Position numbers and translations under genes: made by a program. DNA of 58,413 bases from Bacilli bacterium. GTDB lineage: Bacteria; Bacillota_I; Bacilli_A; RF39; UBA660. Positions 1 to 58,413 of this stretch are shown one piece after another (within the stretch, counting starts at the first letter, position 1; each line of letters opens with the position of its first letter). The notes under the pieces were generated by a model that made no database searches, was not told where the DNA came from, and was given only the letters and a program-made list of their open reading frames with translations. Where the stretch lies: NCBI GenBank assembly GCA_035388245.1, contig DAOOPL010000001.1:1-58413 (forward strand), read 5' to 3'.

Positions 1-128
1 ATTACCAAAATGGAATATATTTAATAACATCAAAGATAAGGAACTACTGTAAAGCAATAAAAAAATATTGATAATATATTAAATAAGTGGTATATTATAA
101 TCAAGATAAAATAGGAGGAATATTATTA

Positions 129-1145
129 ATGTATAAAAAAGAAAAGTATAGTGTAGGAAGACCCAAACTAGCAGCAACCAAGGTATTAAAAGCAGCTAAA
201 GTAGAGATAGTATTAGCATTTATATTGTGTGCTACATTTGCATTATCAGGTGGAAGTGCTCTAACAGGCAAGAGTCCAATAGAATTACTATCATTTGGAC
301 AATCAGATAAAGCAAGCGGTAATCTTGTTATAGGTTCTGATTCTGCATCAACTAGTGCATACACATTTACTCTTGATACTAATAATGGTGATATGAGAAT
401 ATTTGTACCAAATGCTGATGAATATCTAACTTATCAGTTATATTATAAAGAAACAAATAGTTCAACAACTTGGAAATTAGCTGAAAAAGAAAATATCGAG
501 CCTTATGTATTTGATTATTTTCACCATGTTAATAATAGAAAATATTTTTTTAGAAAATTAGCAAATTTTGGACCAATAACTGCAAACAAATACAGAGTGT
601 TTATAAGATCATTATATTCTACTGGTTCAGTAAATAAGACAAACACAAGAAAATATTGTAAAACAGGATGGACTTATAATAGTAATACTTATTATTGTTA
701 TAAAGATATTACAATAAATAAAAAAGCAATATTATCTAAAATAAGAGTAAGTAGTAATTATTATTATGAGGATTTAGAAATTTCAATAAGCCCAACTTAC
801 AATGGAAAATATATAACAGCAAGAAAATATAAATATAATACTAGTACAAAAAAATGGGTTATACAACCACAAACCTTTTATTTAAATAGTTCTAATACAA
901 ATAGATCATATGAAAGTTTAAGTGTATCAGTAATAAATAGTGGTAGTAATAATAATTACTATAAGGAAGTTGGAAATGGATATAATATTGATACTACAGT
1001 AAGAGGTAAATATAGAATAAATGTAAGATTAGAAAGTTCACCTGGTGTTACTGATAAAACTGCAACAATGAATGCATGTCCAACAGGATGGTTAAAATAT
1101 AGTGATAGATCTTGGTGCTATAAATACTATGAAATAACAAATTAA
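129..1145 (+). CDS. membrane-anchored or secreted protein with two internal Cys-motif repeats, function unknown
   Basis: Part of ORF 87..1145. GGAGG at 114-118 favours the ATG at 129 (MYKKEKYS). N-terminal hydrophobic helix VEIVLAFILCATFALSGG. Two repeat ends, CKTGWTYNSNTYYCYK and CPTGWLKYSDRSWCYK. A hairpin terminator follows. Confidence 0.55.
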   Translation: MYKKEKYSVGRPKLAATKVLKAAKVEIVLAFILCATFALSGGSALTGKSPIELLSFGQSDKASGNLVIGSDSASTSAYTFTLDTNNGDMRIFVPNADEYLTYQLYYKETNSSTTWKLAEKENIEPYVFDYFHHVNNRKYFFRKLANFGPITANKYRVFIRSLYSTGSVNKTNTRKYCKTGWTYNSNTYYCYKDITINKKAILSKIRVSSNYYYEDLEISISPTYNGKYITARKYKYNTSTKKWVIQPQTFYLNSSNTNRSYESLSVSVINSGSNNNYYKEVGNGYNIDTTVRGKYRINVRLESSPGVTDKTATMNACPTGWLKYSDRSWCYKYYEITN

Positions 1146-1146
1146 T

Positions 1147-1172
1147 AAAAAAGAGTAATACTCTTTTTTTGT
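1147..1172 (+). terminator. rho-independent terminator
   Basis: aaaaagag-taata-ctcttttttt hairpin plus T-run immediately after the stop codon. Confidence 0.6.
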
Positions 1173-1249
1173 TTTATATAAACTATTTTACTTTAAATAT
1201 AATTTTTATTATGATATATTATATATGTAGATGATATTTAGGAGAAGAC

Positions 1250-1747
1250 ATGAATAAACAATTGTATATTGACTTTGATGGTGTAATATTAGACACTATA
1301 GATGTATGCTATAAGATGATTGCAGATAGACAAATAGAAAGATCAGAAACAGAAAAAGTAGAAACTTTTTTTAAAGAACTAGATTGGTCTGAAATTATAG
1401 ATACAACACCAGTAATAAATGATTCAATTAATGAAATAAGAAAAATATGTGACTCAAATAAATTTAATATATTCATATTAACTCATGTTTATTCAACAAA
1501 TGAAATGGTATCAAAAATAAGTTTTATAAATAAATATCTACCAGAAATAACAGTAGTATCCGTACCAAAAGCATTATCAAAAACAGATGTAGTTTATCCT
1601 GAAGGTGCAATACTAATTGATGACTATTCAGGCAACTTAAAGGATTGGGAAGAAAAGGGAGGACAAGCAGTTAAGTTTGTTAAAGAAAAAGAAAATGGTA
1701 AATATATAGAAATAACAAGATTATCAGAAATAATAAATATATTTTAA
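1250..1747 (+). CDS. HAD-superfamily phosphatase, 5'(3')-deoxyribonucleotidase-like
   Basis: N-terminal DxDG motif (LYIDFDGVILDT). The 165 aa size and the late LIDDY motif are typical of the small NT5C/YorS-like HAD enzymes. RBS aggaga upstream. Confidence 0.55.
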   Translation: MNKQLYIDFDGVILDTIDVCYKMIADRQIERSETEKVETFFKELDWSEIIDTTPVINDSINEIRKICDSNKFNIFILTHVYSTNEMVSKISFINKYLPEITVVSVPKALSKTDVVYPEGAILIDDYSGNLKDWEEKGGQAVKFVKEKENGKYIEITRLSEIINIF

Positions 1748-1759
1748 GGGGATTTAAAT

Positions 1760-2716
1760 ATGGATGAAATAGTTAGACCAAAAAGATATTCTTTGCAATT
1801 AAAATTAATAAATAAATGGAAAATAGAATTTATTAATTTATTAACTGATGATTTAGATTCATTAGATAAGGTAACTTCTATTTGTTATACAAAAGAGAAA
1901 TTTTTAAAAGTTGTACATCCTTTTCTAATTGATTACATCTTAGATAATTATGAAAGAGGAGATTTAGTAATTACATATAAACAAGGAGATTATTTAAATG
2001 AATTAGATGTATTGCAAAAAGAATGGAATTTTACTGCATATATAACTAGAGAAGAAATAAAAAAAATTATAGATGATAAAATAAGGGATAGTAAACAAAT
2101 AAATGGTAAAAAAATAAGATTAATAGACTATTATAAAGCTCTAGCAGAAATAAATCACTATTATACAAAATTGAATGAAAAACAATTAGATGAGGTATAC
2201 CTAGGACAAAAAGGAAAAAGAGTAGCAATTCAAGCATTACTTAGTATGGGAGTAATTAAAGATAAAAGTAGATATATACCCACAAAAAAAGATATAAAAG
2301 CAATCCAAGATAAATTATTTGAAATTTATAATAAAAGCGTAAAGTATATTAATTTACATTCTCAAATGACATTAGTGGATTTCTCAAGTGAGGAAAAAGC
2401 TATTAAAAACATTTATTGTAGGTCATTAACTTATAATATATTACCTTATTTAAGAAAACTTAGAGAAGATCCAGATGCAGAATATTTTATTGATGCATCT
2501 TTCTATCCAGAAAATCTTGATACGAATATTGAGGTTAAAGATTGTAGGGATTCTTTTGCTGATTTTGATAAATATATGGAAAGAGTAGAAAATTTGGAAA
2601 ACAAATTAAGAAGACATAACAATTATCAAAAAGATATAGAAGATATATATTTAGAAAAAATAAATGAATATATCACAAGATATGATAGAATAAAAGTATT
2701 AGAAAGAAGTAATTGA
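1760..2716 (+). CDS. hypothetical protein, paralog A of a tandem pair
   Basis: 318 aa ORF. It aligns by eye with the next ORF (RYSLQLKL..IEFINLL..KVTSICYTKEKF versus RYCLKLKL..IEYITLL..KLTTISYTKEKL). C-terminal charged, coiled-coil-like tail. Confidence 0.6.
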   Translation: MDEIVRPKRYSLQLKLINKWKIEFINLLTDDLDSLDKVTSICYTKEKFLKVVHPFLIDYILDNYERGDLVITYKQGDYLNELDVLQKEWNFTAYITREEIKKIIDDKIRDSKQINGKKIRLIDYYKALAEINHYYTKLNEKQLDEVYLGQKGKRVAIQALLSMGVIKDKSRYIPTKKDIKAIQDKLFEIYNKSVKYINLHSQMTLVDFSSEEKAIKNIYCRSLTYNILPYLRKLREDPDAEYFIDASFYPENLDTNIEVKDCRDSFADFDKYMERVENLENKLRRHNNYQKDIEDIYLEKINEYITRYDRIKVLERSN

Positions 2717-2741
2717 TTATTTAATATAGAAAGGAAATAAT

Positions 2742-3674
2742 ATGGAAGAAGAAGCAAAAAGATATTGTTTAAAATTAAAACTAAAAAAAGGAAATAATAT
2801 TGAATATATTACTCTATTACAAGAAACTCTTGTAGAAATAGATAAGTTGACAACTATTTCTTATACAAAAGAAAAACTAATAATGCTTCTACCTAAAGAT
2901 TATGTTAGTTATTTATGTGAAAATTATAATGAAATAGATTTGGTAGTAACATATGGTAAAGAAAAAGAATATCCGGTTTTATTAAAAAAAGATATTGATA
3001 AAGCATATATAACTGACAGTGAAATAGAGAAAAGAATTAATTTTTATGTTATAAATGATTTTTCTGAAGACTGGTTATTAGATAAATTTAAAGGTAAACA
3101 TAAAGAATATATTTATTCAAAAAAACTATCAGATATTTATTTGGCAAATGGTATTGGTAGAAGATATATAATTGATTTTTTAAAAGTAGAAGGCGCTTTT
3201 TCGCAAAATCTAAGCTTATATAGACCTAAAGGTATAAATAAATCACCACTTATAGAAAATATTGAACCAATCGCTCTTAATATAAAAAAGATTCTAGATT
3301 CAATCGGGCATGAAATAGGAAAGATGAACCAATTTACATTAGATAGTTTTAAATTTATAAAAACTCCAGAGAGTGTATCAGAATCACCTCTAACTTATAA
3401 TGCAAGGCCAGTATTATTAGAGATGCTAAATAATCCGGATTTTACAGTAGAATCAGAAGAGTTAAAAAAATTAAGAGAAGAAGTATTAGAAATAAATAGG
3501 AAAATTGAAGAACAAAAACAGTTGCCATATAATCAATATAGAACTTCAAGCTTAGAAAATTTAGCTCTTGAAAAAAGACGAAAATCAATGGCAATCCAAG
3601 ACCTAGAAATAGAAGCAAGAAAAGACGTAATTTCACAAAAATATTTAAGATATATTTTACCTCAAACAAAGTGA
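2742..3674 (+). CDS. hypothetical protein, paralog B of a tandem pair
   Basis: 310 aa ORF with RBS aaaggaaa. Paralogous to 1760..2716. Its stop lies 4 nt before the recombinase start. Confidence 0.6.
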   Translation: MEEEAKRYCLKLKLKKGNNIEYITLLQETLVEIDKLTTISYTKEKLIMLLPKDYVSYLCENYNEIDLVVTYGKEKEYPVLLKKDIDKAYITDSEIEKRINFYVINDFSEDWLLDKFKGKHKEYIYSKKLSDIYLANGIGRRYIIDFLKVEGAFSQNLSLYRPKGINKSPLIENIEPIALNIKKILDSIGHEIGKMNQFTLDSFKFIKTPESVSESPLTYNARPVLLEMLNNPDFTVESEELKKLREEVLEINRKIEEQKQLPYNQYRTSSLENLALEKRRKSMAIQDLEIEARKDVISQKYLRYILPQTK

Positions 3675-3678
3675 TATT

Positions 3679-4575
3679 ATGAATAATGTAATTAATGAAT
3701 ATATTAGTAATATTAAAGAAATAAAAAAGTATTCAAATTATACAATACTTAATTATAAACATGATATTTTAGATTTTTATAACTTTATTAATAATAATAA
3801 AGTTTCTTTTAAAGCAGTAAATTATAGTTTAATAAAAAAATATTTAATGATTTTATATGATCAAAAATTGTCAAGAAATACAGTGGCAAGAAGGCTAAGT
3901 TCATTAAGAAGTTTTTATAAATATTTACTTAATAATAATTATGTAAAGACAAATCCTTTTAAGTTAGTTTCTTCTCCAAAAAAAGAAAAAAGATTACCAA
4001 AGTATTTGGGTATAAACGAACTTGAAGATATATTTAGATCAATAGATACAACTACTTCCTTAGGTCAAAGGGATTCGGTAATATTAGAAATATTATATGC
4101 AACAGGTATTAGATGTGGAGAACTAGTAGATATAAGATTAAAAGATATAGATTATAATAAAAAAGAAATAAAAGTTATGGGTAAAGGTAAAAAAGAAAGA
4201 ATAGTAGAATTTGGAGACTATTGTTTAAATGCAATAAATTTATTTATAAAAGATGGTAGAGAAAAATTATTAGATAAACATAATGTATCTAATCATGAAT
4301 ATTTAATTATTAATGAAAAAGGGAAACAAATTACAACAAGAGGAGTTGCTAAAGTAATAGATAAAATAATAGATAAAGCATCAATTAGTAAGCACATAAC
4401 ACCTCATATGTTAAGACATACTTTTGCAACACACTTGCTTAATGAAGGCTGTGATCTTTTAACAGTGCAAGAATTATTAGGACATGAATCACTTGAGTCA
4501 ACAGCTATATATACTCATGTATCAAATGAACATTTAAGAGAAGTATATTTAAGATGTCATCCAAGAGCAAAATAA
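3679..4575 (+). CDS. tyrosine recombinase, XerC/XerD family
   Basis: 298 aa. N-terminal SAM-like core-binding region (NTVARRLSSLRSFYKYL). Catalytic region motifs ATGIRCGEL, HMLRHTFATHLL and LLGHESLESTAIYTHV (R..H-x-x-R..Y). Confidence 0.85.
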   Translation: MNNVINEYISNIKEIKKYSNYTILNYKHDILDFYNFINNNKVSFKAVNYSLIKKYLMILYDQKLSRNTVARRLSSLRSFYKYLLNNNYVKTNPFKLVSSPKKEKRLPKYLGINELEDIFRSIDTTTSLGQRDSVILEILYATGIRCGELVDIRLKDIDYNKKEIKVMGKGKKERIVEFGDYCLNAINLFIKDGREKLLDKHNVSNHEYLIINEKGKQITTRGVAKVIDKIIDKASISKHITPHMLRHTFATHLLNEGCDLLTVQELLGHESLESTAIYTHVSNEHLREVYLRCHPRAK

Positions 4576-4654
4576 AAGGTATTTATATGTCTTTTTTTAT
4601 TGAAACAAAATATCTATTTGTGTTATAATAAATGCAAACACATAAGGAGGAAAT

Positions 4655-7282
4655 ATGACAAAATACGTTTATGCTTTTGAAGAAGGCAAGAAAGAAATGA
4701 AAAATTTACTTGGAGGTAAAGGGGCTAATTTAGCAGAAATGACTAATATTGGACTTCCAGTTCCAAGAGGATTTACCGTAACAACAGAAGCTTGTATTAA
4801 ATATTATGATGATAAAAATAAAATATCTAGTGAAATAGAAGATGAAATATTTAGTAAACTTTCTGAGTTAGAAGAAAAAACAGGTAAGAAATTAGGAGAT
4901 TATTCTAATCCACTTTTAGTATCAGTTAGAAGTGGTGCTAGAGCATCTATGCCAGGAATGATGGATACAGTACTTAATTTAGGATTAAATGATAAAGTAG
5001 TTGAAGGATTTGCAGAAGCTACTAATAATCCTAGATTTGCATATGATTCATATAGAAGATTTATACAAATGTTTGCAGATGTTGTTATGGGATTCCCAAA
5101 ATCATCATTTGAAAGATATTTTGATAAAATTAAAGAAGAAAAAAAAGTAGCAAGTGATGTTGAATTATCAGCAGATGATATGAAAGAAGTAACTGCTAAA
5201 TTTAAAGCAAATTATAAAGAATTATCAGGAGAAGATTTTCCACAAGAACCTAAAGTTCAACTAATGGAAGCAGTAAAAGCAGTATTTAGATCTTGGATGA
5301 ATGATAGAGCAATCACATATCGTAGATTAAATGATATACCAGGAGATTGGGGTACAGCAGTAAATGTACAAGAAATGGTATATGGTAATAGAGGTAATAA
5401 CTGTGGTACAGGTGTTGCATTTACTCGTAATCCATCTACAGGAGAAAAGAAATTATATGGTGAGTACTTAATTAATGCACAAGGTGAAGATGTAGTTGCA
5501 GGTATTCGTACTCCTCCAACAATAGATACTTTAAAAGATGAAATGCCTGAAGTATATAAAGAGTTTAAAGCTATTGCAGACAAATTAGAAAATCACTATA
5601 AAGATATGCAAGATATGGAGTTTACTATTGAGTCTGGCAAGTTATTTATGTTACAGACTAGAAATGGTAAAAGAACAGCACAAGCAGCTCTTAAAATAGC
5701 AGTAGATTTAGTTAATGAAGGAATGCTTACTAAAGAAGAAGCATTACTTAAAGTAGAACCAAGACAATTAGATCAATTATTACATCCAATGTTTGATACA
5801 AAGAGTTTAAAAGAGGGGAAAGTAATAGCTAAAGGATTAGCAGCATCACCAGGTGCTGCAACTGGTAAGATTTATTTTACAGCAGAAGATGTAGTTAATG
5901 CTAAGAAGAGTGGTGAAAAAGAAATACTTCTTGTTAGACTTGAAACATCTCCAGAAGATATTGAAGGAATGAATGATGCATCTGGAATACTTACTATTCG
6001 TGGTGGTATGACATCTCATGCAGCAGTTGTAGCTTGTGGTATGGGTAGATGCTGTGTAAGTGGATGTGGTGAATTAAAAATAGATGAAGAAAAGAAAATA
6101 TTAACTACAAAAGATGGTAATACATATAAAGAAGGAGACTTCTTATCACTTGATGGTTCAACTGGTTGTGTATATGGGGAAAAAATAAAGACAGTAGAAC
6201 CAGAAATTAGTGGAGACTTTGAAACATTTATGAGTTGGGCAGATAGTATGAGAACTCTTAAAGTAAGAGCTAATGCTGATACTCCAAAAGATGCAAAACA
6301 AGCAAGAATGTATGGAGCAGAAGGTATTGGACTTTGTCGTACAGAGCATATGTTCTTTGAAGAAGATAGAATATTTGCAATGCGTCAAATGATTACAGCA
6401 GAAACAGTAGAGCAAAGAGAAAAAGCACTTGATAAGATATTACCAATGCAAAGAGGAGATTTTGAAGAACTATTCAAAGCAATGGAAGGATTCCCAGTAA
6501 CAATTCGTTATTTAGATCCACCATTACATGAATTTTTACCACATACTGATGAAGAGATTAAACCACTTGCAAAAGAATTAGGGATGACTTTTGAAGATTT
6601 AAAATCAAGAATACTTTCGTTAGCAGAATTTAACCCAATGATGGGTCATAGAGGTTGTCGTCTTGCTGTTACATATCCAGAAATAGCAAGAATGCAAACA
6701 AGAGCAGTAATAGAAGCAGCTATTAATGTTAATAAAGAAGGATTAAATGTAATACCAGAAATAATGATACCTCTAGTAGGAGAAATAAAAGAATTAAAAT
6801 ATGTTAAAGATATAGTTGTTGAAACTGCAGGTAAAATAATTAAGGATAACAATGTAAAATTAGAATATCATGTAGGTACTATGATTGAAATACCAAGAGC
6901 AGCAATAACAGCAGATGAAATAGCAAAAGAAGCAGAATTCTTCAGTTTTGGTACTAATGATTTAACTCAAATGACATATGGATTTTCAAGAGATGATGCA
7001 GGCAAGTTCTTATCTGATTACTATGATAAAGGAATCTTTGAATCAGATCCATTTGCTAAGTTAGATCAAATAGGTGTAGGTTCGCTAATAAAAATAGCAG
7101 TTGAAAAAGGAAGAGAAACAAGAAAAAATATTAAACTTGGTATTTGTGGAGAACACGGAGGAGAACCATCTTCAATAGAGTTTTGTCATAAAGCAGGTTT
7201 AAATTATGTGTCTTGCTCTCCATTTAGAGTACCAATTGCTAGACTAGCAGCAGCTCAAGCTAAAATAAATGAGAGTAAATAA
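4655..7282 (+). CDS. ppdK: pyruvate, phosphate dikinase
   Basis: 875 aa. N-terminal LLGGKGANLAEM ATP-grasp motif, phospho-His motif GGMTSHAAVVA, C-terminal PEP-utilising motifs NDLTQ and GICGEHGGEP. Confidence 0.95.
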   Translation: MTKYVYAFEEGKKEMKNLLGGKGANLAEMTNIGLPVPRGFTVTTEACIKYYDDKNKISSEIEDEIFSKLSELEEKTGKKLGDYSNPLLVSVRSGARASMPGMMDTVLNLGLNDKVVEGFAEATNNPRFAYDSYRRFIQMFADVVMGFPKSSFERYFDKIKEEKKVASDVELSADDMKEVTAKFKANYKELSGEDFPQEPKVQLMEAVKAVFRSWMNDRAITYRRLNDIPGDWGTAVNVQEMVYGNRGNNCGTGVAFTRNPSTGEKKLYGEYLINAQGEDVVAGIRTPPTIDTLKDEMPEVYKEFKAIADKLENHYKDMQDMEFTIESGKLFMLQTRNGKRTAQAALKIAVDLVNEGMLTKEEALLKVEPRQLDQLLHPMFDTKSLKEGKVIAKGLAASPGAATGKIYFTAEDVVNAKKSGEKEILLVRLETSPEDIEGMNDASGILTIRGGMTSHAAVVACGMGRCCVSGCGELKIDEEKKILTTKDGNTYKEGDFLSLDGSTGCVYGEKIKTVEPEISGDFETFMSWADSMRTLKVRANADTPKDAKQARMYGAEGIGLCRTEHMFFEEDRIFAMRQMITAETVEQREKALDKILPMQRGDFEELFKAMEGFPVTIRYLDPPLHEFLPHTDEEIKPLAKELGMTFEDLKSRILSLAEFNPMMGHRGCRLAVTYPEIARMQTRAVIEAAINVNKEGLNVIPEIMIPLVGEIKELKYVKDIVVETAGKIIKDNNVKLEYHVGTMIEIPRAAITADEIAKEAEFFSFGTNDLTQMTYGFSRDDAGKFLSDYYDKGIFESDPFAKLDQIGVGSLIKIAVEKGRETRKNIKLGICGEHGGEPSSIEFCHKAGLNYVSCSPFRVPIARLAAAQAKINESK

Positions 7283-7305
7283 TAACTATTTCAGGAGGGT
7301 ATATT

Positions 7306-7788
7306 ATGGATAGCGGATTTATAAAAAAAATTAAAGAGATAAATATTGAATATATAGAATTAAGATTAAACTATCTTGATTTAAATAATTTATATTATAG
7401 AGAAAAAAGTATTAAAGCTGAAATCTTGTTAAGGGAATCAAGAAGAGTATTGTGTAAGTATCTTGAAATGTTACCTTATATGATTTATGTAGAAGAAATG
7501 CATACATTCAAAGAATTTAATCGAGGAAGAATTAATACAAAATATATATTAGAAAAATATCAGCATTTAGTAAAAGATATACCTGAACACATAATAACAG
7601 ATAAATATTCAATTCAAAATATTTGTTATCATGTTGTATATTTAAATGATAAATATAATTCGCATAATTGTTTATCACAAAAAGAAATTGATAAAGCATA
7701 TTCTATTTTATTTAAAGGAAGAATAAGAGAAGATAAAAAGAAAATAAAAAAGGCATTAAAAATAAATATATATAAAAAAGCAAACTAA
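7306..7788 (+). CDS. hypothetical protein
   Basis: 160 aa ORF with RBS caggaggg, 23 nt after ppdK. No recognisable motif. Confidence 0.5.
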   Translation: MDSGFIKKIKEINIEYIELRLNYLDLNNLYYREKSIKAEILLRESRRVLCKYLEMLPYMIYVEEMHTFKEFNRGRINTKYILEKYQHLVKDIPEHIITDKYSIQNICYHVVYLNDKYNSHNCLSQKEIDKAYSILFKGRIREDKKKIKKALKINIYKKAN

Positions 7789-7814
7789 AAAGAGTATAGA
7801 ATTATACTTTTTTT
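7787..7814 (+). terminator. rho-independent terminator
   Basis: aaaaagagtata-gaat-tatacttttttt hairpin overlapping the stop codon. Confidence 0.6.
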
Positions 7815-7847
7815 ATGTTATAATTATTATAATAAGGGTGTGAATAT

Positions 7848-9596
7848 ATGGAATTAGGTAAAGTAATATCTATTGATGATGAGAATGTTGTAGTTAAAGT
7901 TGGAGTAGATTTAAACACAATAAAAGATATTGCAGATAAGTATGTATATTTTATTAAAAATGATATAAAAATAATTGGTAATATTACAAGGGTAAATTCT
8001 GATAGTATCTATATATCATTAAAAGGTGAAATAAAAGATGATATCTTTTTAGTGGGTTTATTAACAAAACCTTTATTTGGAGATATATGTTATTTATTAA
8101 ATGATACAGATGTAATTAATAAACTAATTAGATCAAATAATGATAGTAAAGAATTATTAGTAGGTAAACTTCCTTTATTAAACTATGAAGATGCTAGGAT
8201 ACCTATTAATGGATTATTTAGTAATCATTTAGCAATATTTGGTAATACTGGTTCTGGCAAATCATGTGGACTTGCTAGAATACTTCAAAACACATTTTTT
8301 AATACAGATACACCACCAAAGAATTCAACAATATTTATATTTGATGTATATGGAGAATATGAAAAAGCATTTGATTTTCCAAATAGTCAGATTGGTTTTA
8401 AAAAATATTATACAGATATTAAAACACAAGATAATTTAATAAAGATACCACTATGGTTATTAAATCTTGATGATTTTGCTTTACTATTAAATGTAAATGA
8501 TCAAACTCAATTACCAATAATAGAAAAAGCATTAAGACTTGTAACTGTATTTGCTAAAAATGATGAAAATACAAGAATATATAAAAATGATATCATTGCT
8601 AAAACATTACTTGATATACTTCATAGTGGTATGGCAGCATCACAAATACATGATCAAGTAATATCAATACTAACATCATTTAATACGACAGATTTAAACC
8701 TAGAATCTCCTGTTGTACAACCAGGATATACAAGAAGTTTAAGACAATGTTTAATAATAGATGCAAGTGGTAAAATGAATGAAATAAGTTTAGTAACAGA
8801 ATTTATTAATAAATTTGTTAGAAAAGATTTGAAATTACAATTACCAAATGGAGATTCATATTTTTCTCTAGAAGATTTAAGAGATGCTTTTGACTTCGCA
8901 TTAATATCAGAAGGAATGTTAAAAAGTGACAGAGTATATGATAAGATTAATATATTAAAAATAAGGTTGGAGTCATTAATATCAAGTGAATATGCAACAT
9001 ATTTTAGATTTGATGAATATATATCAAAGAAAGATTATATTAAATCATTATTAATGATAGATGATAATAAAAGAGCACAACTTATTAATATTAATTTAAA
9101 TTATTTAGATGATCGTTTTGCAAAAATAATAACGAAGATATATGCTAAGATGTTATTTGAGTTTACAACACTTGTTAATCCAAGAGGATCAATACCAATA
9201 CATATGATAATAGAAGAAGCTCATAGATATATTCAAAATGACAATGATATAAATGTATTAGGATATAACATATTTGATAGAATCACTAAAGAAGGTAGAA
9301 AATATGGAATGTTACTAATAATGATTTCTCAAAGACCTTCAGAACTCAGTGAAACAGCATTATCACAATGTTCTAATTTCTTTATATTTAAAATGGTACA
9401 CCCATATGATATTGATTTTATTAAACAAATGGTACCCAATATAACAATAGAAGTATCTCAAAAAATAAAATTATTACAACCAGGTACATGTATTTCATTT
9501 GGATCTTCATTTCCATTCCCAATAATATTAAAATTTGATATTCCAAGTCCAACACCACTTAGTGAGAATATTAATATAGAAAAAACTTGGTATTAA
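7848..9596 (+). CDS. HerA/DUF87-like P-loop ATPase (FtsK-HerA superfamily)
   Basis: 582 aa. N-terminal barrel-like segment (GKVISIDDENVVVKVG), Walker A FGNTGSGKS, Walker B HMIIEEAHRY, then ISQRPSELSE and a LQPGTCISFG tail typical of HerA-type proteins. Confidence 0.7.
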   Translation: MELGKVISIDDENVVVKVGVDLNTIKDIADKYVYFIKNDIKIIGNITRVNSDSIYISLKGEIKDDIFLVGLLTKPLFGDICYLLNDTDVINKLIRSNNDSKELLVGKLPLLNYEDARIPINGLFSNHLAIFGNTGSGKSCGLARILQNTFFNTDTPPKNSTIFIFDVYGEYEKAFDFPNSQIGFKKYYTDIKTQDNLIKIPLWLLNLDDFALLLNVNDQTQLPIIEKALRLVTVFAKNDENTRIYKNDIIAKTLLDILHSGMAASQIHDQVISILTSFNTTDLNLESPVVQPGYTRSLRQCLIIDASGKMNEISLVTEFINKFVRKDLKLQLPNGDSYFSLEDLRDAFDFALISEGMLKSDRVYDKINILKIRLESLISSEYATYFRFDEYISKKDYIKSLLMIDDNKRAQLININLNYLDDRFAKIITKIYAKMLFEFTTLVNPRGSIPIHMIIEEAHRYIQNDNDINVLGYNIFDRITKEGRKYGMLLIMISQRPSELSETALSQCSNFFIFKMVHPYDIDFIKQMVPNITIEVSQKIKLLQPGTCISFGSSFPFPIILKFDIPSPTPLSENINIEKTWY

Positions 9597-9605
9597 GGAG
9601 AATAT

Positions 9606-10037
9606 ATGAAAAAACAATATGGAAAATATATATTATTATGTTTAATTACAATTATAGTACTTGGATATATATTATATTATAATTTAAAACAAGAAGAACC
9701 AAGTATACTTACTAAATACATAAATGAAATAAAATACAATAATATTAATAATTTTGTAATAGAAAACAGCCACGTAGTAATTTATGCTACAAATAATACT
9801 AAAAATATAAACTTTGAGAATGATTTAAAAAAAATAATTGTGAAATATAATATTGGAGAAAAAGTTTTATATTATAAAAATATAAACTATAAAGATATTA
9901 AAAGTAAGCCATATAATAAAACTAACATATTAGTCTTTTATAAAAATAATAAAATTAAACAAACCATAAGTACTAAGAATTTAACATATAATAATTTATT
10001 AGAATTATTAAAAGAGAATGAAATAATTAATGAATAA
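9606..10037 (+). CDS. membrane-anchored protein, possible thioredoxin fold lacking the CxxC motif
   Basis: N-terminal TM helix (ILLCLITIIVLGYILYY). It aligns by eye with the CxxC protein at 10542..10988 (VVIYATNNTKNINFENDLKKIIVKYNI versus AIYVGHDSCSACQQYKPTLLSVVKKYNI). Confidence 0.45.
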   Translation: MKKQYGKYILLCLITIIVLGYILYYNLKQEEPSILTKYINEIKYNNINNFVIENSHVVIYATNNTKNINFENDLKKIIVKYNIGEKVLYYKNINYKDIKSKPYNKTNILVFYKNNKIKQTISTKNLTYNNLLELLKENEIINE

Positions 10038-10545
10038 TATAGTATTATATGAGCCAGAAATACCAGGCAATACTGGTAATATCATGAGAACTTGTGTAGC
10101 TACAAACACAGTATTACATTTAATAAAACCTCTTGGGTTTTCCTTAAATGATAGTTATTTAAAAAGAAGTGGAGTAAATTATATAGATAAACTAGAGTAT
10201 TATGTGTATGAAAATTTTGATGAGTTTTTAAATAAAAACAAAGGAATATTTTATTATTTCACTAGATATGGAAAAAAACCACACACATCATTTAATTACT
10301 CTAATTCAAAAGAAAATATATATTTAATATTTGGTAAAGAAAGTACAGGTATTAAAAAAGATATATTAAAAAATAATATTGATAAATGTATGAGAATACC
10401 AATGACAAGTAATGTTAGAAGTTTAAACTTATCTAACTGTGTTGCAATAGTACTTTATGAAGTATTAAGACAACAAAATTATAATGATTTACTTATGACA
10501 GAACCTCATAAAGGAGAAGATTACTTATTAAAAGATAGCAATTAA
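10030..10545 (+). CDS. trmL: tRNA (cytidine/uridine-2'-O)-methyltransferase, SpoU/TrmL family
   Basis: LYEPEIPGNTGNIMRTC, LIFGKESTGI and RIPM..VRSLNLSN motifs. The start overlaps the upstream ORF by 8 nt. Confidence 0.8.
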   Translation: MNNIVLYEPEIPGNTGNIMRTCVATNTVLHLIKPLGFSLNDSYLKRSGVNYIDKLEYYVYENFDEFLNKNKGIFYYFTRYGKKPHTSFNYSNSKENIYLIFGKESTGIKKDILKNNIDKCMRIPMTSNVRSLNLSNCVAIVLYEVLRQQNYNDLLMTEPHKGEDYLLKDSN

Positions 10546-10557
10546 TTGCTATCTTTT
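10530..10557. terminator. perfect 28-nt palindrome, probable bidirectional terminator
   Basis: AAAAGATAGCAATT/AATTGCTATCTTTT spans the two convergent stop codons of trmL and the thioredoxin-like gene. Confidence 0.55.
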
Positions 10558-10988
10558 ATATATCCATTTAATCTAAATCTTTCTATTGTATCTTCTTTAC
10601 TAGTTACTCCATATATTCTGTTTAATGTACTTTCTTCTTCCCCATTTGTAATAAAAGCAATAGTAGGAGTTCCTTGTACTGATAATATTGAAGTAAGTTC
10701 TATATTTTCATCTTCAGTTAAAGTAGAATTATCTAAATAATATAAAGTAATATTATATTTTTTTACTACACTTAAAAGAGTTGGTTTATATTGTTGACAT
10801 GCAGAGCAACTGTCATGTCCAACATATATTGCAAAAGAGTCTTTATTTTCCATTTTTGTTTTAAATTCATTAAATGTTACTTTATGTAATATATCATCAC
10901 TAATACTAACATTTAATTTATTATATAGAAATATCCCTACCAAAATTAATACAATTAATATTGCTACTATTATTAATGTTTTTTTCAT
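10542..10988 (-). CDS. membrane-anchored extracytoplasmic thioredoxin-like protein (CxxC)
   Basis: Start moved to MKKTLIIV (AGGTGA RBS). N-terminal TM helix, CSAC redox motif (HDSCSACQQYKP), and a cis-Pro-like GTPT further on. Confidence 0.7.
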   Translation of the reverse strand: MKKTLIIVAILIVLILVGIFLYNKLNVSISDDILHKVTFNEFKTKMENKDSFAIYVGHDSCSACQQYKPTLLSVVKKYNITLYYLDNSTLTEDENIELTSILSVQGTPTIAFITNGEEESTLNRIYGVTSKEDTIERFRLNGYIKDSN

Positions 10989-11085
10989 TTTATCACCTAA
11001 AATATATTTTATCATATATATTATAAAATCAATTGTTTTTTTTTAAAATAAATGATAAAATTAGATTAATGATAGGAGAATTGTA

Positions 11086-11733
11086 ATGAAAAAAGTAATT
11101 TTAACTTTAATTATGTTTTTAGTATTTGGATTTACAATTAAAGCAGAATGCACAGATGCTGTATATGCTAGTTTAGTATTTGAAGCAAAAGAACTTGAAT
11201 ATAACTATTCAATATACGATACTGGATTAAAAGAAGAATATCCATTAATGAGATATAGAATAATAGTTAGTAATATTACACCAAATTTGTTAGTACAATA
11301 TGGTGATGATAATACTACAATTACTTCAAGAAATAATGTTATAACTAATTTAATGCCAGGTCAGGCATACTTCTTTTCCATAACAGGATCTTTAACATCA
11401 GAGTGTCCAGGTAGAGACCTATCATCAAAGTATGTTACTTTACCAGAATATAATGCATATATTAATACTGATGAATGTATAGAATCACCAGAATTTAAAT
11501 ATTGTGATAAAGATAAATCAGTATCTGAGATGGTGTCATATGAAAACTTTATTGATAGTTATTACACATATTATTCTGAAAAAATAAATAAAGATGAAAC
11601 TCCAGAAATAATAGCTGAACCAAATAGTAAAAAAACAATTGATATCAAATGGATAATTATTCCATTAGTATCAATCATTTTAGTAGTAGTTATTATTAGA
11701 ATAATAATTGTAAGAAAAAGGAGAATAATATGA
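11086..11733 (+). CDS. secreted protein with C-terminal membrane anchor, function unknown (first gene of the cluster)
   Basis: Signal peptide MKKVILTLIMFLVFGFTIKA. C-terminal TM helix plus stop-transfer (IIPLVSIILVVVIIRIIIVRKRRII). ATGA overlap with the next gene. Confidence 0.6.
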   Translation: MKKVILTLIMFLVFGFTIKAECTDAVYASLVFEAKELEYNYSIYDTGLKEEYPLMRYRIIVSNITPNLLVQYGDDNTTITSRNNVITNLMPGQAYFFSITGSLTSECPGRDLSSKYVTLPEYNAYINTDECIESPEFKYCDKDKSVSEMVSYENFIDSYYTYYSEKINKDETPEIIAEPNSKKTIDIKWIIIPLVSIILVVVIIRIIIVRKRRII

Positions 11734-14700
11734 AAAAAGCAGTTATACTATTAATTATTACTTCATTATTTTTTGTGGGCACTTTAAAAATAAATGCGGA
11801 GACACTATACGCATATAATAAATGCCCATCAGGTTCGTTTACTTGGTATTATACATCATTAAATAATAAAGAGACAGTAAATGTGGTTTTTGTGCCAAAA
11901 AATAATTCACAAAAATATAAATGGAGTACAAATACAAATAATTATGTTAATGAAAAAGCAGTATGGAATAATTATGAAAAAGAATATACAGGTGTTAGAA
12001 CTTTTTCATTATATGTAAATATGAATTATATTAGACAAGGAAAAATTGACTTTGGTTTATATTCATGTTTAACACCAACATTTAATTCATATGATTCAAC
12101 TTATGAAATAACTTCAATAAGAGTAACTGGTAGTGGAGATAATCAAAAACTAGTAGTAGCGGGATTTGCTTTTACTTTAACTAAGAATGGTTACAAAATT
12201 CATAATGTAAATCCTACAATTAGTTTAAGTGTAACTAATAATGACTATATGTATTTAAAAGAATCAGAGTTTGATACTTCTGCAAAAAATACATATTTAA
12301 AGCGTTGTACATATAGTAGTGGGGGAAAATATTATAAATGCCCCAAAGATTCATATAAAATATATCAAAATAGTACTAATGAAGCAGCAATATTTAATCA
12401 GGCATCAGCAGATAAAATAAATTTATTTAATGATTATTCTTATACTAGATATTATGCAAAAGATTGGGGCGTTGGAAATTTTGCATTAAGGAGTGACAAA
12501 TCTACTTCTGGAAAATTGGAATATTGGCAATTATTCAATTTAAAGGGAAGTGATTATGTTGATGGCACAACAACAAATTCTTATAATATTGGAGATAATT
12601 TAAGTATCAAAAAGAATAATAACTGGGAAAATGCTTCAAAAGCAGACGTTATTAATTATTTTGTAAATCAAGGATATAAATTTTATATTAATGGAAATTT
12701 TAAGTTTTCAATACCAGTAAAAAGCATAACAGGAGCTTTATCTAAATCAGTAACACCAACAGCAACAATGCCCATAACATCATTAAAATTTTCTTTAAAC
12801 ATATATGATAAAGGTGGTAATAAAACAATCTATGGTAAAGAAGTATCAATAAATAGTGTAAATTCATATATAACACAAGTAGGTGTTATGAAAAAAGTTT
12901 TAGATGATGTAAGTTTATCAAATGATACAAAAATGTCATTTACGACTGTTACATCAAATGACAGAATTAAATTTCTAAATGTAAGTACCATGAGAGGAAG
13001 AATAGTAGGACCAAATAGTCAAATGATTCCATATACTTTAGAAAGCGGAACATCACCATATTTTGCAAATACATATGGTAGCAATACTATATATCACGAT
13101 TCAGCAGGTATAGCAGGTAAATATTATTATTATGTTGATGAAGATGGAATTGTTAAAAATAGTAAATATTATCCTATCAATTTTTATCGTTTAAAAATTC
13201 GTACAGATGTTAAAGGAAGTAACCAAGTTAATACTGCAAATTGTACTAGTTCAAATAATGATGATGGTACACCATGCATGAGACCAGCATCACAAACAAG
13301 TATAAGCGAAGGTAAATATACATTAATATATGCTCTTGGTACTTGGATAACGCCAATAAGCACAACTAATTTTAAAATTGGTTGTAAAGCAGGATTTACA
13401 TTATTTGGGAATAGTTGTTGTCCAACCAGTCCAATTAATAGATTAATTAATGAATATGGTACAAATAATAAGACATGTTGTGATACTAAATACTTTGCAA
13501 AAAATTATAGCACAGGTGCTACAGAATGTTGCCCTACTGGAATAAGAACAGTATATACCCCTAGTGGAAAAATAAATCTTTGTGAGAATGTATGTCCACT
13601 TATAACTTGCCCATCGGGCACTCAAAAAGATATTGAAGGTAAATGTTGTAATGTAGGATCAATAAGTGCATCTAATGGAAAATGTTCAGTTGATAATGAG
13701 GTAGCAGTAGATGATGGTACAGGTAGTGTTTGTAAAGTAAGTGAAACTGGTGGGTCTTGCAAATGTAAACCACTTGTGGAAGAGTATACTTGCAAAGCTG
13801 ATAGTTCATCTACAATAACAACAAAAGAAAAAAGATATAAAGTAAATTTAAATGGAACTACTAATAAAACAACTTGCTCAGAAAAATATACATTGACATT
13901 TAATAAAGAAGTTAGTGTATTACAAGGTAGTTACTTTAGTTATCCAATAGGATTAACAGTTACAAGAGATTGTTGGGGTGGAGGAGTTTCAGTAACAAAA
14001 GTATCACCAAAAGTTACAATAACAAACTTACCTTCATATGCAACAGATGCAAATATAATTAAAACAGCAATAGCAGATATATTTTTAAAGAATGTATCAG
14101 TAAATGCAACGCAAATAGATCCAACACTTTTGGAACATACAATGGCTAATTTAAATAAGAAAGAATATAGCATAGTTTATAATAGCGAGACAGTAAACTC
14201 AATAGGTGGTAATAAGGTAAGACAAGAAATAAAATATAATCTTATTCAATATAAACATGATTATTATTTAAATACATTTACAGGAAAGATTAGAGCAGCA
14301 GAATTAGGATTAGGTGAAGGATATTTACCTTCAGGCAAGTATGTATATATATTATTAAATGCACCAACAGGTAAATATAATAATGATGTAGTACTTAATA
14401 TTCATGGAAATACAATAAAAATAGATTGTAGTTATGAAATAAAAGAAAATATAATACAAAAATATGCATATAGACAAGTTGATACAGATAAGATTTTCTC
14501 AAGAAGTAGAGTTGGTAATAACTGGAAAACAGAAACTGCAAAAGCAATAATAAGTAAAGTACAAAATAGTGCTAATGAAGTCTATGAAGAAGGAAGAGCA
14601 ATGTATGAAATTAATCTTGATTCAGTAGAAGTAATTAACAAAGTAAAAGAATATGCTGAGACTAATGGGTATTATAATTCAGAATTAAGAAGTGATGGAA

Positions 14701-14783
14701 CAAGTAGTTTTATTTATGAAACATTTAGAAATAATATATTGGTAAATAGACTTGATAATTTACTTAAAGACATTATTGAATAA
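11730..14783 (+). CDS. large secreted Cys-rich protein, candidate adhesin or pilus-associated protein
   Basis: 1017 aa. Signal peptide MKKAVILLIITSLFFVGTLKINA. Central Cys-dense block with repeated CC-P/D-T units (SCCPTSP, TCCDTKY, ECCPTGI, KCCNVGS). No LPXTG motif. Confidence 0.6.
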   Translation: MKKAVILLIITSLFFVGTLKINAETLYAYNKCPSGSFTWYYTSLNNKETVNVVFVPKNNSQKYKWSTNTNNYVNEKAVWNNYEKEYTGVRTFSLYVNMNYIRQGKIDFGLYSCLTPTFNSYDSTYEITSIRVTGSGDNQKLVVAGFAFTLTKNGYKIHNVNPTISLSVTNNDYMYLKESEFDTSAKNTYLKRCTYSSGGKYYKCPKDSYKIYQNSTNEAAIFNQASADKINLFNDYSYTRYYAKDWGVGNFALRSDKSTSGKLEYWQLFNLKGSDYVDGTTTNSYNIGDNLSIKKNNNWENASKADVINYFVNQGYKFYINGNFKFSIPVKSITGALSKSVTPTATMPITSLKFSLNIYDKGGNKTIYGKEVSINSVNSYITQVGVMKKVLDDVSLSNDTKMSFTTVTSNDRIKFLNVSTMRGRIVGPNSQMIPYTLESGTSPYFANTYGSNTIYHDSAGIAGKYYYYVDEDGIVKNSKYYPINFYRLKIRTDVKGSNQVNTANCTSSNNDDGTPCMRPASQTSISEGKYTLIYALGTWITPISTTNFKIGCKAGFTLFGNSCCPTSPINRLINEYGTNNKTCCDTKYFAKNYSTGATECCPTGIRTVYTPSGKINLCENVCPLITCPSGTQKDIEGKCCNVGSISASNGKCSVDNEVAVDDGTGSVCKVSETGGSCKCKPLVEEYTCKADSSSTITTKEKRYKVNLNGTTNKTTCSEKYTLTFNKEVSVLQGSYFSYPIGLTVTRDCWGGGVSVTKVSPKVTITNLPSYATDANIIKTAIADIFLKNVSVNATQIDPTLLEHTMANLNKKEYSIVYNSETVNSIGGNKVRQEIKYNLIQYKHDYYLNTFTGKIRAAELGLGEGYLPSGKYVYILLNAPTGKYNNDVVLNIHGNTIKIDCSYEIKENIIQKYAYRQVDTDKIFSRSRVGNNWKTETAKAIISKVQNSANEVYEEGRAMYEINLDSVEVINKVKEYAETNGYYNSELRSDGTSSFIYETFRNNILVNRLDNLLKDIIE

Positions 14784-14798
14784 AGGAGTTGATGAGTT

Positions 14799-15224
14799 AT
14801 GAATATGTCTGCATGGGGAGCGTTTTTACTAGCATTATGTTTAATAACATTAGTTACTTTGGGAGTTATACAAGTTATGACAAGTACTAATGAGAGTGAT
14901 TATTATGTTATGAGAGAAACAGTAGAATCTTCTTTAGAAGATGCAATTAAACCAGAAAGTCTTACTCAAAGTGATGGACCAGAAGTAAGCGAAGAGAGAT
15001 TTATAGAAATAATAACTATGAGATTTGCTACATCAGCAGATCCAAGTAGAAAATATAAAATAAGAGTAACTTGTTTTTCTCCTAAACCACCAATGGTATG
15101 TGTAGAAGTAGCAACAACTATAACAACTAAGAAGTTTTTAAGTGATGATACTCAAACAGAAACAGTAGTAAATAGAATAAATGCAATTTTAGAACAAAAA
15201 GTAGCAACAACATCACAAAATTGA
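14799..15224 (+). CDS. small N-terminally anchored protein, candidate minor pilin or pseudopilin
   Basis: 141 aa with RBS aaggag. N-terminus MNMSAWGAFLLALCLITLVTLGV (short polar leader then a hydrophobic helix). Confidence 0.4.
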   Translation: MNMSAWGAFLLALCLITLVTLGVIQVMTSTNESDYYVMRETVESSLEDAIKPESLTQSDGPEVSEERFIEIITMRFATSADPSRKYKIRVTCFSPKPPMVCVEVATTITTKKFLSDDTQTETVVNRINAILEQKVATTSQN

Positions 15225-15260
15225 TGTATAATGTAAATATAAAATAGAAAGGGATAGAAA

Positions 15261-16028
15261 ATGGAAAAAATAAAACAGTTTTTCAAAAACAAAAATACAG
15301 TAACATTTTTAGGAGTGATAGCAGCCGTATTAATTTTATATTTCTCATATCAATATAAAGTTAAACAAGCAACTGAACCAATAAAAGTACCAGTTGCAAA
15401 AGTTGCAATAGAACCAAGAACAAAAATCACTAGTGATATGATATCTTATATTAATGTACCACCAGCATTTGTAACAAATGGAGTTGTTGTAGATGAAGGA
15501 AGTATAATTGGTAAGTATTGTTCACATAATACTATAATTCCTCAAGGAAGTGTATTTTATAAAGCAATATTAAAAACAAAAGATGATATGCCTGATTCAG
15601 CTTTAGAAAGCCTTAAAGAAGGAGAAACATTAGTTAACTTACCAGTTAATATGGAAAAGACATATTATAATACAATATTACCAAATAATTATATTGATTT
15701 ATATATTAAAACAACTAATCAAAATGGTAAGATTATATATGGGAAATTATTTGAAAATATTAAGGTATTAGCAGTAAAAGATGGTTCAGGTTTAAATGTT
15801 TTTGAAACATTAGAAGTAACAAGAACACCTAGTACTGTAATATTTGCAATGCAAAATGCTAATCATATATTAATTAGTAAAGCTATTGCTTTAGAAAAAG
15901 AAGATATATTATCAATAGAACCCGTACCAATTAGTAAAGAATTTGCTAATAAAGAAGAGGGAGAAGCTGTAAGCAGCGAAACATTAAGGACAATTATTGA
16001 AAATAGAACCGGAACAATAGGTGATTAA
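15261..16028 (+). CDS. CpaB/RcpC-like Flp pilus assembly protein (SAF domain)
   Basis: N-terminal TM helix. SAF-like IKVPVAKVAIEPRTKITSDMI...IIPQGSVFYKAIL. RcpC-like GETLVNLPV...YIDLYI...NIKVLAVKDG. Confidence 0.65.
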   Translation: MEKIKQFFKNKNTVTFLGVIAAVLILYFSYQYKVKQATEPIKVPVAKVAIEPRTKITSDMISYINVPPAFVTNGVVVDEGSIIGKYCSHNTIIPQGSVFYKAILKTKDDMPDSALESLKEGETLVNLPVNMEKTYYNTILPNNYIDLYIKTTNQNGKIIYGKLFENIKVLAVKDGSGLNVFETLEVTRTPSTVIFAMQNANHILISKAIALEKEDILSIEPVPISKEFANKEEGEAVSSETLRTIIENRTGTIGD

Positions 16029-16030
16029 TT

Positions 16031-17167
16031 ATGAATAACTCAATGTTCTCCTCAATTGATTTTGGACCTATTAAGAAATATTTAGAAGAAGATGATATTA
16101 CTGATATTTCTTATAGTAATAATGGACAAGTTTGGGTTAAAACATTATCTAAAGGTATTTATAGAGTAGATGAACCAGAAATAAATAATACACTTATAGA
16201 AAAAATAGCATTTCAATGTTCAAATATAATGGGTAAGACATTTAATATGGCATCTCCTTTTCTAGATGCAGAGAGTGCAGAACTACGTTTAAACTTTGTA
16301 CATGATTCAATTGCAAAAAATGGTATAGCTGCTGTTTTCCGTAAAACTCCAGCAAAGATAAGACTAGAAAAAGAGAAATTATTAAGAGAAAACTATGTAT
16401 CACTTGATATACATGATTTCCTATTAACATGTGTATATGGGCATTGTAATATAATGGTAAGTGGTGAAACTGGATCTGGTAAAACAGAGTTTGTAAAATA
16501 TTTAGCAGCACATATTAGAGAAAATGAAAAGATAATAACCATAGAAGATACACTAGAGTTACACTTGGATCGTATATTTCCACATAGAGATATAGTTGCT
16601 ATGAAAACTAATAATATAGCATCATATACAGATGTACTTGTAACTTGTATGAGACAAAATCCAAAATGGATATTACTATCAGAGGTTCGTAGTGCAGAAG
16701 CAGTTATGGCTGTTAGAAATTCAATTTCATCAGGTCATAATATATTATCTACAACACATGCTGATAAAGCATCTTCAATACCTACAAGACTTTATAGTTT
16801 ACTTGAAACAAATATAGATATGGATCAATTTCTAAGATCAATATATAGATATATACAACTAGGTGTACATATTCGTGGATATCAAGATAGAACAACAAAA
16901 GCATTTCATAGAGAAATATGTGAAGTAGTAGAGTTTTATGTAGATAAAGATAATAATCCAAAAACAAATACAATATATAAAAAGAGTATGGATGGAAAAG
17001 AAATAAAAAATAATCCAAGTTCATATATATTAGAAAATTTATCATCACAAGGTATTTATTTAGATAAAGATTGTATAGTAAAAAATCCTGTATTTTCAAA
17101 TGAATTACCAAGTGAGAGCAATAAAACAGCAGAACAAATAATAAGTGAAGAAGACACATTATTTTAG
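16031..17167 (+). CDS. TadA/CpaF-like secretion ATPase (T2SSE/VirB11 superfamily)
   Basis: Walker A VSGETGSGKTEF, ITIEDTLEL, Walker B WILLSEVRSAEA, His-box STTHAD. Starts 2 nt after the cpaB-like stop. Confidence 0.75.
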   Translation: MNNSMFSSIDFGPIKKYLEEDDITDISYSNNGQVWVKTLSKGIYRVDEPEINNTLIEKIAFQCSNIMGKTFNMASPFLDAESAELRLNFVHDSIAKNGIAAVFRKTPAKIRLEKEKLLRENYVSLDIHDFLLTCVYGHCNIMVSGETGSGKTEFVKYLAAHIRENEKIITIEDTLELHLDRIFPHRDIVAMKTNNIASYTDVLVTCMRQNPKWILLSEVRSAEAVMAVRNSISSGHNILSTTHADKASSIPTRLYSLLETNIDMDQFLRSIYRYIQLGVHIRGYQDRTTKAFHREICEVVEFYVDKDNNPKTNTIYKKSMDGKEIKNNPSSYILENLSSQGIYLDKDCIVKNPVFSNELPSESNKTAEQIISEEDTLF

Positions 17168-17182
17168 AAAGGGGTTGTAACT

Positions 17183-18073
17183 ATGGAATTTCTTTTTATA
17201 CTAGGTATAGGAGTATTTATATTCTTATATAGAGTAAATGAAAAGGAAAGTGCTTACGAATATGTAGTTGGACAAGTAGGTGTACTTTATGAAAAGTATG
17301 CTCCTGTCTCATTTAAATCAATAAGAGAAAAAGTAAAAGCACTAGGTCAAGAATATACTGCAAGACAGTATTTAACACAAGTACTTATATTAGGTGGTCT
17401 TGCTGCAGGTATATCATATTTATATTTCTATGATTTAGTAATAATGTTTATATATGCAATTGCAGCTATCGCAACCGTACCTTTCTTAGCTAACTTAAGA
17501 TGTAAAAAAGTGTATAATGAATTTATTTTTGAACAAATACAAATATATACAACTAATACAATAATGGAATTTCAAACAACTAAATCATTTGTAAAGGCAT
17601 TAGAAGGTGTACTAGAATCTAAAATACTAGAAGATCCAGTTAAATCAGATGTAAAAGTAATGATAGATTTAGCATATAAAAATGGTGCTATAGATGAATC
17701 TATTAAATATATGAATAGTAAATATAATTATCAAGTAGTTAAAAATATGCATCAGTTATTTATACAAATAACTAATGAAGGAGCTCAAAATACAGATGAA
17801 TCTTTAGAAAACATGTTACAAAATATAGATATGTTAGTAGAGGCTGTTTATAGAGATAAAATGGATAGAGAAGTATTCCATAAAAAGTTTCTAAACTATG
17901 GATTTATGCTATATTTACTCGTGCTAATAATTCAATTAATGATGCAAGGGACTTATGTAATTATGACAAAATTATTACTAGTAAAAATATTATTACACTT
18001 AATAATAATATTTGATACCTATTTCTTATTAGGTGGAGAAAAATATTATAATGAGAATGTAGGTGGTGAATAA
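17183..18073 (+). CDS. TadB-like pilus platform protein (T2SSF-like)
   Basis: 296 aa. N-terminal TM helix, two central TM helices, a soluble helical domain, then C-terminal TM helices. Sits after the ATPase as in tad loci. Confidence 0.55.
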   Translation: MEFLFILGIGVFIFLYRVNEKESAYEYVVGQVGVLYEKYAPVSFKSIREKVKALGQEYTARQYLTQVLILGGLAAGISYLYFYDLVIMFIYAIAAIATVPFLANLRCKKVYNEFIFEQIQIYTTNTIMEFQTTKSFVKALEGVLESKILEDPVKSDVKVMIDLAYKNGAIDESIKYMNSKYNYQVVKNMHQLFIQITNEGAQNTDESLENMLQNIDMLVEAVYRDKMDREVFHKKFLNYGFMLYLLVLIIQLMMQGTYVIMTKLLLVKILLHLIIIFDTYFLLGGEKYYNENVGGE

Positions 18074-18858
18074 TGGAAATAGCAATAGTAGGAATAATAA
18101 TAATTATAGTATTACAAGCAAATAATATTATTAGTCTTGAGAAACTTGCAAATGATAACAAACAATATTTTAGCTTTTTAAAAGAAAAAGACTATGATTT
18201 CTTTATTAAAGCAAAATATGGAGACTCAGAAAACCCAGAACTATTTTATAATAAAAGAATAAAATCAACATTCTTAACATTTGTAGGACTATTTTTTCTA
18301 ATACTATCAGTATTCTCATATGTCAATTTAATAATAGTATTAGTAGCTACAGCACTTGTATATAAATCACAATACTTTAGATTAAAAAAATATTATAGAC
18401 AACATATAACTCAAATAAACATGGAATTACCATATTATCTAAAAAATATAGAGATACTAATACAACACTATACAGTACCAGTAGCACTATCTAAATCAAT
18501 AAAAGAAGCACCAGAAATATTTAAAGATGGTTTAAGAAAAATGATTGATAAAATTAATCAAGGAGATTCAACAATAGAACCATATATGGAATTTTCTAGA
18601 GAATATCCAGTAAGAGACTCAATGAGAATGATGAGATTACTATATAGACTTGGTCTAGGTTCTCAAGAAAATAAACATGAACAACTGCTAGTATTCTCAA
18701 GAACAATATCATCACTACAAGGTAAAGCAAGAGAACAAAAATATAAAAGAAGACTAGAAGTAATGGAAAGTAAAACAATGTATATGTTAGTAGTAACAGG
18801 AATAGGGACAATGCTATTAATGATTATGTCACTAGCATTAACATTCCAATCATACTAA
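18073..18858 (+). CDS. TadC-like pilus platform protein (T2SSF-like)
   Basis: 261 aa with the same topology as the preceding gene. TAATG overlap with it. Confidence 0.55.
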   Translation: MEIAIVGIIIIIVLQANNIISLEKLANDNKQYFSFLKEKDYDFFIKAKYGDSENPELFYNKRIKSTFLTFVGLFFLILSVFSYVNLIIVLVATALVYKSQYFRLKKYYRQHITQINMELPYYLKNIEILIQHYTVPVALSKSIKEAPEIFKDGLRKMIDKINQGDSTIEPYMEFSREYPVRDSMRMMRLLYRLGLGSQENKHEQLLVFSRTISSLQGKAREQKYKRRLEVMESKTMYMLVVTGIGTMLLMIMSLALTFQSY

Positions 18859-18881
18859 TATGTAAACATATAAACATATAA

Positions 18882-18910
18882 TTGATTTATAAAAAAATAT
18901 ATAGTATACT
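18882..18910 (+). promoter_or_regulatory. sigma-70-type promoter in front of the pilin gene
   Basis: TTGATT, 17 nt spacer, TATACT. Confidence 0.5.
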
Positions 18911-18947
18911 TATAAATATAGTATAAGTCGAAAGAGGGTGAGATTTA

Positions 18948-19097
18948 GTGAAAGAATCAGCAGGAGAATTAAACATGACAGTAGTAACAGTGGGAATAAT
19001 AGGTATATTATTAGCATTAGTTATAGGTTTTAGTGATCAAATAGGTGAATGGGTTGAAGATTTGTTTGATCCACAAAATGTTCAACAACAACAATAA
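18948..19097 (+). CDS. Flp-like small pilin candidate (49 aa, absent from the ORF track)
   Basis: GTG start 7 nt after AGAGGGTG. Translation VKESAGELNMTVVTVGIIGILLALVIGFSDQIGEWVEDLFDPQNVQQQQ. Short charged leader, one hydrophobic helix, short tail, own promoter. Confidence 0.55.
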   Translation: MKESAGELNMTVVTVGIIGILLALVIGFSDQIGEWVEDLFDPQNVQQQQ

Positions 19098-19117
19098 AAT
19101 AAAAGGGAAGTGATAAG

Positions 19118-19597
19118 TTGAGAGAGTCAGCAGGAGGATTAAGAGTACTGGGAATGGTAATGGTGTTCTTCTTTATTTTTATTATGCTACTGGCAGTTTC
19201 TATCAATTATGCACAAGCTTTTAGAGTTAAGAATAAGATAATTGATTACATTGAACAGTATGAAGGATACAATTTATTAGCACCAGGTGATGATAGTACT
19301 CAGTATGGTAATGCAAAAGATAAAATTGATGACTATATTGATAGTATTGGATATTTTACTTTTGAAGATGGTAGTAGTGCAGCGAAAACAGGTAGTTATA
19401 GTGTTTGTAGAAAAGAAGTAACTAGAAATCAAGTTAGAGGTAGAATATATACTATAGTAACAAATGTTACTTTACATTTACCGGGTATAATAACTGATTT
19501 AAGCATACCAATAACAGGAGAAACAAAATTCATTAGTAAAAATGGTGTTGATTATACTGATTCTAGTATGAATGAGGGTATTCAAGTGTGTAATTAA
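19118..19597 (+). CDS. TadE/TadF-like pseudopilin candidate
   Basis: TTG start after aagggaag. N-terminus MRESAGGLRVLGMVMVFFFIFIMLL shares the (K/R)ESAG(E/G)L leader with the 49-aa pilin. The underlying DNA GA(A/G)TCAGCAGGAG(A/G)ATTA is nearly identical. Confidence 0.5.
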   Translation: MRESAGGLRVLGMVMVFFFIFIMLLAVSINYAQAFRVKNKIIDYIEQYEGYNLLAPGDDSTQYGNAKDKIDDYIDSIGYFTFEDGSSAAKTGSYSVCRKEVTRNQVRGRIYTIVTNVTLHLPGIITDLSIPITGETKFISKNGVDYTDSSMNEGIQVCN

Positions 19598-19657
19598 TTT
19601 TTATTGACAAATAATAAATAATAATGTAAGATTTAAATATAGTAAGGAGTGATTTAT

Positions 19658-20020
19658 ATGTTTATATTAGAAACAGCTTGTTATAATCTGCAAGTTAAAA
19701 CAATAATTGGAGCAATACGTTATATTGTTACATTTATACAGTTTGTTGTACCAGTATTATTAATTGTGTGGGGTATTTTAGATCTTTCTAAAGCAATTAC
19801 TGCAGGTAAAGAAGAAGAAATAAAAAAATGGCGTAAAACACTAGTTGATAGAATTATTGCAGCAGTTATAGTTTTCTTAGTACCATTTATTGTATTTACA
19901 ATAACTGGATTACTAGGGGATTCAAAATGGAAAGATTGTTGGCAAGAAGCATCAGAAGTAAAATTGTCAGACTTAGTAAATTTTACTGAGAATCAAGGAA
20001 AAGGTAAAAAAGCTCAATAA
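19658..20020 (+). CDS. two-TM small protein, VirB2/TrbC-like pilin-like conjugal transfer protein candidate
   Basis: ATG at 19658, 8 nt after AAGGAG. Two TM helices separated by a charged loop (LDLSKAITAGKEEEIKKWRKTLVDRIIAAVIVFLVPFIVFTITGLLG). Paralogous to 20133..20387. Confidence 0.5.
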   Translation: MFILETACYNLQVKTIIGAIRYIVTFIQFVVPVLLIVWGILDLSKAITAGKEEEIKKWRKTLVDRIIAAVIVFLVPFIVFTITGLLGDSKWKDCWQEASEVKLSDLVNFTENQGKGKKAQ

Positions 20021-20045
20021 TTAAATATTAATTAGTTATAATTAG

Positions 20046-20075
20046 CTATTTGTATAAAAAACAAATAGTTTTTTT
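20046..20075 (+). terminator. rho-independent terminator
   Basis: ctatttgt-ataaaaa-acaaatag followed by ttttttt. Confidence 0.6.
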
Positions 20076-20132
20076 ATTGTATTTATAATATTTTTATGTT
20101 AAAATTATGTATAGTAGTTGGGAGTGAACATA

Positions 20133-20387
20133 ATGAATGAAAAGTGTGAAACTATTACTGAACTTATGACAACTTATTGGGCATATATATATATACTTAT
20201 ACCAATAGTAATAATTGTATTAATAGTATTTAGTTATGCTAGAGCAGTTATGTCATCAGAAGCTGATGCATTAAAAAAAGCCCACACTGCAAATATTAGA
20301 CGTTTAATAGCGGGTGTTATTTTAGTTATGTTACCATTTTTAATAAGAACTATATTTGATTTATTTGGAATAGATTTTTGTATATAA
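20133..20387 (+). CDS. two-TM small protein, VirB2/TrbC-like candidate (paralog)
   Basis: ATG at 20133 after GGGAG. YARAVMSSEADALKKAHTANIRRLIAGVILVMLPFLIRTIFDLFG aligns with the preceding protein. Confidence 0.5.
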   Translation: MNEKCETITELMTTYWAYIYILIPIVIIVLIVFSYARAVMSSEADALKKAHTANIRRLIAGVILVMLPFLIRTIFDLFGIDFCI

Positions 20388-20399
20388 AGGGGTGAAAAT

Positions 20400-23168
20400 A
20401 TGTTAATTCTTGCATCAGTCATAGGGGTTTATTTTAGAGAACTATTATACATGATTGATTTTGCAGTATATGCTCTTGTTGGTGGAATATATAATCTTTT
20501 TATTGATATCACAAAAGTAAGAATAGATAATGATATCATCAAGGGATTTGTTAACAGTATGTATGCAATAATAGCGATATATTCTCTATTTATTATGGCT
20601 AAAATGTTAATAAATATTATTCTTAATCCTGATGACTTTAGTGATAAAAAGAAAGGTACTGGTGCAATATTTACTAGACTTGTTATTGCAATATTTTTAG
20701 TTGTATTAATTCCTTTTATATTTCAAAATGCTTTTTTAATTCAAGATAAATTACTTGCTACTGATTCTGATAATCCAGGGATATTAGTAGAATTATTTCT
20801 AGGAGATCAGCAACAAATTGATTCAACGGCTGATCCTGGTGAAGAAATAAAAAATTTAGTTATATCAGCATTAATAAAGCCTGAAGAAAAATATGGTGAA
20901 ATTATATATTCAAATTATCTTGATAAAAATAATAATAATGAATTTGATGAAGGAGATATACCATTGGTAGATCCAAATCAAGATTCAACAGGTACAAAAC
21001 CAAAATTAATGACAATTTTATTATATAAGGCAGCAGGAAACTGTGCGGAAGATGATAAATGTATAGAAATAATTAATAAATACAATGATTTTTTAGCAGG
21101 TTCAGCAGTTGGTACAAAAAATGCATCAATATTGCTTCAACCAATTTTGACAACACGCGTAAAAGATGATGTAACAGGAGAAAAAGAATTTGTATTATCA
21201 TATTCTTATTTTGTAGTAACAATATGTGGTGCTTTTATAGCATACATACTATTAAGTTTTTCTATTGATGTTGCAGTTCGTGTATTCAAATTAGGAGTAT
21301 TACAAATTACTGCACCTTTATTTGTTGCAACATATGTTGATCCAAAATCGGCAGAAAGTGGGCCATTTAGTAAATGGCAAAAAGAAACAATATCCACATA
21401 TATACAGGTATTTATTAGAGTAATACTTATGGTCTTTTTAATAATATTTGTAAGACTAATAGGTGATAGTGGTGGAGAGTTCTTTAAGATGATGGAGCAA
21501 GGAAAAGCAAATATATTGTTAGTACAACTTGCATTAATGATTGGACTGCTAATATTTATTAAGAAAGCACCAAAAATGATAGAAGATTTATTAGGTATTA
21601 AGAGTGATAGTAAACTTGGTATCATGGAAAAATTAGGTGGAGCAGCATTAATTGGTGGAACTGCTAAAGCTATGGGTGAAAGAATTAAAAAAACAAGAAC
21701 AGGTATAAAGAATTCAGCTATTGGTGGAGTAAAAAGAGGTATTGGTAGTGGTCTTTCTGGATATCAAGCAGCAAGAGGTGTAGGAGCAGATCGTAGTAAA
21801 TCATTTAGACAAGGTCTTGGTGGTTTTGCAAAAGGAGTAAGAGTTGGTGGTACAGAAGGATATAAAGCAGAAAATACAAGAGGATATTATACTAAAGGAA
21901 GAAAAGATACAAATAGTAAATATAGAACTACTGGTGAGAAGCTATCTGGTGCACTTAAGGATTTAGCATTAGGCCCTGAAAGTTTATTTTGGGATGCAGA
22001 ACTTGAAAAAGATGCTAAAAAAGCAAAGAAAAGAGCAAGTTTATTATTACCTGAATTATTTACAGTGGATGAATATGGTAACAAACATGTTGCCCCAACT
22101 ACAGATCAGGAATTTATTAGAGCAAGGCAAGACAAAGACCCTAGTAAAAAACCTACTACGGTAAAATTCGAGGAAATAGATCCTATTACAGGTAAAAAGA
22201 TACCAAAAATGGTACCACAAATGGTATTTGATGAAAAAACAAAAACAATGATACCACAAATGGAACTTGACCCAGTAACAAGAACAATGAAACCAAAAAT
22301 GGTTCAAAAAGAGGAATATGTATTAACTGCAAATGACGTAAGTGCGACAAAGAAATCAGTAGAGTTTGTAGAAGCAACACCAGAAGTAAAACATACTGTA
22401 TTAGGAAAAATGCTCGAAGTTAGAAAAACAGCTGTTGATGCAGCAATTGTTGCAACAGATGATAATAGAGAAATTGATAGTAGATTAGCTACAGTAATAA
22501 AAAATATTTCTGATGAAACTGGAAGACATGGTGCAGTTATTGCTAAAGTACAAGAGGCAAAAGCAGAGGCGACAAGAACATATACTCAATTAGGTCTAGC
22601 GCAAGGAGAAACAGCAAGAACAAATTTAGAAATAGAGAGATTACAAACAAGAGAAAAAGATTTGGAGGAGCAAAAAACAAAATTAGAAGCAGAACAAAAA
22701 CAGGCACATCAAATAGAAATTACGGCTTCTGATCCTGAACAAAAAGCAAAAGCACAACAAAGAAGAGAGCAAGCAGAAGCAAGAATAAGCGATATAGAAA
22801 AATCAATATTGTCAGTAGTTGAACAAGTTTCAGGTGCAAAAGCAGAACATACTAAAGCTCAATCAGCAGAAGTTTCAGCACTACAAGCACATGAATTAGC
22901 ACAAAAAGCAATAGAAGAAGCAGAGGCTGAAGAAAAAGCAGCAGGTGTTAGTGCAGAAGCTTTAGAAGCTTTAGAAGAACAAAGAAGAGATTTGGAAAGA
23001 AGAAAAGTATCTAATGCTGCTGTTATTGAAAAAGGTGTTAAAAGTGCTGATACAATTGATGGAGAAGCATTTGATCCAAGTAATCTTGAACATCGTACAA
23101 GAATTAGCCAAATATTTTCTAAAGATCAAGAAGAAATTGATAAATTAAAACCACAAGAATCAAAATAA
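20400..23168 (+). CDS. VirB6/TrbL-like polytopic T4SS channel protein with a long C-terminal extension
   Basis: 922 aa. Multiple TM helices in the first ~400 aa. Then a Gly/Lys-rich linker, short (K)M.PQM repeats and an Ala/Glu/Lys/Gln coiled-coil-like tail. Occupies the PrgH/TcpH/ConG position. Confidence 0.6.
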   Translation: MLILASVIGVYFRELLYMIDFAVYALVGGIYNLFIDITKVRIDNDIIKGFVNSMYAIIAIYSLFIMAKMLINIILNPDDFSDKKKGTGAIFTRLVIAIFLVVLIPFIFQNAFLIQDKLLATDSDNPGILVELFLGDQQQIDSTADPGEEIKNLVISALIKPEEKYGEIIYSNYLDKNNNNEFDEGDIPLVDPNQDSTGTKPKLMTILLYKAAGNCAEDDKCIEIINKYNDFLAGSAVGTKNASILLQPILTTRVKDDVTGEKEFVLSYSYFVVTICGAFIAYILLSFSIDVAVRVFKLGVLQITAPLFVATYVDPKSAESGPFSKWQKETISTYIQVFIRVILMVFLIIFVRLIGDSGGEFFKMMEQGKANILLVQLALMIGLLIFIKKAPKMIEDLLGIKSDSKLGIMEKLGGAALIGGTAKAMGERIKKTRTGIKNSAIGGVKRGIGSGLSGYQAARGVGADRSKSFRQGLGGFAKGVRVGGTEGYKAENTRGYYTKGRKDTNSKYRTTGEKLSGALKDLALGPESLFWDAELEKDAKKAKKRASLLLPELFTVDEYGNKHVAPTTDQEFIRARQDKDPSKKPTTVKFEEIDPITGKKIPKMVPQMVFDEKTKTMIPQMELDPVTRTMKPKMVQKEEYVLTANDVSATKKSVEFVEATPEVKHTVLGKMLEVRKTAVDAAIVATDDNREIDSRLATVIKNISDETGRHGAVIAKVQEAKAEATRTYTQLGLAQGETARTNLEIERLQTREKDLEEQKTKLEAEQKQAHQIEITASDPEQKAKAQQRREQAEARISDIEKSILSVVEQVSGAKAEHTKAQSAEVSALQAHELAQKAIEEAEAEEKAAGVSAEALEALEEQRRDLERRKVSNAAVIEKGVKSADTIDGEAFDPSNLEHRTRISQIFSKDQEEIDKLKPQESK

Positions 23169-23186
23169 ATAAAAAGGGAGGCAGTT

Positions 23187-23501
23187 ATGAATCAAGAGTA
23201 TTTGATACCAGCAAATGCAAAAAGAGGTATGCTCATATTTAATGTTTTTAGAACAATAGATTTAATTATTGCAGGAGTTGGAACAGGAATTACTATTATT
23301 GCATTTTTAATAGTACAACCAAACACATTATGGAGTGCAGTATTAGTACTAGCTCCAGTAGCAATAGCAGCATTTTTAGTAACACCATTTGCACATTATC
23401 ACAATGTGCTTTGTGTGTTAATAAATATATATGAGTTTTTAACAACACAGCAAAAGTATAAATGGAAGGGTTGGTGTTCAAAAGATGAATACAGCGAATA
23501 G
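23187..23501 (+). CDS. VirB3/PrgI-like small membrane protein
   Basis: 104 aa with two TM helices. Lies immediately upstream of VirB4 and overlaps the next ORF by 17 nt. Confidence 0.5.
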   Translation: MNQEYLIPANAKRGMLIFNVFRTIDLIIAGVGTGITIIAFLIVQPNTLWSAVLVLAPVAIAAFLVTPFAHYHNVLCVLINIYEFLTTQQKYKWKGWCSKDEYSE

Positions 23502-24027
23502 TAAGACAACAGACTTATTAATACCAGTAAGAGGCATCGTAAATGGTATGATAGAGTTAGATAATAAGGAGAAGGTGGCAGGAGTCAAAGTAACGCCTAG
23601 AAATATCTTTATATTAGATGAAGCAATGCAGTTTTCTGTAATAGATAATCTAAAGAATTTCTATAATACGTTAGACTTTGAATTTTGGCTTGTAGTAGCA
23701 GATAGACCAGTTGATATATCTGTTTATTTAGCACAATTACAAGCACTATATAATAGTTCTCAAGATTCTATTACAAGAAAGTTAGTATCTGAAGATTTAA
23801 AGAAAGCTAATGATTTTGCAAAAGAAAATGTAACTGATGTAGAGTTTTATATTTTATTTAAAGAAAAAAATGTAGATAATGTGCAAAAGAAGATAAGAAT
23901 AATGATAAATGGACTTGCTGCTGCAGGACTTGTTGCAGCACAAGCTAATAATGAAGATTTAAGAACATTATTAGATAATTTCTTAAATGGTGGAGTAACC
24001 ACTAAGTTTGGGACGGTGATGGCGTAA
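23485..24027 (+). CDS. VirB4 N-terminal-domain-like protein (split VirB4, part 1)
   Basis: 180 aa. LLIPVRGIVNGMIELDNKEKVAGVKVTPRNIFILDEAMQ...RPVDISVYL resembles the N-terminal domain of Gram-positive VirB4 proteins (Tn916 Orf16 type). TAATG overlap with the ATPase ORF. Confidence 0.45.
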   Translation: MNTANSKTTDLLIPVRGIVNGMIELDNKEKVAGVKVTPRNIFILDEAMQFSVIDNLKNFYNTLDFEFWLVVADRPVDISVYLAQLQALYNSSQDSITRKLVSEDLKKANDFAKENVTDVEFYILFKEKNVDNVQKKIRIMINGLAAAGLVAAQANNEDLRTLLDNFLNGGVTTKFGTVMA

Positions 24028-25814
24028 TGAATATAAAGAAAGAGTTAGCACCTAAGGGTCTAGAGTTTCATCCATCAGATTTTATAGTTAGTGATAAATG
24101 GGCAACAATATTAACAGCAATATCTTATCCAACATGGATTACACCTGGTTTCTTAGCAAATATTACTAGTAATTCTGGTGTAAAGATAGTTATAAAACAC
24201 ATACCAGTACCATTTATGGTAATGTCTAAAATGCTTAATAAACAATTATCAGAGCTAAGAGATTTATATGAAAAAGAAAAAGATAAATTATATCAAGAAA
24301 GATTAAGACAAGATTATGAGTCATTAAATGATTTTATACAAATGATTACTACTAATCAATCTAAGATATATGATTTTCAAATGCATATTATGATTACAGC
24401 AGATACTAAAGAAGATTTAGAAGCAAAGAAAATACAGATGAAAAACTACTTAGAAGCTTTAGAAATAAGAGCAGTACCACTTAGGTTTGAACAAAAGAAA
24501 GTACTTAGTTCTATGCTTCCAATATATGGTAAACAAGATATTGAAGAGCAAATTGGTACTCCAATTGCCTCTCCAACAATAGCAGCTATGTATCCATTTA
24601 TATTTGATAGTTTAAAAGATCCAGGCTTATCATGCCTACTTGGAGTTGATTTCTCTGGTGGTGTAGTATTATTTAATCAGTTCTTATATCAAATGAGAAA
24701 AGAACATAATAGAAATAATGCTAATATGATAATACTTGGTACTTCTGGTTCTGGTAAGTCAACAGCAGCTAAGTTATTACTTCGTACTAATATTAGAAAC
24801 AATTATAAATCAGTTGTTATTGATCCAGAAGGTGAACTAGAAGAAATGGTTGCTAGAATGAAAGGTGACTTTATTGACCTTGGTAAAGGTGGTCAATTTG
24901 GTATGGTTAATCCTCTTGAAGTAATACTTGATGCTGATGAAGATGAGTTAAAGCAAGGATTAGGATATACAGTACTTACTAAGACACTACAATTCTTAAA
25001 AGCATTTATGAAATATTATGATCCATCTATTACAGAAGATATTCTTACTATGTTTAGTGAGATAGCACAACTAACATATCAAAGATTTAATATATCATTT
25101 GAATCAGATTTTTCTAATTTAAAATCAGAACAATACCCAGTATTTTCAGATTTATATGAAACATTAATAAGAAGATTAGAAGCTTATGGTGATCAAGTTA
25201 CTCATGAAAAAGATATATTAGAAAAACTTGAATTAAAAGTAAGACCACTGGTTAAAGAACTTAAATTTTATTTTGATGGTCATACAACAATACAACCTCG
25301 TACTAAGTTTATAGTATTTAATATTAGAGAGTTAATGCAGGCAGATACTAATATTAGAAATGCACTATTTTTCAATATATTAAAATATGCATGGGGACAT
25401 TGTTTAGATAAATCAATTAATACAATATTAATGGTTGATGAAGCTCATATACTATTAAGTGGTAATAATACTTTAGGTGCTGATTTCTTGGCACAAGTAC
25501 AAAGAAGAGCACGTAAATATAACAGTGGAACAATATTTATTACTCAACAACCAAGTGACTTTGCAGATCCTTCTGTAATTACTCAGGGTAAAGCAATATT
25601 TGATAACGCATCATACTACTTAATAATGGGATTAAAGAAACAAGCGACAGATGATTTAGCTAAATTAATTGATTTAAATGAGAATGAAAAAGAAACAGTT
25701 AAAAGATATAATCAGGGAGAAGCACTATTTGTATGTGGTAGTAGACGTATGAGAATAGATGTAGTATTAACTGAAACAGAACTAGATTCATTTGGTTCTG
25801 GCGGTGGATTATAA
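24027..25814 (+). CDS. VirB4-like T4SS ATPase (part 2, ATPase domain)
   Basis: Walker A ILGTSGSGKSTAAK, Walker B ILMVDEAHILL, IFITQQPSDF. Confidence 0.8.
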   Translation: MNIKKELAPKGLEFHPSDFIVSDKWATILTAISYPTWITPGFLANITSNSGVKIVIKHIPVPFMVMSKMLNKQLSELRDLYEKEKDKLYQERLRQDYESLNDFIQMITTNQSKIYDFQMHIMITADTKEDLEAKKIQMKNYLEALEIRAVPLRFEQKKVLSSMLPIYGKQDIEEQIGTPIASPTIAAMYPFIFDSLKDPGLSCLLGVDFSGGVVLFNQFLYQMRKEHNRNNANMIILGTSGSGKSTAAKLLLRTNIRNNYKSVVIDPEGELEEMVARMKGDFIDLGKGGQFGMVNPLEVILDADEDELKQGLGYTVLTKTLQFLKAFMKYYDPSITEDILTMFSEIAQLTYQRFNISFESDFSNLKSEQYPVFSDLYETLIRRLEAYGDQVTHEKDILEKLELKVRPLVKELKFYFDGHTTIQPRTKFIVFNIRELMQADTNIRNALFFNILKYAWGHCLDKSINTILMVDEAHILLSGNNTLGADFLAQVQRRARKYNSGTIFITQQPSDFADPSVITQGKAIFDNASYYLIMGLKKQATDDLAKLIDLNENEKETVKRYNQGEALFVCGSRRMRIDVVLTETELDSFGSGGGL

Positions 25815-25836
25815 TTAAATAAAAATATTATAAATT

Positions 25837-25870
25837 AAAATAGATATTATAAATTCAATATCTATTTTTT
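25837..25870 (+). terminator. rho-independent terminator
   Basis: aaaatagatatt-ataaattc-aatatctatttt hairpin with T-run. Confidence 0.55.
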
Positions 25871-25912
25871 AATATAATATGATATAATATAATAAAATAA
25901 AGAGGTGATTGC

Positions 25913-34948: not shown

Positions 34949-36787
34949 ATGATAAAAATAGATAAGGAAGTTTTATTATATGTAGATTCAGAAGATATAG
35001 TAAATGGACATTTTGATATTCCATCTACGGTTATCGAAATAGGTTATAGAGCGTTATATGAAAAACAATTAAAAAGCATAATAATCCCAAGCGGCGTAAT
35101 AAAAATAGGAAATGAAGCATTTTATTCTAATTGTATAACTAGTGTAATAATTCCAAATAGTGTTAAAACAATAGGAAGTTATGCATTTGCTATTAATCAA
35201 TTAGAAAGCATAATAATTCCAGATGGTGTTATAACAATCGAATATGGTGCATTTAGTATGAATCAAATAAGAAGTTTAGTAATTCCAAATAGTGTTAAAA
35301 CAATAGGACCTAGTGCATTTATTAGTAATCCATTAAATAGTATAACAACATCTTGTGAGGTAAAAATATCAGATAATGCATTTGAAATGTCATATATTAA
35401 AGATATAAATGTAGTTTTAAAAAGTGGAGTTGTAACATTATATAAAAATGATCTTGTAAAAATAGGTAATTATAGCAGTAAAATTATTTATTTAGCGAAA
35501 TGGAAAGAATTATACAAGAATGATATAAATTCATATAATAACTTAAGACTTGAAATAATTGGTAATTTAGAACCAACAAGAGAAAATGCCAATATTTTAA
35601 AGCAAAGAATGGGAATATATAATAAATTTAGAGAAGAGGGAAATATACCTATTTTTGATGTTGTAACTGGGGAAGATTTTTTTAAGGCATGTTGTTTACT
35701 AGGTTTATTTTCAGATGATTATCAAGAAGCCCAGGAATATATATCAAATCTATATAAACGTCTAAGTAAAGATGATATACACAATATATTTACAATAATA
35801 AAACTTACTACTATTAATAATAAAGAGAAAATAAAATTAATAAAAAAAGCATTAGAAGATCAAAGATTCATAGCTTATCCAGAATATGTTGCAAGAATAA
35901 ATAATAGTTATAGTCAGATAAAAAAATGGATAGGTAAAAATTATAAAGAAATAATTTATGCAAGGATAAAACCAAAAATAAATGAAATTTTAAGGAAAGT
36001 GAATTTAAATGATTCTGAAATAAAAGAATTAGAAAAACTTAAAACAAAAGCAGAAAACATGTCAAAGTCAATTGAAGAAATAACATTAGATGATGTTATA
36101 TATTATATTAATAATAATCAATTCGAAATAAGAGATAATAACAAAGGATTAGAAAAAATAGTTTACTATTTAAGGGGAATATCACAAGAGGAATTTGATA
36201 AATTACAAGACTTATATGAGAAATCAAAAGGAGTTATAAAAAATTTAGAACAAACAGAAGATGTGGCAACAGGTGGGTATACATATATGTGGACAAAATC
36301 AGATAATCCAATAAATTTAGCATTAGGATATATAGTAAGATGTTGTGCTAAAATAGATGGAGTTGGAGAAGATATTATGGTGCAATCGATGATAAATCCC
36401 AATGTACAAAATTTAGTAATATTAGACGAAAATAAATTTGTAGTTGCAAAAGCTACGGCATATTATAATAAAAATAAAAACTATATACTATTTAATAATG
36501 TAGAAGCAATGCAAAATGCAAATAAAGAGCAGATAAGGGAAGCATTAAAAAGAGCAGTAAAAGACATTGTAATTGCATATGAACAAAAAGGTAAGAACCC
36601 ACCAGAAATAAGAATAGGAATGCTAAGGAACGATGCATTTACAAATGATGATATAGAAGTAGTTTATGGGAATGACCTTTTATCTAATTATTCATATAGT
36701 GGATATGATGGAGATGCGAATTCAGAAGAGGGACAAGGAATACTTTTTAATTCAAAAGCAGTAGAAGAAGCAAAAAGATCAATATAG
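34949..36787 (+). CDS. BspA-type leucine-rich-repeat protein with an unknown C-terminal domain
   Basis: About 5 repeats of the I-IP-x-V-x-I-G-x-x-AF type (IIPNSVKTIGSYAF and others) in the first ~140 aa. No signal peptide seen. ~470 aa of unassigned sequence follows. Confidence 0.6.
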   Translation: MIKIDKEVLLYVDSEDIVNGHFDIPSTVIEIGYRALYEKQLKSIIIPSGVIKIGNEAFYSNCITSVIIPNSVKTIGSYAFAINQLESIIIPDGVITIEYGAFSMNQIRSLVIPNSVKTIGPSAFISNPLNSITTSCEVKISDNAFEMSYIKDINVVLKSGVVTLYKNDLVKIGNYSSKIIYLAKWKELYKNDINSYNNLRLEIIGNLEPTRENANILKQRMGIYNKFREEGNIPIFDVVTGEDFFKACCLLGLFSDDYQEAQEYISNLYKRLSKDDIHNIFTIIKLTTINNKEKIKLIKKALEDQRFIAYPEYVARINNSYSQIKKWIGKNYKEIIYARIKPKINEILRKVNLNDSEIKELEKLKTKAENMSKSIEEITLDDVIYYINNNQFEIRDNNKGLEKIVYYLRGISQEEFDKLQDLYEKSKGVIKNLEQTEDVATGGYTYMWTKSDNPINLALGYIVRCCAKIDGVGEDIMVQSMINPNVQNLVILDENKFVVAKATAYYNKNKNYILFNNVEAMQNANKEQIREALKRAVKDIVIAYEQKGKNPPEIRIGMLRNDAFTNDDIEVVYGNDLLSNYSYSGYDGDANSEEGQGILFNSKAVEEAKRSI

Positions 36788-36826
36788 TTTAAGACATTTT
36801 AAATATTATTTTTTAATAAAAAAAAG

Positions 36827-37066
36827 TTACTCATCGTAACTTTCTACTCTAATAACTTCTTTTATTTCAGTAATTAGTAAACTCTCAATACTATTTTTTA
36901 ATGTCATAGTAGCATGTGGGCAGTGTGAACAGGCACCTATTAACTTTACATAGGCAACACCATTTTCAAACTTCTTAAACTCAACATCTCCACCATCGTT
37001 ATTTAAATATGGTTTAACTTTTTCTAATACTTTAATAATTTTTTCTTCAACACTCATTTTAATCAC
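36827..37066 (-). CDS. NifU-like (Nfu-type) Fe-S cluster scaffold domain protein
   Basis: 79 aa with DGGDVEF and the GACSHCPHATMTLK CxxC motif. Confidence 0.8.
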   Translation of the reverse strand: MIKMSVEEKIIKVLEKVKPYLNNDGGDVEFKKFENGVAYVKLIGACSHCPHATMTLKNSIESLLITEIKEVIRVESYDE

Positions 37067-37159
37067 CTGTAAAAAGTATACAATATATTTATATATTAGT
37101 AAAGATAGTTTGAAATTTCTATACTTTTTATGCTATAATTTTACCAGAGGTACGAATTA

Positions 37160-37522
37160 ATGAAAAATTATAAGAAAGGAGATGTTGTTGAAGCCACAAT
37201 TACGGGTATAGAAAACTATGGTGCTTTTGCCAAAATAGATAATAGTTATAGTGGTTTAATACACATTTCTGAGATATCAGATGAATATATTAACAGTATT
37301 CATGAATACATAGAAATTGATGATGTAGTAAATGTTAAAATAATAGATAATATTGATAGTAAAAATCAATTAAAACTATCAATTAAGCAAGCAAATGTAA
37401 ACATTAAGAAGAATAGGAATACAAAGATAAAAGAAAGTATCTTTGGTTTTTCTTTACTTAAATCCGCATTACCTAAATGGATTAAAATAAAAATAGAAGA
37501 AATAAATAAAAAAAAGTCATAA
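37160..37522 (+). CDS. S1 RNA-binding domain protein (general stress protein 13-like)
   Basis: GDVVEATITGIENYGAFAKI..GLIHISEIS S1 fold signature. 120 aa. Confidence 0.75.
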   Translation: MKNYKKGDVVEATITGIENYGAFAKIDNSYSGLIHISEISDEYINSIHEYIEIDDVVNVKIIDNIDSKNQLKLSIKQANVNIKKNRNTKIKESIFGFSLLKSALPKWIKIKIEEINKKKS

Positions 37523-37526
37523 ATTA

Positions 37527-37555
37527 TTGACAATAAGCCAATAAATTGTTATATT
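37527..37555 (+). promoter_or_regulatory. sigma-70-type promoter of the tRNA operon
   Basis: TTGACA, 17 nt spacer, TATATT, about 20 nt before tRNA-Val. Confidence 0.55.
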
Positions 37556-37574
37556 TGGTATGTTTTATAAACAC

Positions 37575-37651
37575 GGATGCTTAGCTCAGTTGGTTAGAGC
37601 ACCTGCCTTACAAGCAGGGGGTCATAGGTTCGAGTCCTATAGCGTCCACCA
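37575..37651 (+). tRNA. tRNA-Val (UAC)
   Basis: Cloverleaf read by eye. Acceptor GGATGCT/AGCGTCC, anticodon loop CTTACAA, T-loop GGTTCGAGTCC, encoded CCA. Confidence 0.9.
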
Positions 37652-37693
37652 TTTTATGCCGAAATAGCTCAATTGGTAGAGCAACTGACTTGT

Positions 37694-38342
37694 GGGATAG
37701 AAATTATTTATTTATAAATAATACTTGAACTATCTTGCACCTCTATAAAGAAATTTATAGAGTGGATGGCACTAATTCGGGGAAACCTTAACAGATAAGG
37801 CTGATGGCAATCCCGAGCAAGACATTACGGAGGATTTATGACAACAAAGCAAGTAGGTGCAATTGGTGAGGCATATGCAAAATACCATCTTACAAAATTA
37901 GGATATAATATATTTAGTCCTGATGTTGAAGATAGTGAGTATGATTTTATTGCTGTTCGTGAAGGTGTTTTTATACCTATACAGGTTAAAACAACACAAA
38001 GAGTAATAAATAATACTATGGTATTTGATTTTCGCAAGACAAGGTCCAATACAAAAGTAAATATTGCGAAAAAATATGACCAAAATATTGTATTTGTACT
38101 TGTATGTTTGGAAAACATGTATATTGGATGTATAATATCATCGCAATCATGTTTAAAAATAAGATTGGATTCTTCCAAAACTATTAACCAATATAATCCG
38201 AATTTTTCAGAAAATTATATATTAACTGAAAAAAAACTAATGTCGTGTGTAGAGACTTTATATGCCGCACCTAAGTCGTAAGATAAGGTGAAGAGAAAGT
38301 CCAGACCACAAACGAATAGGTAGTGAAAACTATAGTGGTATG
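37694..38342 (+). mobile_element. group I intron (Azoarcus/IC3-like core) carrying a homing endonuclease ORF
   Basis: The 5' exon ends in U, which is paired to G in P1 (TGT|GGGATAG with CTATCTTGCA). The intron ends in G. Core matches to the Azoarcus tRNA-Ile intron: AATTCGGGGAAACCTTAAC..GATGGCAATCCCGAGCAAG and GTGTAGAGACT..GCCGCACCTAAG..CTATAGTGGTATG. Confidence 0.8.
37838..38281 (+). CDS. intron-encoded PD-(D/E)XK-type homing endonuclease candidate (I-Ssp6803I-like)
   Basis: RBS GGAGG. 147 aa. GAIGEAYAKYHLTKLGYNIFSPDVEDSEYDFIAVREGVFIPIQVKT fits a D..(D/E)-x-K nuclease core. The 3' end of the ORF runs into the intron core (P7 region). Confidence 0.6.
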   Translation: MTTKQVGAIGEAYAKYHLTKLGYNIFSPDVEDSEYDFIAVREGVFIPIQVKTTQRVINNTMVFDFRKTRSNTKVNIAKKYDQNIVFVLVCLENMYIGCIISSQSCLKIRLDSSKTINQYNPNFSENYILTEKKLMSCVETLYAAPKS

Positions 38343-38419
38343 AATCAGTAGGTTACGGGTTCAAGTCCTGTTTTCGGCACCATGGGGAGATAGCGAAGTG
38401 GCTAAACGCGGCAGACTGT

Positions 38420-39038
38420 AGACAAATGCAGCTTCTATAAGTAATTATAGAATGAAAACTTAGCTAATTCGGGGAAACCTTAACAGATAATGCTGATGGC
38501 AATCCCGAGCAAGGAGGATGAATGACATATAGACATCAAGGTGAAATTGGTGTTCAAAAAGCGATATTTGAATTGATGAAACGAGATATTAGGGTCTATA
38601 TGCCATTAGTAGATGATGGTGTTGATATATTAGTAGAATATAATAAAAAGTATTATAAAATACAATGTAAGACATCAAAATTTACACCAAAATCAAAAAA
38701 TTGTGTTGTTTTCGATTTAACGAAAACATATCACAATAATTCTAAAATCAGTGTAAAAAAGTATTTACCTACAGAAGTAGACTATTTCTTTCTTTATTCT
38801 GATTTATATGAAGATTATCCATGTCTTGTAACTTATAACAGAGTTGCAGGGCAAAGAACTTTTAATATTGATTTTTCTAACACAAAAAGGCATCCGTTAA
38901 AAAATCATTATAAAGAGTTTAATATTGATAATCATTTTAGCCTCCGTGTGTAGAGACTTTATACTAAGTACCTAATAAGGTAAAGAGAAAGTCCAGACCA
39001 CAAACAATAAGTTGGTAGTGAAAACTATAGTGGTAAAG
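38420..39038 (+). mobile_element. group I intron, paralog of the tRNA-Thr intron, carrying a homing endonuclease ORF
   Basis: Exon CTGT pairs with GCAG (U.G at the splice site) and the intron ends in G. Shares CTAATTCGGGGAAACCTTAACAGATAA.GCTGATGGCAATCCCGAGCAAG and GAGAAAGTCCAGACCACAAAC..GTAGTGAAAACTATAGTGGTA with the first intron. The exact junction is ambiguous by 1 nt because of flanking A residues. Confidence 0.75.
38522..38953 (+). CDS. intron-encoded PD-(D/E)XK-type homing endonuclease candidate
   Basis: RBS AGGAGG. 143 aa. GEIGVQKAIFELMKRDIRVYMPLVDDGVDILVEYNKKYYKIQCKT parallels the first intron ORF. Confidence 0.6.
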   Translation: MTYRHQGEIGVQKAIFELMKRDIRVYMPLVDDGVDILVEYNKKYYKIQCKTSKFTPKSKNCVVFDLTKTYHNNSKISVKKYLPTEVDYFFLYSDLYEDYPCLVTYNRVAGQRTFNIDFSNTKRHPLKNHYKEFNIDNHFSLRV

Positions 39039-39095
39039 AAATCTGTTCCTTCGGGTTCGGTGGTTCGAATCCACCTCTCCCCACCACTTTGATAT

Positions 39096-39170
39096 TGCCT
39101 CGTAGCCAAGTGGTAAGGCACTAGACTTTGACTCTAGCATTCGCTGGTCCGAATCCAGCCGAGGCAACCA
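39096..39170 (+). tRNA. tRNA-Gln (UUG)
   Basis: Acceptor TGCCTCG/CGAGGCA, anticodon loop CTTTGAC, encoded CCA. Confidence 0.9.
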
Positions 39171-39181
39171 AATTATAATAT

Positions 39182-39257
39182 GTCCCGTTAGCTCAGTTGG
39201 TAGAGCATTTGACTTTTAATCAAAGGGTCATGCGTTCGAGTCGCATACGGGACACCA
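39182..39257 (+). tRNA. tRNA-Lys (UUU)
   Basis: Acceptor GTCCCGT/ACGGGAC, loop CTTTTAA, GTTCGAGTC T-loop, CCA. Confidence 0.9.
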
Positions 39258-39263
39258 ATTTAT

Positions 39264-39352
39264 GCCCGAGTGGCGGAATAGGTAGACGCACAGGACTTAA
39301 AATCCTGCGAGATTTAACCCTCGTACCGGTTCAAGTCCGGTCTCGGGCACCA
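39264..39352 (+). tRNA. tRNA-Leu (UAA)
   Basis: Acceptor GCCCGAG/CTCGGGC, loop CTTAAAA, long variable arm, CCA. Confidence 0.9.
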
Positions 39353-39400
39353 CTTTATTTGAAAGATAATTACTATTATGATATAATTACAAAGAAACCC

Positions 39401-39493
39401 GGAGGAATACCCAAGTCTGGTTGAAGGGACCGGTCTTGAAAACCGGGAGGTCGTGTGAGCGGCGCGGGGGTTCGAATCCCTCTTCCTCCGCCA
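39401..39493 (+). tRNA. tRNA-Ser (UGA)
   Basis: Acceptor GGAGGAA/TTCCTCC, loop CTTGAAA, long variable arm, discriminator G, CCA. Confidence 0.9.
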
Positions 39494-39506
39494 TTAAAAT
39501 TTACAT

Positions 39507-39583
<77 letters not shown>

Positions 39584-39592
39584 ATATAAATA

Positions 39593-39623
39593 AAAAGAAT
39601 TAACTTTTAGTTAATTCTTTTAT
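39593..39623. terminator. bidirectional hairpin terminator
   Basis: AAGAATTAAC-tttta-GTTAATTCTT with flanking A- and T-runs, lying between the tRNA operon and the convergent gene. Confidence 0.55.
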
Positions 39624-40121
39624 CTTTTCTTTAGCACTCATTAAATCTGTAGTGTCATAATCTGTAGTAATAATATTTTCATAACTACCAGCAGCATATA
39701 AATAAGCATTAAATTTATTAATATAACTTTCTAAATAATCTTTTCTCATATCACTTTGAAAAACTAGACTTAATAAAATATTATATACTTCATCTAATCT
39801 ATCTATACTAATATTTTTATTACCTAATATTTTTAATAATTTTGAAAAAATATTATTCTCTAATTTTGTATAATTTATATCATTATTAATTACGTTTAAT
39901 AAATTACTTAATTCTTTCTTTATTCTTTTTTCAAATGGTGTTGTGTTGTACATAATTTTAAACCCTATGCACAACACTATATGAAAAGAATTATCCTTCA
40001 TAAGAATTCTTATATAATTACGAAAAATACGACTAAGATCAGCCCTGTTTTTTGATGTATCTTTCATTAATTCATAAGATTTATAAATATCCATAAATAT
40101 TTCTGTACGTGTAATTTTCAT
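39600..40121 (-). CDS. hypothetical protein
   Basis: Start moved to MKITRTE (AAGGAG RBS). Weak paralogy to the next gene (LENNIFSKLLKILGNKNISI..ILL..RKD versus IENEILDKLKNSLENKNGKIS..ILL..RKD). Confidence 0.5.
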   Translation of the reverse strand: MKITRTEIFMDIYKSYELMKDTSKNRADLSRIFRNYIRILMKDNSFHIVLCIGFKIMYNTTPFEKRIKKELSNLLNVINNDINYTKLENNIFSKLLKILGNKNISIDRLDEVYNILLSLVFQSDMRKDYLESYINKFNAYLYAAGSYENIITTDYDTTDLMSAKEKIKELTKS

Positions 40122-40174
40122 AACTAATCTCCTTAACAAATATTATAATATTGTCAATAAAAAACATTATTATT

Positions 40175-40621
40175 TTATAATGCTTCAATTCTTTTAGAAA
40201 GTGTATGCATTTTTTCTTCAAATAAATTACCACCATCATGTTTCAATTCTTTTACTAATTTATTTATATTATCTTTTCTAAATGTATGAAGCCTATAAAT
40301 ATCTAATAATATTTCATGTGCTTGATTTAAGCTAATTTTACCATTTTTATTTTCAAGAGAATTTTTTAATTTATCTAAGATTTCATTTTCAATATTAATA
40401 TAAACAATATTTGTTTTTATATGTTCTACTATATCCTTCTTAAACATTAAAGAAAATTTCTTTCTCATTAAATTTAAAAATATGTTATCTTGGAAATTTA
40501 CTATTTTTAGTTCTTTAATACACTCTAACATTGAGTTATTAAACATAACAATATTTCTTTCTTCATAAAATCTTTTTGTTTGTGTAAACTGATCATACAC
40601 TCTATTTGTTTTGTACTTCAT
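40175..40621 (-). CDS. hypothetical protein (weak paralog of 39600..40121)
   Basis: 148 aa ORF with RBS aaaggagac on the minus strand. Confidence 0.5.
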   Translation of the reverse strand: MKYKTNRVYDQFTQTKRFYEERNIVMFNNSMLECIKELKIVNFQDNIFLNLMRKKFSLMFKKDIVEHIKTNIVYINIENEILDKLKNSLENKNGKISLNQAHEILLDIYRLHTFRKDNINKLVKELKHDGGNLFEEKMHTLSKRIEAL

Positions 40622-40673
40622 TGTGTCTCCTTTTAATTGCTTATTATATATTTATTTAATAATAATTTCAATA

Positions 40674-41396
40674 CTATTTTTTAAAGTTTTTTTCTAAAAA
40701 TATTTTAATCTTTTTAAGCGGATTATTATCAAGAATATTTATGTGAGGAAATGCATTAAGTAATCTCTTTTTTAATTTTCCAAATTTCTTTAATTCTTCT
40801 TTTACTTTACTAGATAGTATATAAGTATTATCGCCTTTAAACAATTTAGTATTAGCTTTTATTTTAAACATAATAGTAATAGATAATATTGCATCAAGTA
40901 AAAACATAATAAATAATATTATTGATATTATTTGAAAAATATTATAATTAATTTTACTAAATATATTTAATAAAAATGGATTAAAGTAATATATTAATAT
41001 TAAACCAAAAAAACCAAAACCAAGAGAGTTAATTAGTAGTACTCTTCCATTAATATTAAATGGCATATTTGAATAATCCCACCATCTAGCGTTAAATACT
41101 TTTTCAAGTATTACACTTGTAAAGTATTCAAGTATACTTGTTACAATAATTGCCATAAAGAAGAGTACAACGGGATCATTCTCGTATTTAGTAAGAAATA
41201 AAGTCATTATTAATGCCCCAAAACCATATATTGGGCAATAAGGTCCAATAAAGAAACCTCTATTTTTAATTAATTTTTTTTCGAGTATACTTAAATCAAC
41301 AAGTTCAATTATCCAACCAAGTATTGAATAAATAGTAAATAACATAAAGTAAGTATATATATCTTGCATATAATCACATCCATATATATTATACAT
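40674..41396 (-). CDS. polytopic membrane protein (resembles the putative ABC-transporter type IV / DUF1113 family)
   Basis: Six or more TM helices. LGWIIE.. and FIGPYCPIYGFGA motifs. The start may be the internal ATG at 41369. Confidence 0.5.
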   Translation of the reverse strand: MYNIYGCDYMQDIYTYFMLFTIYSILGWIIELVDLSILEKKLIKNRGFFIGPYCPIYGFGALIMTLFLTKYENDPVVLFFMAIIVTSILEYFTSVILEKVFNARWWDYSNMPFNINGRVLLINSLGFGFFGLILIYYFNPFLLNIFSKINYNIFQIISIILFIMFLLDAILSITIMFKIKANTKLFKGDNTYILSSKVKEELKKFGKLKKRLLNAFPHINILDNNPLKKIKIFLEKNFKK

Positions 41397-41503
41397 TAAA
41401 TTAAATAAAAAAGAAATTGCCTTGCGAACAAGACAATCTCCAAAAGAATAAAAAGGGGTTGGCTAGTGTGATACTAGCAGCCAATTCCAATTTGGAATTG
41501 GTG
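41397..41503 (-). promoter_or_regulatory. structured 5' leader with an intrinsic terminator (unassigned attenuator or riboswitch candidate)
   Basis: Minus-strand promoter TTGACT, 17 nt spacer, TATTAT at 41512..41540. The leader contains a CCAATTCCA-aat-TGGAATTGG hairpin, an overlapping TTGG..CTAGT-atcac-ACTAG-CCAA hairpin, then GAGATTGTCTTG-ttcg-CAAGGCAATTTC plus TTTTTT. Confidence 0.4.
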
Positions 41504-41604
41504 ACATTTATAATAATGTAAACTAATATAAAAGTCAACATATTTTAATAAAAAAACTTAAAATAATTTTTATGATATAATTATTATATAAAGTAGGTGG
41601 TATT

Positions 41605-43593
41605 ATGAATGAATTATTAAATATAAAAGGAGTAGGTTTAAAGACATTAAAGCTACTAAATAATTTAAATATATTTACAATTGATGATTTAATATCATAT
41701 ATACCATATAAATTTAATATAATAACTAAAACTGATTTAAATGAGAACAAATCAGTAGTAGATGTAAAAGTACAGTCAGTACCAGTATTATCTTATTTTA
41801 AAAGAAATATGAATAGGTTAAGCTTTAATGCATTATATAATAGTAAATTAATTAAAGTAACAATATTTAATAGAGCATTTTTAAAAGAACATCTAGCAAT
41901 GAATAATACAATAGTTATTATTGGTAAATATAATATTAAACAAAATACATTCTTATGTTCAGATATTATATTTGAAGATTTTAATAAACCAAAGATAGTA
42001 CCTATATATCATTTAACATCTGGCATTAATCAAAAGAAAATGAATTTACTTATTAACTCTGCTTTAAATACAAAAGTAGAGTTAGAGGAGTACATACCAG
42101 AAAATATTAAAAATAAATATTCTTTTATTGATAAATATGAGCTTCTTAAAGTAGTAAATAATCCCCAAGAAGAAGAAATAATTAAAAGATCAATAATACA
42201 ATTAAAGTATGAAGAATTATTTATATTTATGCTAAAAATAAGATATTTAAAGCAAAGAAGAAGTTTGGAAAAAGAAAACTATAGTAAGAATGTAGATATT
42301 AATAAGGCTGAAGTAATAAGAAATAGATTACCTTTTGAATTAACAAATGATCAAGAAAAAGCATTACAAGAAATAGTAGATGATTTAAATTCAAGTATAC
42401 GAATGAATAGATTATTACAAGGTGATGTTGGTAGTGGTAAGACAATAGTAGCATTTTTATCCATGTTTATTATGAAAGAATCTGGTTATCAATCTGCAAT
42501 GATGGCACCAACTGAAGTACTTGCTAAACAGCATTTTGAAAATGCTAAGAAGTTATTTAAAGATTTAAATATAAATGTAGCACTTCTAACAGGAAGTACA
42601 TCTAAGAAGGAAAAAGAAGATATCTATAATAAGTTATTAAATAAAAAAATAGATATAGTAATTGGTACTCATTCTCTAATTAATAAAGATTTATATTTTA
42701 ATAATCTAGGTTTAGTAATTGCAGATGAACAGCAAAGATTTGGTGTAAGTCAAAGGACAATGTTAAAAAGAAAAGGAGAAAATATTGAAGTTCTATATTT
42801 AAGTGCTACTCCTATTCCTAGAACATATGCTTTAACTATATATGGAGATATGGATGTTAGTAGTATAAAGACTATGCCTAAGGGAAGAAAACAAATTATT
42901 ACTAAAGTATTAAAAGAAGAAGATATTAAAGAAGTATTATTAAAAGTAAAAGAAGAGTTAGATAATAATCATCAAGGATATATAGTAGCACCTATGATTG
43001 AAGATGATGAAGAAAGTAGTTATGAAAATGTAGTAAGATTAAAAACAAAGTTTTCTAAAGCATTTAAAGGTATACCAATAGAAATTATGCATGGTAAACA
43101 AAAACCAAATGTAAAAGAAAAAATAATGAATGATTTTATTAATAATAAAATAAAAATATTAATAAGTACTACAGTAATTGAAGTAGGAATAGATGTTAAA
43201 AATGCTACATTTATGGTTATTTTTAATGCTGAAAAATTTGGTCTTTCTACTTTACATCAATTAAGAGGAAGAATAGGTAGATCTAATTTAGAAGCTTATT
43301 GTTATTTAATTAGTAATTCTGATACTAAAAGACTAAGTATAATGGAACAAGAAACTGATGGTTATAAAATAAGTGAAGAAGATTTTATAATGAGAGGACA
43401 AGGAGATCTATTTGGCACTGCACAAAGTGGAGAAGAGGTATTTAAAATAGCAAATATAAGAAGAGACTATAAGATATTATTAAAAGTAAAAGAAGATATA
43501 GATGAAATTATGCAATTAAAACAAGAAGAGAAAAACTTATTAATAAATAGAGTGCTTAAAAACAATTATATTGCTAAAAACACTAATTACTGA
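41605..43593 (+). CDS. recG: ATP-dependent DNA helicase RecG
   Basis: 662 aa. Wedge-domain N-terminus, motifs LQGDVGSGKT, IADEQQRFGV, LSATPIPRT and LHQLRGRIGR. Confidence 0.9.
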   Translation: MNELLNIKGVGLKTLKLLNNLNIFTIDDLISYIPYKFNIITKTDLNENKSVVDVKVQSVPVLSYFKRNMNRLSFNALYNSKLIKVTIFNRAFLKEHLAMNNTIVIIGKYNIKQNTFLCSDIIFEDFNKPKIVPIYHLTSGINQKKMNLLINSALNTKVELEEYIPENIKNKYSFIDKYELLKVVNNPQEEEIIKRSIIQLKYEELFIFMLKIRYLKQRRSLEKENYSKNVDINKAEVIRNRLPFELTNDQEKALQEIVDDLNSSIRMNRLLQGDVGSGKTIVAFLSMFIMKESGYQSAMMAPTEVLAKQHFENAKKLFKDLNINVALLTGSTSKKEKEDIYNKLLNKKIDIVIGTHSLINKDLYFNNLGLVIADEQQRFGVSQRTMLKRKGENIEVLYLSATPIPRTYALTIYGDMDVSSIKTMPKGRKQIITKVLKEEDIKEVLLKVKEELDNNHQGYIVAPMIEDDEESSYENVVRLKTKFSKAFKGIPIEIMHGKQKPNVKEKIMNDFINNKIKILISTTVIEVGIDVKNATFMVIFNAEKFGLSTLHQLRGRIGRSNLEAYCYLISNSDTKRLSIMEQETDGYKISEEDFIMRGQGDLFGTAQSGEEVFKIANIRRDYKILLKVKEDIDEIMQLKQEEKNLLINRVLKNNYIAKNTNY

Positions 43594-43630
43594 TATGATA
43601 ACGATATTATTTAAAAAGGAGGTATAAATT

Positions 43631-43942
43631 ATGAATTTAGCAAAAGCAATAGGAATAATTAATGCTAGGATTGAACCAACAAAACAAGATTTTTATTCAG
43701 AAAACAATTTTTTTATTACAGCAGTAAATATAGTATTTCCACAATTGCAAGAAGAATTAAGAAGGCGTGTAAGAGAAGGGGAAGATCAACAATTTAACTA
43801 CGAAGAATCACATCAATATACTGAATTTATAGTTAAATATGCCATAGATAATAATATGTCTGAATATATTGTTGAACAATTAAAACTTCATTTAGGGTGG
43901 TATATTATTCAAGAATCAAAGAAAAAGAAGTTGGTTAAATAA
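43631..43942 (+). CDS. hypothetical protein
   Basis: 103 aa with RBS aaggagg. Confidence 0.5.
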   Translation: MNLAKAIGIINARIEPTKQDFYSENNFFITAVNIVFPQLQEELRRRVREGEDQQFNYEESHQYTEFIVKYAIDNNMSEYIVEQLKLHLGWYIIQESKKKKLVK

Positions 43943-44012
43943 TAATATAAATTATATGTAAACTAAGCAAATAATAATTGACAATAATCAATAAAAATTA
44001 TATTATTATAAT

Positions 44013-44103
44013 AGCATGATAACAATCATGCTACGTACTCTTACAATAAGTTGAGAGTACAACCAAAACCCCCTGAAGACTAGCCGAAAGGCTAGTCATT
44101 TTT
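44013..44103 (+). ncRNA. candidate ~90-nt small RNA or attenuating leader
   Basis: Promoter TTGACA (43978), 17 nt spacer, TATTAT. Then hairpins AGCATGAT-aaca-ATCATGCT and GTACTCT-(12 nt)-AGAGTAC, a C/A-rich linker, and terminator GACTAGCC-gaaa-GGCTAGTC plus ATTTTT. Confidence 0.35.
44073..44102 (+). repeat. 30-nt exact repeat, copy 1 (terminator hairpin)
   Basis: ctgaagactagccgaaaggctagtcatttt, identical to 44617..44646. Confidence 0.85.
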
Positions 44104-44209
44104 GTATAACAAATCGCATAAAACAATGTAAAACATACTAAAATATTGTAAGAATGTATGATTTATGATATGCTATTTATATAACTTGTTAAGAAAGAGG
44201 AAGAAAAAT

Positions 44210-44575
44210 ATGCCAAAAACAGAAATAATTGATGGAGTGGTAATTGTACATACTGGCAATTACCAACGGGTTCACCAAGGCTATCGCCCTGGAGTACGTG
44301 GTGGATACGTAGATAGAGGATACAAAGAGGAAGAAATGGTAGAAATGTATGACAAAGATGGGAACAGATTTTATTCAAATTGCGGAACTCTAGATGATGC
44401 TAAAAAATTAGTTGCAAAACTTGCTGAAGAAGGAAAAAACGCAATAATTGGTCCAAAAGCACCTTGGCAAGGTAACGATGGTTATATTCCTAATCAAAGT
44501 AAAAATGATGTTGGTGTTTATATTATTAAGCCACTTGTAAATGAGGAAGAGCAAGCAAAATCTAGATCTATATAA
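44210..44575 (+). CDS. hypothetical small soluble protein
   Basis: Start at MPKTEIIDG after agaggaag. 121 aa. Bracketed by the two identical terminator repeats. Confidence 0.5.
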   Translation: MPKTEIIDGVVIVHTGNYQRVHQGYRPGVRGGYVDRGYKEEEMVEMYDKDGNRFYSNCGTLDDAKKLVAKLAEEGKNAIIGPKAPWQGNDGYIPNQSKNDVGVYIIKPLVNEEEQAKSRSI

Positions 44576-44616
44576 TAAGTATAGGTAAGAAAAAATAAAG
44601 TGAAGATCTCGAACCA

Positions 44617-44646
44617 CTGAAGACTAGCCGAAAGGCTAGTCATTTT
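44617..44646 (+). repeat. 30-nt exact repeat, copy 2 (terminator hairpin)
   Basis: ctgaagactagccgaaaggctagtcatttt. Confidence 0.85.
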
Positions 44647-44734
44647 GTTTTATAAGGTTTACAAACCAGAAAACAAATTTTTATAAATTTATAAACAAAA
44701 AAGTATTTATGCTATACTATAATTGGTGATAAAT

Positions 44735-46564
44735 ATGTTTGAAAAGAGCAAATTTAGTAAAAAATATTCATTAATATCAAGTTACATTAAAGATAAGCAG
44801 ATTATTAATGATATTTTAAAAGATAATGAATTCCAGGAATTTTATAAAGAATATAGTGATGTAATTCCAAAATTTATAAGTAATTTAAAATTATTATATT
44901 CTGAAGAAGAAATTTCTAATATAATTAATGATATTTTTAAAGAAAAAAGCATTATAAGATTTAAAAAGTATATTTTTAATTTGTCTGAGTATATTAAATA
45001 TGCAAAAGAATATGATAATGGTAGTATTGATATACTAAAAGGCTTAAAATGGGAAGAAATTAATGGTGATTTTTCAAACAATATTGAAGGATTTATTATT
45101 GATAAATGTTTTAAAAAATATTATTTAAAGCCAATATATATAAATGAGGTTGATGTATATAATATTTTTATAAAAACAGGAAATATAAAGGCAAAGAAAA
45201 CACTTTTAATGATGGCAAAAAATAATAATTTAGATTTTTTTGCTTCTGTAATGCAAGAACTAAGTAATAGAGGTGCAGATAATAATAATCTGAGTAATAT
45301 TTTAGAACAAGAAATTAATGAAAAAGTATTTTCACCAGTAATAAAGGAAAAACTTGGAGAAGAATTATATCAAAAATTTATTATATACTATTTCAATAGT
45401 AGCAAATCAAACGGAAATGATAAAAAAATAATAGATAAGATTTTAGAACAAGAGAACTATACCTTATTACAAGATATTATGAATCTTAATGATGAGCATA
45501 TTTTTGCCAGAAATATTTTAGAAAACGAAGTAGGAAAAGATATTTTTTCTTTAAGTGGTAATGGTACAAAGTGCATAAATCGCATAGTATTAATATTATA
45601 TAATTATTTATCTCCAAATTTGAGATTAAACAAATACTATTTAAATAGAATAAAAAGCAGCATTTCAAACGAACAGATATATGAAGAGTTTTATAACAAA
45701 CATCGTGAAGTACTGAATTTATTCCAAAGTATTAGTTTTGATTCATTTTCAAAATTAAGTGTAGAAGAACAAAGGAAGATATATAATTATATTAAATCAT
45801 TAGGGAAAGATGAAAAACAATTATTAGTTCAAGAAATACAAGAGATTAATTCAGAGATTAATGATATATATAAAGGAGAATATTCTAGAGTTTTTAAATC
45901 TGCAGATAGTATACTTGATAAAGCACAGGTACAACCAGTAATAGATAGTGAAGGAAAAAAGCATGAGGTAAAAGTTTACGAACTAAAAAACAATGAAGGA
46001 TTTACATTTTTAATTACAGCAATGCACAAAATGGTTAGGGATGGTAATTTAAATATGTATAATAGACCAGCCCATAAAGAAACAATTAGTAACCCAGAGA
46101 ATTTTTGCAGGGATTTACAAGGTGGAGCAGAAATGATATCAACATCAATGATAAATGATACATATATAGGGACTTTTGTAGGGACTGAAGCAGATATTAT
46201 GTATGTGTTTAGTAATGTTGAATCAGAGGATGTTTTAAGTATTTGTCCAGAAGATGGAGCATATCCTCCAACAATAGATGAATCTGTTGATTTATTTACA
46301 AAAACAGATCCTGTTGGTCCAGAAGAGTTAATAAGAGAAACAAAAAGCAAAAGATATTATAATGAAGTTGCAATAAGAAGAAAGAAAAAGGATGGTCAAA
46401 GAATCTTACCTACAGCTATTTTGTGTTATGATAAAATAAATGATGCTTCAATAAAGCATGCAGAATATTTTGGTATACCAATAATAGTTATAAATACAAA
46501 AACATATGATAGTTTAAAAAATGCTACAAAAGTAGATGAGGAAGAAAAAGGAAGGCATATGTAG
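44735..46564 (+). CDS. large hypothetical cytoplasmic protein
   Basis: ATG at 44735 preferred over the TTG at 44723. ~609 aa with no TM helix or signal peptide and no motif I can assign. Confidence 0.5.
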   Translation: MFEKSKFSKKYSLISSYIKDKQIINDILKDNEFQEFYKEYSDVIPKFISNLKLLYSEEEISNIINDIFKEKSIIRFKKYIFNLSEYIKYAKEYDNGSIDILKGLKWEEINGDFSNNIEGFIIDKCFKKYYLKPIYINEVDVYNIFIKTGNIKAKKTLLMMAKNNNLDFFASVMQELSNRGADNNNLSNILEQEINEKVFSPVIKEKLGEELYQKFIIYYFNSSKSNGNDKKIIDKILEQENYTLLQDIMNLNDEHIFARNILENEVGKDIFSLSGNGTKCINRIVLILYNYLSPNLRLNKYYLNRIKSSISNEQIYEEFYNKHREVLNLFQSISFDSFSKLSVEEQRKIYNYIKSLGKDEKQLLVQEIQEINSEINDIYKGEYSRVFKSADSILDKAQVQPVIDSEGKKHEVKVYELKNNEGFTFLITAMHKMVRDGNLNMYNRPAHKETISNPENFCRDLQGGAEMISTSMINDTYIGTFVGTEADIMYVFSNVESEDVLSICPEDGAYPPTIDESVDLFTKTDPVGPEELIRETKSKRYYNEVAIRRKKKDGQRILPTAILCYDKINDASIKHAEYFGIPIIVINTKTYDSLKNATKVDEEEKGRHM

Positions 46565-46654
46565 GGATTACAATTTGTAAATTAATAGTAAAACAAGCAG
46601 TTTATTTTATAAATACTATTTGTATTATTATATAATAATATTGAAGGAGAAAAC

Positions 46655-47065
46655 ATGAAAGATAAAGAATATTTAAGTGAAGAAAAATATAAAAAAGTTA
46701 ATATATTTTTAATAGTTATTGGTATTATTTTAATTGTTGTGGGCATTGTATTAATATTTATTGGTGTATCAAATATAAATAATACATCTTTAAGTCAACC
46801 AGAATTTCCGCTGTTAGGCGAAAATGCTACAACACAAGAGAGGTTTAATAGTACTACAGTCGCTGTGTTTACCATATTTTTTGGTGCATGTTTTAGCATG
46901 ATTGGGATAGTCGTATTAATTATTCCATTTAAAAGAAAAATAATAGCTTACCAAGCACAGCAAATTATGCCAGTAGCACAAGAAGGTATAGAAAAGTTAG
47001 GGCCTTCTGTTGGTAAAGTTGCTGGAGATATAGCAAGAGAAGTAAAGAAATCTGAAAAAGAGTAA
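46655..47065 (+). CDS. two-TM membrane protein, function unknown
   Basis: RBS gaaggag. Helices IFLIVIGIILIVVGIVLIFIG and VAVFTIFFGACFSMIGIVVLII. Confidence 0.5.
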   Translation: MKDKEYLSEEKYKKVNIFLIVIGIILIVVGIVLIFIGVSNINNTSLSQPEFPLLGENATTQERFNSTTVAVFTIFFGACFSMIGIVVLIIPFKRKIIAYQAQQIMPVAQEGIEKLGPSVGKVAGDIAREVKKSEKE

Positions 47066-47167
47066 AAAAATTTTAAATGTAATATATTTTTATTACATTT
47101 TTTTATTTAATAAATTTATAGGTATTGAAAATATAATTATATGCTATAATTATATCAGGGGAGCAAC

Positions 47168-47341
47168 ATGAATAAGAATACAAGAAAAATTGGTAATGAA
47201 CAAAATATTGATGATAAAGAGAAAAAAGAAGAACATAAACCAACAAGATCATTTGAAAGAAAATATTATGAATTTAATCCAGAATTAAGGGTGTGTGTTC
47301 TAACAAAAAGAAAATATGGTAGGAAAAAGCATTTTTCTTAG
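47168..47341 (+). CDS. small highly basic protein candidate (57 aa, absent from the ORF track)
   Basis: RBS GGGGAG 5 nt before the ATG. Extended -10 (TGCTATAAT) upstream and a hairpin terminator downstream (aaaacatttta-tttc-taaaatgtttt). Translation MNKNTRKIGNEQ...RKYGRKKHFS. Confidence 0.35.
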   Translation: MNKNTRKIGNEQNIDDKEKKEEHKPTRSFERKYYEFNPELRVCVLTKRKYGRKKHFS

Positions 47342-47550
47342 AAACTAAAAAATATTTAAAAAAATATTTTTTATTATGTCTATTTTTATTTATTAACAAC
47401 ATAAAACATTTTATTTCTAAAATGTTTTTTTATATAAAAAAATATCTTTTAAAAGTGTAAAGTTCTTTACAAAAGAAAAAAATATTTCAAAAAAACATTG
47501 ATTTATATATTTTTATTATATATAATTAGAACATATAGTAGAGGTAACAT

Positions 47551-49458
47551 ATGAAAAATAGTATATCAGACTTAGTTGTAGTAAAAAGAAGTGGTCAAAG
47601 AGTTTTATTTGATGGTACTAAAATAGCTGTTGCTATAAAAAAAGGCTTTGATAGTGTCTATGAAGAATATGACCCTAAGAATGTTAATACTGTTTATGAA
47701 GTAGTATTATCATATATTACTAAAGAATATAGTGATAGAAAAACAATTAATGTAGAAGATATACAAGATATAATAGAAAATAAATTAAAGAAGTGTAATT
47801 TTGATGAGGTATATAAATCATATAGTGAATATCGTAATAGAAGGAAAGCATCAAGAGATGTATTTGCTATTAAACATCAACATAAGTTTGTTAAGACAAT
47901 TGAAGAACTAGGATTTGATAAAGAAGATCCAACTGTACAAACTGCTATTGATACAATGCTTAATTTTGGCTACACAGTGTCTAAAGAATTTGGTAAGGTA
48001 TATTTATTAGATAATAAATATACTAAAGCTTTAGAAGATGGATATATATATATTGATGATATAAGTTTCTTAAGTGTTGCTACAACTAAGTCTTGTCAGT
48101 TAGATTTAAAATATATTAATCAGAGTCAAGGTATAAAAGATTATTTAAATAATATAGTAAATATAATAGAAAATAATAGATATGATCAGCATGGTGAACA
48201 AGGTATTCCTGATTTTGATTATTTACTTGAACCAATTCTATTATATGATTTTAAGAAAAAGTTTATTAATAAAATATATGATTATTTTGATTTAGAAGGA
48301 TTAATAGAGTTTATTAATTTTCAAAAGATAAAAGAATCAATTAATAATATAAGTAGTATTGAAGAATGTAAAGACTTTATTAGTAAGTATCAAAATAACA
48401 AAAGAATAATATGTATTTTAGAGCATGCTTATAGTAAGACTTTAAAATATATAGAAGAAGAATTATATAATGGATTATTAAAGTTTATTACAGATCTAAA
48501 TAATAGTAATTTTGGAATAAATATTGATAATAAAATAACTTCAATTAATATGGGTACTAATACATCATTTGAAGGTAAAATGATTATTAAAAACTATTTA
48601 GAAGCATTTAAGTCTCTTAAGAATATAGATAATGTAGTTACAATATTTAAGATAAAAGATGATATTAATTATAACAAAGGTACTATAAATAATGATTTAT
48701 TACTAGAGTCATATAAGATACCAAACATTACTTATTCATTCCTAAGTTCTAAAGTAAATCAAAATAAGAATGTTAATTATTTCTCTGATGGTACTAGAAT
48801 ATTTGAAAATATATATGATGATAAAGAAACATCTATTGGTAGAGGAGTAATATCTAAGACTACTATTAATCTTGCTAGATTAGGTCTTAAATATAAAGGA
48901 GCAAGTATAGCAGAGTTTTATACAGAACTTGGTGAATTAATGGAGTTAGTTAAGAATCAATTATTACAAAGATTTGATATGTGTTGTAACAAAGATAAAG
49001 AGATATTTAAATGTATGTTTAAGAATAATTTATATATAGATTCAGATAAATTAGAAGTTGGTCAAAAAATTAGAAAAGTATTTAAACATGGAGTTTTATG
49101 TATTGGAATATCTGGACTAGAAGAATGTGTGCAAGCACTTGGTATAGAAAATGAAGACATGAAAATACTAAAATTCTTAAAGCAAAAATGTGATAGTTAT
49201 ACTAATGAATTAAGATTAAATTTTAAATTATCTGGGGTAGTAAAACCATATATATCTAAACAATTTATTGATATAGATAAATCAATATATGGTATTGTAG
49301 ATAAAGTTACAGATAAAGATAATTATAACTATATAGTAAATGAAAGGTATCATAAAGAATTAAGTGGAGGACACATATTTATAGTTAAAAGTAAAGACAT
49401 ATCTAAAGCTGTTGATGATATGCATGAGAAAGATATTGGATATGGAAAAATTACATAA
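47551..49458 (+). CDS. divergent class III ribonucleotide reductase (NrdD) paralog with ATP-cone, lacking the glycyl-radical C-terminus
   Basis: ATP-cone VVVKRSGQRVLFDGTKIAVAIKKGF. GYIYIDDISF aligns with AEIHIHDLSM of the true NrdD. The MCCRL finger-loop cysteines appear to be absent. The protein ends shortly after ELSGGHIFIV, with no Zn ribbon or RxxGY motif. Confidence 0.55.
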   Translation: MKNSISDLVVVKRSGQRVLFDGTKIAVAIKKGFDSVYEEYDPKNVNTVYEVVLSYITKEYSDRKTINVEDIQDIIENKLKKCNFDEVYKSYSEYRNRRKASRDVFAIKHQHKFVKTIEELGFDKEDPTVQTAIDTMLNFGYTVSKEFGKVYLLDNKYTKALEDGYIYIDDISFLSVATTKSCQLDLKYINQSQGIKDYLNNIVNIIENNRYDQHGEQGIPDFDYLLEPILLYDFKKKFINKIYDYFDLEGLIEFINFQKIKESINNISSIEECKDFISKYQNNKRIICILEHAYSKTLKYIEEELYNGLLKFITDLNNSNFGINIDNKITSINMGTNTSFEGKMIIKNYLEAFKSLKNIDNVVTIFKIKDDINYNKGTINNDLLLESYKIPNITYSFLSSKVNQNKNVNYFSDGTRIFENIYDDKETSIGRGVISKTTINLARLGLKYKGASIAEFYTELGELMELVKNQLLQRFDMCCNKDKEIFKCMFKNNLYIDSDKLEVGQKIRKVFKHGVLCIGISGLEECVQALGIENEDMKILKFLKQKCDSYTNELRLNFKLSGVVKPYISKQFIDIDKSIYGIVDKVTDKDNYNYIVNERYHKELSGGHIFIVKSKDISKAVDDMHEKDIGYGKIT

Positions 49459-50146
49459 TAAGGTAATAATATCTGGATTTAATAAATTAACTCTTCTAGA
49501 TTATCCAGGATTAACAGCGTGTATAATATTTACCCAAGGATGTAATTATAAATGCCCATTTTGTCATAATGCATCACTTATAGATAGTAAGGCAAGTGGA
49601 AGTTATGATGAAGAAGAGATATTAAAATTCTTAATAAAAAGAAGAAATGTTTTAGAAGGAATATGCATAAGTGGTGGGGAGCCATTAATGCAAAAAGAAT
49701 TAGTAGAATTTCTAATAAAAATAAAAGATATTGGATATAAAATAAAAATAGATACTAATGGTAGTTGTCCAGATATACTTAAATATTTAATAGATAATAA
49801 ATTAATAGATTATGTAGCAATGGATATTAAAAATGATTTAGATAACTATAAAAAGACGGCAGGTATAACAAATACTGATAGTGTAAAAAAAAGTATAGAT
49901 ATACTTTTAAATAGTGATATAGGCTATGAATTTAGAACAACAGTAGTAAAAGAATTACATACTGTAAATAACATTATTAATATAGCAAAGATGATAAAAA
50001 ATACTAAGAAATATTATTTACAAAAGTTTATTGATTCAGGAGATATAGTTAGCAACAATTTGCATTCATTTAGTGATGAAGAAATGTTAAATATTAAAAA
50101 AGAAATAGAAAAATACATACCAACAGTAGAAGTTCGTGGTATTTAG
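49442..50146 (+). CDS. nrdG: anaerobic ribonucleotide reductase activating protein (radical SAM)
   Basis: GFNKLTLLDYPG, CNYKCPFC (CxxxCxxC) and ISGGEP motifs. The start at MEKLHNK overlaps the upstream ORF by 17 nt. Confidence 0.85.
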   Translation: MEKLHNKVIISGFNKLTLLDYPGLTACIIFTQGCNYKCPFCHNASLIDSKASGSYDEEEILKFLIKRRNVLEGICISGGEPLMQKELVEFLIKIKDIGYKIKIDTNGSCPDILKYLIDNKLIDYVAMDIKNDLDNYKKTAGITNTDSVKKSIDILLNSDIGYEFRTTVVKELHTVNNIINIAKMIKNTKKYYLQKFIDSGDIVSNNLHSFSDEEMLNIKKEIEKYIPTVEVRGI

Positions 50147-50167
50147 CTTTATAAGAAGGAGGACAAT

Positions 50168-52498
50168 ATGTATAAAGTAAGAAAAAGAGAAGGTAAGATA
50201 GTAGATTTTGAAATAAAGAAAATAGGAGAAGCAATTAAGAAAGCATTTGAAGCAGTTTATGTTAATTATGAAGAAGATATTATTGATTTCTTATCATTAA
50301 AAGTAACTGCAGATTTTGCACCTAAAGTAAAAGATAATATTATAAGTGTAGAAGATATACAAGATAGTGTAGAAAGAGTGCTTATTAAAGCTGATTATCC
50401 AGATGTAGCTAAAGCATATATTCTTTATAGAAAGTTACATGAGAAGCAAAGAAATATTAAATCAACAGTACTGGATTATAAAGAATTAGTTAATAGTTAT
50501 GTTAATGTAACTGACTGGAGAGTTAAAGAAAACTCAACAGTTACATATTCCGTAGGTGGTCTAATACTTAGTAATTCAGGTGCTATAACTGCTAATTACT
50601 GGTTAAGTGAAGTGTATGATGAAGAAATAGCTAAAGCACATAAAAATGCAGAAATACATATACATGATTTATCTATGTTAACAGGTTACTGCGCAGGATG
50701 GTCATTAAAACAATTAATTAAAGAAGGTTTAGGAGGAGTTTCTGGAAAGATAACTTCATCTCCTGCTAAACATTTATCTACATTATGTAATCAAATGGTT
50801 AACTTTTTAGGTATTATGCAAAATGAATGGGCAGGTGCTCAAGCATTCTCTTCTTTTGATACATACTTAGCTCCTTTTGTAAAGAAAGATAATATGGATT
50901 ATCATGAAGTAAAACAATGTATACAATCATTTGTATATGGAGTTAATACACCAAGTAGATGGGGTACACAAGCACCATTTACTAATATTACTCTTGATTG
51001 GATAGTACCTAATGATATGGCAGAACTACCAGCATTAATAGGTGGTAAAGAAATGGATTTCTGTTATAAAGATTGTCAAAAAGAAATGGATATGATTAAT
51101 AGAGCATATATAGAAATAATGATTGAAGGAGATGCTAATGGTAGAGGTTTCCAATATCCAATACCAACATATTCTATTACTAAGGACTTTGATTGGAAGG
51201 ATAATGAAAATAATAAATTATTATTTGAAATGACAGCAAAATATGGTACTCCTTATTTCTCAAATTATATAAATAGTGATATGGAACCTAGTGATGTAAG
51301 AAGTATGTGCTGTCGTTTAAGACTTGATTTAAGAGAACTTCGTAAGAAATCAGGTGGATATTTTGGAAGTGGAGAATCAACTGGATCAATAGGTGTTGTT
51401 ACTATTAATATACCTGTTATTGCATATTTATCAGAAAATGAAAAAGAATTCTATGATAAGTTAACACATATAATGGATTTATCAGCAAGATCATTAAAAA
51501 TAAAAAGGAATGTTATTACTAAATTATTAGAAGAAGGATTATATCCATATACTAAGAGATATTTAGGTACATTTAGTAATCACTTTTCTACAATAGGACT
51601 TATTGGTATGAATGAAGCATGTTTAAATGCTAAATGGATTAAAGAAGATTTAACTGGTGATAAAGCACAAAAGTTTACTAAGAATGTACTTAATTTTATG
51701 AGAGAAAAATTATCTGACTATCAAGAAGAATATGGTGATTTATATAATTTGGAAGCAACACCAGCAGAATCTACTAGTTATCGTTTAGCTAAACATGATG
51801 TGGCTAAATATCCAGATATAATTACTGCATGTGAGAATAACAAAGTACCTTATTATACTAATAGTTCTCATTTACCAGTTGGCTATACAGATGATATATT
51901 CCAAGCTCTTGATATTCAAGACGAATTACAAACTTTATATACATCAGGCACAGTATTTCATGCATTTTTAGGGGAAAGACTTTCTGATTGGAAAGCAGCA
52001 GCAAAACTTGTTAAAACAATAGCAGAAAACTATAAGTTGCCATATTATACATTATCACCTACATATTCTATATGTCATAATCATGGATATATAGCAGGAG
52101 AAGTAATGAAGTGTCCTAAATGTGGTGAAGCAACTGAAGTATATAGTCGTATAACTGGATACTATAGACCAGTACAAAACTGGAATGATGGTAAAACATG
52201 TGAATATGAACATCGTAAACTATATGATCTTAAAACATCAAAATTAGATAAAAAACCTAAAGAAATAAAAAATAAATTATTACTTTTTGGAACTAAAACA
52301 TGTCCTAATTGTAAGTTAGCAGTATCATTACTAGATAAAGCAAACATTAAATATGAATATATATATTCAGAAGACAATATGGATTTATGTAAAGAATATA
52401 ATGTTACCCAAGCTCCAACTCTAATACAAATAAAAAATAATAAAATAAATAAAATTGTTAATGTTTCAAATATTAAAAAAGCAATAGCAACACTTTAG
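50168..52498 (+). CDS. nrdD: anaerobic (class III) ribonucleotide reductase fused to a C-terminal thioredoxin/glutaredoxin-like domain
   Basis: ATP-cone VRKREGKIVDFEIKKIGEAIKKAF, IHIHDL, MCCRLRLDL, Zn site KCPKCGE, glycyl radical motif SRITGYYRPV. A further ~90 aa follow, with FGTKTCPNCKLA and QAPTLI (thioredoxin fold). Confidence 0.85.
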   Translation: MYKVRKREGKIVDFEIKKIGEAIKKAFEAVYVNYEEDIIDFLSLKVTADFAPKVKDNIISVEDIQDSVERVLIKADYPDVAKAYILYRKLHEKQRNIKSTVLDYKELVNSYVNVTDWRVKENSTVTYSVGGLILSNSGAITANYWLSEVYDEEIAKAHKNAEIHIHDLSMLTGYCAGWSLKQLIKEGLGGVSGKITSSPAKHLSTLCNQMVNFLGIMQNEWAGAQAFSSFDTYLAPFVKKDNMDYHEVKQCIQSFVYGVNTPSRWGTQAPFTNITLDWIVPNDMAELPALIGGKEMDFCYKDCQKEMDMINRAYIEIMIEGDANGRGFQYPIPTYSITKDFDWKDNENNKLLFEMTAKYGTPYFSNYINSDMEPSDVRSMCCRLRLDLRELRKKSGGYFGSGESTGSIGVVTINIPVIAYLSENEKEFYDKLTHIMDLSARSLKIKRNVITKLLEEGLYPYTKRYLGTFSNHFSTIGLIGMNEACLNAKWIKEDLTGDKAQKFTKNVLNFMREKLSDYQEEYGDLYNLEATPAESTSYRLAKHDVAKYPDIITACENNKVPYYTNSSHLPVGYTDDIFQALDIQDELQTLYTSGTVFHAFLGERLSDWKAAAKLVKTIAENYKLPYYTLSPTYSICHNHGYIAGEVMKCPKCGEATEVYSRITGYYRPVQNWNDGKTCEYEHRKLYDLKTSKLDKKPKEIKNKLLLFGTKTCPNCKLAVSLLDKANIKYEYIYSEDNMDLCKEYNVTQAPTLIQIKNNKINKIVNVSNIKKAIATL

Positions 52499-52506
52499 GA
52501 GTTTAT

Positions 52507-53400
52507 ATGTATGATATTATAATTATAGGTAGTGGTCCAGCAGGTATGACATCAGCTATTTATGCACTAAGAGCAGGTAAAAAAGTACTTGTTCTTGAGC
52601 AAGAAAATATTGGTGGTCAAACAGCATTAACAACAATAATTGCTAATTATCCTGGCTTTAAAGAAATAAATGGTCAAGAGTTTGCAAATAACTTATATGA
52701 ACAAGTAATAAATCTAGGAGGAGAAGTAGAACTTCAAACTGTTACAAAAATAGAAGATGGTAAGACAAAAAAAGTAATAACAGAAGAATCTAGTTATGAA
52801 ACTAAAAGTATAATAATAGCAACAGGTACTAAGCATAGAAAATTAGGTCTTGATAATGAAGAAAACTTAGAAGGATCTGGTGTATCTTACTGTGCACTTT
52901 GTGATGGAGCATTTTATAAAGATAAAGAAGTAGGAGTAGTAGGTGGAGGTAATACTGCTATTCAATATGCAATACTACTTTCTAATATATGTAAAAAAGT
53001 ATATATTATACAAATGCTTGATGATTTAACTTGTGAGAAAACATTAAAAGACACATTAAAAACAAAAAGTAATGTTGAATATTACTTTAATAGTGAAGTC
53101 ACAAAGATAATAGGTAATAAATCTTTAGAAAGTATTGAAATAAATAATAAAGATATTATTAATATAGAAGGTTTATTCATAGCAATTGGTCAAATACCAC
53201 AAACAAGTATATTTAAAGACATAATAAAATTAAATGATTATGGTTATATAATTACTAACGACAATCAAGAAACAAATATAAAAGGTATATATGCTGCAGG
53301 TGATTGTTGTGATAAAAAAGTAAGACAATTAACAACAGCAGTAAATGATGGTACAATAGCAGTATTAAATGCAATAAATTATATTGATAAAAGTTTATAA
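52507..53400 (+). CDS. trxB: thioredoxin-disulfide reductase
   Basis: GSGPAGMTSAIYA FAD motif, CALCDG redox centre, GGGNTAIQYA NADPH motif. Confidence 0.85.
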   Translation: MYDIIIIGSGPAGMTSAIYALRAGKKVLVLEQENIGGQTALTTIIANYPGFKEINGQEFANNLYEQVINLGGEVELQTVTKIEDGKTKKVITEESSYETKSIIIATGTKHRKLGLDNEENLEGSGVSYCALCDGAFYKDKEVGVVGGGNTAIQYAILLSNICKKVYIIQMLDDLTCEKTLKDTLKTKSNVEYYFNSEVTKIIGNKSLESIEINNKDIINIEGLFIAIGQIPQTSIFKDIIKLNDYGYIITNDNQETNIKGIYAAGDCCDKKVRQLTTAVNDGTIAVLNAINYIDKSL

Positions 53401-53427
53401 AATATCATTAAATAATGATATTTTTTT
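53399..53427 (+). terminator. rho-independent terminator
   Basis: aatatcatt-aaat-aatgatatt followed by a T-run. Confidence 0.55.
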
Positions 53428-53504
53428 ATTAGTTTTATATTATATAAATATTATTTTTTATAAAAATTATTAATGTATAATAAAGACAGAAAGGGAAAGA
53501 AGGT

Positions 53505-54092
53505 ATGAAAAAATGTATGTTTTGTGGTACTGAAGTGCCCAAGTCTACAAAAAAATGTCCAAATTGTGGGAAAAAATGTATTTCAAGGAAGTGGCTAATT
53601 GTAATAATAATATTTGCAATCATATTACTATTTGGTATTTTTGGAAGTGGAGAGGAAACAACAGATGCTGGTAAAACCACTAAAACAACTACAACAAAGA
53701 AGACATATAGTTTGAATGAAGTGGCAACAATAAAAACAAGCAGTGGAGATTATAAATTAAAAATAACAAAGGTAAAAGAAACTAAAGAAAGAAATCAGTT
53801 CTCTGATACTGAAGCAGATCGTGTAATTGCTATATATTATGAATATGAGAATGTAAGTTATGATGATTCGTTATATATATTTTCTAGTAATTTTAAAGTA
53901 TATGATAAATCAAATACACTTCTAGAAACATATCCAGTACTTACAAAAATAGGAGATAGTATTGGTATTGGTAGAAAAGCAACGGCAGTTGATGCATATG
54001 CATTAAATAATGATAATAATTATATTGAAACAGAATATTATGATAATATACTTTTTGGTACATATGATTGTATATTTGAGATAAGGTGGTAA
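53505..54092 (+). CDS. zinc-ribbon membrane-anchored protein with an extracellular beta-rich (DUF4352-like) domain
   Basis: CMFCGTEVPKSTKKCPNCG zinc ribbon, TM helix LIVIIIFAIILLFGIFG, Thr/Lys linker. Confidence 0.55.
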   Translation: MKKCMFCGTEVPKSTKKCPNCGKKCISRKWLIVIIIFAIILLFGIFGSGEETTDAGKTTKTTTTKKTYSLNEVATIKTSSGDYKLKITKVKETKERNQFSDTEADRVIAIYYEYENVSYDDSLYIFSSNFKVYDKSNTLLETYPVLTKIGDSIGIGRKATAVDAYALNNDNNYIETEYYDNILFGTYDCIFEIRW

Positions 54093-54098
54093 AATATT

Positions 54099-54557
54099 AT
54101 GGCAAAAATAATTAAAATAAATGATGATATTGTACTTATAGGTACTAATGATAGTCGTATTAAAGAAGTAAGAAAAGATGATATTAATTTTGATTTTAAA
54201 GTTGGTGATGAAGTAGAAGTATATGAAACGGAAAATCATTTAATTGTATCAAAAGTAGAAAAAGAATTAACAAATAAAGCAGAAAGTGGAATAAATATTA
54301 ATGTAAGTAATAATAACAATCCTGCTTCACCTATGTATATAGCAAACAATACTAAAGCAGTAAATAAAGTAGTATATTGTCTTTTAGCCTTCTTTTTAGG
54401 AGGTATAGGTATACACAAGTTTTATGCTGGTAAAACAAGTGCAGGGATATTATATATATTATTCTGTTGGACAACAGTACCTATGATAATATCAATAATT
54501 GATTTAATAATTGCTCTTTGTAAAAAACCAGATTCAATAGGAAATATATTAATTTAA
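54099..54557 (+). CDS. TM2 domain-containing membrane protein
   Basis: VYCLLAFFLGGIGIHKFYAGKTSAGILYILFCWT TM2 signature. Confidence 0.7.
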   Translation: MAKIIKINDDIVLIGTNDSRIKEVRKDDINFDFKVGDEVEVYETENHLIVSKVEKELTNKAESGININVSNNNNPASPMYIANNTKAVNKVVYCLLAFFLGGIGIHKFYAGKTSAGILYILFCWTTVPMIISIIDLIIALCKKPDSIGNILI

Positions 54558-54585
54558 ATAGCAGTAATGCTATTTTTTAATAGAA

Positions 54586-54614
54586 TTGACAAAATACTAT
54601 CTTTATAGTATAAT
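54586..54614 (+). promoter_or_regulatory. sigma-70-type promoter of metG
   Basis: TTGACA, 17 nt spacer, TATAAT. Confidence 0.65.
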
Positions 54615-54619
54615 CACAC

Positions 54620-54874
54620 TCATAAAAACCAGTGATAGGAAGAAGTAAAAAATAAAAGCATTAAAGAGAACTCTGTATGGTGAAAAGAGGATGTAGTTAT
54701 TTTTGAACATGGCCCTTAAGGTTAGAAACTGAAATCAAGTAAGTTTTTACAGGTATGCCTGTTATAGCATAAACGTATAAAAGTACGTTACTAAGTCTAA
54801 TATAGTAATATATTAGAGAAGAAGAGTGGTAAAGTGATGTGTTCACCTCTTAGGATTTTCCTAAGAGGTTTTTT
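54620..54874 (+). promoter_or_regulatory. T-box leader (Met specifier candidate AUG)
   Basis: AGAGA box, GGTGAAA distal-loop motif, GAACATGG specifier-loop candidate, T-box core GAGTGGTAAAG (UGGU), terminator CCTCTTAGG-atttt-CCTAAGAGG followed by tttttt. Confidence 0.7.
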
Positions 54875-54893
54875 AATGAAAGGAAGTGTTATT

Positions 54894-56537
54894 ATGAATA
54901 TATTAGTAGGAATAAGTTGGCCATTTGCAAATGGAGAGCTTCATTTAGGTCATGCTGCAAGTAGTTTATCTGGAGATATTATTGCTAGATATCATAGATT
55001 AAAAGGTAATACTGTTGCATTAGTATCAGGTAGTGATTGTCATGGAACTCCAATAGATGTTAAAGCAATACAAACTGGTAAAACAGCAAAAGAAATAGTA
55101 GATGTAGCTCATGAAGATTTATCTAGAGCATTTAAAAGACTAGGTTTTAGTTTTGATCTATATAATAGAACTGATGATCCATATCATAAAGAGTTTGTAC
55201 AAGAACAATTTAAAAAGTATTATGAAAAAGGATATATTTATGAAAAAGAAGAAGAACAATTATATTGTGATAATTGTAAACTTTTCTTAGCAGATCGTTA
55301 TATAGTCGGAGTATGTCCAAAGTGTGGAGCAGATGTTAAGGGAGACGAATGTGAGAAGTGTGGTAGTTTACTTAATATAAAAGATGTTAAAGAAACTAAA
55401 TGTGCTATATGTGGTAGCAAAGCAAATTATAAGAAGACAAAGAATTTATATTTTTCATTTTCTAGTTTTCAAAAAGATTTATGGGATTTAGTAGAAACAC
55501 ATAAAGATGATTGGAGAGAAAATGCAGTATCTTTTACTAAAAAATATCTAAAAGAAGGAATACCAGATAGATGTTGTTCTAGGGTATTAAATTGGGGTAT
55601 TGATTTACCAATTAAAGGATATGAAGATAAAAAAATATATGGATGGACTGAAAATGTATGGGGTTATGTAACCGCATGTAAAAAATATTGTGAATCAGTA
55701 GGTTTAAATTGGGAAGATTTTTGGAAAAAAGGAAGAAATAATAAAATATATTTAGTGCATGCAAAAGATAATATTCCTTTTCATACAATCATATTTCCTG
55801 CTCTTTTACTTGCAACAGGTGATAATTATAAATTACCAGATAAGATAGTATCTGATGAATATATGACTATTGAAGGGGAAAAGTTATCTAAGAGTAAAGG
55901 TAATTATATAGCTATTAATGATATACTTGATAGATATGATGCTGATAGTATTCGTTACTATCTAATAACGCATGAGCCAGTTAGAAAAGACTCTAATTTC
56001 TCTTGGACTGATTATATTAATACACACAATGGTGAATTACTTGGTAAATGGGGTAACTTTATAAATCGTAATCTAGTATTTATAAATAAATCATTTGATG
56101 GTAAATTATCTGCATGTAATATTGATCCAGATATAAAAAATAAATTAATAAATTTATATGATGAAGTTGGATCATTAATTAATGCTGGAGAATGTAAAGA
56201 TGGATTAACAAAAGTATTTGAGTTTATTGGATATATAAATAAATACTTTGATGAGAATGAACCGTGGAACTTATTTAAAACAGATATTAAGAAATGTGAA
56301 GAAGTATTATCAACATGTGTAAATATAATTTATAATGTAAATAATATTCTAAAACCATTCTTACCTTTTTCTTCAATAAAAGTAGAACAATATATAAATG
56401 CTTATAATAAGACATGGGAATATAAAGAAATAAAAGATATAAATATTTCTAAAGATACCCAGCCTTTATATGAGAGACATGATAAGAAATTAATTGAGGA
56501 AGAAACAGATAAGTTGTTAAAATTAAGAAATAAGTAA
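54894..56537 (+). CDS. metG: methionine--tRNA ligase
   Basis: Start moved to MNILVGISWPF (RBS aaaggaag), because the ORF-track start lies inside the T-box terminator. HLGH (HIGH) and KLSKS (KMSKS) motifs. Zn knuckles CPKCG..CEKCG. Confidence 0.9.
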   Translation: MNILVGISWPFANGELHLGHAASSLSGDIIARYHRLKGNTVALVSGSDCHGTPIDVKAIQTGKTAKEIVDVAHEDLSRAFKRLGFSFDLYNRTDDPYHKEFVQEQFKKYYEKGYIYEKEEEQLYCDNCKLFLADRYIVGVCPKCGADVKGDECEKCGSLLNIKDVKETKCAICGSKANYKKTKNLYFSFSSFQKDLWDLVETHKDDWRENAVSFTKKYLKEGIPDRCCSRVLNWGIDLPIKGYEDKKIYGWTENVWGYVTACKKYCESVGLNWEDFWKKGRNNKIYLVHAKDNIPFHTIIFPALLLATGDNYKLPDKIVSDEYMTIEGEKLSKSKGNYIAINDILDRYDADSIRYYLITHEPVRKDSNFSWTDYINTHNGELLGKWGNFINRNLVFINKSFDGKLSACNIDPDIKNKLINLYDEVGSLINAGECKDGLTKVFEFIGYINKYFDENEPWNLFKTDIKKCEEVLSTCVNIIYNVNNILKPFLPFSSIKVEQYINAYNKTWEYKEIKDINISKDTQPLYERHDKKLIEEETDKLLKLRNK

Positions 56538-56562
56538 AACGAATTGTAATTCGTTTTATTTA
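56536..56562 (+). terminator. rho-independent terminator
   Basis: AAAACGAA-ttgtaa-TTCGTTTT followed by a T-rich run. Confidence 0.6.
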
Positions 56563-56600
56563 TTTTTATGATATAATCATATTAAATAATAGGAGTACAT

Positions 56601-58413
56601 ATGAAGTTTAACAAAAGAGATTATATAAACTTATTATTATTAAATATAATTTTTATATTAATAGTATTTATTATTTTAAAAGGTAAGTATTTATATATTT
56701 CTAAAATGGATTACTTATATCAATATATTAATATCTCAGAATATTTCAGGAATTTATTTTATAGTACAAAAGATATATTTCCGGATTTTGCTTTTAACAT
56801 ATCATCTGGAATAAACATATATTATTTATCATATTATGGATTTTTATCTCCATATATATTGTTTTCATATTTATTACCATTTTTAAGTATGCAAGATTAT
56901 TTAGTTTTTTCATCAATATTAATGACTATAGCTAGCACAAATTTATTTTATAAATTTCTTAGAAATAATAATATAAGCCAAAATATTAGTTTTATTACCT
57001 CATTTTTATTTTTATTTGCAGTACCTATAATTTTTCATTCAAAAAGACACATAATGTTTGTAAATTACATGCCTTTTCTAATCCTTTCTCTAATATATAT
57101 TGATAAATATTTTAAAACAAAGAGAATTAGTCCAATTATTATTTGCACAGCTTTAATAATATTTTCTAGTTATATTTATAGTGTACCAAGTATAGTGGTA
57201 ATCGTAATATATTTTATATATAAATACACTTTAAATAATAAAATAAATATTAAAAAGTTTTTAACAATGTTTATAAAGATTTCAATACCAATATCAATTG
57301 CAATACTTTTGTCTAGTATATTAATATTACCCACATTTAATACTTTATTATCTAGTAGAGAAGGTATTAATGTAAATATAATAAATTTATTTATTCCAAC
57401 TATTAATTTAAAATGTTTTCTATATGATGGTTATGGTATGGGTCTTTCAAGTATAAGCTTAATAGCTCTTATTTATGGAATATATTATAAAAAAACTAGA
57501 TTTTTATCTTGTGTATTGATACTACTTATTACTATACCAATATTTAGTTATATATTAAATGGTACACTTTATGTTAGTTCAAAACCATTAATACCTTTTA
57601 TACCACTTGCACTTTACTTAACAGCAGTATTTCTATCAAATATTTTTAATTCAAAATTAAACAAAAATGTAATAAAAATAATAATTATATTACTAATGGT
57701 AGAGGCAGTAGTAATGAATCTTAGATATAATTATAAAGACAATTTATTAACTGAAAAAATTATAGATAAAAAGACACCAAATTTATTAGAAATGCAAAAA
57801 GACACTGGAGTTTATAGAACTGATGTAATTTATAGTGAATTGCAAAATATTAATAAAGTATATAACAATCATAATATCACTACTATATATTCATCAGTTG
57901 AACATCCAGATTATTTAGAATTTTATTATAATAAATTTAATAATGCAATGACACATAGAAACTTTAGAATTATATATGCAAATAATAATTACTTATTTCA
58001 AAGTTATATGGGAGTTAAATATGTAGTTACAAATAAATTGCTAGGACAAGGATATACATTAGTAAATCAATACAAAAATTTAAAATTATATAAGATTAAT
58101 AATTACCGCTCTATAGCATATATTAACAATAATTATATGAGTAAAAATGAATATAGTAATTTACAATATCCATATAATGTAGAAGCATTATTAAAATATA
58201 CAGTATTAGATGAAAATATAAATAGTAATTATAAGACAAAAATTAAAGAAATAAGTTTAGATAATATAGATTTAAAGAAATTTAATTCTAAGTATAAAGA
58301 TTCGGTATATACATTAAAGTTTAATAAAACAACAAAAGTAGAATATAAAACTAATATGAATTTAGATAACAAATTACTATTTATTAGATTTAATATGTTA
58401 GAGAGTAATCCTT
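56601..58413 (+). CDS. YfhO-like polytopic membrane protein (partial, continues past the window end; absent from the ORF track)
   Basis: RBS aggag 5 nt before ATG 56601. I translated the frame by hand and found no stop up to 58413. Many TM helices come first, then a soluble C-terminal part (MGVKYVVTNK). The YfhO assignment rests on general resemblance only. Confidence 0.55.
   Translation, partial: MKFNKRDYINLLLLNIIFILIVFIILKGKYLYISKMDYLYQYINISEYFRNLFYSTKDIFPDFAFNISSGINIYYLSYYGFLSPYILFSYLLPFLSMQDYLVFSSILMTIASTNLFYKFLRNNNISQNISFITSFLFLFAVPIIFHSKRHIMFVNYMPFLILSLIYIDKYFKTKRISPIIICTALIIFSSYIYSVPSIVVIVIYFIYKYTLNNKINIKKFLTMFIKISIPISIAILLSSILILPTFNTLLSSREGINVNIINLFIPTINLKCFLYDGYGMGLSSISLIALIYGIYYKKTRFLSCVLILLITIPIFSYILNGTLYVSSKPLIPFIPLALYLTAVFLSNIFNSKLNKNVIKIIIILLMVEAVVMNLRYNYKDNLLTEKIIDKKTPNLLEMQKDTGVYRTDVIYSELQNINKVYNNHNITTIYSSVEHPDYLEFYYNKFNNAMTHRNFRIIYANNNYLFQSYMGVKYVVTNKLLGQGYTLVNQYKNLKLYKINNYRSIAYINNNYMSKNEYSNLQYPYNVEALLKYTVLDENINSNYKTKIKEISLDNIDLKKFNSKYKDSVYTLKFNKTTKVEYKTNMNLDNKLLFIRFNMLESNP

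Follow-up and report, generated by a model that had tools for sequence, protein, structure and literature searches.

Can tRNA genes that are interrupted in the anticodon loop still yield functional tRNAs, and what interrupts them? The question is raised by two neighbouring genes in the window, i.e. the whole analysed stretch of 58,413 nt from an uncultured bacterium of the Bacilli. The window carries a tRNA array with the order Val-Thr-Tyr-Gln-Lys-Leu-Ser-Met, in which tRNA-Thr(UGU) and tRNA-Tyr(GUA) were both undetected by ARAGORN in default mode and by the Rfam tRNA model. Since default searches miss both genes, the metagenome-assembled genome (MAG) and its relatives appear to be without tRNA-Tyr and tRNA-Thr(UGU). 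In the first-pass annotation, the two genes had been described as adjacent and split, and their positions were confirmed using ARAGORN on spliced and genomic DNA and by comparison to intronless alleles of related MAGs. The spliced sequences were called as a 76-nt tRNA-Thr(UGU) (exons 37658..37693 and 38343..38382) and an 84-nt tRNA-Tyr(GUA) (exons 38384..38419 and 39039..39086), all on the forward strand, as are all features below. CCA is encoded in both 3' exons, and that of tRNA-Tyr includes a long variable arm. In intron mode on genomic DNA, ARAGORN returned a Thr intron of 649 nt (37694..38342) and a Tyr intron of 619 nt (38420..39038). A putative promoter of the tRNA operon (37527..37555; TTGACA, 17 nt, TG-TATATT), recognised by its match to the consensus at 11 of 12 positions and with an extended -10 element, is located approximately 20 nt upstream of tRNA-Val. 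The arrangement with two introns recurs in at least five independent metagenome assemblies and is therefore not an assembly artefact.

Splice sites were assigned from exon/guide pairing. The Thr 5' exon ends at U36 and the Tyr 5' exon at U35, within the anticodon. In P1 of the Thr intron, exon UGU (37691-37693) pairs with guide GCA (37737-37739), and the helix is extended by 7 bp within the intron (37694-700/37730-36, assigned by hand). In P1 of the Tyr intron, exon CUGU (38416-38419) pairs with guide GCAG (38428-38431). In both helices, a U.G wobble marks the 5' splice site; the last intron nucleotide is a G in each case (omega-G, 38342 and 39038), and orthologs carry the same guides. The earlier description of anticodon-loop insertions following a U and ending in G held. 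The predicted exon-exon junctions are ACUUGU|AAUCAG (Thr) and GACUGU|AAAUCU (Tyr). Intronless alleles of related MAGs match the predicted spliced tRNAs collinearly at both junctions, as exemplified by the tRNA-Thr site AGCAACTGACTTGT^AATCAGTAGGTT in L126 and the tRNA-Tyr site ACGCGGCAGACTGT^AAATCTGTTCCTTC in L128.

The helices of the Thr intron were derived by hand from the sequence and then compared with minimum free energy (MFE) folding, covariation, and model matches. They comprise P2 (37741-49/37754-62, GAAA loop), P3 (37767-71/38263-67), P4 (37777-82/37811-16), P5 (37786-87/37806-07), P5a (37792-94/37801-03), P6 (37821-27/38238-44), P7 (38252-57/38298-302), P8 (38268-72/38286-90), P9 (38305-09/38335-39), and P9a (38320-24/38329-33, GAAA loop). 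The corresponding helices of the Tyr intron are P2 (38433-40/38445-52, GUAA loop), P3 (38459-63/38964-68), P4 (38469-74/38503-08), P5 (38478-79/38498-99), P5a (38484-86/38493-95), P6 (38513-17/38941-45), P7 (38953-58/38990-94), P8 (38969-73/38978-82), P9 (38997-39001/39030-34), and P9a (39015-19/39024-28, GAAA loop). MFE folds yielded P1, P2, P4-P6, P8, and P9a, and P6 was kept across the open reading frame (ORF) that it encloses; for the full-length Tyr intron, P6 was retained in both the MFE and the centroid fold. The two introns have the same P7, G(A)GACU/AGUCC, with the G-binding G-C pair beside a bulged A, and this helix is invariant in 23 relatives. With respect to possible IC3-type tertiary contacts, in which GNRA loops on P2 and P9 would dock into receptors in P8 and P5, the loop L2 reads GAAA (Thr) or GUAA (Tyr), and L9 reads GAAA in each intron. 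P8 of the Thr intron (CCUAAG...UAAGG) resembles the 11-nt receptor in sequence, P5 is a variant, and P8 of the Tyr intron is a minimal hairpin. As noted previously, long blocks are common to both introns. They were found to be CTAATTCGGGG...CCCGAGCAA (49 nt, 1 mismatch), CGTGTGTAGAGACTTTATA (19/19 identical), ATAAGGTrAAGAGAAAGTCCAGACCACAAAC (31 nt, 1 mismatch), and GGTAGTGAAAACTATAGTGGTA (22/22 identical).

The covariance-model check, proposed earlier as a possible refutation of the group I assignment, gave a divided result. With RF00028 (Intron_gpI), both introns remained below the gathering score of 50 bits, reaching 16.8 and 11.5 bits in permissive mode, which formally speaks against the assignment. 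The ORF-less Firmicutes orthologs L038 and L028 also stayed below this score, reaching 27.3 and 40 bits (E-values of 3.7e-5 and 5.4e-9) in alignments that cover the full length. The gathering score was passed at 53-79 bits by seven of 23 aligned introns and by L073, a tRNA-Ile-type intron of a member of the Rhodocyclaceae outside this alignment; relatives whose alignment spans the entire core pass. The shortfall in the window is attributed to the ORF of approximately 400 nt within P6 and to the AT-rich periphery. Half-models of the 5' domain (R1) and the 3' domain (R2) were built from seven tRNA introns validated by Rfam; all of these come from other phyla, and neither the window nor any Firmicutes sequence was included. 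These supported the assignment at 51 to 94 bits. R1 matched the window at 37727-37818 (51.2 bits, Thr) and 38423-38510 (55.2 bits, Tyr) and nowhere else; R2 matched at 38247-38342 (94.2 bits), stopping exactly at the predicted terminal G of the Thr intron, and at 38948-39037 (81.2 bits, Tyr). The half-model E-values (1e-10 to 1e-26) and the recurrence in independent assemblies place the intron signal far beyond chance. Additional R2 matches at 5444-5545 (15 bits, E 0.015) and 44600-44647 (10 bits, E 0.6) were taken as chance.

Covariation was evaluated in a MAFFT alignment of 23 introns, which was not re-fitted to the structure in order to avoid circularity. Paired cells amounted to 87.3% compared to 30-43% in slid controls, both-sided changes occurred in 36 of 58 pairs, and the observed values were reached in none of 500 shuffles. 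Five of the six P3 pairs covaried, and P4, P5, and P7 were invariant. Between the two window introns, P3 is fully compensatory (UGGCA/UGCCG vs. CUUAG/CUAAG). Lower pairing percentages in P2 and P6 are ascribed to misalignment by MAFFT of stems that differ in length. The covariation supports the predicted helices P2-P9, including the P3/P7 pseudoknot. Together with the half-models and the protein family PF11645 (see below), it bears out the description of the two elements as paralogous IC3-type group I introns predicted to encode PD-(D/E)XK endonucleases.

Other intron types were considered. A protein-spliced (BHB) tRNA intron of the archaeal/eukaryal kind was ruled out by the length of more than 600 nt, the full group I core, and the bacterial host. 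A group II intron was ruled out because a reverse-transcriptase ORF is absent and the Rfam scans of the window returned none of the group II families. An IStron was ruled out as well, since an IS200/605-type transposase is lacking and the sole ORF of each element encodes a PF11645 protein of 143-147 aa.

The low RF00028 scores would also agree with a different reading, namely that the two genes are pseudogenes hit by a decayed, non-splicing intron-like element and that intact genes for tRNA-Thr(UGU) and tRNA-Tyr are located elsewhere in the genome; the window covers 58 kb of the genome, and further tRNA copies may lie beyond it. However, the window introns keep every invariant core position of the 23 related introns, and their 3' domains score 94 and 81 bits. 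All exons are intact, and most of their differences from intronless alleles are stem changes that are compensated. In addition, the ribozyme core is still conserved in relatives whose ORF has been frameshifted (L128) or has disappeared (L038), a pattern expected if splicing is under selection. The pseudogene reading was thus regarded as highly improbable.

Each intron contains one ORF preceded by GGAGG 4 nt upstream of the ATG. The Thr-intron ORF (37838..38281; Shine-Dalgarno (SD) sequence 37829-37833) lies within the P6 loop and is predicted to encode a homing endonuclease of 147 aa with the PD-(D/E)XK residues D36/Q49/K51. The Tyr-intron ORF (38522..38953) is predicted to encode one of 143 aa with D35/Q48/K50, and its stop codon UAG is located in J6/7-P7. 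The suggestion that these ORFs resemble I-Ssp6803I was borne out by the D...QxK motif and the match to its structure (PDB 2OST). In the Pfam search proposed previously, both passed the gathering score of PF11645 (PDDEXK_5) of 26.1, at 53.0 bits (E 4.7e-14, Thr) and 50.8 bits (E 2.3e-13, Tyr), in alignments that span only residues 1-90 of approximately 145. The sole PDB sequence match was 2OST, with E-values of 1e-4 (Thr) and 0.06 (Tyr). With regard to the catalytic-core motif expected for the family, D...(E/Q)xK on strands beta2 and beta3, the three residues of each protein align with YD...QVK of 2OST. Among 26 relatives, D36 and K51 do not vary, and Q49 is at least 90% conserved. The Tyr endonuclease is without the helix-1 glutamate at the usual family position (E8 vs. 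E11 in most members).

An AlphaFold model of the Thr endonuclease was calculated from a 7-sequence alignment, and a fold search was done with Foldseek. The four best matches were 2OST chains (E 6e-5 to 2e-4, TM 0.41-0.55), followed by the EcoRV, Hjc, and SPARDA nucleases. The model is poor (mean pLDDT 51, with only residues 1-55 reaching approximately 70-78); the fold match therefore weighs little beyond the N-terminal core. NCBIfam gave only weak, sub-threshold YraN-like matches for the Thr ORF and none for the Tyr ORF. The family is small (171 clusters at 50% identity, E up to 1e-3), and the two proteins are, judged by their sequences, new and diverged members of this I-Ssp6803I-type family. 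By analogy, their specificity is likely directed to the DNA of the tRNA anticodon stem.

Syntenic arrays with the order given above were compared among related MAGs, and four states of intron presence and absence were found among the window, L126/L127, L128, and L038. In L126, tRNA-Thr is intronless and the Tyr intron carries the endonuclease. In L128, the Thr intron contains a frameshifted endonuclease gene and tRNA-Tyr is intronless. In L038, the Thr intron is ORF-less and tRNA-Tyr is again intronless. The states at both sites fit homing followed by decay, and the polymorphism supports homing at each site, either ongoing or recent.

A frameshifted ORF in one relative and the absence of the ORF from others would also be compatible with introns that splice and are immobile, the ORFs being relics or having another role, e.g. 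as maturases. Endonuclease activity is predicted from sequence, and towards the C-terminus the model is poor and the Pfam alignment does not extend. Against this, both window ORFs are full length with conserved D, Q, and K, and each has orthologs at 64-80% identity (P0006-P0008 in the case of the Tyr ORF). The presence/absence polymorphism at both sites among close relatives agrees with homing that is active or was so until recently, and PF11645 proteins are not known to act as maturases. Immobile introns were considered improbable.

The first-pass annotation had also suggested recent homing or spread between tRNA genes. Homing at each site agrees with the polymorphism, whereas recent spread between the two tRNA genes was not supported. 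Recent transposition between neighbouring genes within this genome could account for the almost identical core blocks and for features common to both insertion sites, i.e. the 5-nt context TGT|AA and the guide core GCA, which leave room for a past site switch by reverse splicing or relaxed cleavage. The core identity of the two window introns is 75%, however, and thus lower than that to same-site introns of other genomes (80-86% for Thr introns of other MAGs, 78-83% for Tyr). The two were sisters in 0 of 200 bootstraps; each was placed with introns from the corresponding site in other genomes. As for the near-identical blocks, they are conserved throughout the clade, tRNA-Leu introns included. 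Since same-site introns elsewhere are closer than the neighbour and the endonucleases are only approximately 31% identical, two old site-specific lineages are indicated, and a recent local duplication was rated as extremely unlikely.

Comparison to known systems was made for both ribozyme and protein. The tRNA-fMet intron of Synechocystis PCC 6803, which encodes I-Ssp6803I (2OST, PF11645), is likewise IC3-type, inserted in the anticodon loop, and equipped with a PD-(D/E)XK homing endonuclease of approximately 150 aa. Here, the hosts are tRNA-Thr(UGU) and tRNA-Tyr(GUA) of an uncultured member of the Bacilli instead of a cyanobacterial tRNA-fMet, and insertion is after nt 36 and nt 35 rather than nt 33. 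The window ORFs are only approximately 20-25% identical to 2OST, and Pfam does not align their C-terminal halves. With the Azoarcus tRNA-Ile(CAU) IC3 intron (Ile2.5Ug), the window introns have in common the core blocks AAUUCGGnGAAACCU...AUGGCAAnnCCGAGC, GUAGAGACU, CACCUAAG, and AGUCC, as well as GNRA loops L2 and L9; the Thr intron also shares the insertion directly after nt 36. The Azoarcus-type blocks named in the first-pass annotation were found in the Ile2.5Ug seed of the published alignment and in L073, which passes Rfam. Unlike the Azoarcus intron (approximately 205 nt, without ORF), the window introns have a 400-nt ORF in P6 and AT-rich peripheral helices, and a P5 variant (CCUUAACAG...CUGAUGG) replaces the canonical 11-nt receptor.

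The intron classes themselves were already known and the proteins had already been named by NCBI. The classes Tyr.4Ug and Thr.5Ug have been catalogued (Williams 2020, bioRxiv 10.1101/2020.01.27.920355), and their entries in the seed alignment of that preprint agree with the window introns in isotype, anticodon-loop position, U at -1, and a 3'-terminal G. The seed sequence given for Tyr.4Ug (Mba143) shows the same exon/guide pairing CUGU/UUGCAG as the window Tyr intron and a different core (GAUAACGGUGAAAGCU...), and the seed given for Thr.5Ug is located in a tRNA with the anticodon GGU. Intron ORFs are outside the analysis of the preprint.

The closest parallel in ORF placement was found in tRNA-Leu(UAA) introns of related Bacilli MAGs (L021, L042, L108), which belong to a closely related ribozyme clade and have the same succession of P6 5' strand, SD sequence, ORF, and stop codon at the P6 3' strand. 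In contrast to the window introns, they carry HNH ORFs and are inserted after U34. The td intron of phage T4 differs from the window introns by its GIY-YIG endonuclease I-TevI, its protein-coding host gene, and its subgroup (IA2). Its endonuclease ORF likewise lies in a peripheral loop and reaches into the core, and folding of the intron can mask the ribosome-binding site. Control of endonuclease translation by the RNA structure of the intron is described as a general principle (PMC3984707).

The observations are best explained by two mobile IC3-type group I introns, and this account was regarded as very probable as a whole, including splicing, homing by the P6-loop endonucleases, overlap of ORF and ribozyme, and the history of the two lineages. 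The tRNA operon would be transcribed as a precursor in which each intron folds into a P1-P9 ribozyme, with the 5' splice site set by the U.G wobble of P1 after U36 (Thr) and after U35 (Tyr). As judged from the structure, an external guanosine would attack the 5' splice site, the terminal G would then enter the G-binding site in P7, and ligation of the exons would restore the anticodon loop. The endonucleases of 143-147 aa would cut intronless tRNA-Thr and tRNA-Tyr alleles, and repair of the cleaved allele would copy the intron in (homing). The target expected from the description of the I-Ssp6803I family is pseudo-palindromic anticodon stem-loop DNA (PMC3384342), and by analogy the same may apply here. 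The Thr and Tyr introns would represent sister lineages, each specific to its site and also found in other Firmicutes; from one relative to the next, they would stand at different points of the homing cycle.

ORF and ribozyme overlap in both introns. P6 closes around the ORF, and the 3' ends of the ORFs enter J6/7-P7 and, in the Thr intron, extend as far as P8. There, the last approximately 14 codons run through P6', J6/7, P7, P3', and the P8 5' strand and encode the tail CVETLYAAPKS. In the Tyr lineage, the SD sequence GGAGG itself forms the P6 5' strand and pairs with CCUCC (38941-45) approximately 420 nt downstream; in the ortholog L126, this helix comprises 8 bp. Due to this overlap, ribozyme folding and endonuclease translation are probably mutually exclusive. 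A tentative and rather doubtful extension would be a built-in switch, in which the endonuclease is silenced by the folded ribozyme, and in which ribosomes translating the ORF open P6 and P7 and prevent perhaps the only tRNA-Tyr and tRNA-Thr(UGU) from maturing. This reading also includes an ancient switch between the Thr and Tyr sites, which the TGT|AA context and GCA guide common to both would have allowed.

These findings leave the general picture of group I introns unchanged. Split tRNA genes that are missed by default searches affect tRNA-count criteria of genome quality and the inference of codon usage and decoding. Should the two genes be the only copies in the genome, growth would depend on splicing, as pointed out in the first-pass annotation. 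Among closely related ribozymes, the P6 loop houses endonucleases of different families, PD-(D/E)XK and HNH. At two neighbouring sites, this locus and those of related MAGs document the homing cycle as a compact natural series, comprising empty sites, intact endonuclease genes, frameshifted endonuclease genes, and ORF-less introns. If the proposed switch exists, two tRNAs that are potentially essential would link intron mobility to translation capacity.

ARAGORN with default settings and the Rfam model for tRNA detected genes for tRNA-Val, -Gln, -Lys, -Leu, -Ser and -Met, and called no tRNA in the 1.4-kb gap between tRNA-Val and tRNA-Gln. With introns allowed, ARAGORN placed tRNA-Thr(UGU) at 37658-38382 with a 649-nt intron (37694-38342) and tRNA-Tyr(GUA) at 38384-39086 with a 619-nt intron (38420-39038). 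The spliced sequences proposed in the first-pass annotation were folded as normal cloverleafs. As also proposed there, both introns were inserted after a U and end in G. The U is U36 in tRNA-Thr (5' exon ACUUGU, 3' exon AAUCAG) and U35, within the anticodon, in tRNA-Tyr (GACUGU, AAAUCU). The introns are located in a tRNA operon with a likely, near-consensus promoter directly 5' of tRNA-Val, on a contig of 26% GC, and the two-intron arrangement was found in at least five independent metagenome assemblies (JGI, ENA). The splice junctions were compared with intronless alleles in the same array of related MAGs. The predicted spliced tRNA-Thr was collinear over the junction with that of L126 (70/76 identical), the T-stem, the single stem checked, showing compensated differences; the predicted spliced tRNA-Tyr was collinear with those of L128 and L038 (81/84 identical).

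A search with the Rfam group I intron model RF00028, suggested in the first-pass annotation, gave 16.8 and 11.5 bits in the window, under the gathering score of 50 bits, because an ORF of about 400 nt replaces the short hairpin that forms P6 in ORF-less relatives. A motif scan using one genome per species yielded at least 120 loci; among those listed, the core motif lay within the intron of an ARAGORN-split tRNA gene at 76. tRNA-Leu(UAA) was the main host among the loci listed, alongside Ile/Met-CAU, Arg-CCU, Pro, Thr, Tyr, Gln, Phe, Lys and Ala. The loci listed included same-site ORF-less introns in tRNA-Thr(UGU) of another Bacilli MAG (L038, 231 nt) and in tRNA-Tyr(GUA) of three Clostridia MAGs (L028, L076, L085; 223 nt). 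The two ORF-less orthologs scored with RF00028, L038 and L028, aligned over their full length at 27.3 bits (E 3.7e-5) and 40 bits (E 5.4e-9). Seven introns aligning with the window introns over the entire core passed the curated threshold at 53-79 bits, as did a Rhodocyclaceae tRNA-Ile-type intron outside the alignment.

Two covariance models, divided at P6, were built solely from seven of these validated introns. The 5'-domain model matched only at 37727-37818 (51 bits) and 38423-38510 (55 bits). The 3'-domain model matched at 38247-38342 (94 bits), stopping exactly at the predicted terminal G of the Thr intron, and at 38948-39037 (81 bits), with two weak chance-level matches elsewhere. Covariation in the hand-derived helices P2-P9 was counted on a MAFFT alignment of 23 introns with ORFs deleted. 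Paired cells amounted to 87%, compared with 30-43% for slid partners, and both sides changed in 36 of 58 pairs; none of 500 shuffles reached the observed values. P8, P9 and P9a covaried in this alignment, P4, P5 and P7 were invariant, and P3 is wholly different yet complementary in each window intron (UGGCA/UGCCG in Thr, CUUAG/CUAAG in Tyr). Most helices were also found by thermodynamic folding alone. Both introns have the P1 U.G wobble (Thr UGU/GCA plus a 7-bp extension; Tyr CUGU/GCAG), a P7 G-C pair adjoining a bulged A, and GNRA loops L2 and L9.

The Azoarcus blocks named in the first-pass annotation were recovered in the Ile2.5Ug seed sequence of a published alignment. The 2020 preprint by Williams (10.1101/2020.01.27.920355) surveyed 80,413 bacterial genomes, mapped 5,292 split tRNA genes and raised the number of settings from the four classical ones to 21. 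Both settings of the window, Tyr.4Ug and Thr.5Ug, are represented in its seed alignment; intron ORFs are not analysed there. None of the papers searched describes these Thr/Tyr introns of Firmicutes or the endonucleases they encode. The two introns are real and were correctly interpreted at first reading; they belong to an already known class.

ORF and ribozyme are interlocked in both introns. Thr P6 is GACAUUA/UAAUGUC, with the Shine-Dalgarno (SD) sequence GGAGG starting two nt further on; the ORF (37838-38281) runs through P6', J6/7, P7 and P3' into P8, and UGU GUA GAG ACU UUA encodes its C-terminal CVETL...PKS. This tail recurs in distant homologs and was therefore taken as a marker of intron-borne members. 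In the Tyr intron (ORF 38522-38953) the SD GGAGG (38513-17) is itself the P6 5' strand, with CCUCC (38941-45) as partner, and the ORF terminates at the UAG in J6/7-P7. The SD/P6 pairing is 8 bp long in the Tyr ortholog of L126. When the introns were folded at full length, the long-range P6 pairings were kept in both MFE and centroid structures. Translation of the endonuclease and folding of the ribozyme would probably be mutually exclusive, a principle already known in general (PMC3984707).

Both ORFs scored about twice the Pfam PF11645 (PDDEXK_5) cutoff, and their proposed likeness to I-Ssp6803I was borne out by its entry 2OST as the sole PDB sequence match (E 1e-4 for the Thr and 0.06 for the Tyr ORF); the alignments include YD...QxK. 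Among 26 family members G7, D36 and K51 were invariant and Q49, P28 and Y80 at least 90% conserved; all six are retained in both window ORFs. The predicted structure was poor (mean pLDDT 51) and ranked four 2OST chains top, followed by EcoRV, Hjc and SPARDA nucleases; this fold match may weakly back the family assignment. Both proteins already carry the NCBI name 'group I intron-associated PD-(D/E)XK endonuclease'. Searched exhaustively, 1.84 billion representatives yielded 171 clusters at E<=1e-3 and only 8 at E<=1e-10; the family is small, and both window enzymes fall in rare subfamilies.

Three free-standing PF11645 ORFs between tRNA genes (L130, 1501-1905; L134, 1501-1932; L132, 1501-1980) are among the nearest non-orthologous relatives, and no group I core motifs were found near them. 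One lies directly 3' of tRNA-Thr(UGU) in an 11-tRNA array, another in a 21-tRNA array also holding an HNH ORF and a Ro60/TROVE gene, and the third adjoins a phage integrase. Members of this family therefore occur inside introns and also as free-standing ORFs in tRNA clusters.

The same P6 loop is occupied by different endonuclease families. The tRNA-Leu(UAA) introns of three Bacilli MAGs (L021, L042, L108; 677-687 nt), whose ribozymes are closely related to those of the window, carry an HNH-type ORF at the identical position, interrupted in L108. The 274-nt tRNA-Leu(UAA) intron of L022 retains in P6 an SD-like GGAG and an apparent ORF remnant of about 60 nt. In the 295-nt tRNA-Leu(UAA) intron of L088 the first 100 nt or so (P1/P2 region) contain a sequence resembling an HNH ORF fragment (...CUUGUCAUUUUAUGUCCUAAUUGCCAUUCC...; compare LCPNCH of the L021 ORF), suggesting an endonuclease remnant in another loop. 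The long tRNA-Leu(UAA) introns of L039, L046 and L063 (678-697 nt; Gammaproteobacteria, Pyrinomonadaceae) were scanned on the forward strand and showed no ORF of 70 aa or more. Elsewhere, other Bacilli MAGs included, this intron family splits tRNA-Leu(UAA) more often than any other gene; the tRNA-Leu(UAA) of the window (39264-39352) is intronless.

The insertion site within tRNA-Thr(UGU) varies: after U36 in the window, L038, L128 and L129, and before the anticodon in L037 (Patescibacteria; exons ...CCCU and UGUAAGG). L129 (JGI 3300040801) holds a PF11645 ORF, 38% identical, inside a quite different tRNA-Thr(UGU). The same core was also present in 92 IMG/VR predicted viral contigs (L135-L226) of up to 331 kb, predictions that can include host DNA (for example L169, 3526-5058; L219, 5401-7261; L152, 1276-1543; L162, 6918-7193). 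ARAGORN assigned their split tRNAs to Leu-UAA (47), Arg-UCU (13), Phe (5), a UCA anticodon (3) and Thr-UGU (2), leaving 25 unresolved. In some of the phage-like tRNA arrays, two or three split tRNAs are adjacent. According to a 2014 review, every phage group I intron known by then sat in a protein-coding gene.

The Val-Thr-Tyr-Gln-Lys-Leu-Ser-Met array, 3' of NifU and S1 genes, is kept in related MAGs with varying intron content. Both window genes carry intron and endonuclease. In L126/L127 tRNA-Thr is intronless and tRNA-Tyr has intron and endonuclease; tRNA-Tyr is intronless in L128 and L038, whose tRNA-Thr has an intron with a frameshifted ORF (in an A-run, possibly a sequencing error) and an ORF-less intron, respectively. 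These states form a homing-cycle pattern.

The first-pass annotation had suggested recent spread between the neighbouring tRNA genes, and this was not supported by a neighbour-joining tree on core columns (200 bootstraps). Each window intron clustered with introns from its own tRNA type (bootstrap 76% for Thr, 60% for Tyr), and the two were sisters in 0/200 bootstraps. Their endonucleases are about 31% identical across 81 residues, against 64-80% to their own orthologs. The near-identical blocks of the two introns are the conserved core of the entire clade, common even to tRNA-Leu introns. By tree and endonuclease identities, the window introns therefore represent two old sister lineages, with no recent local copying. 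The TGT-AA context and the guide GCA are common to the Thr and Tyr sites, and an ancient site switch through them is plausible.
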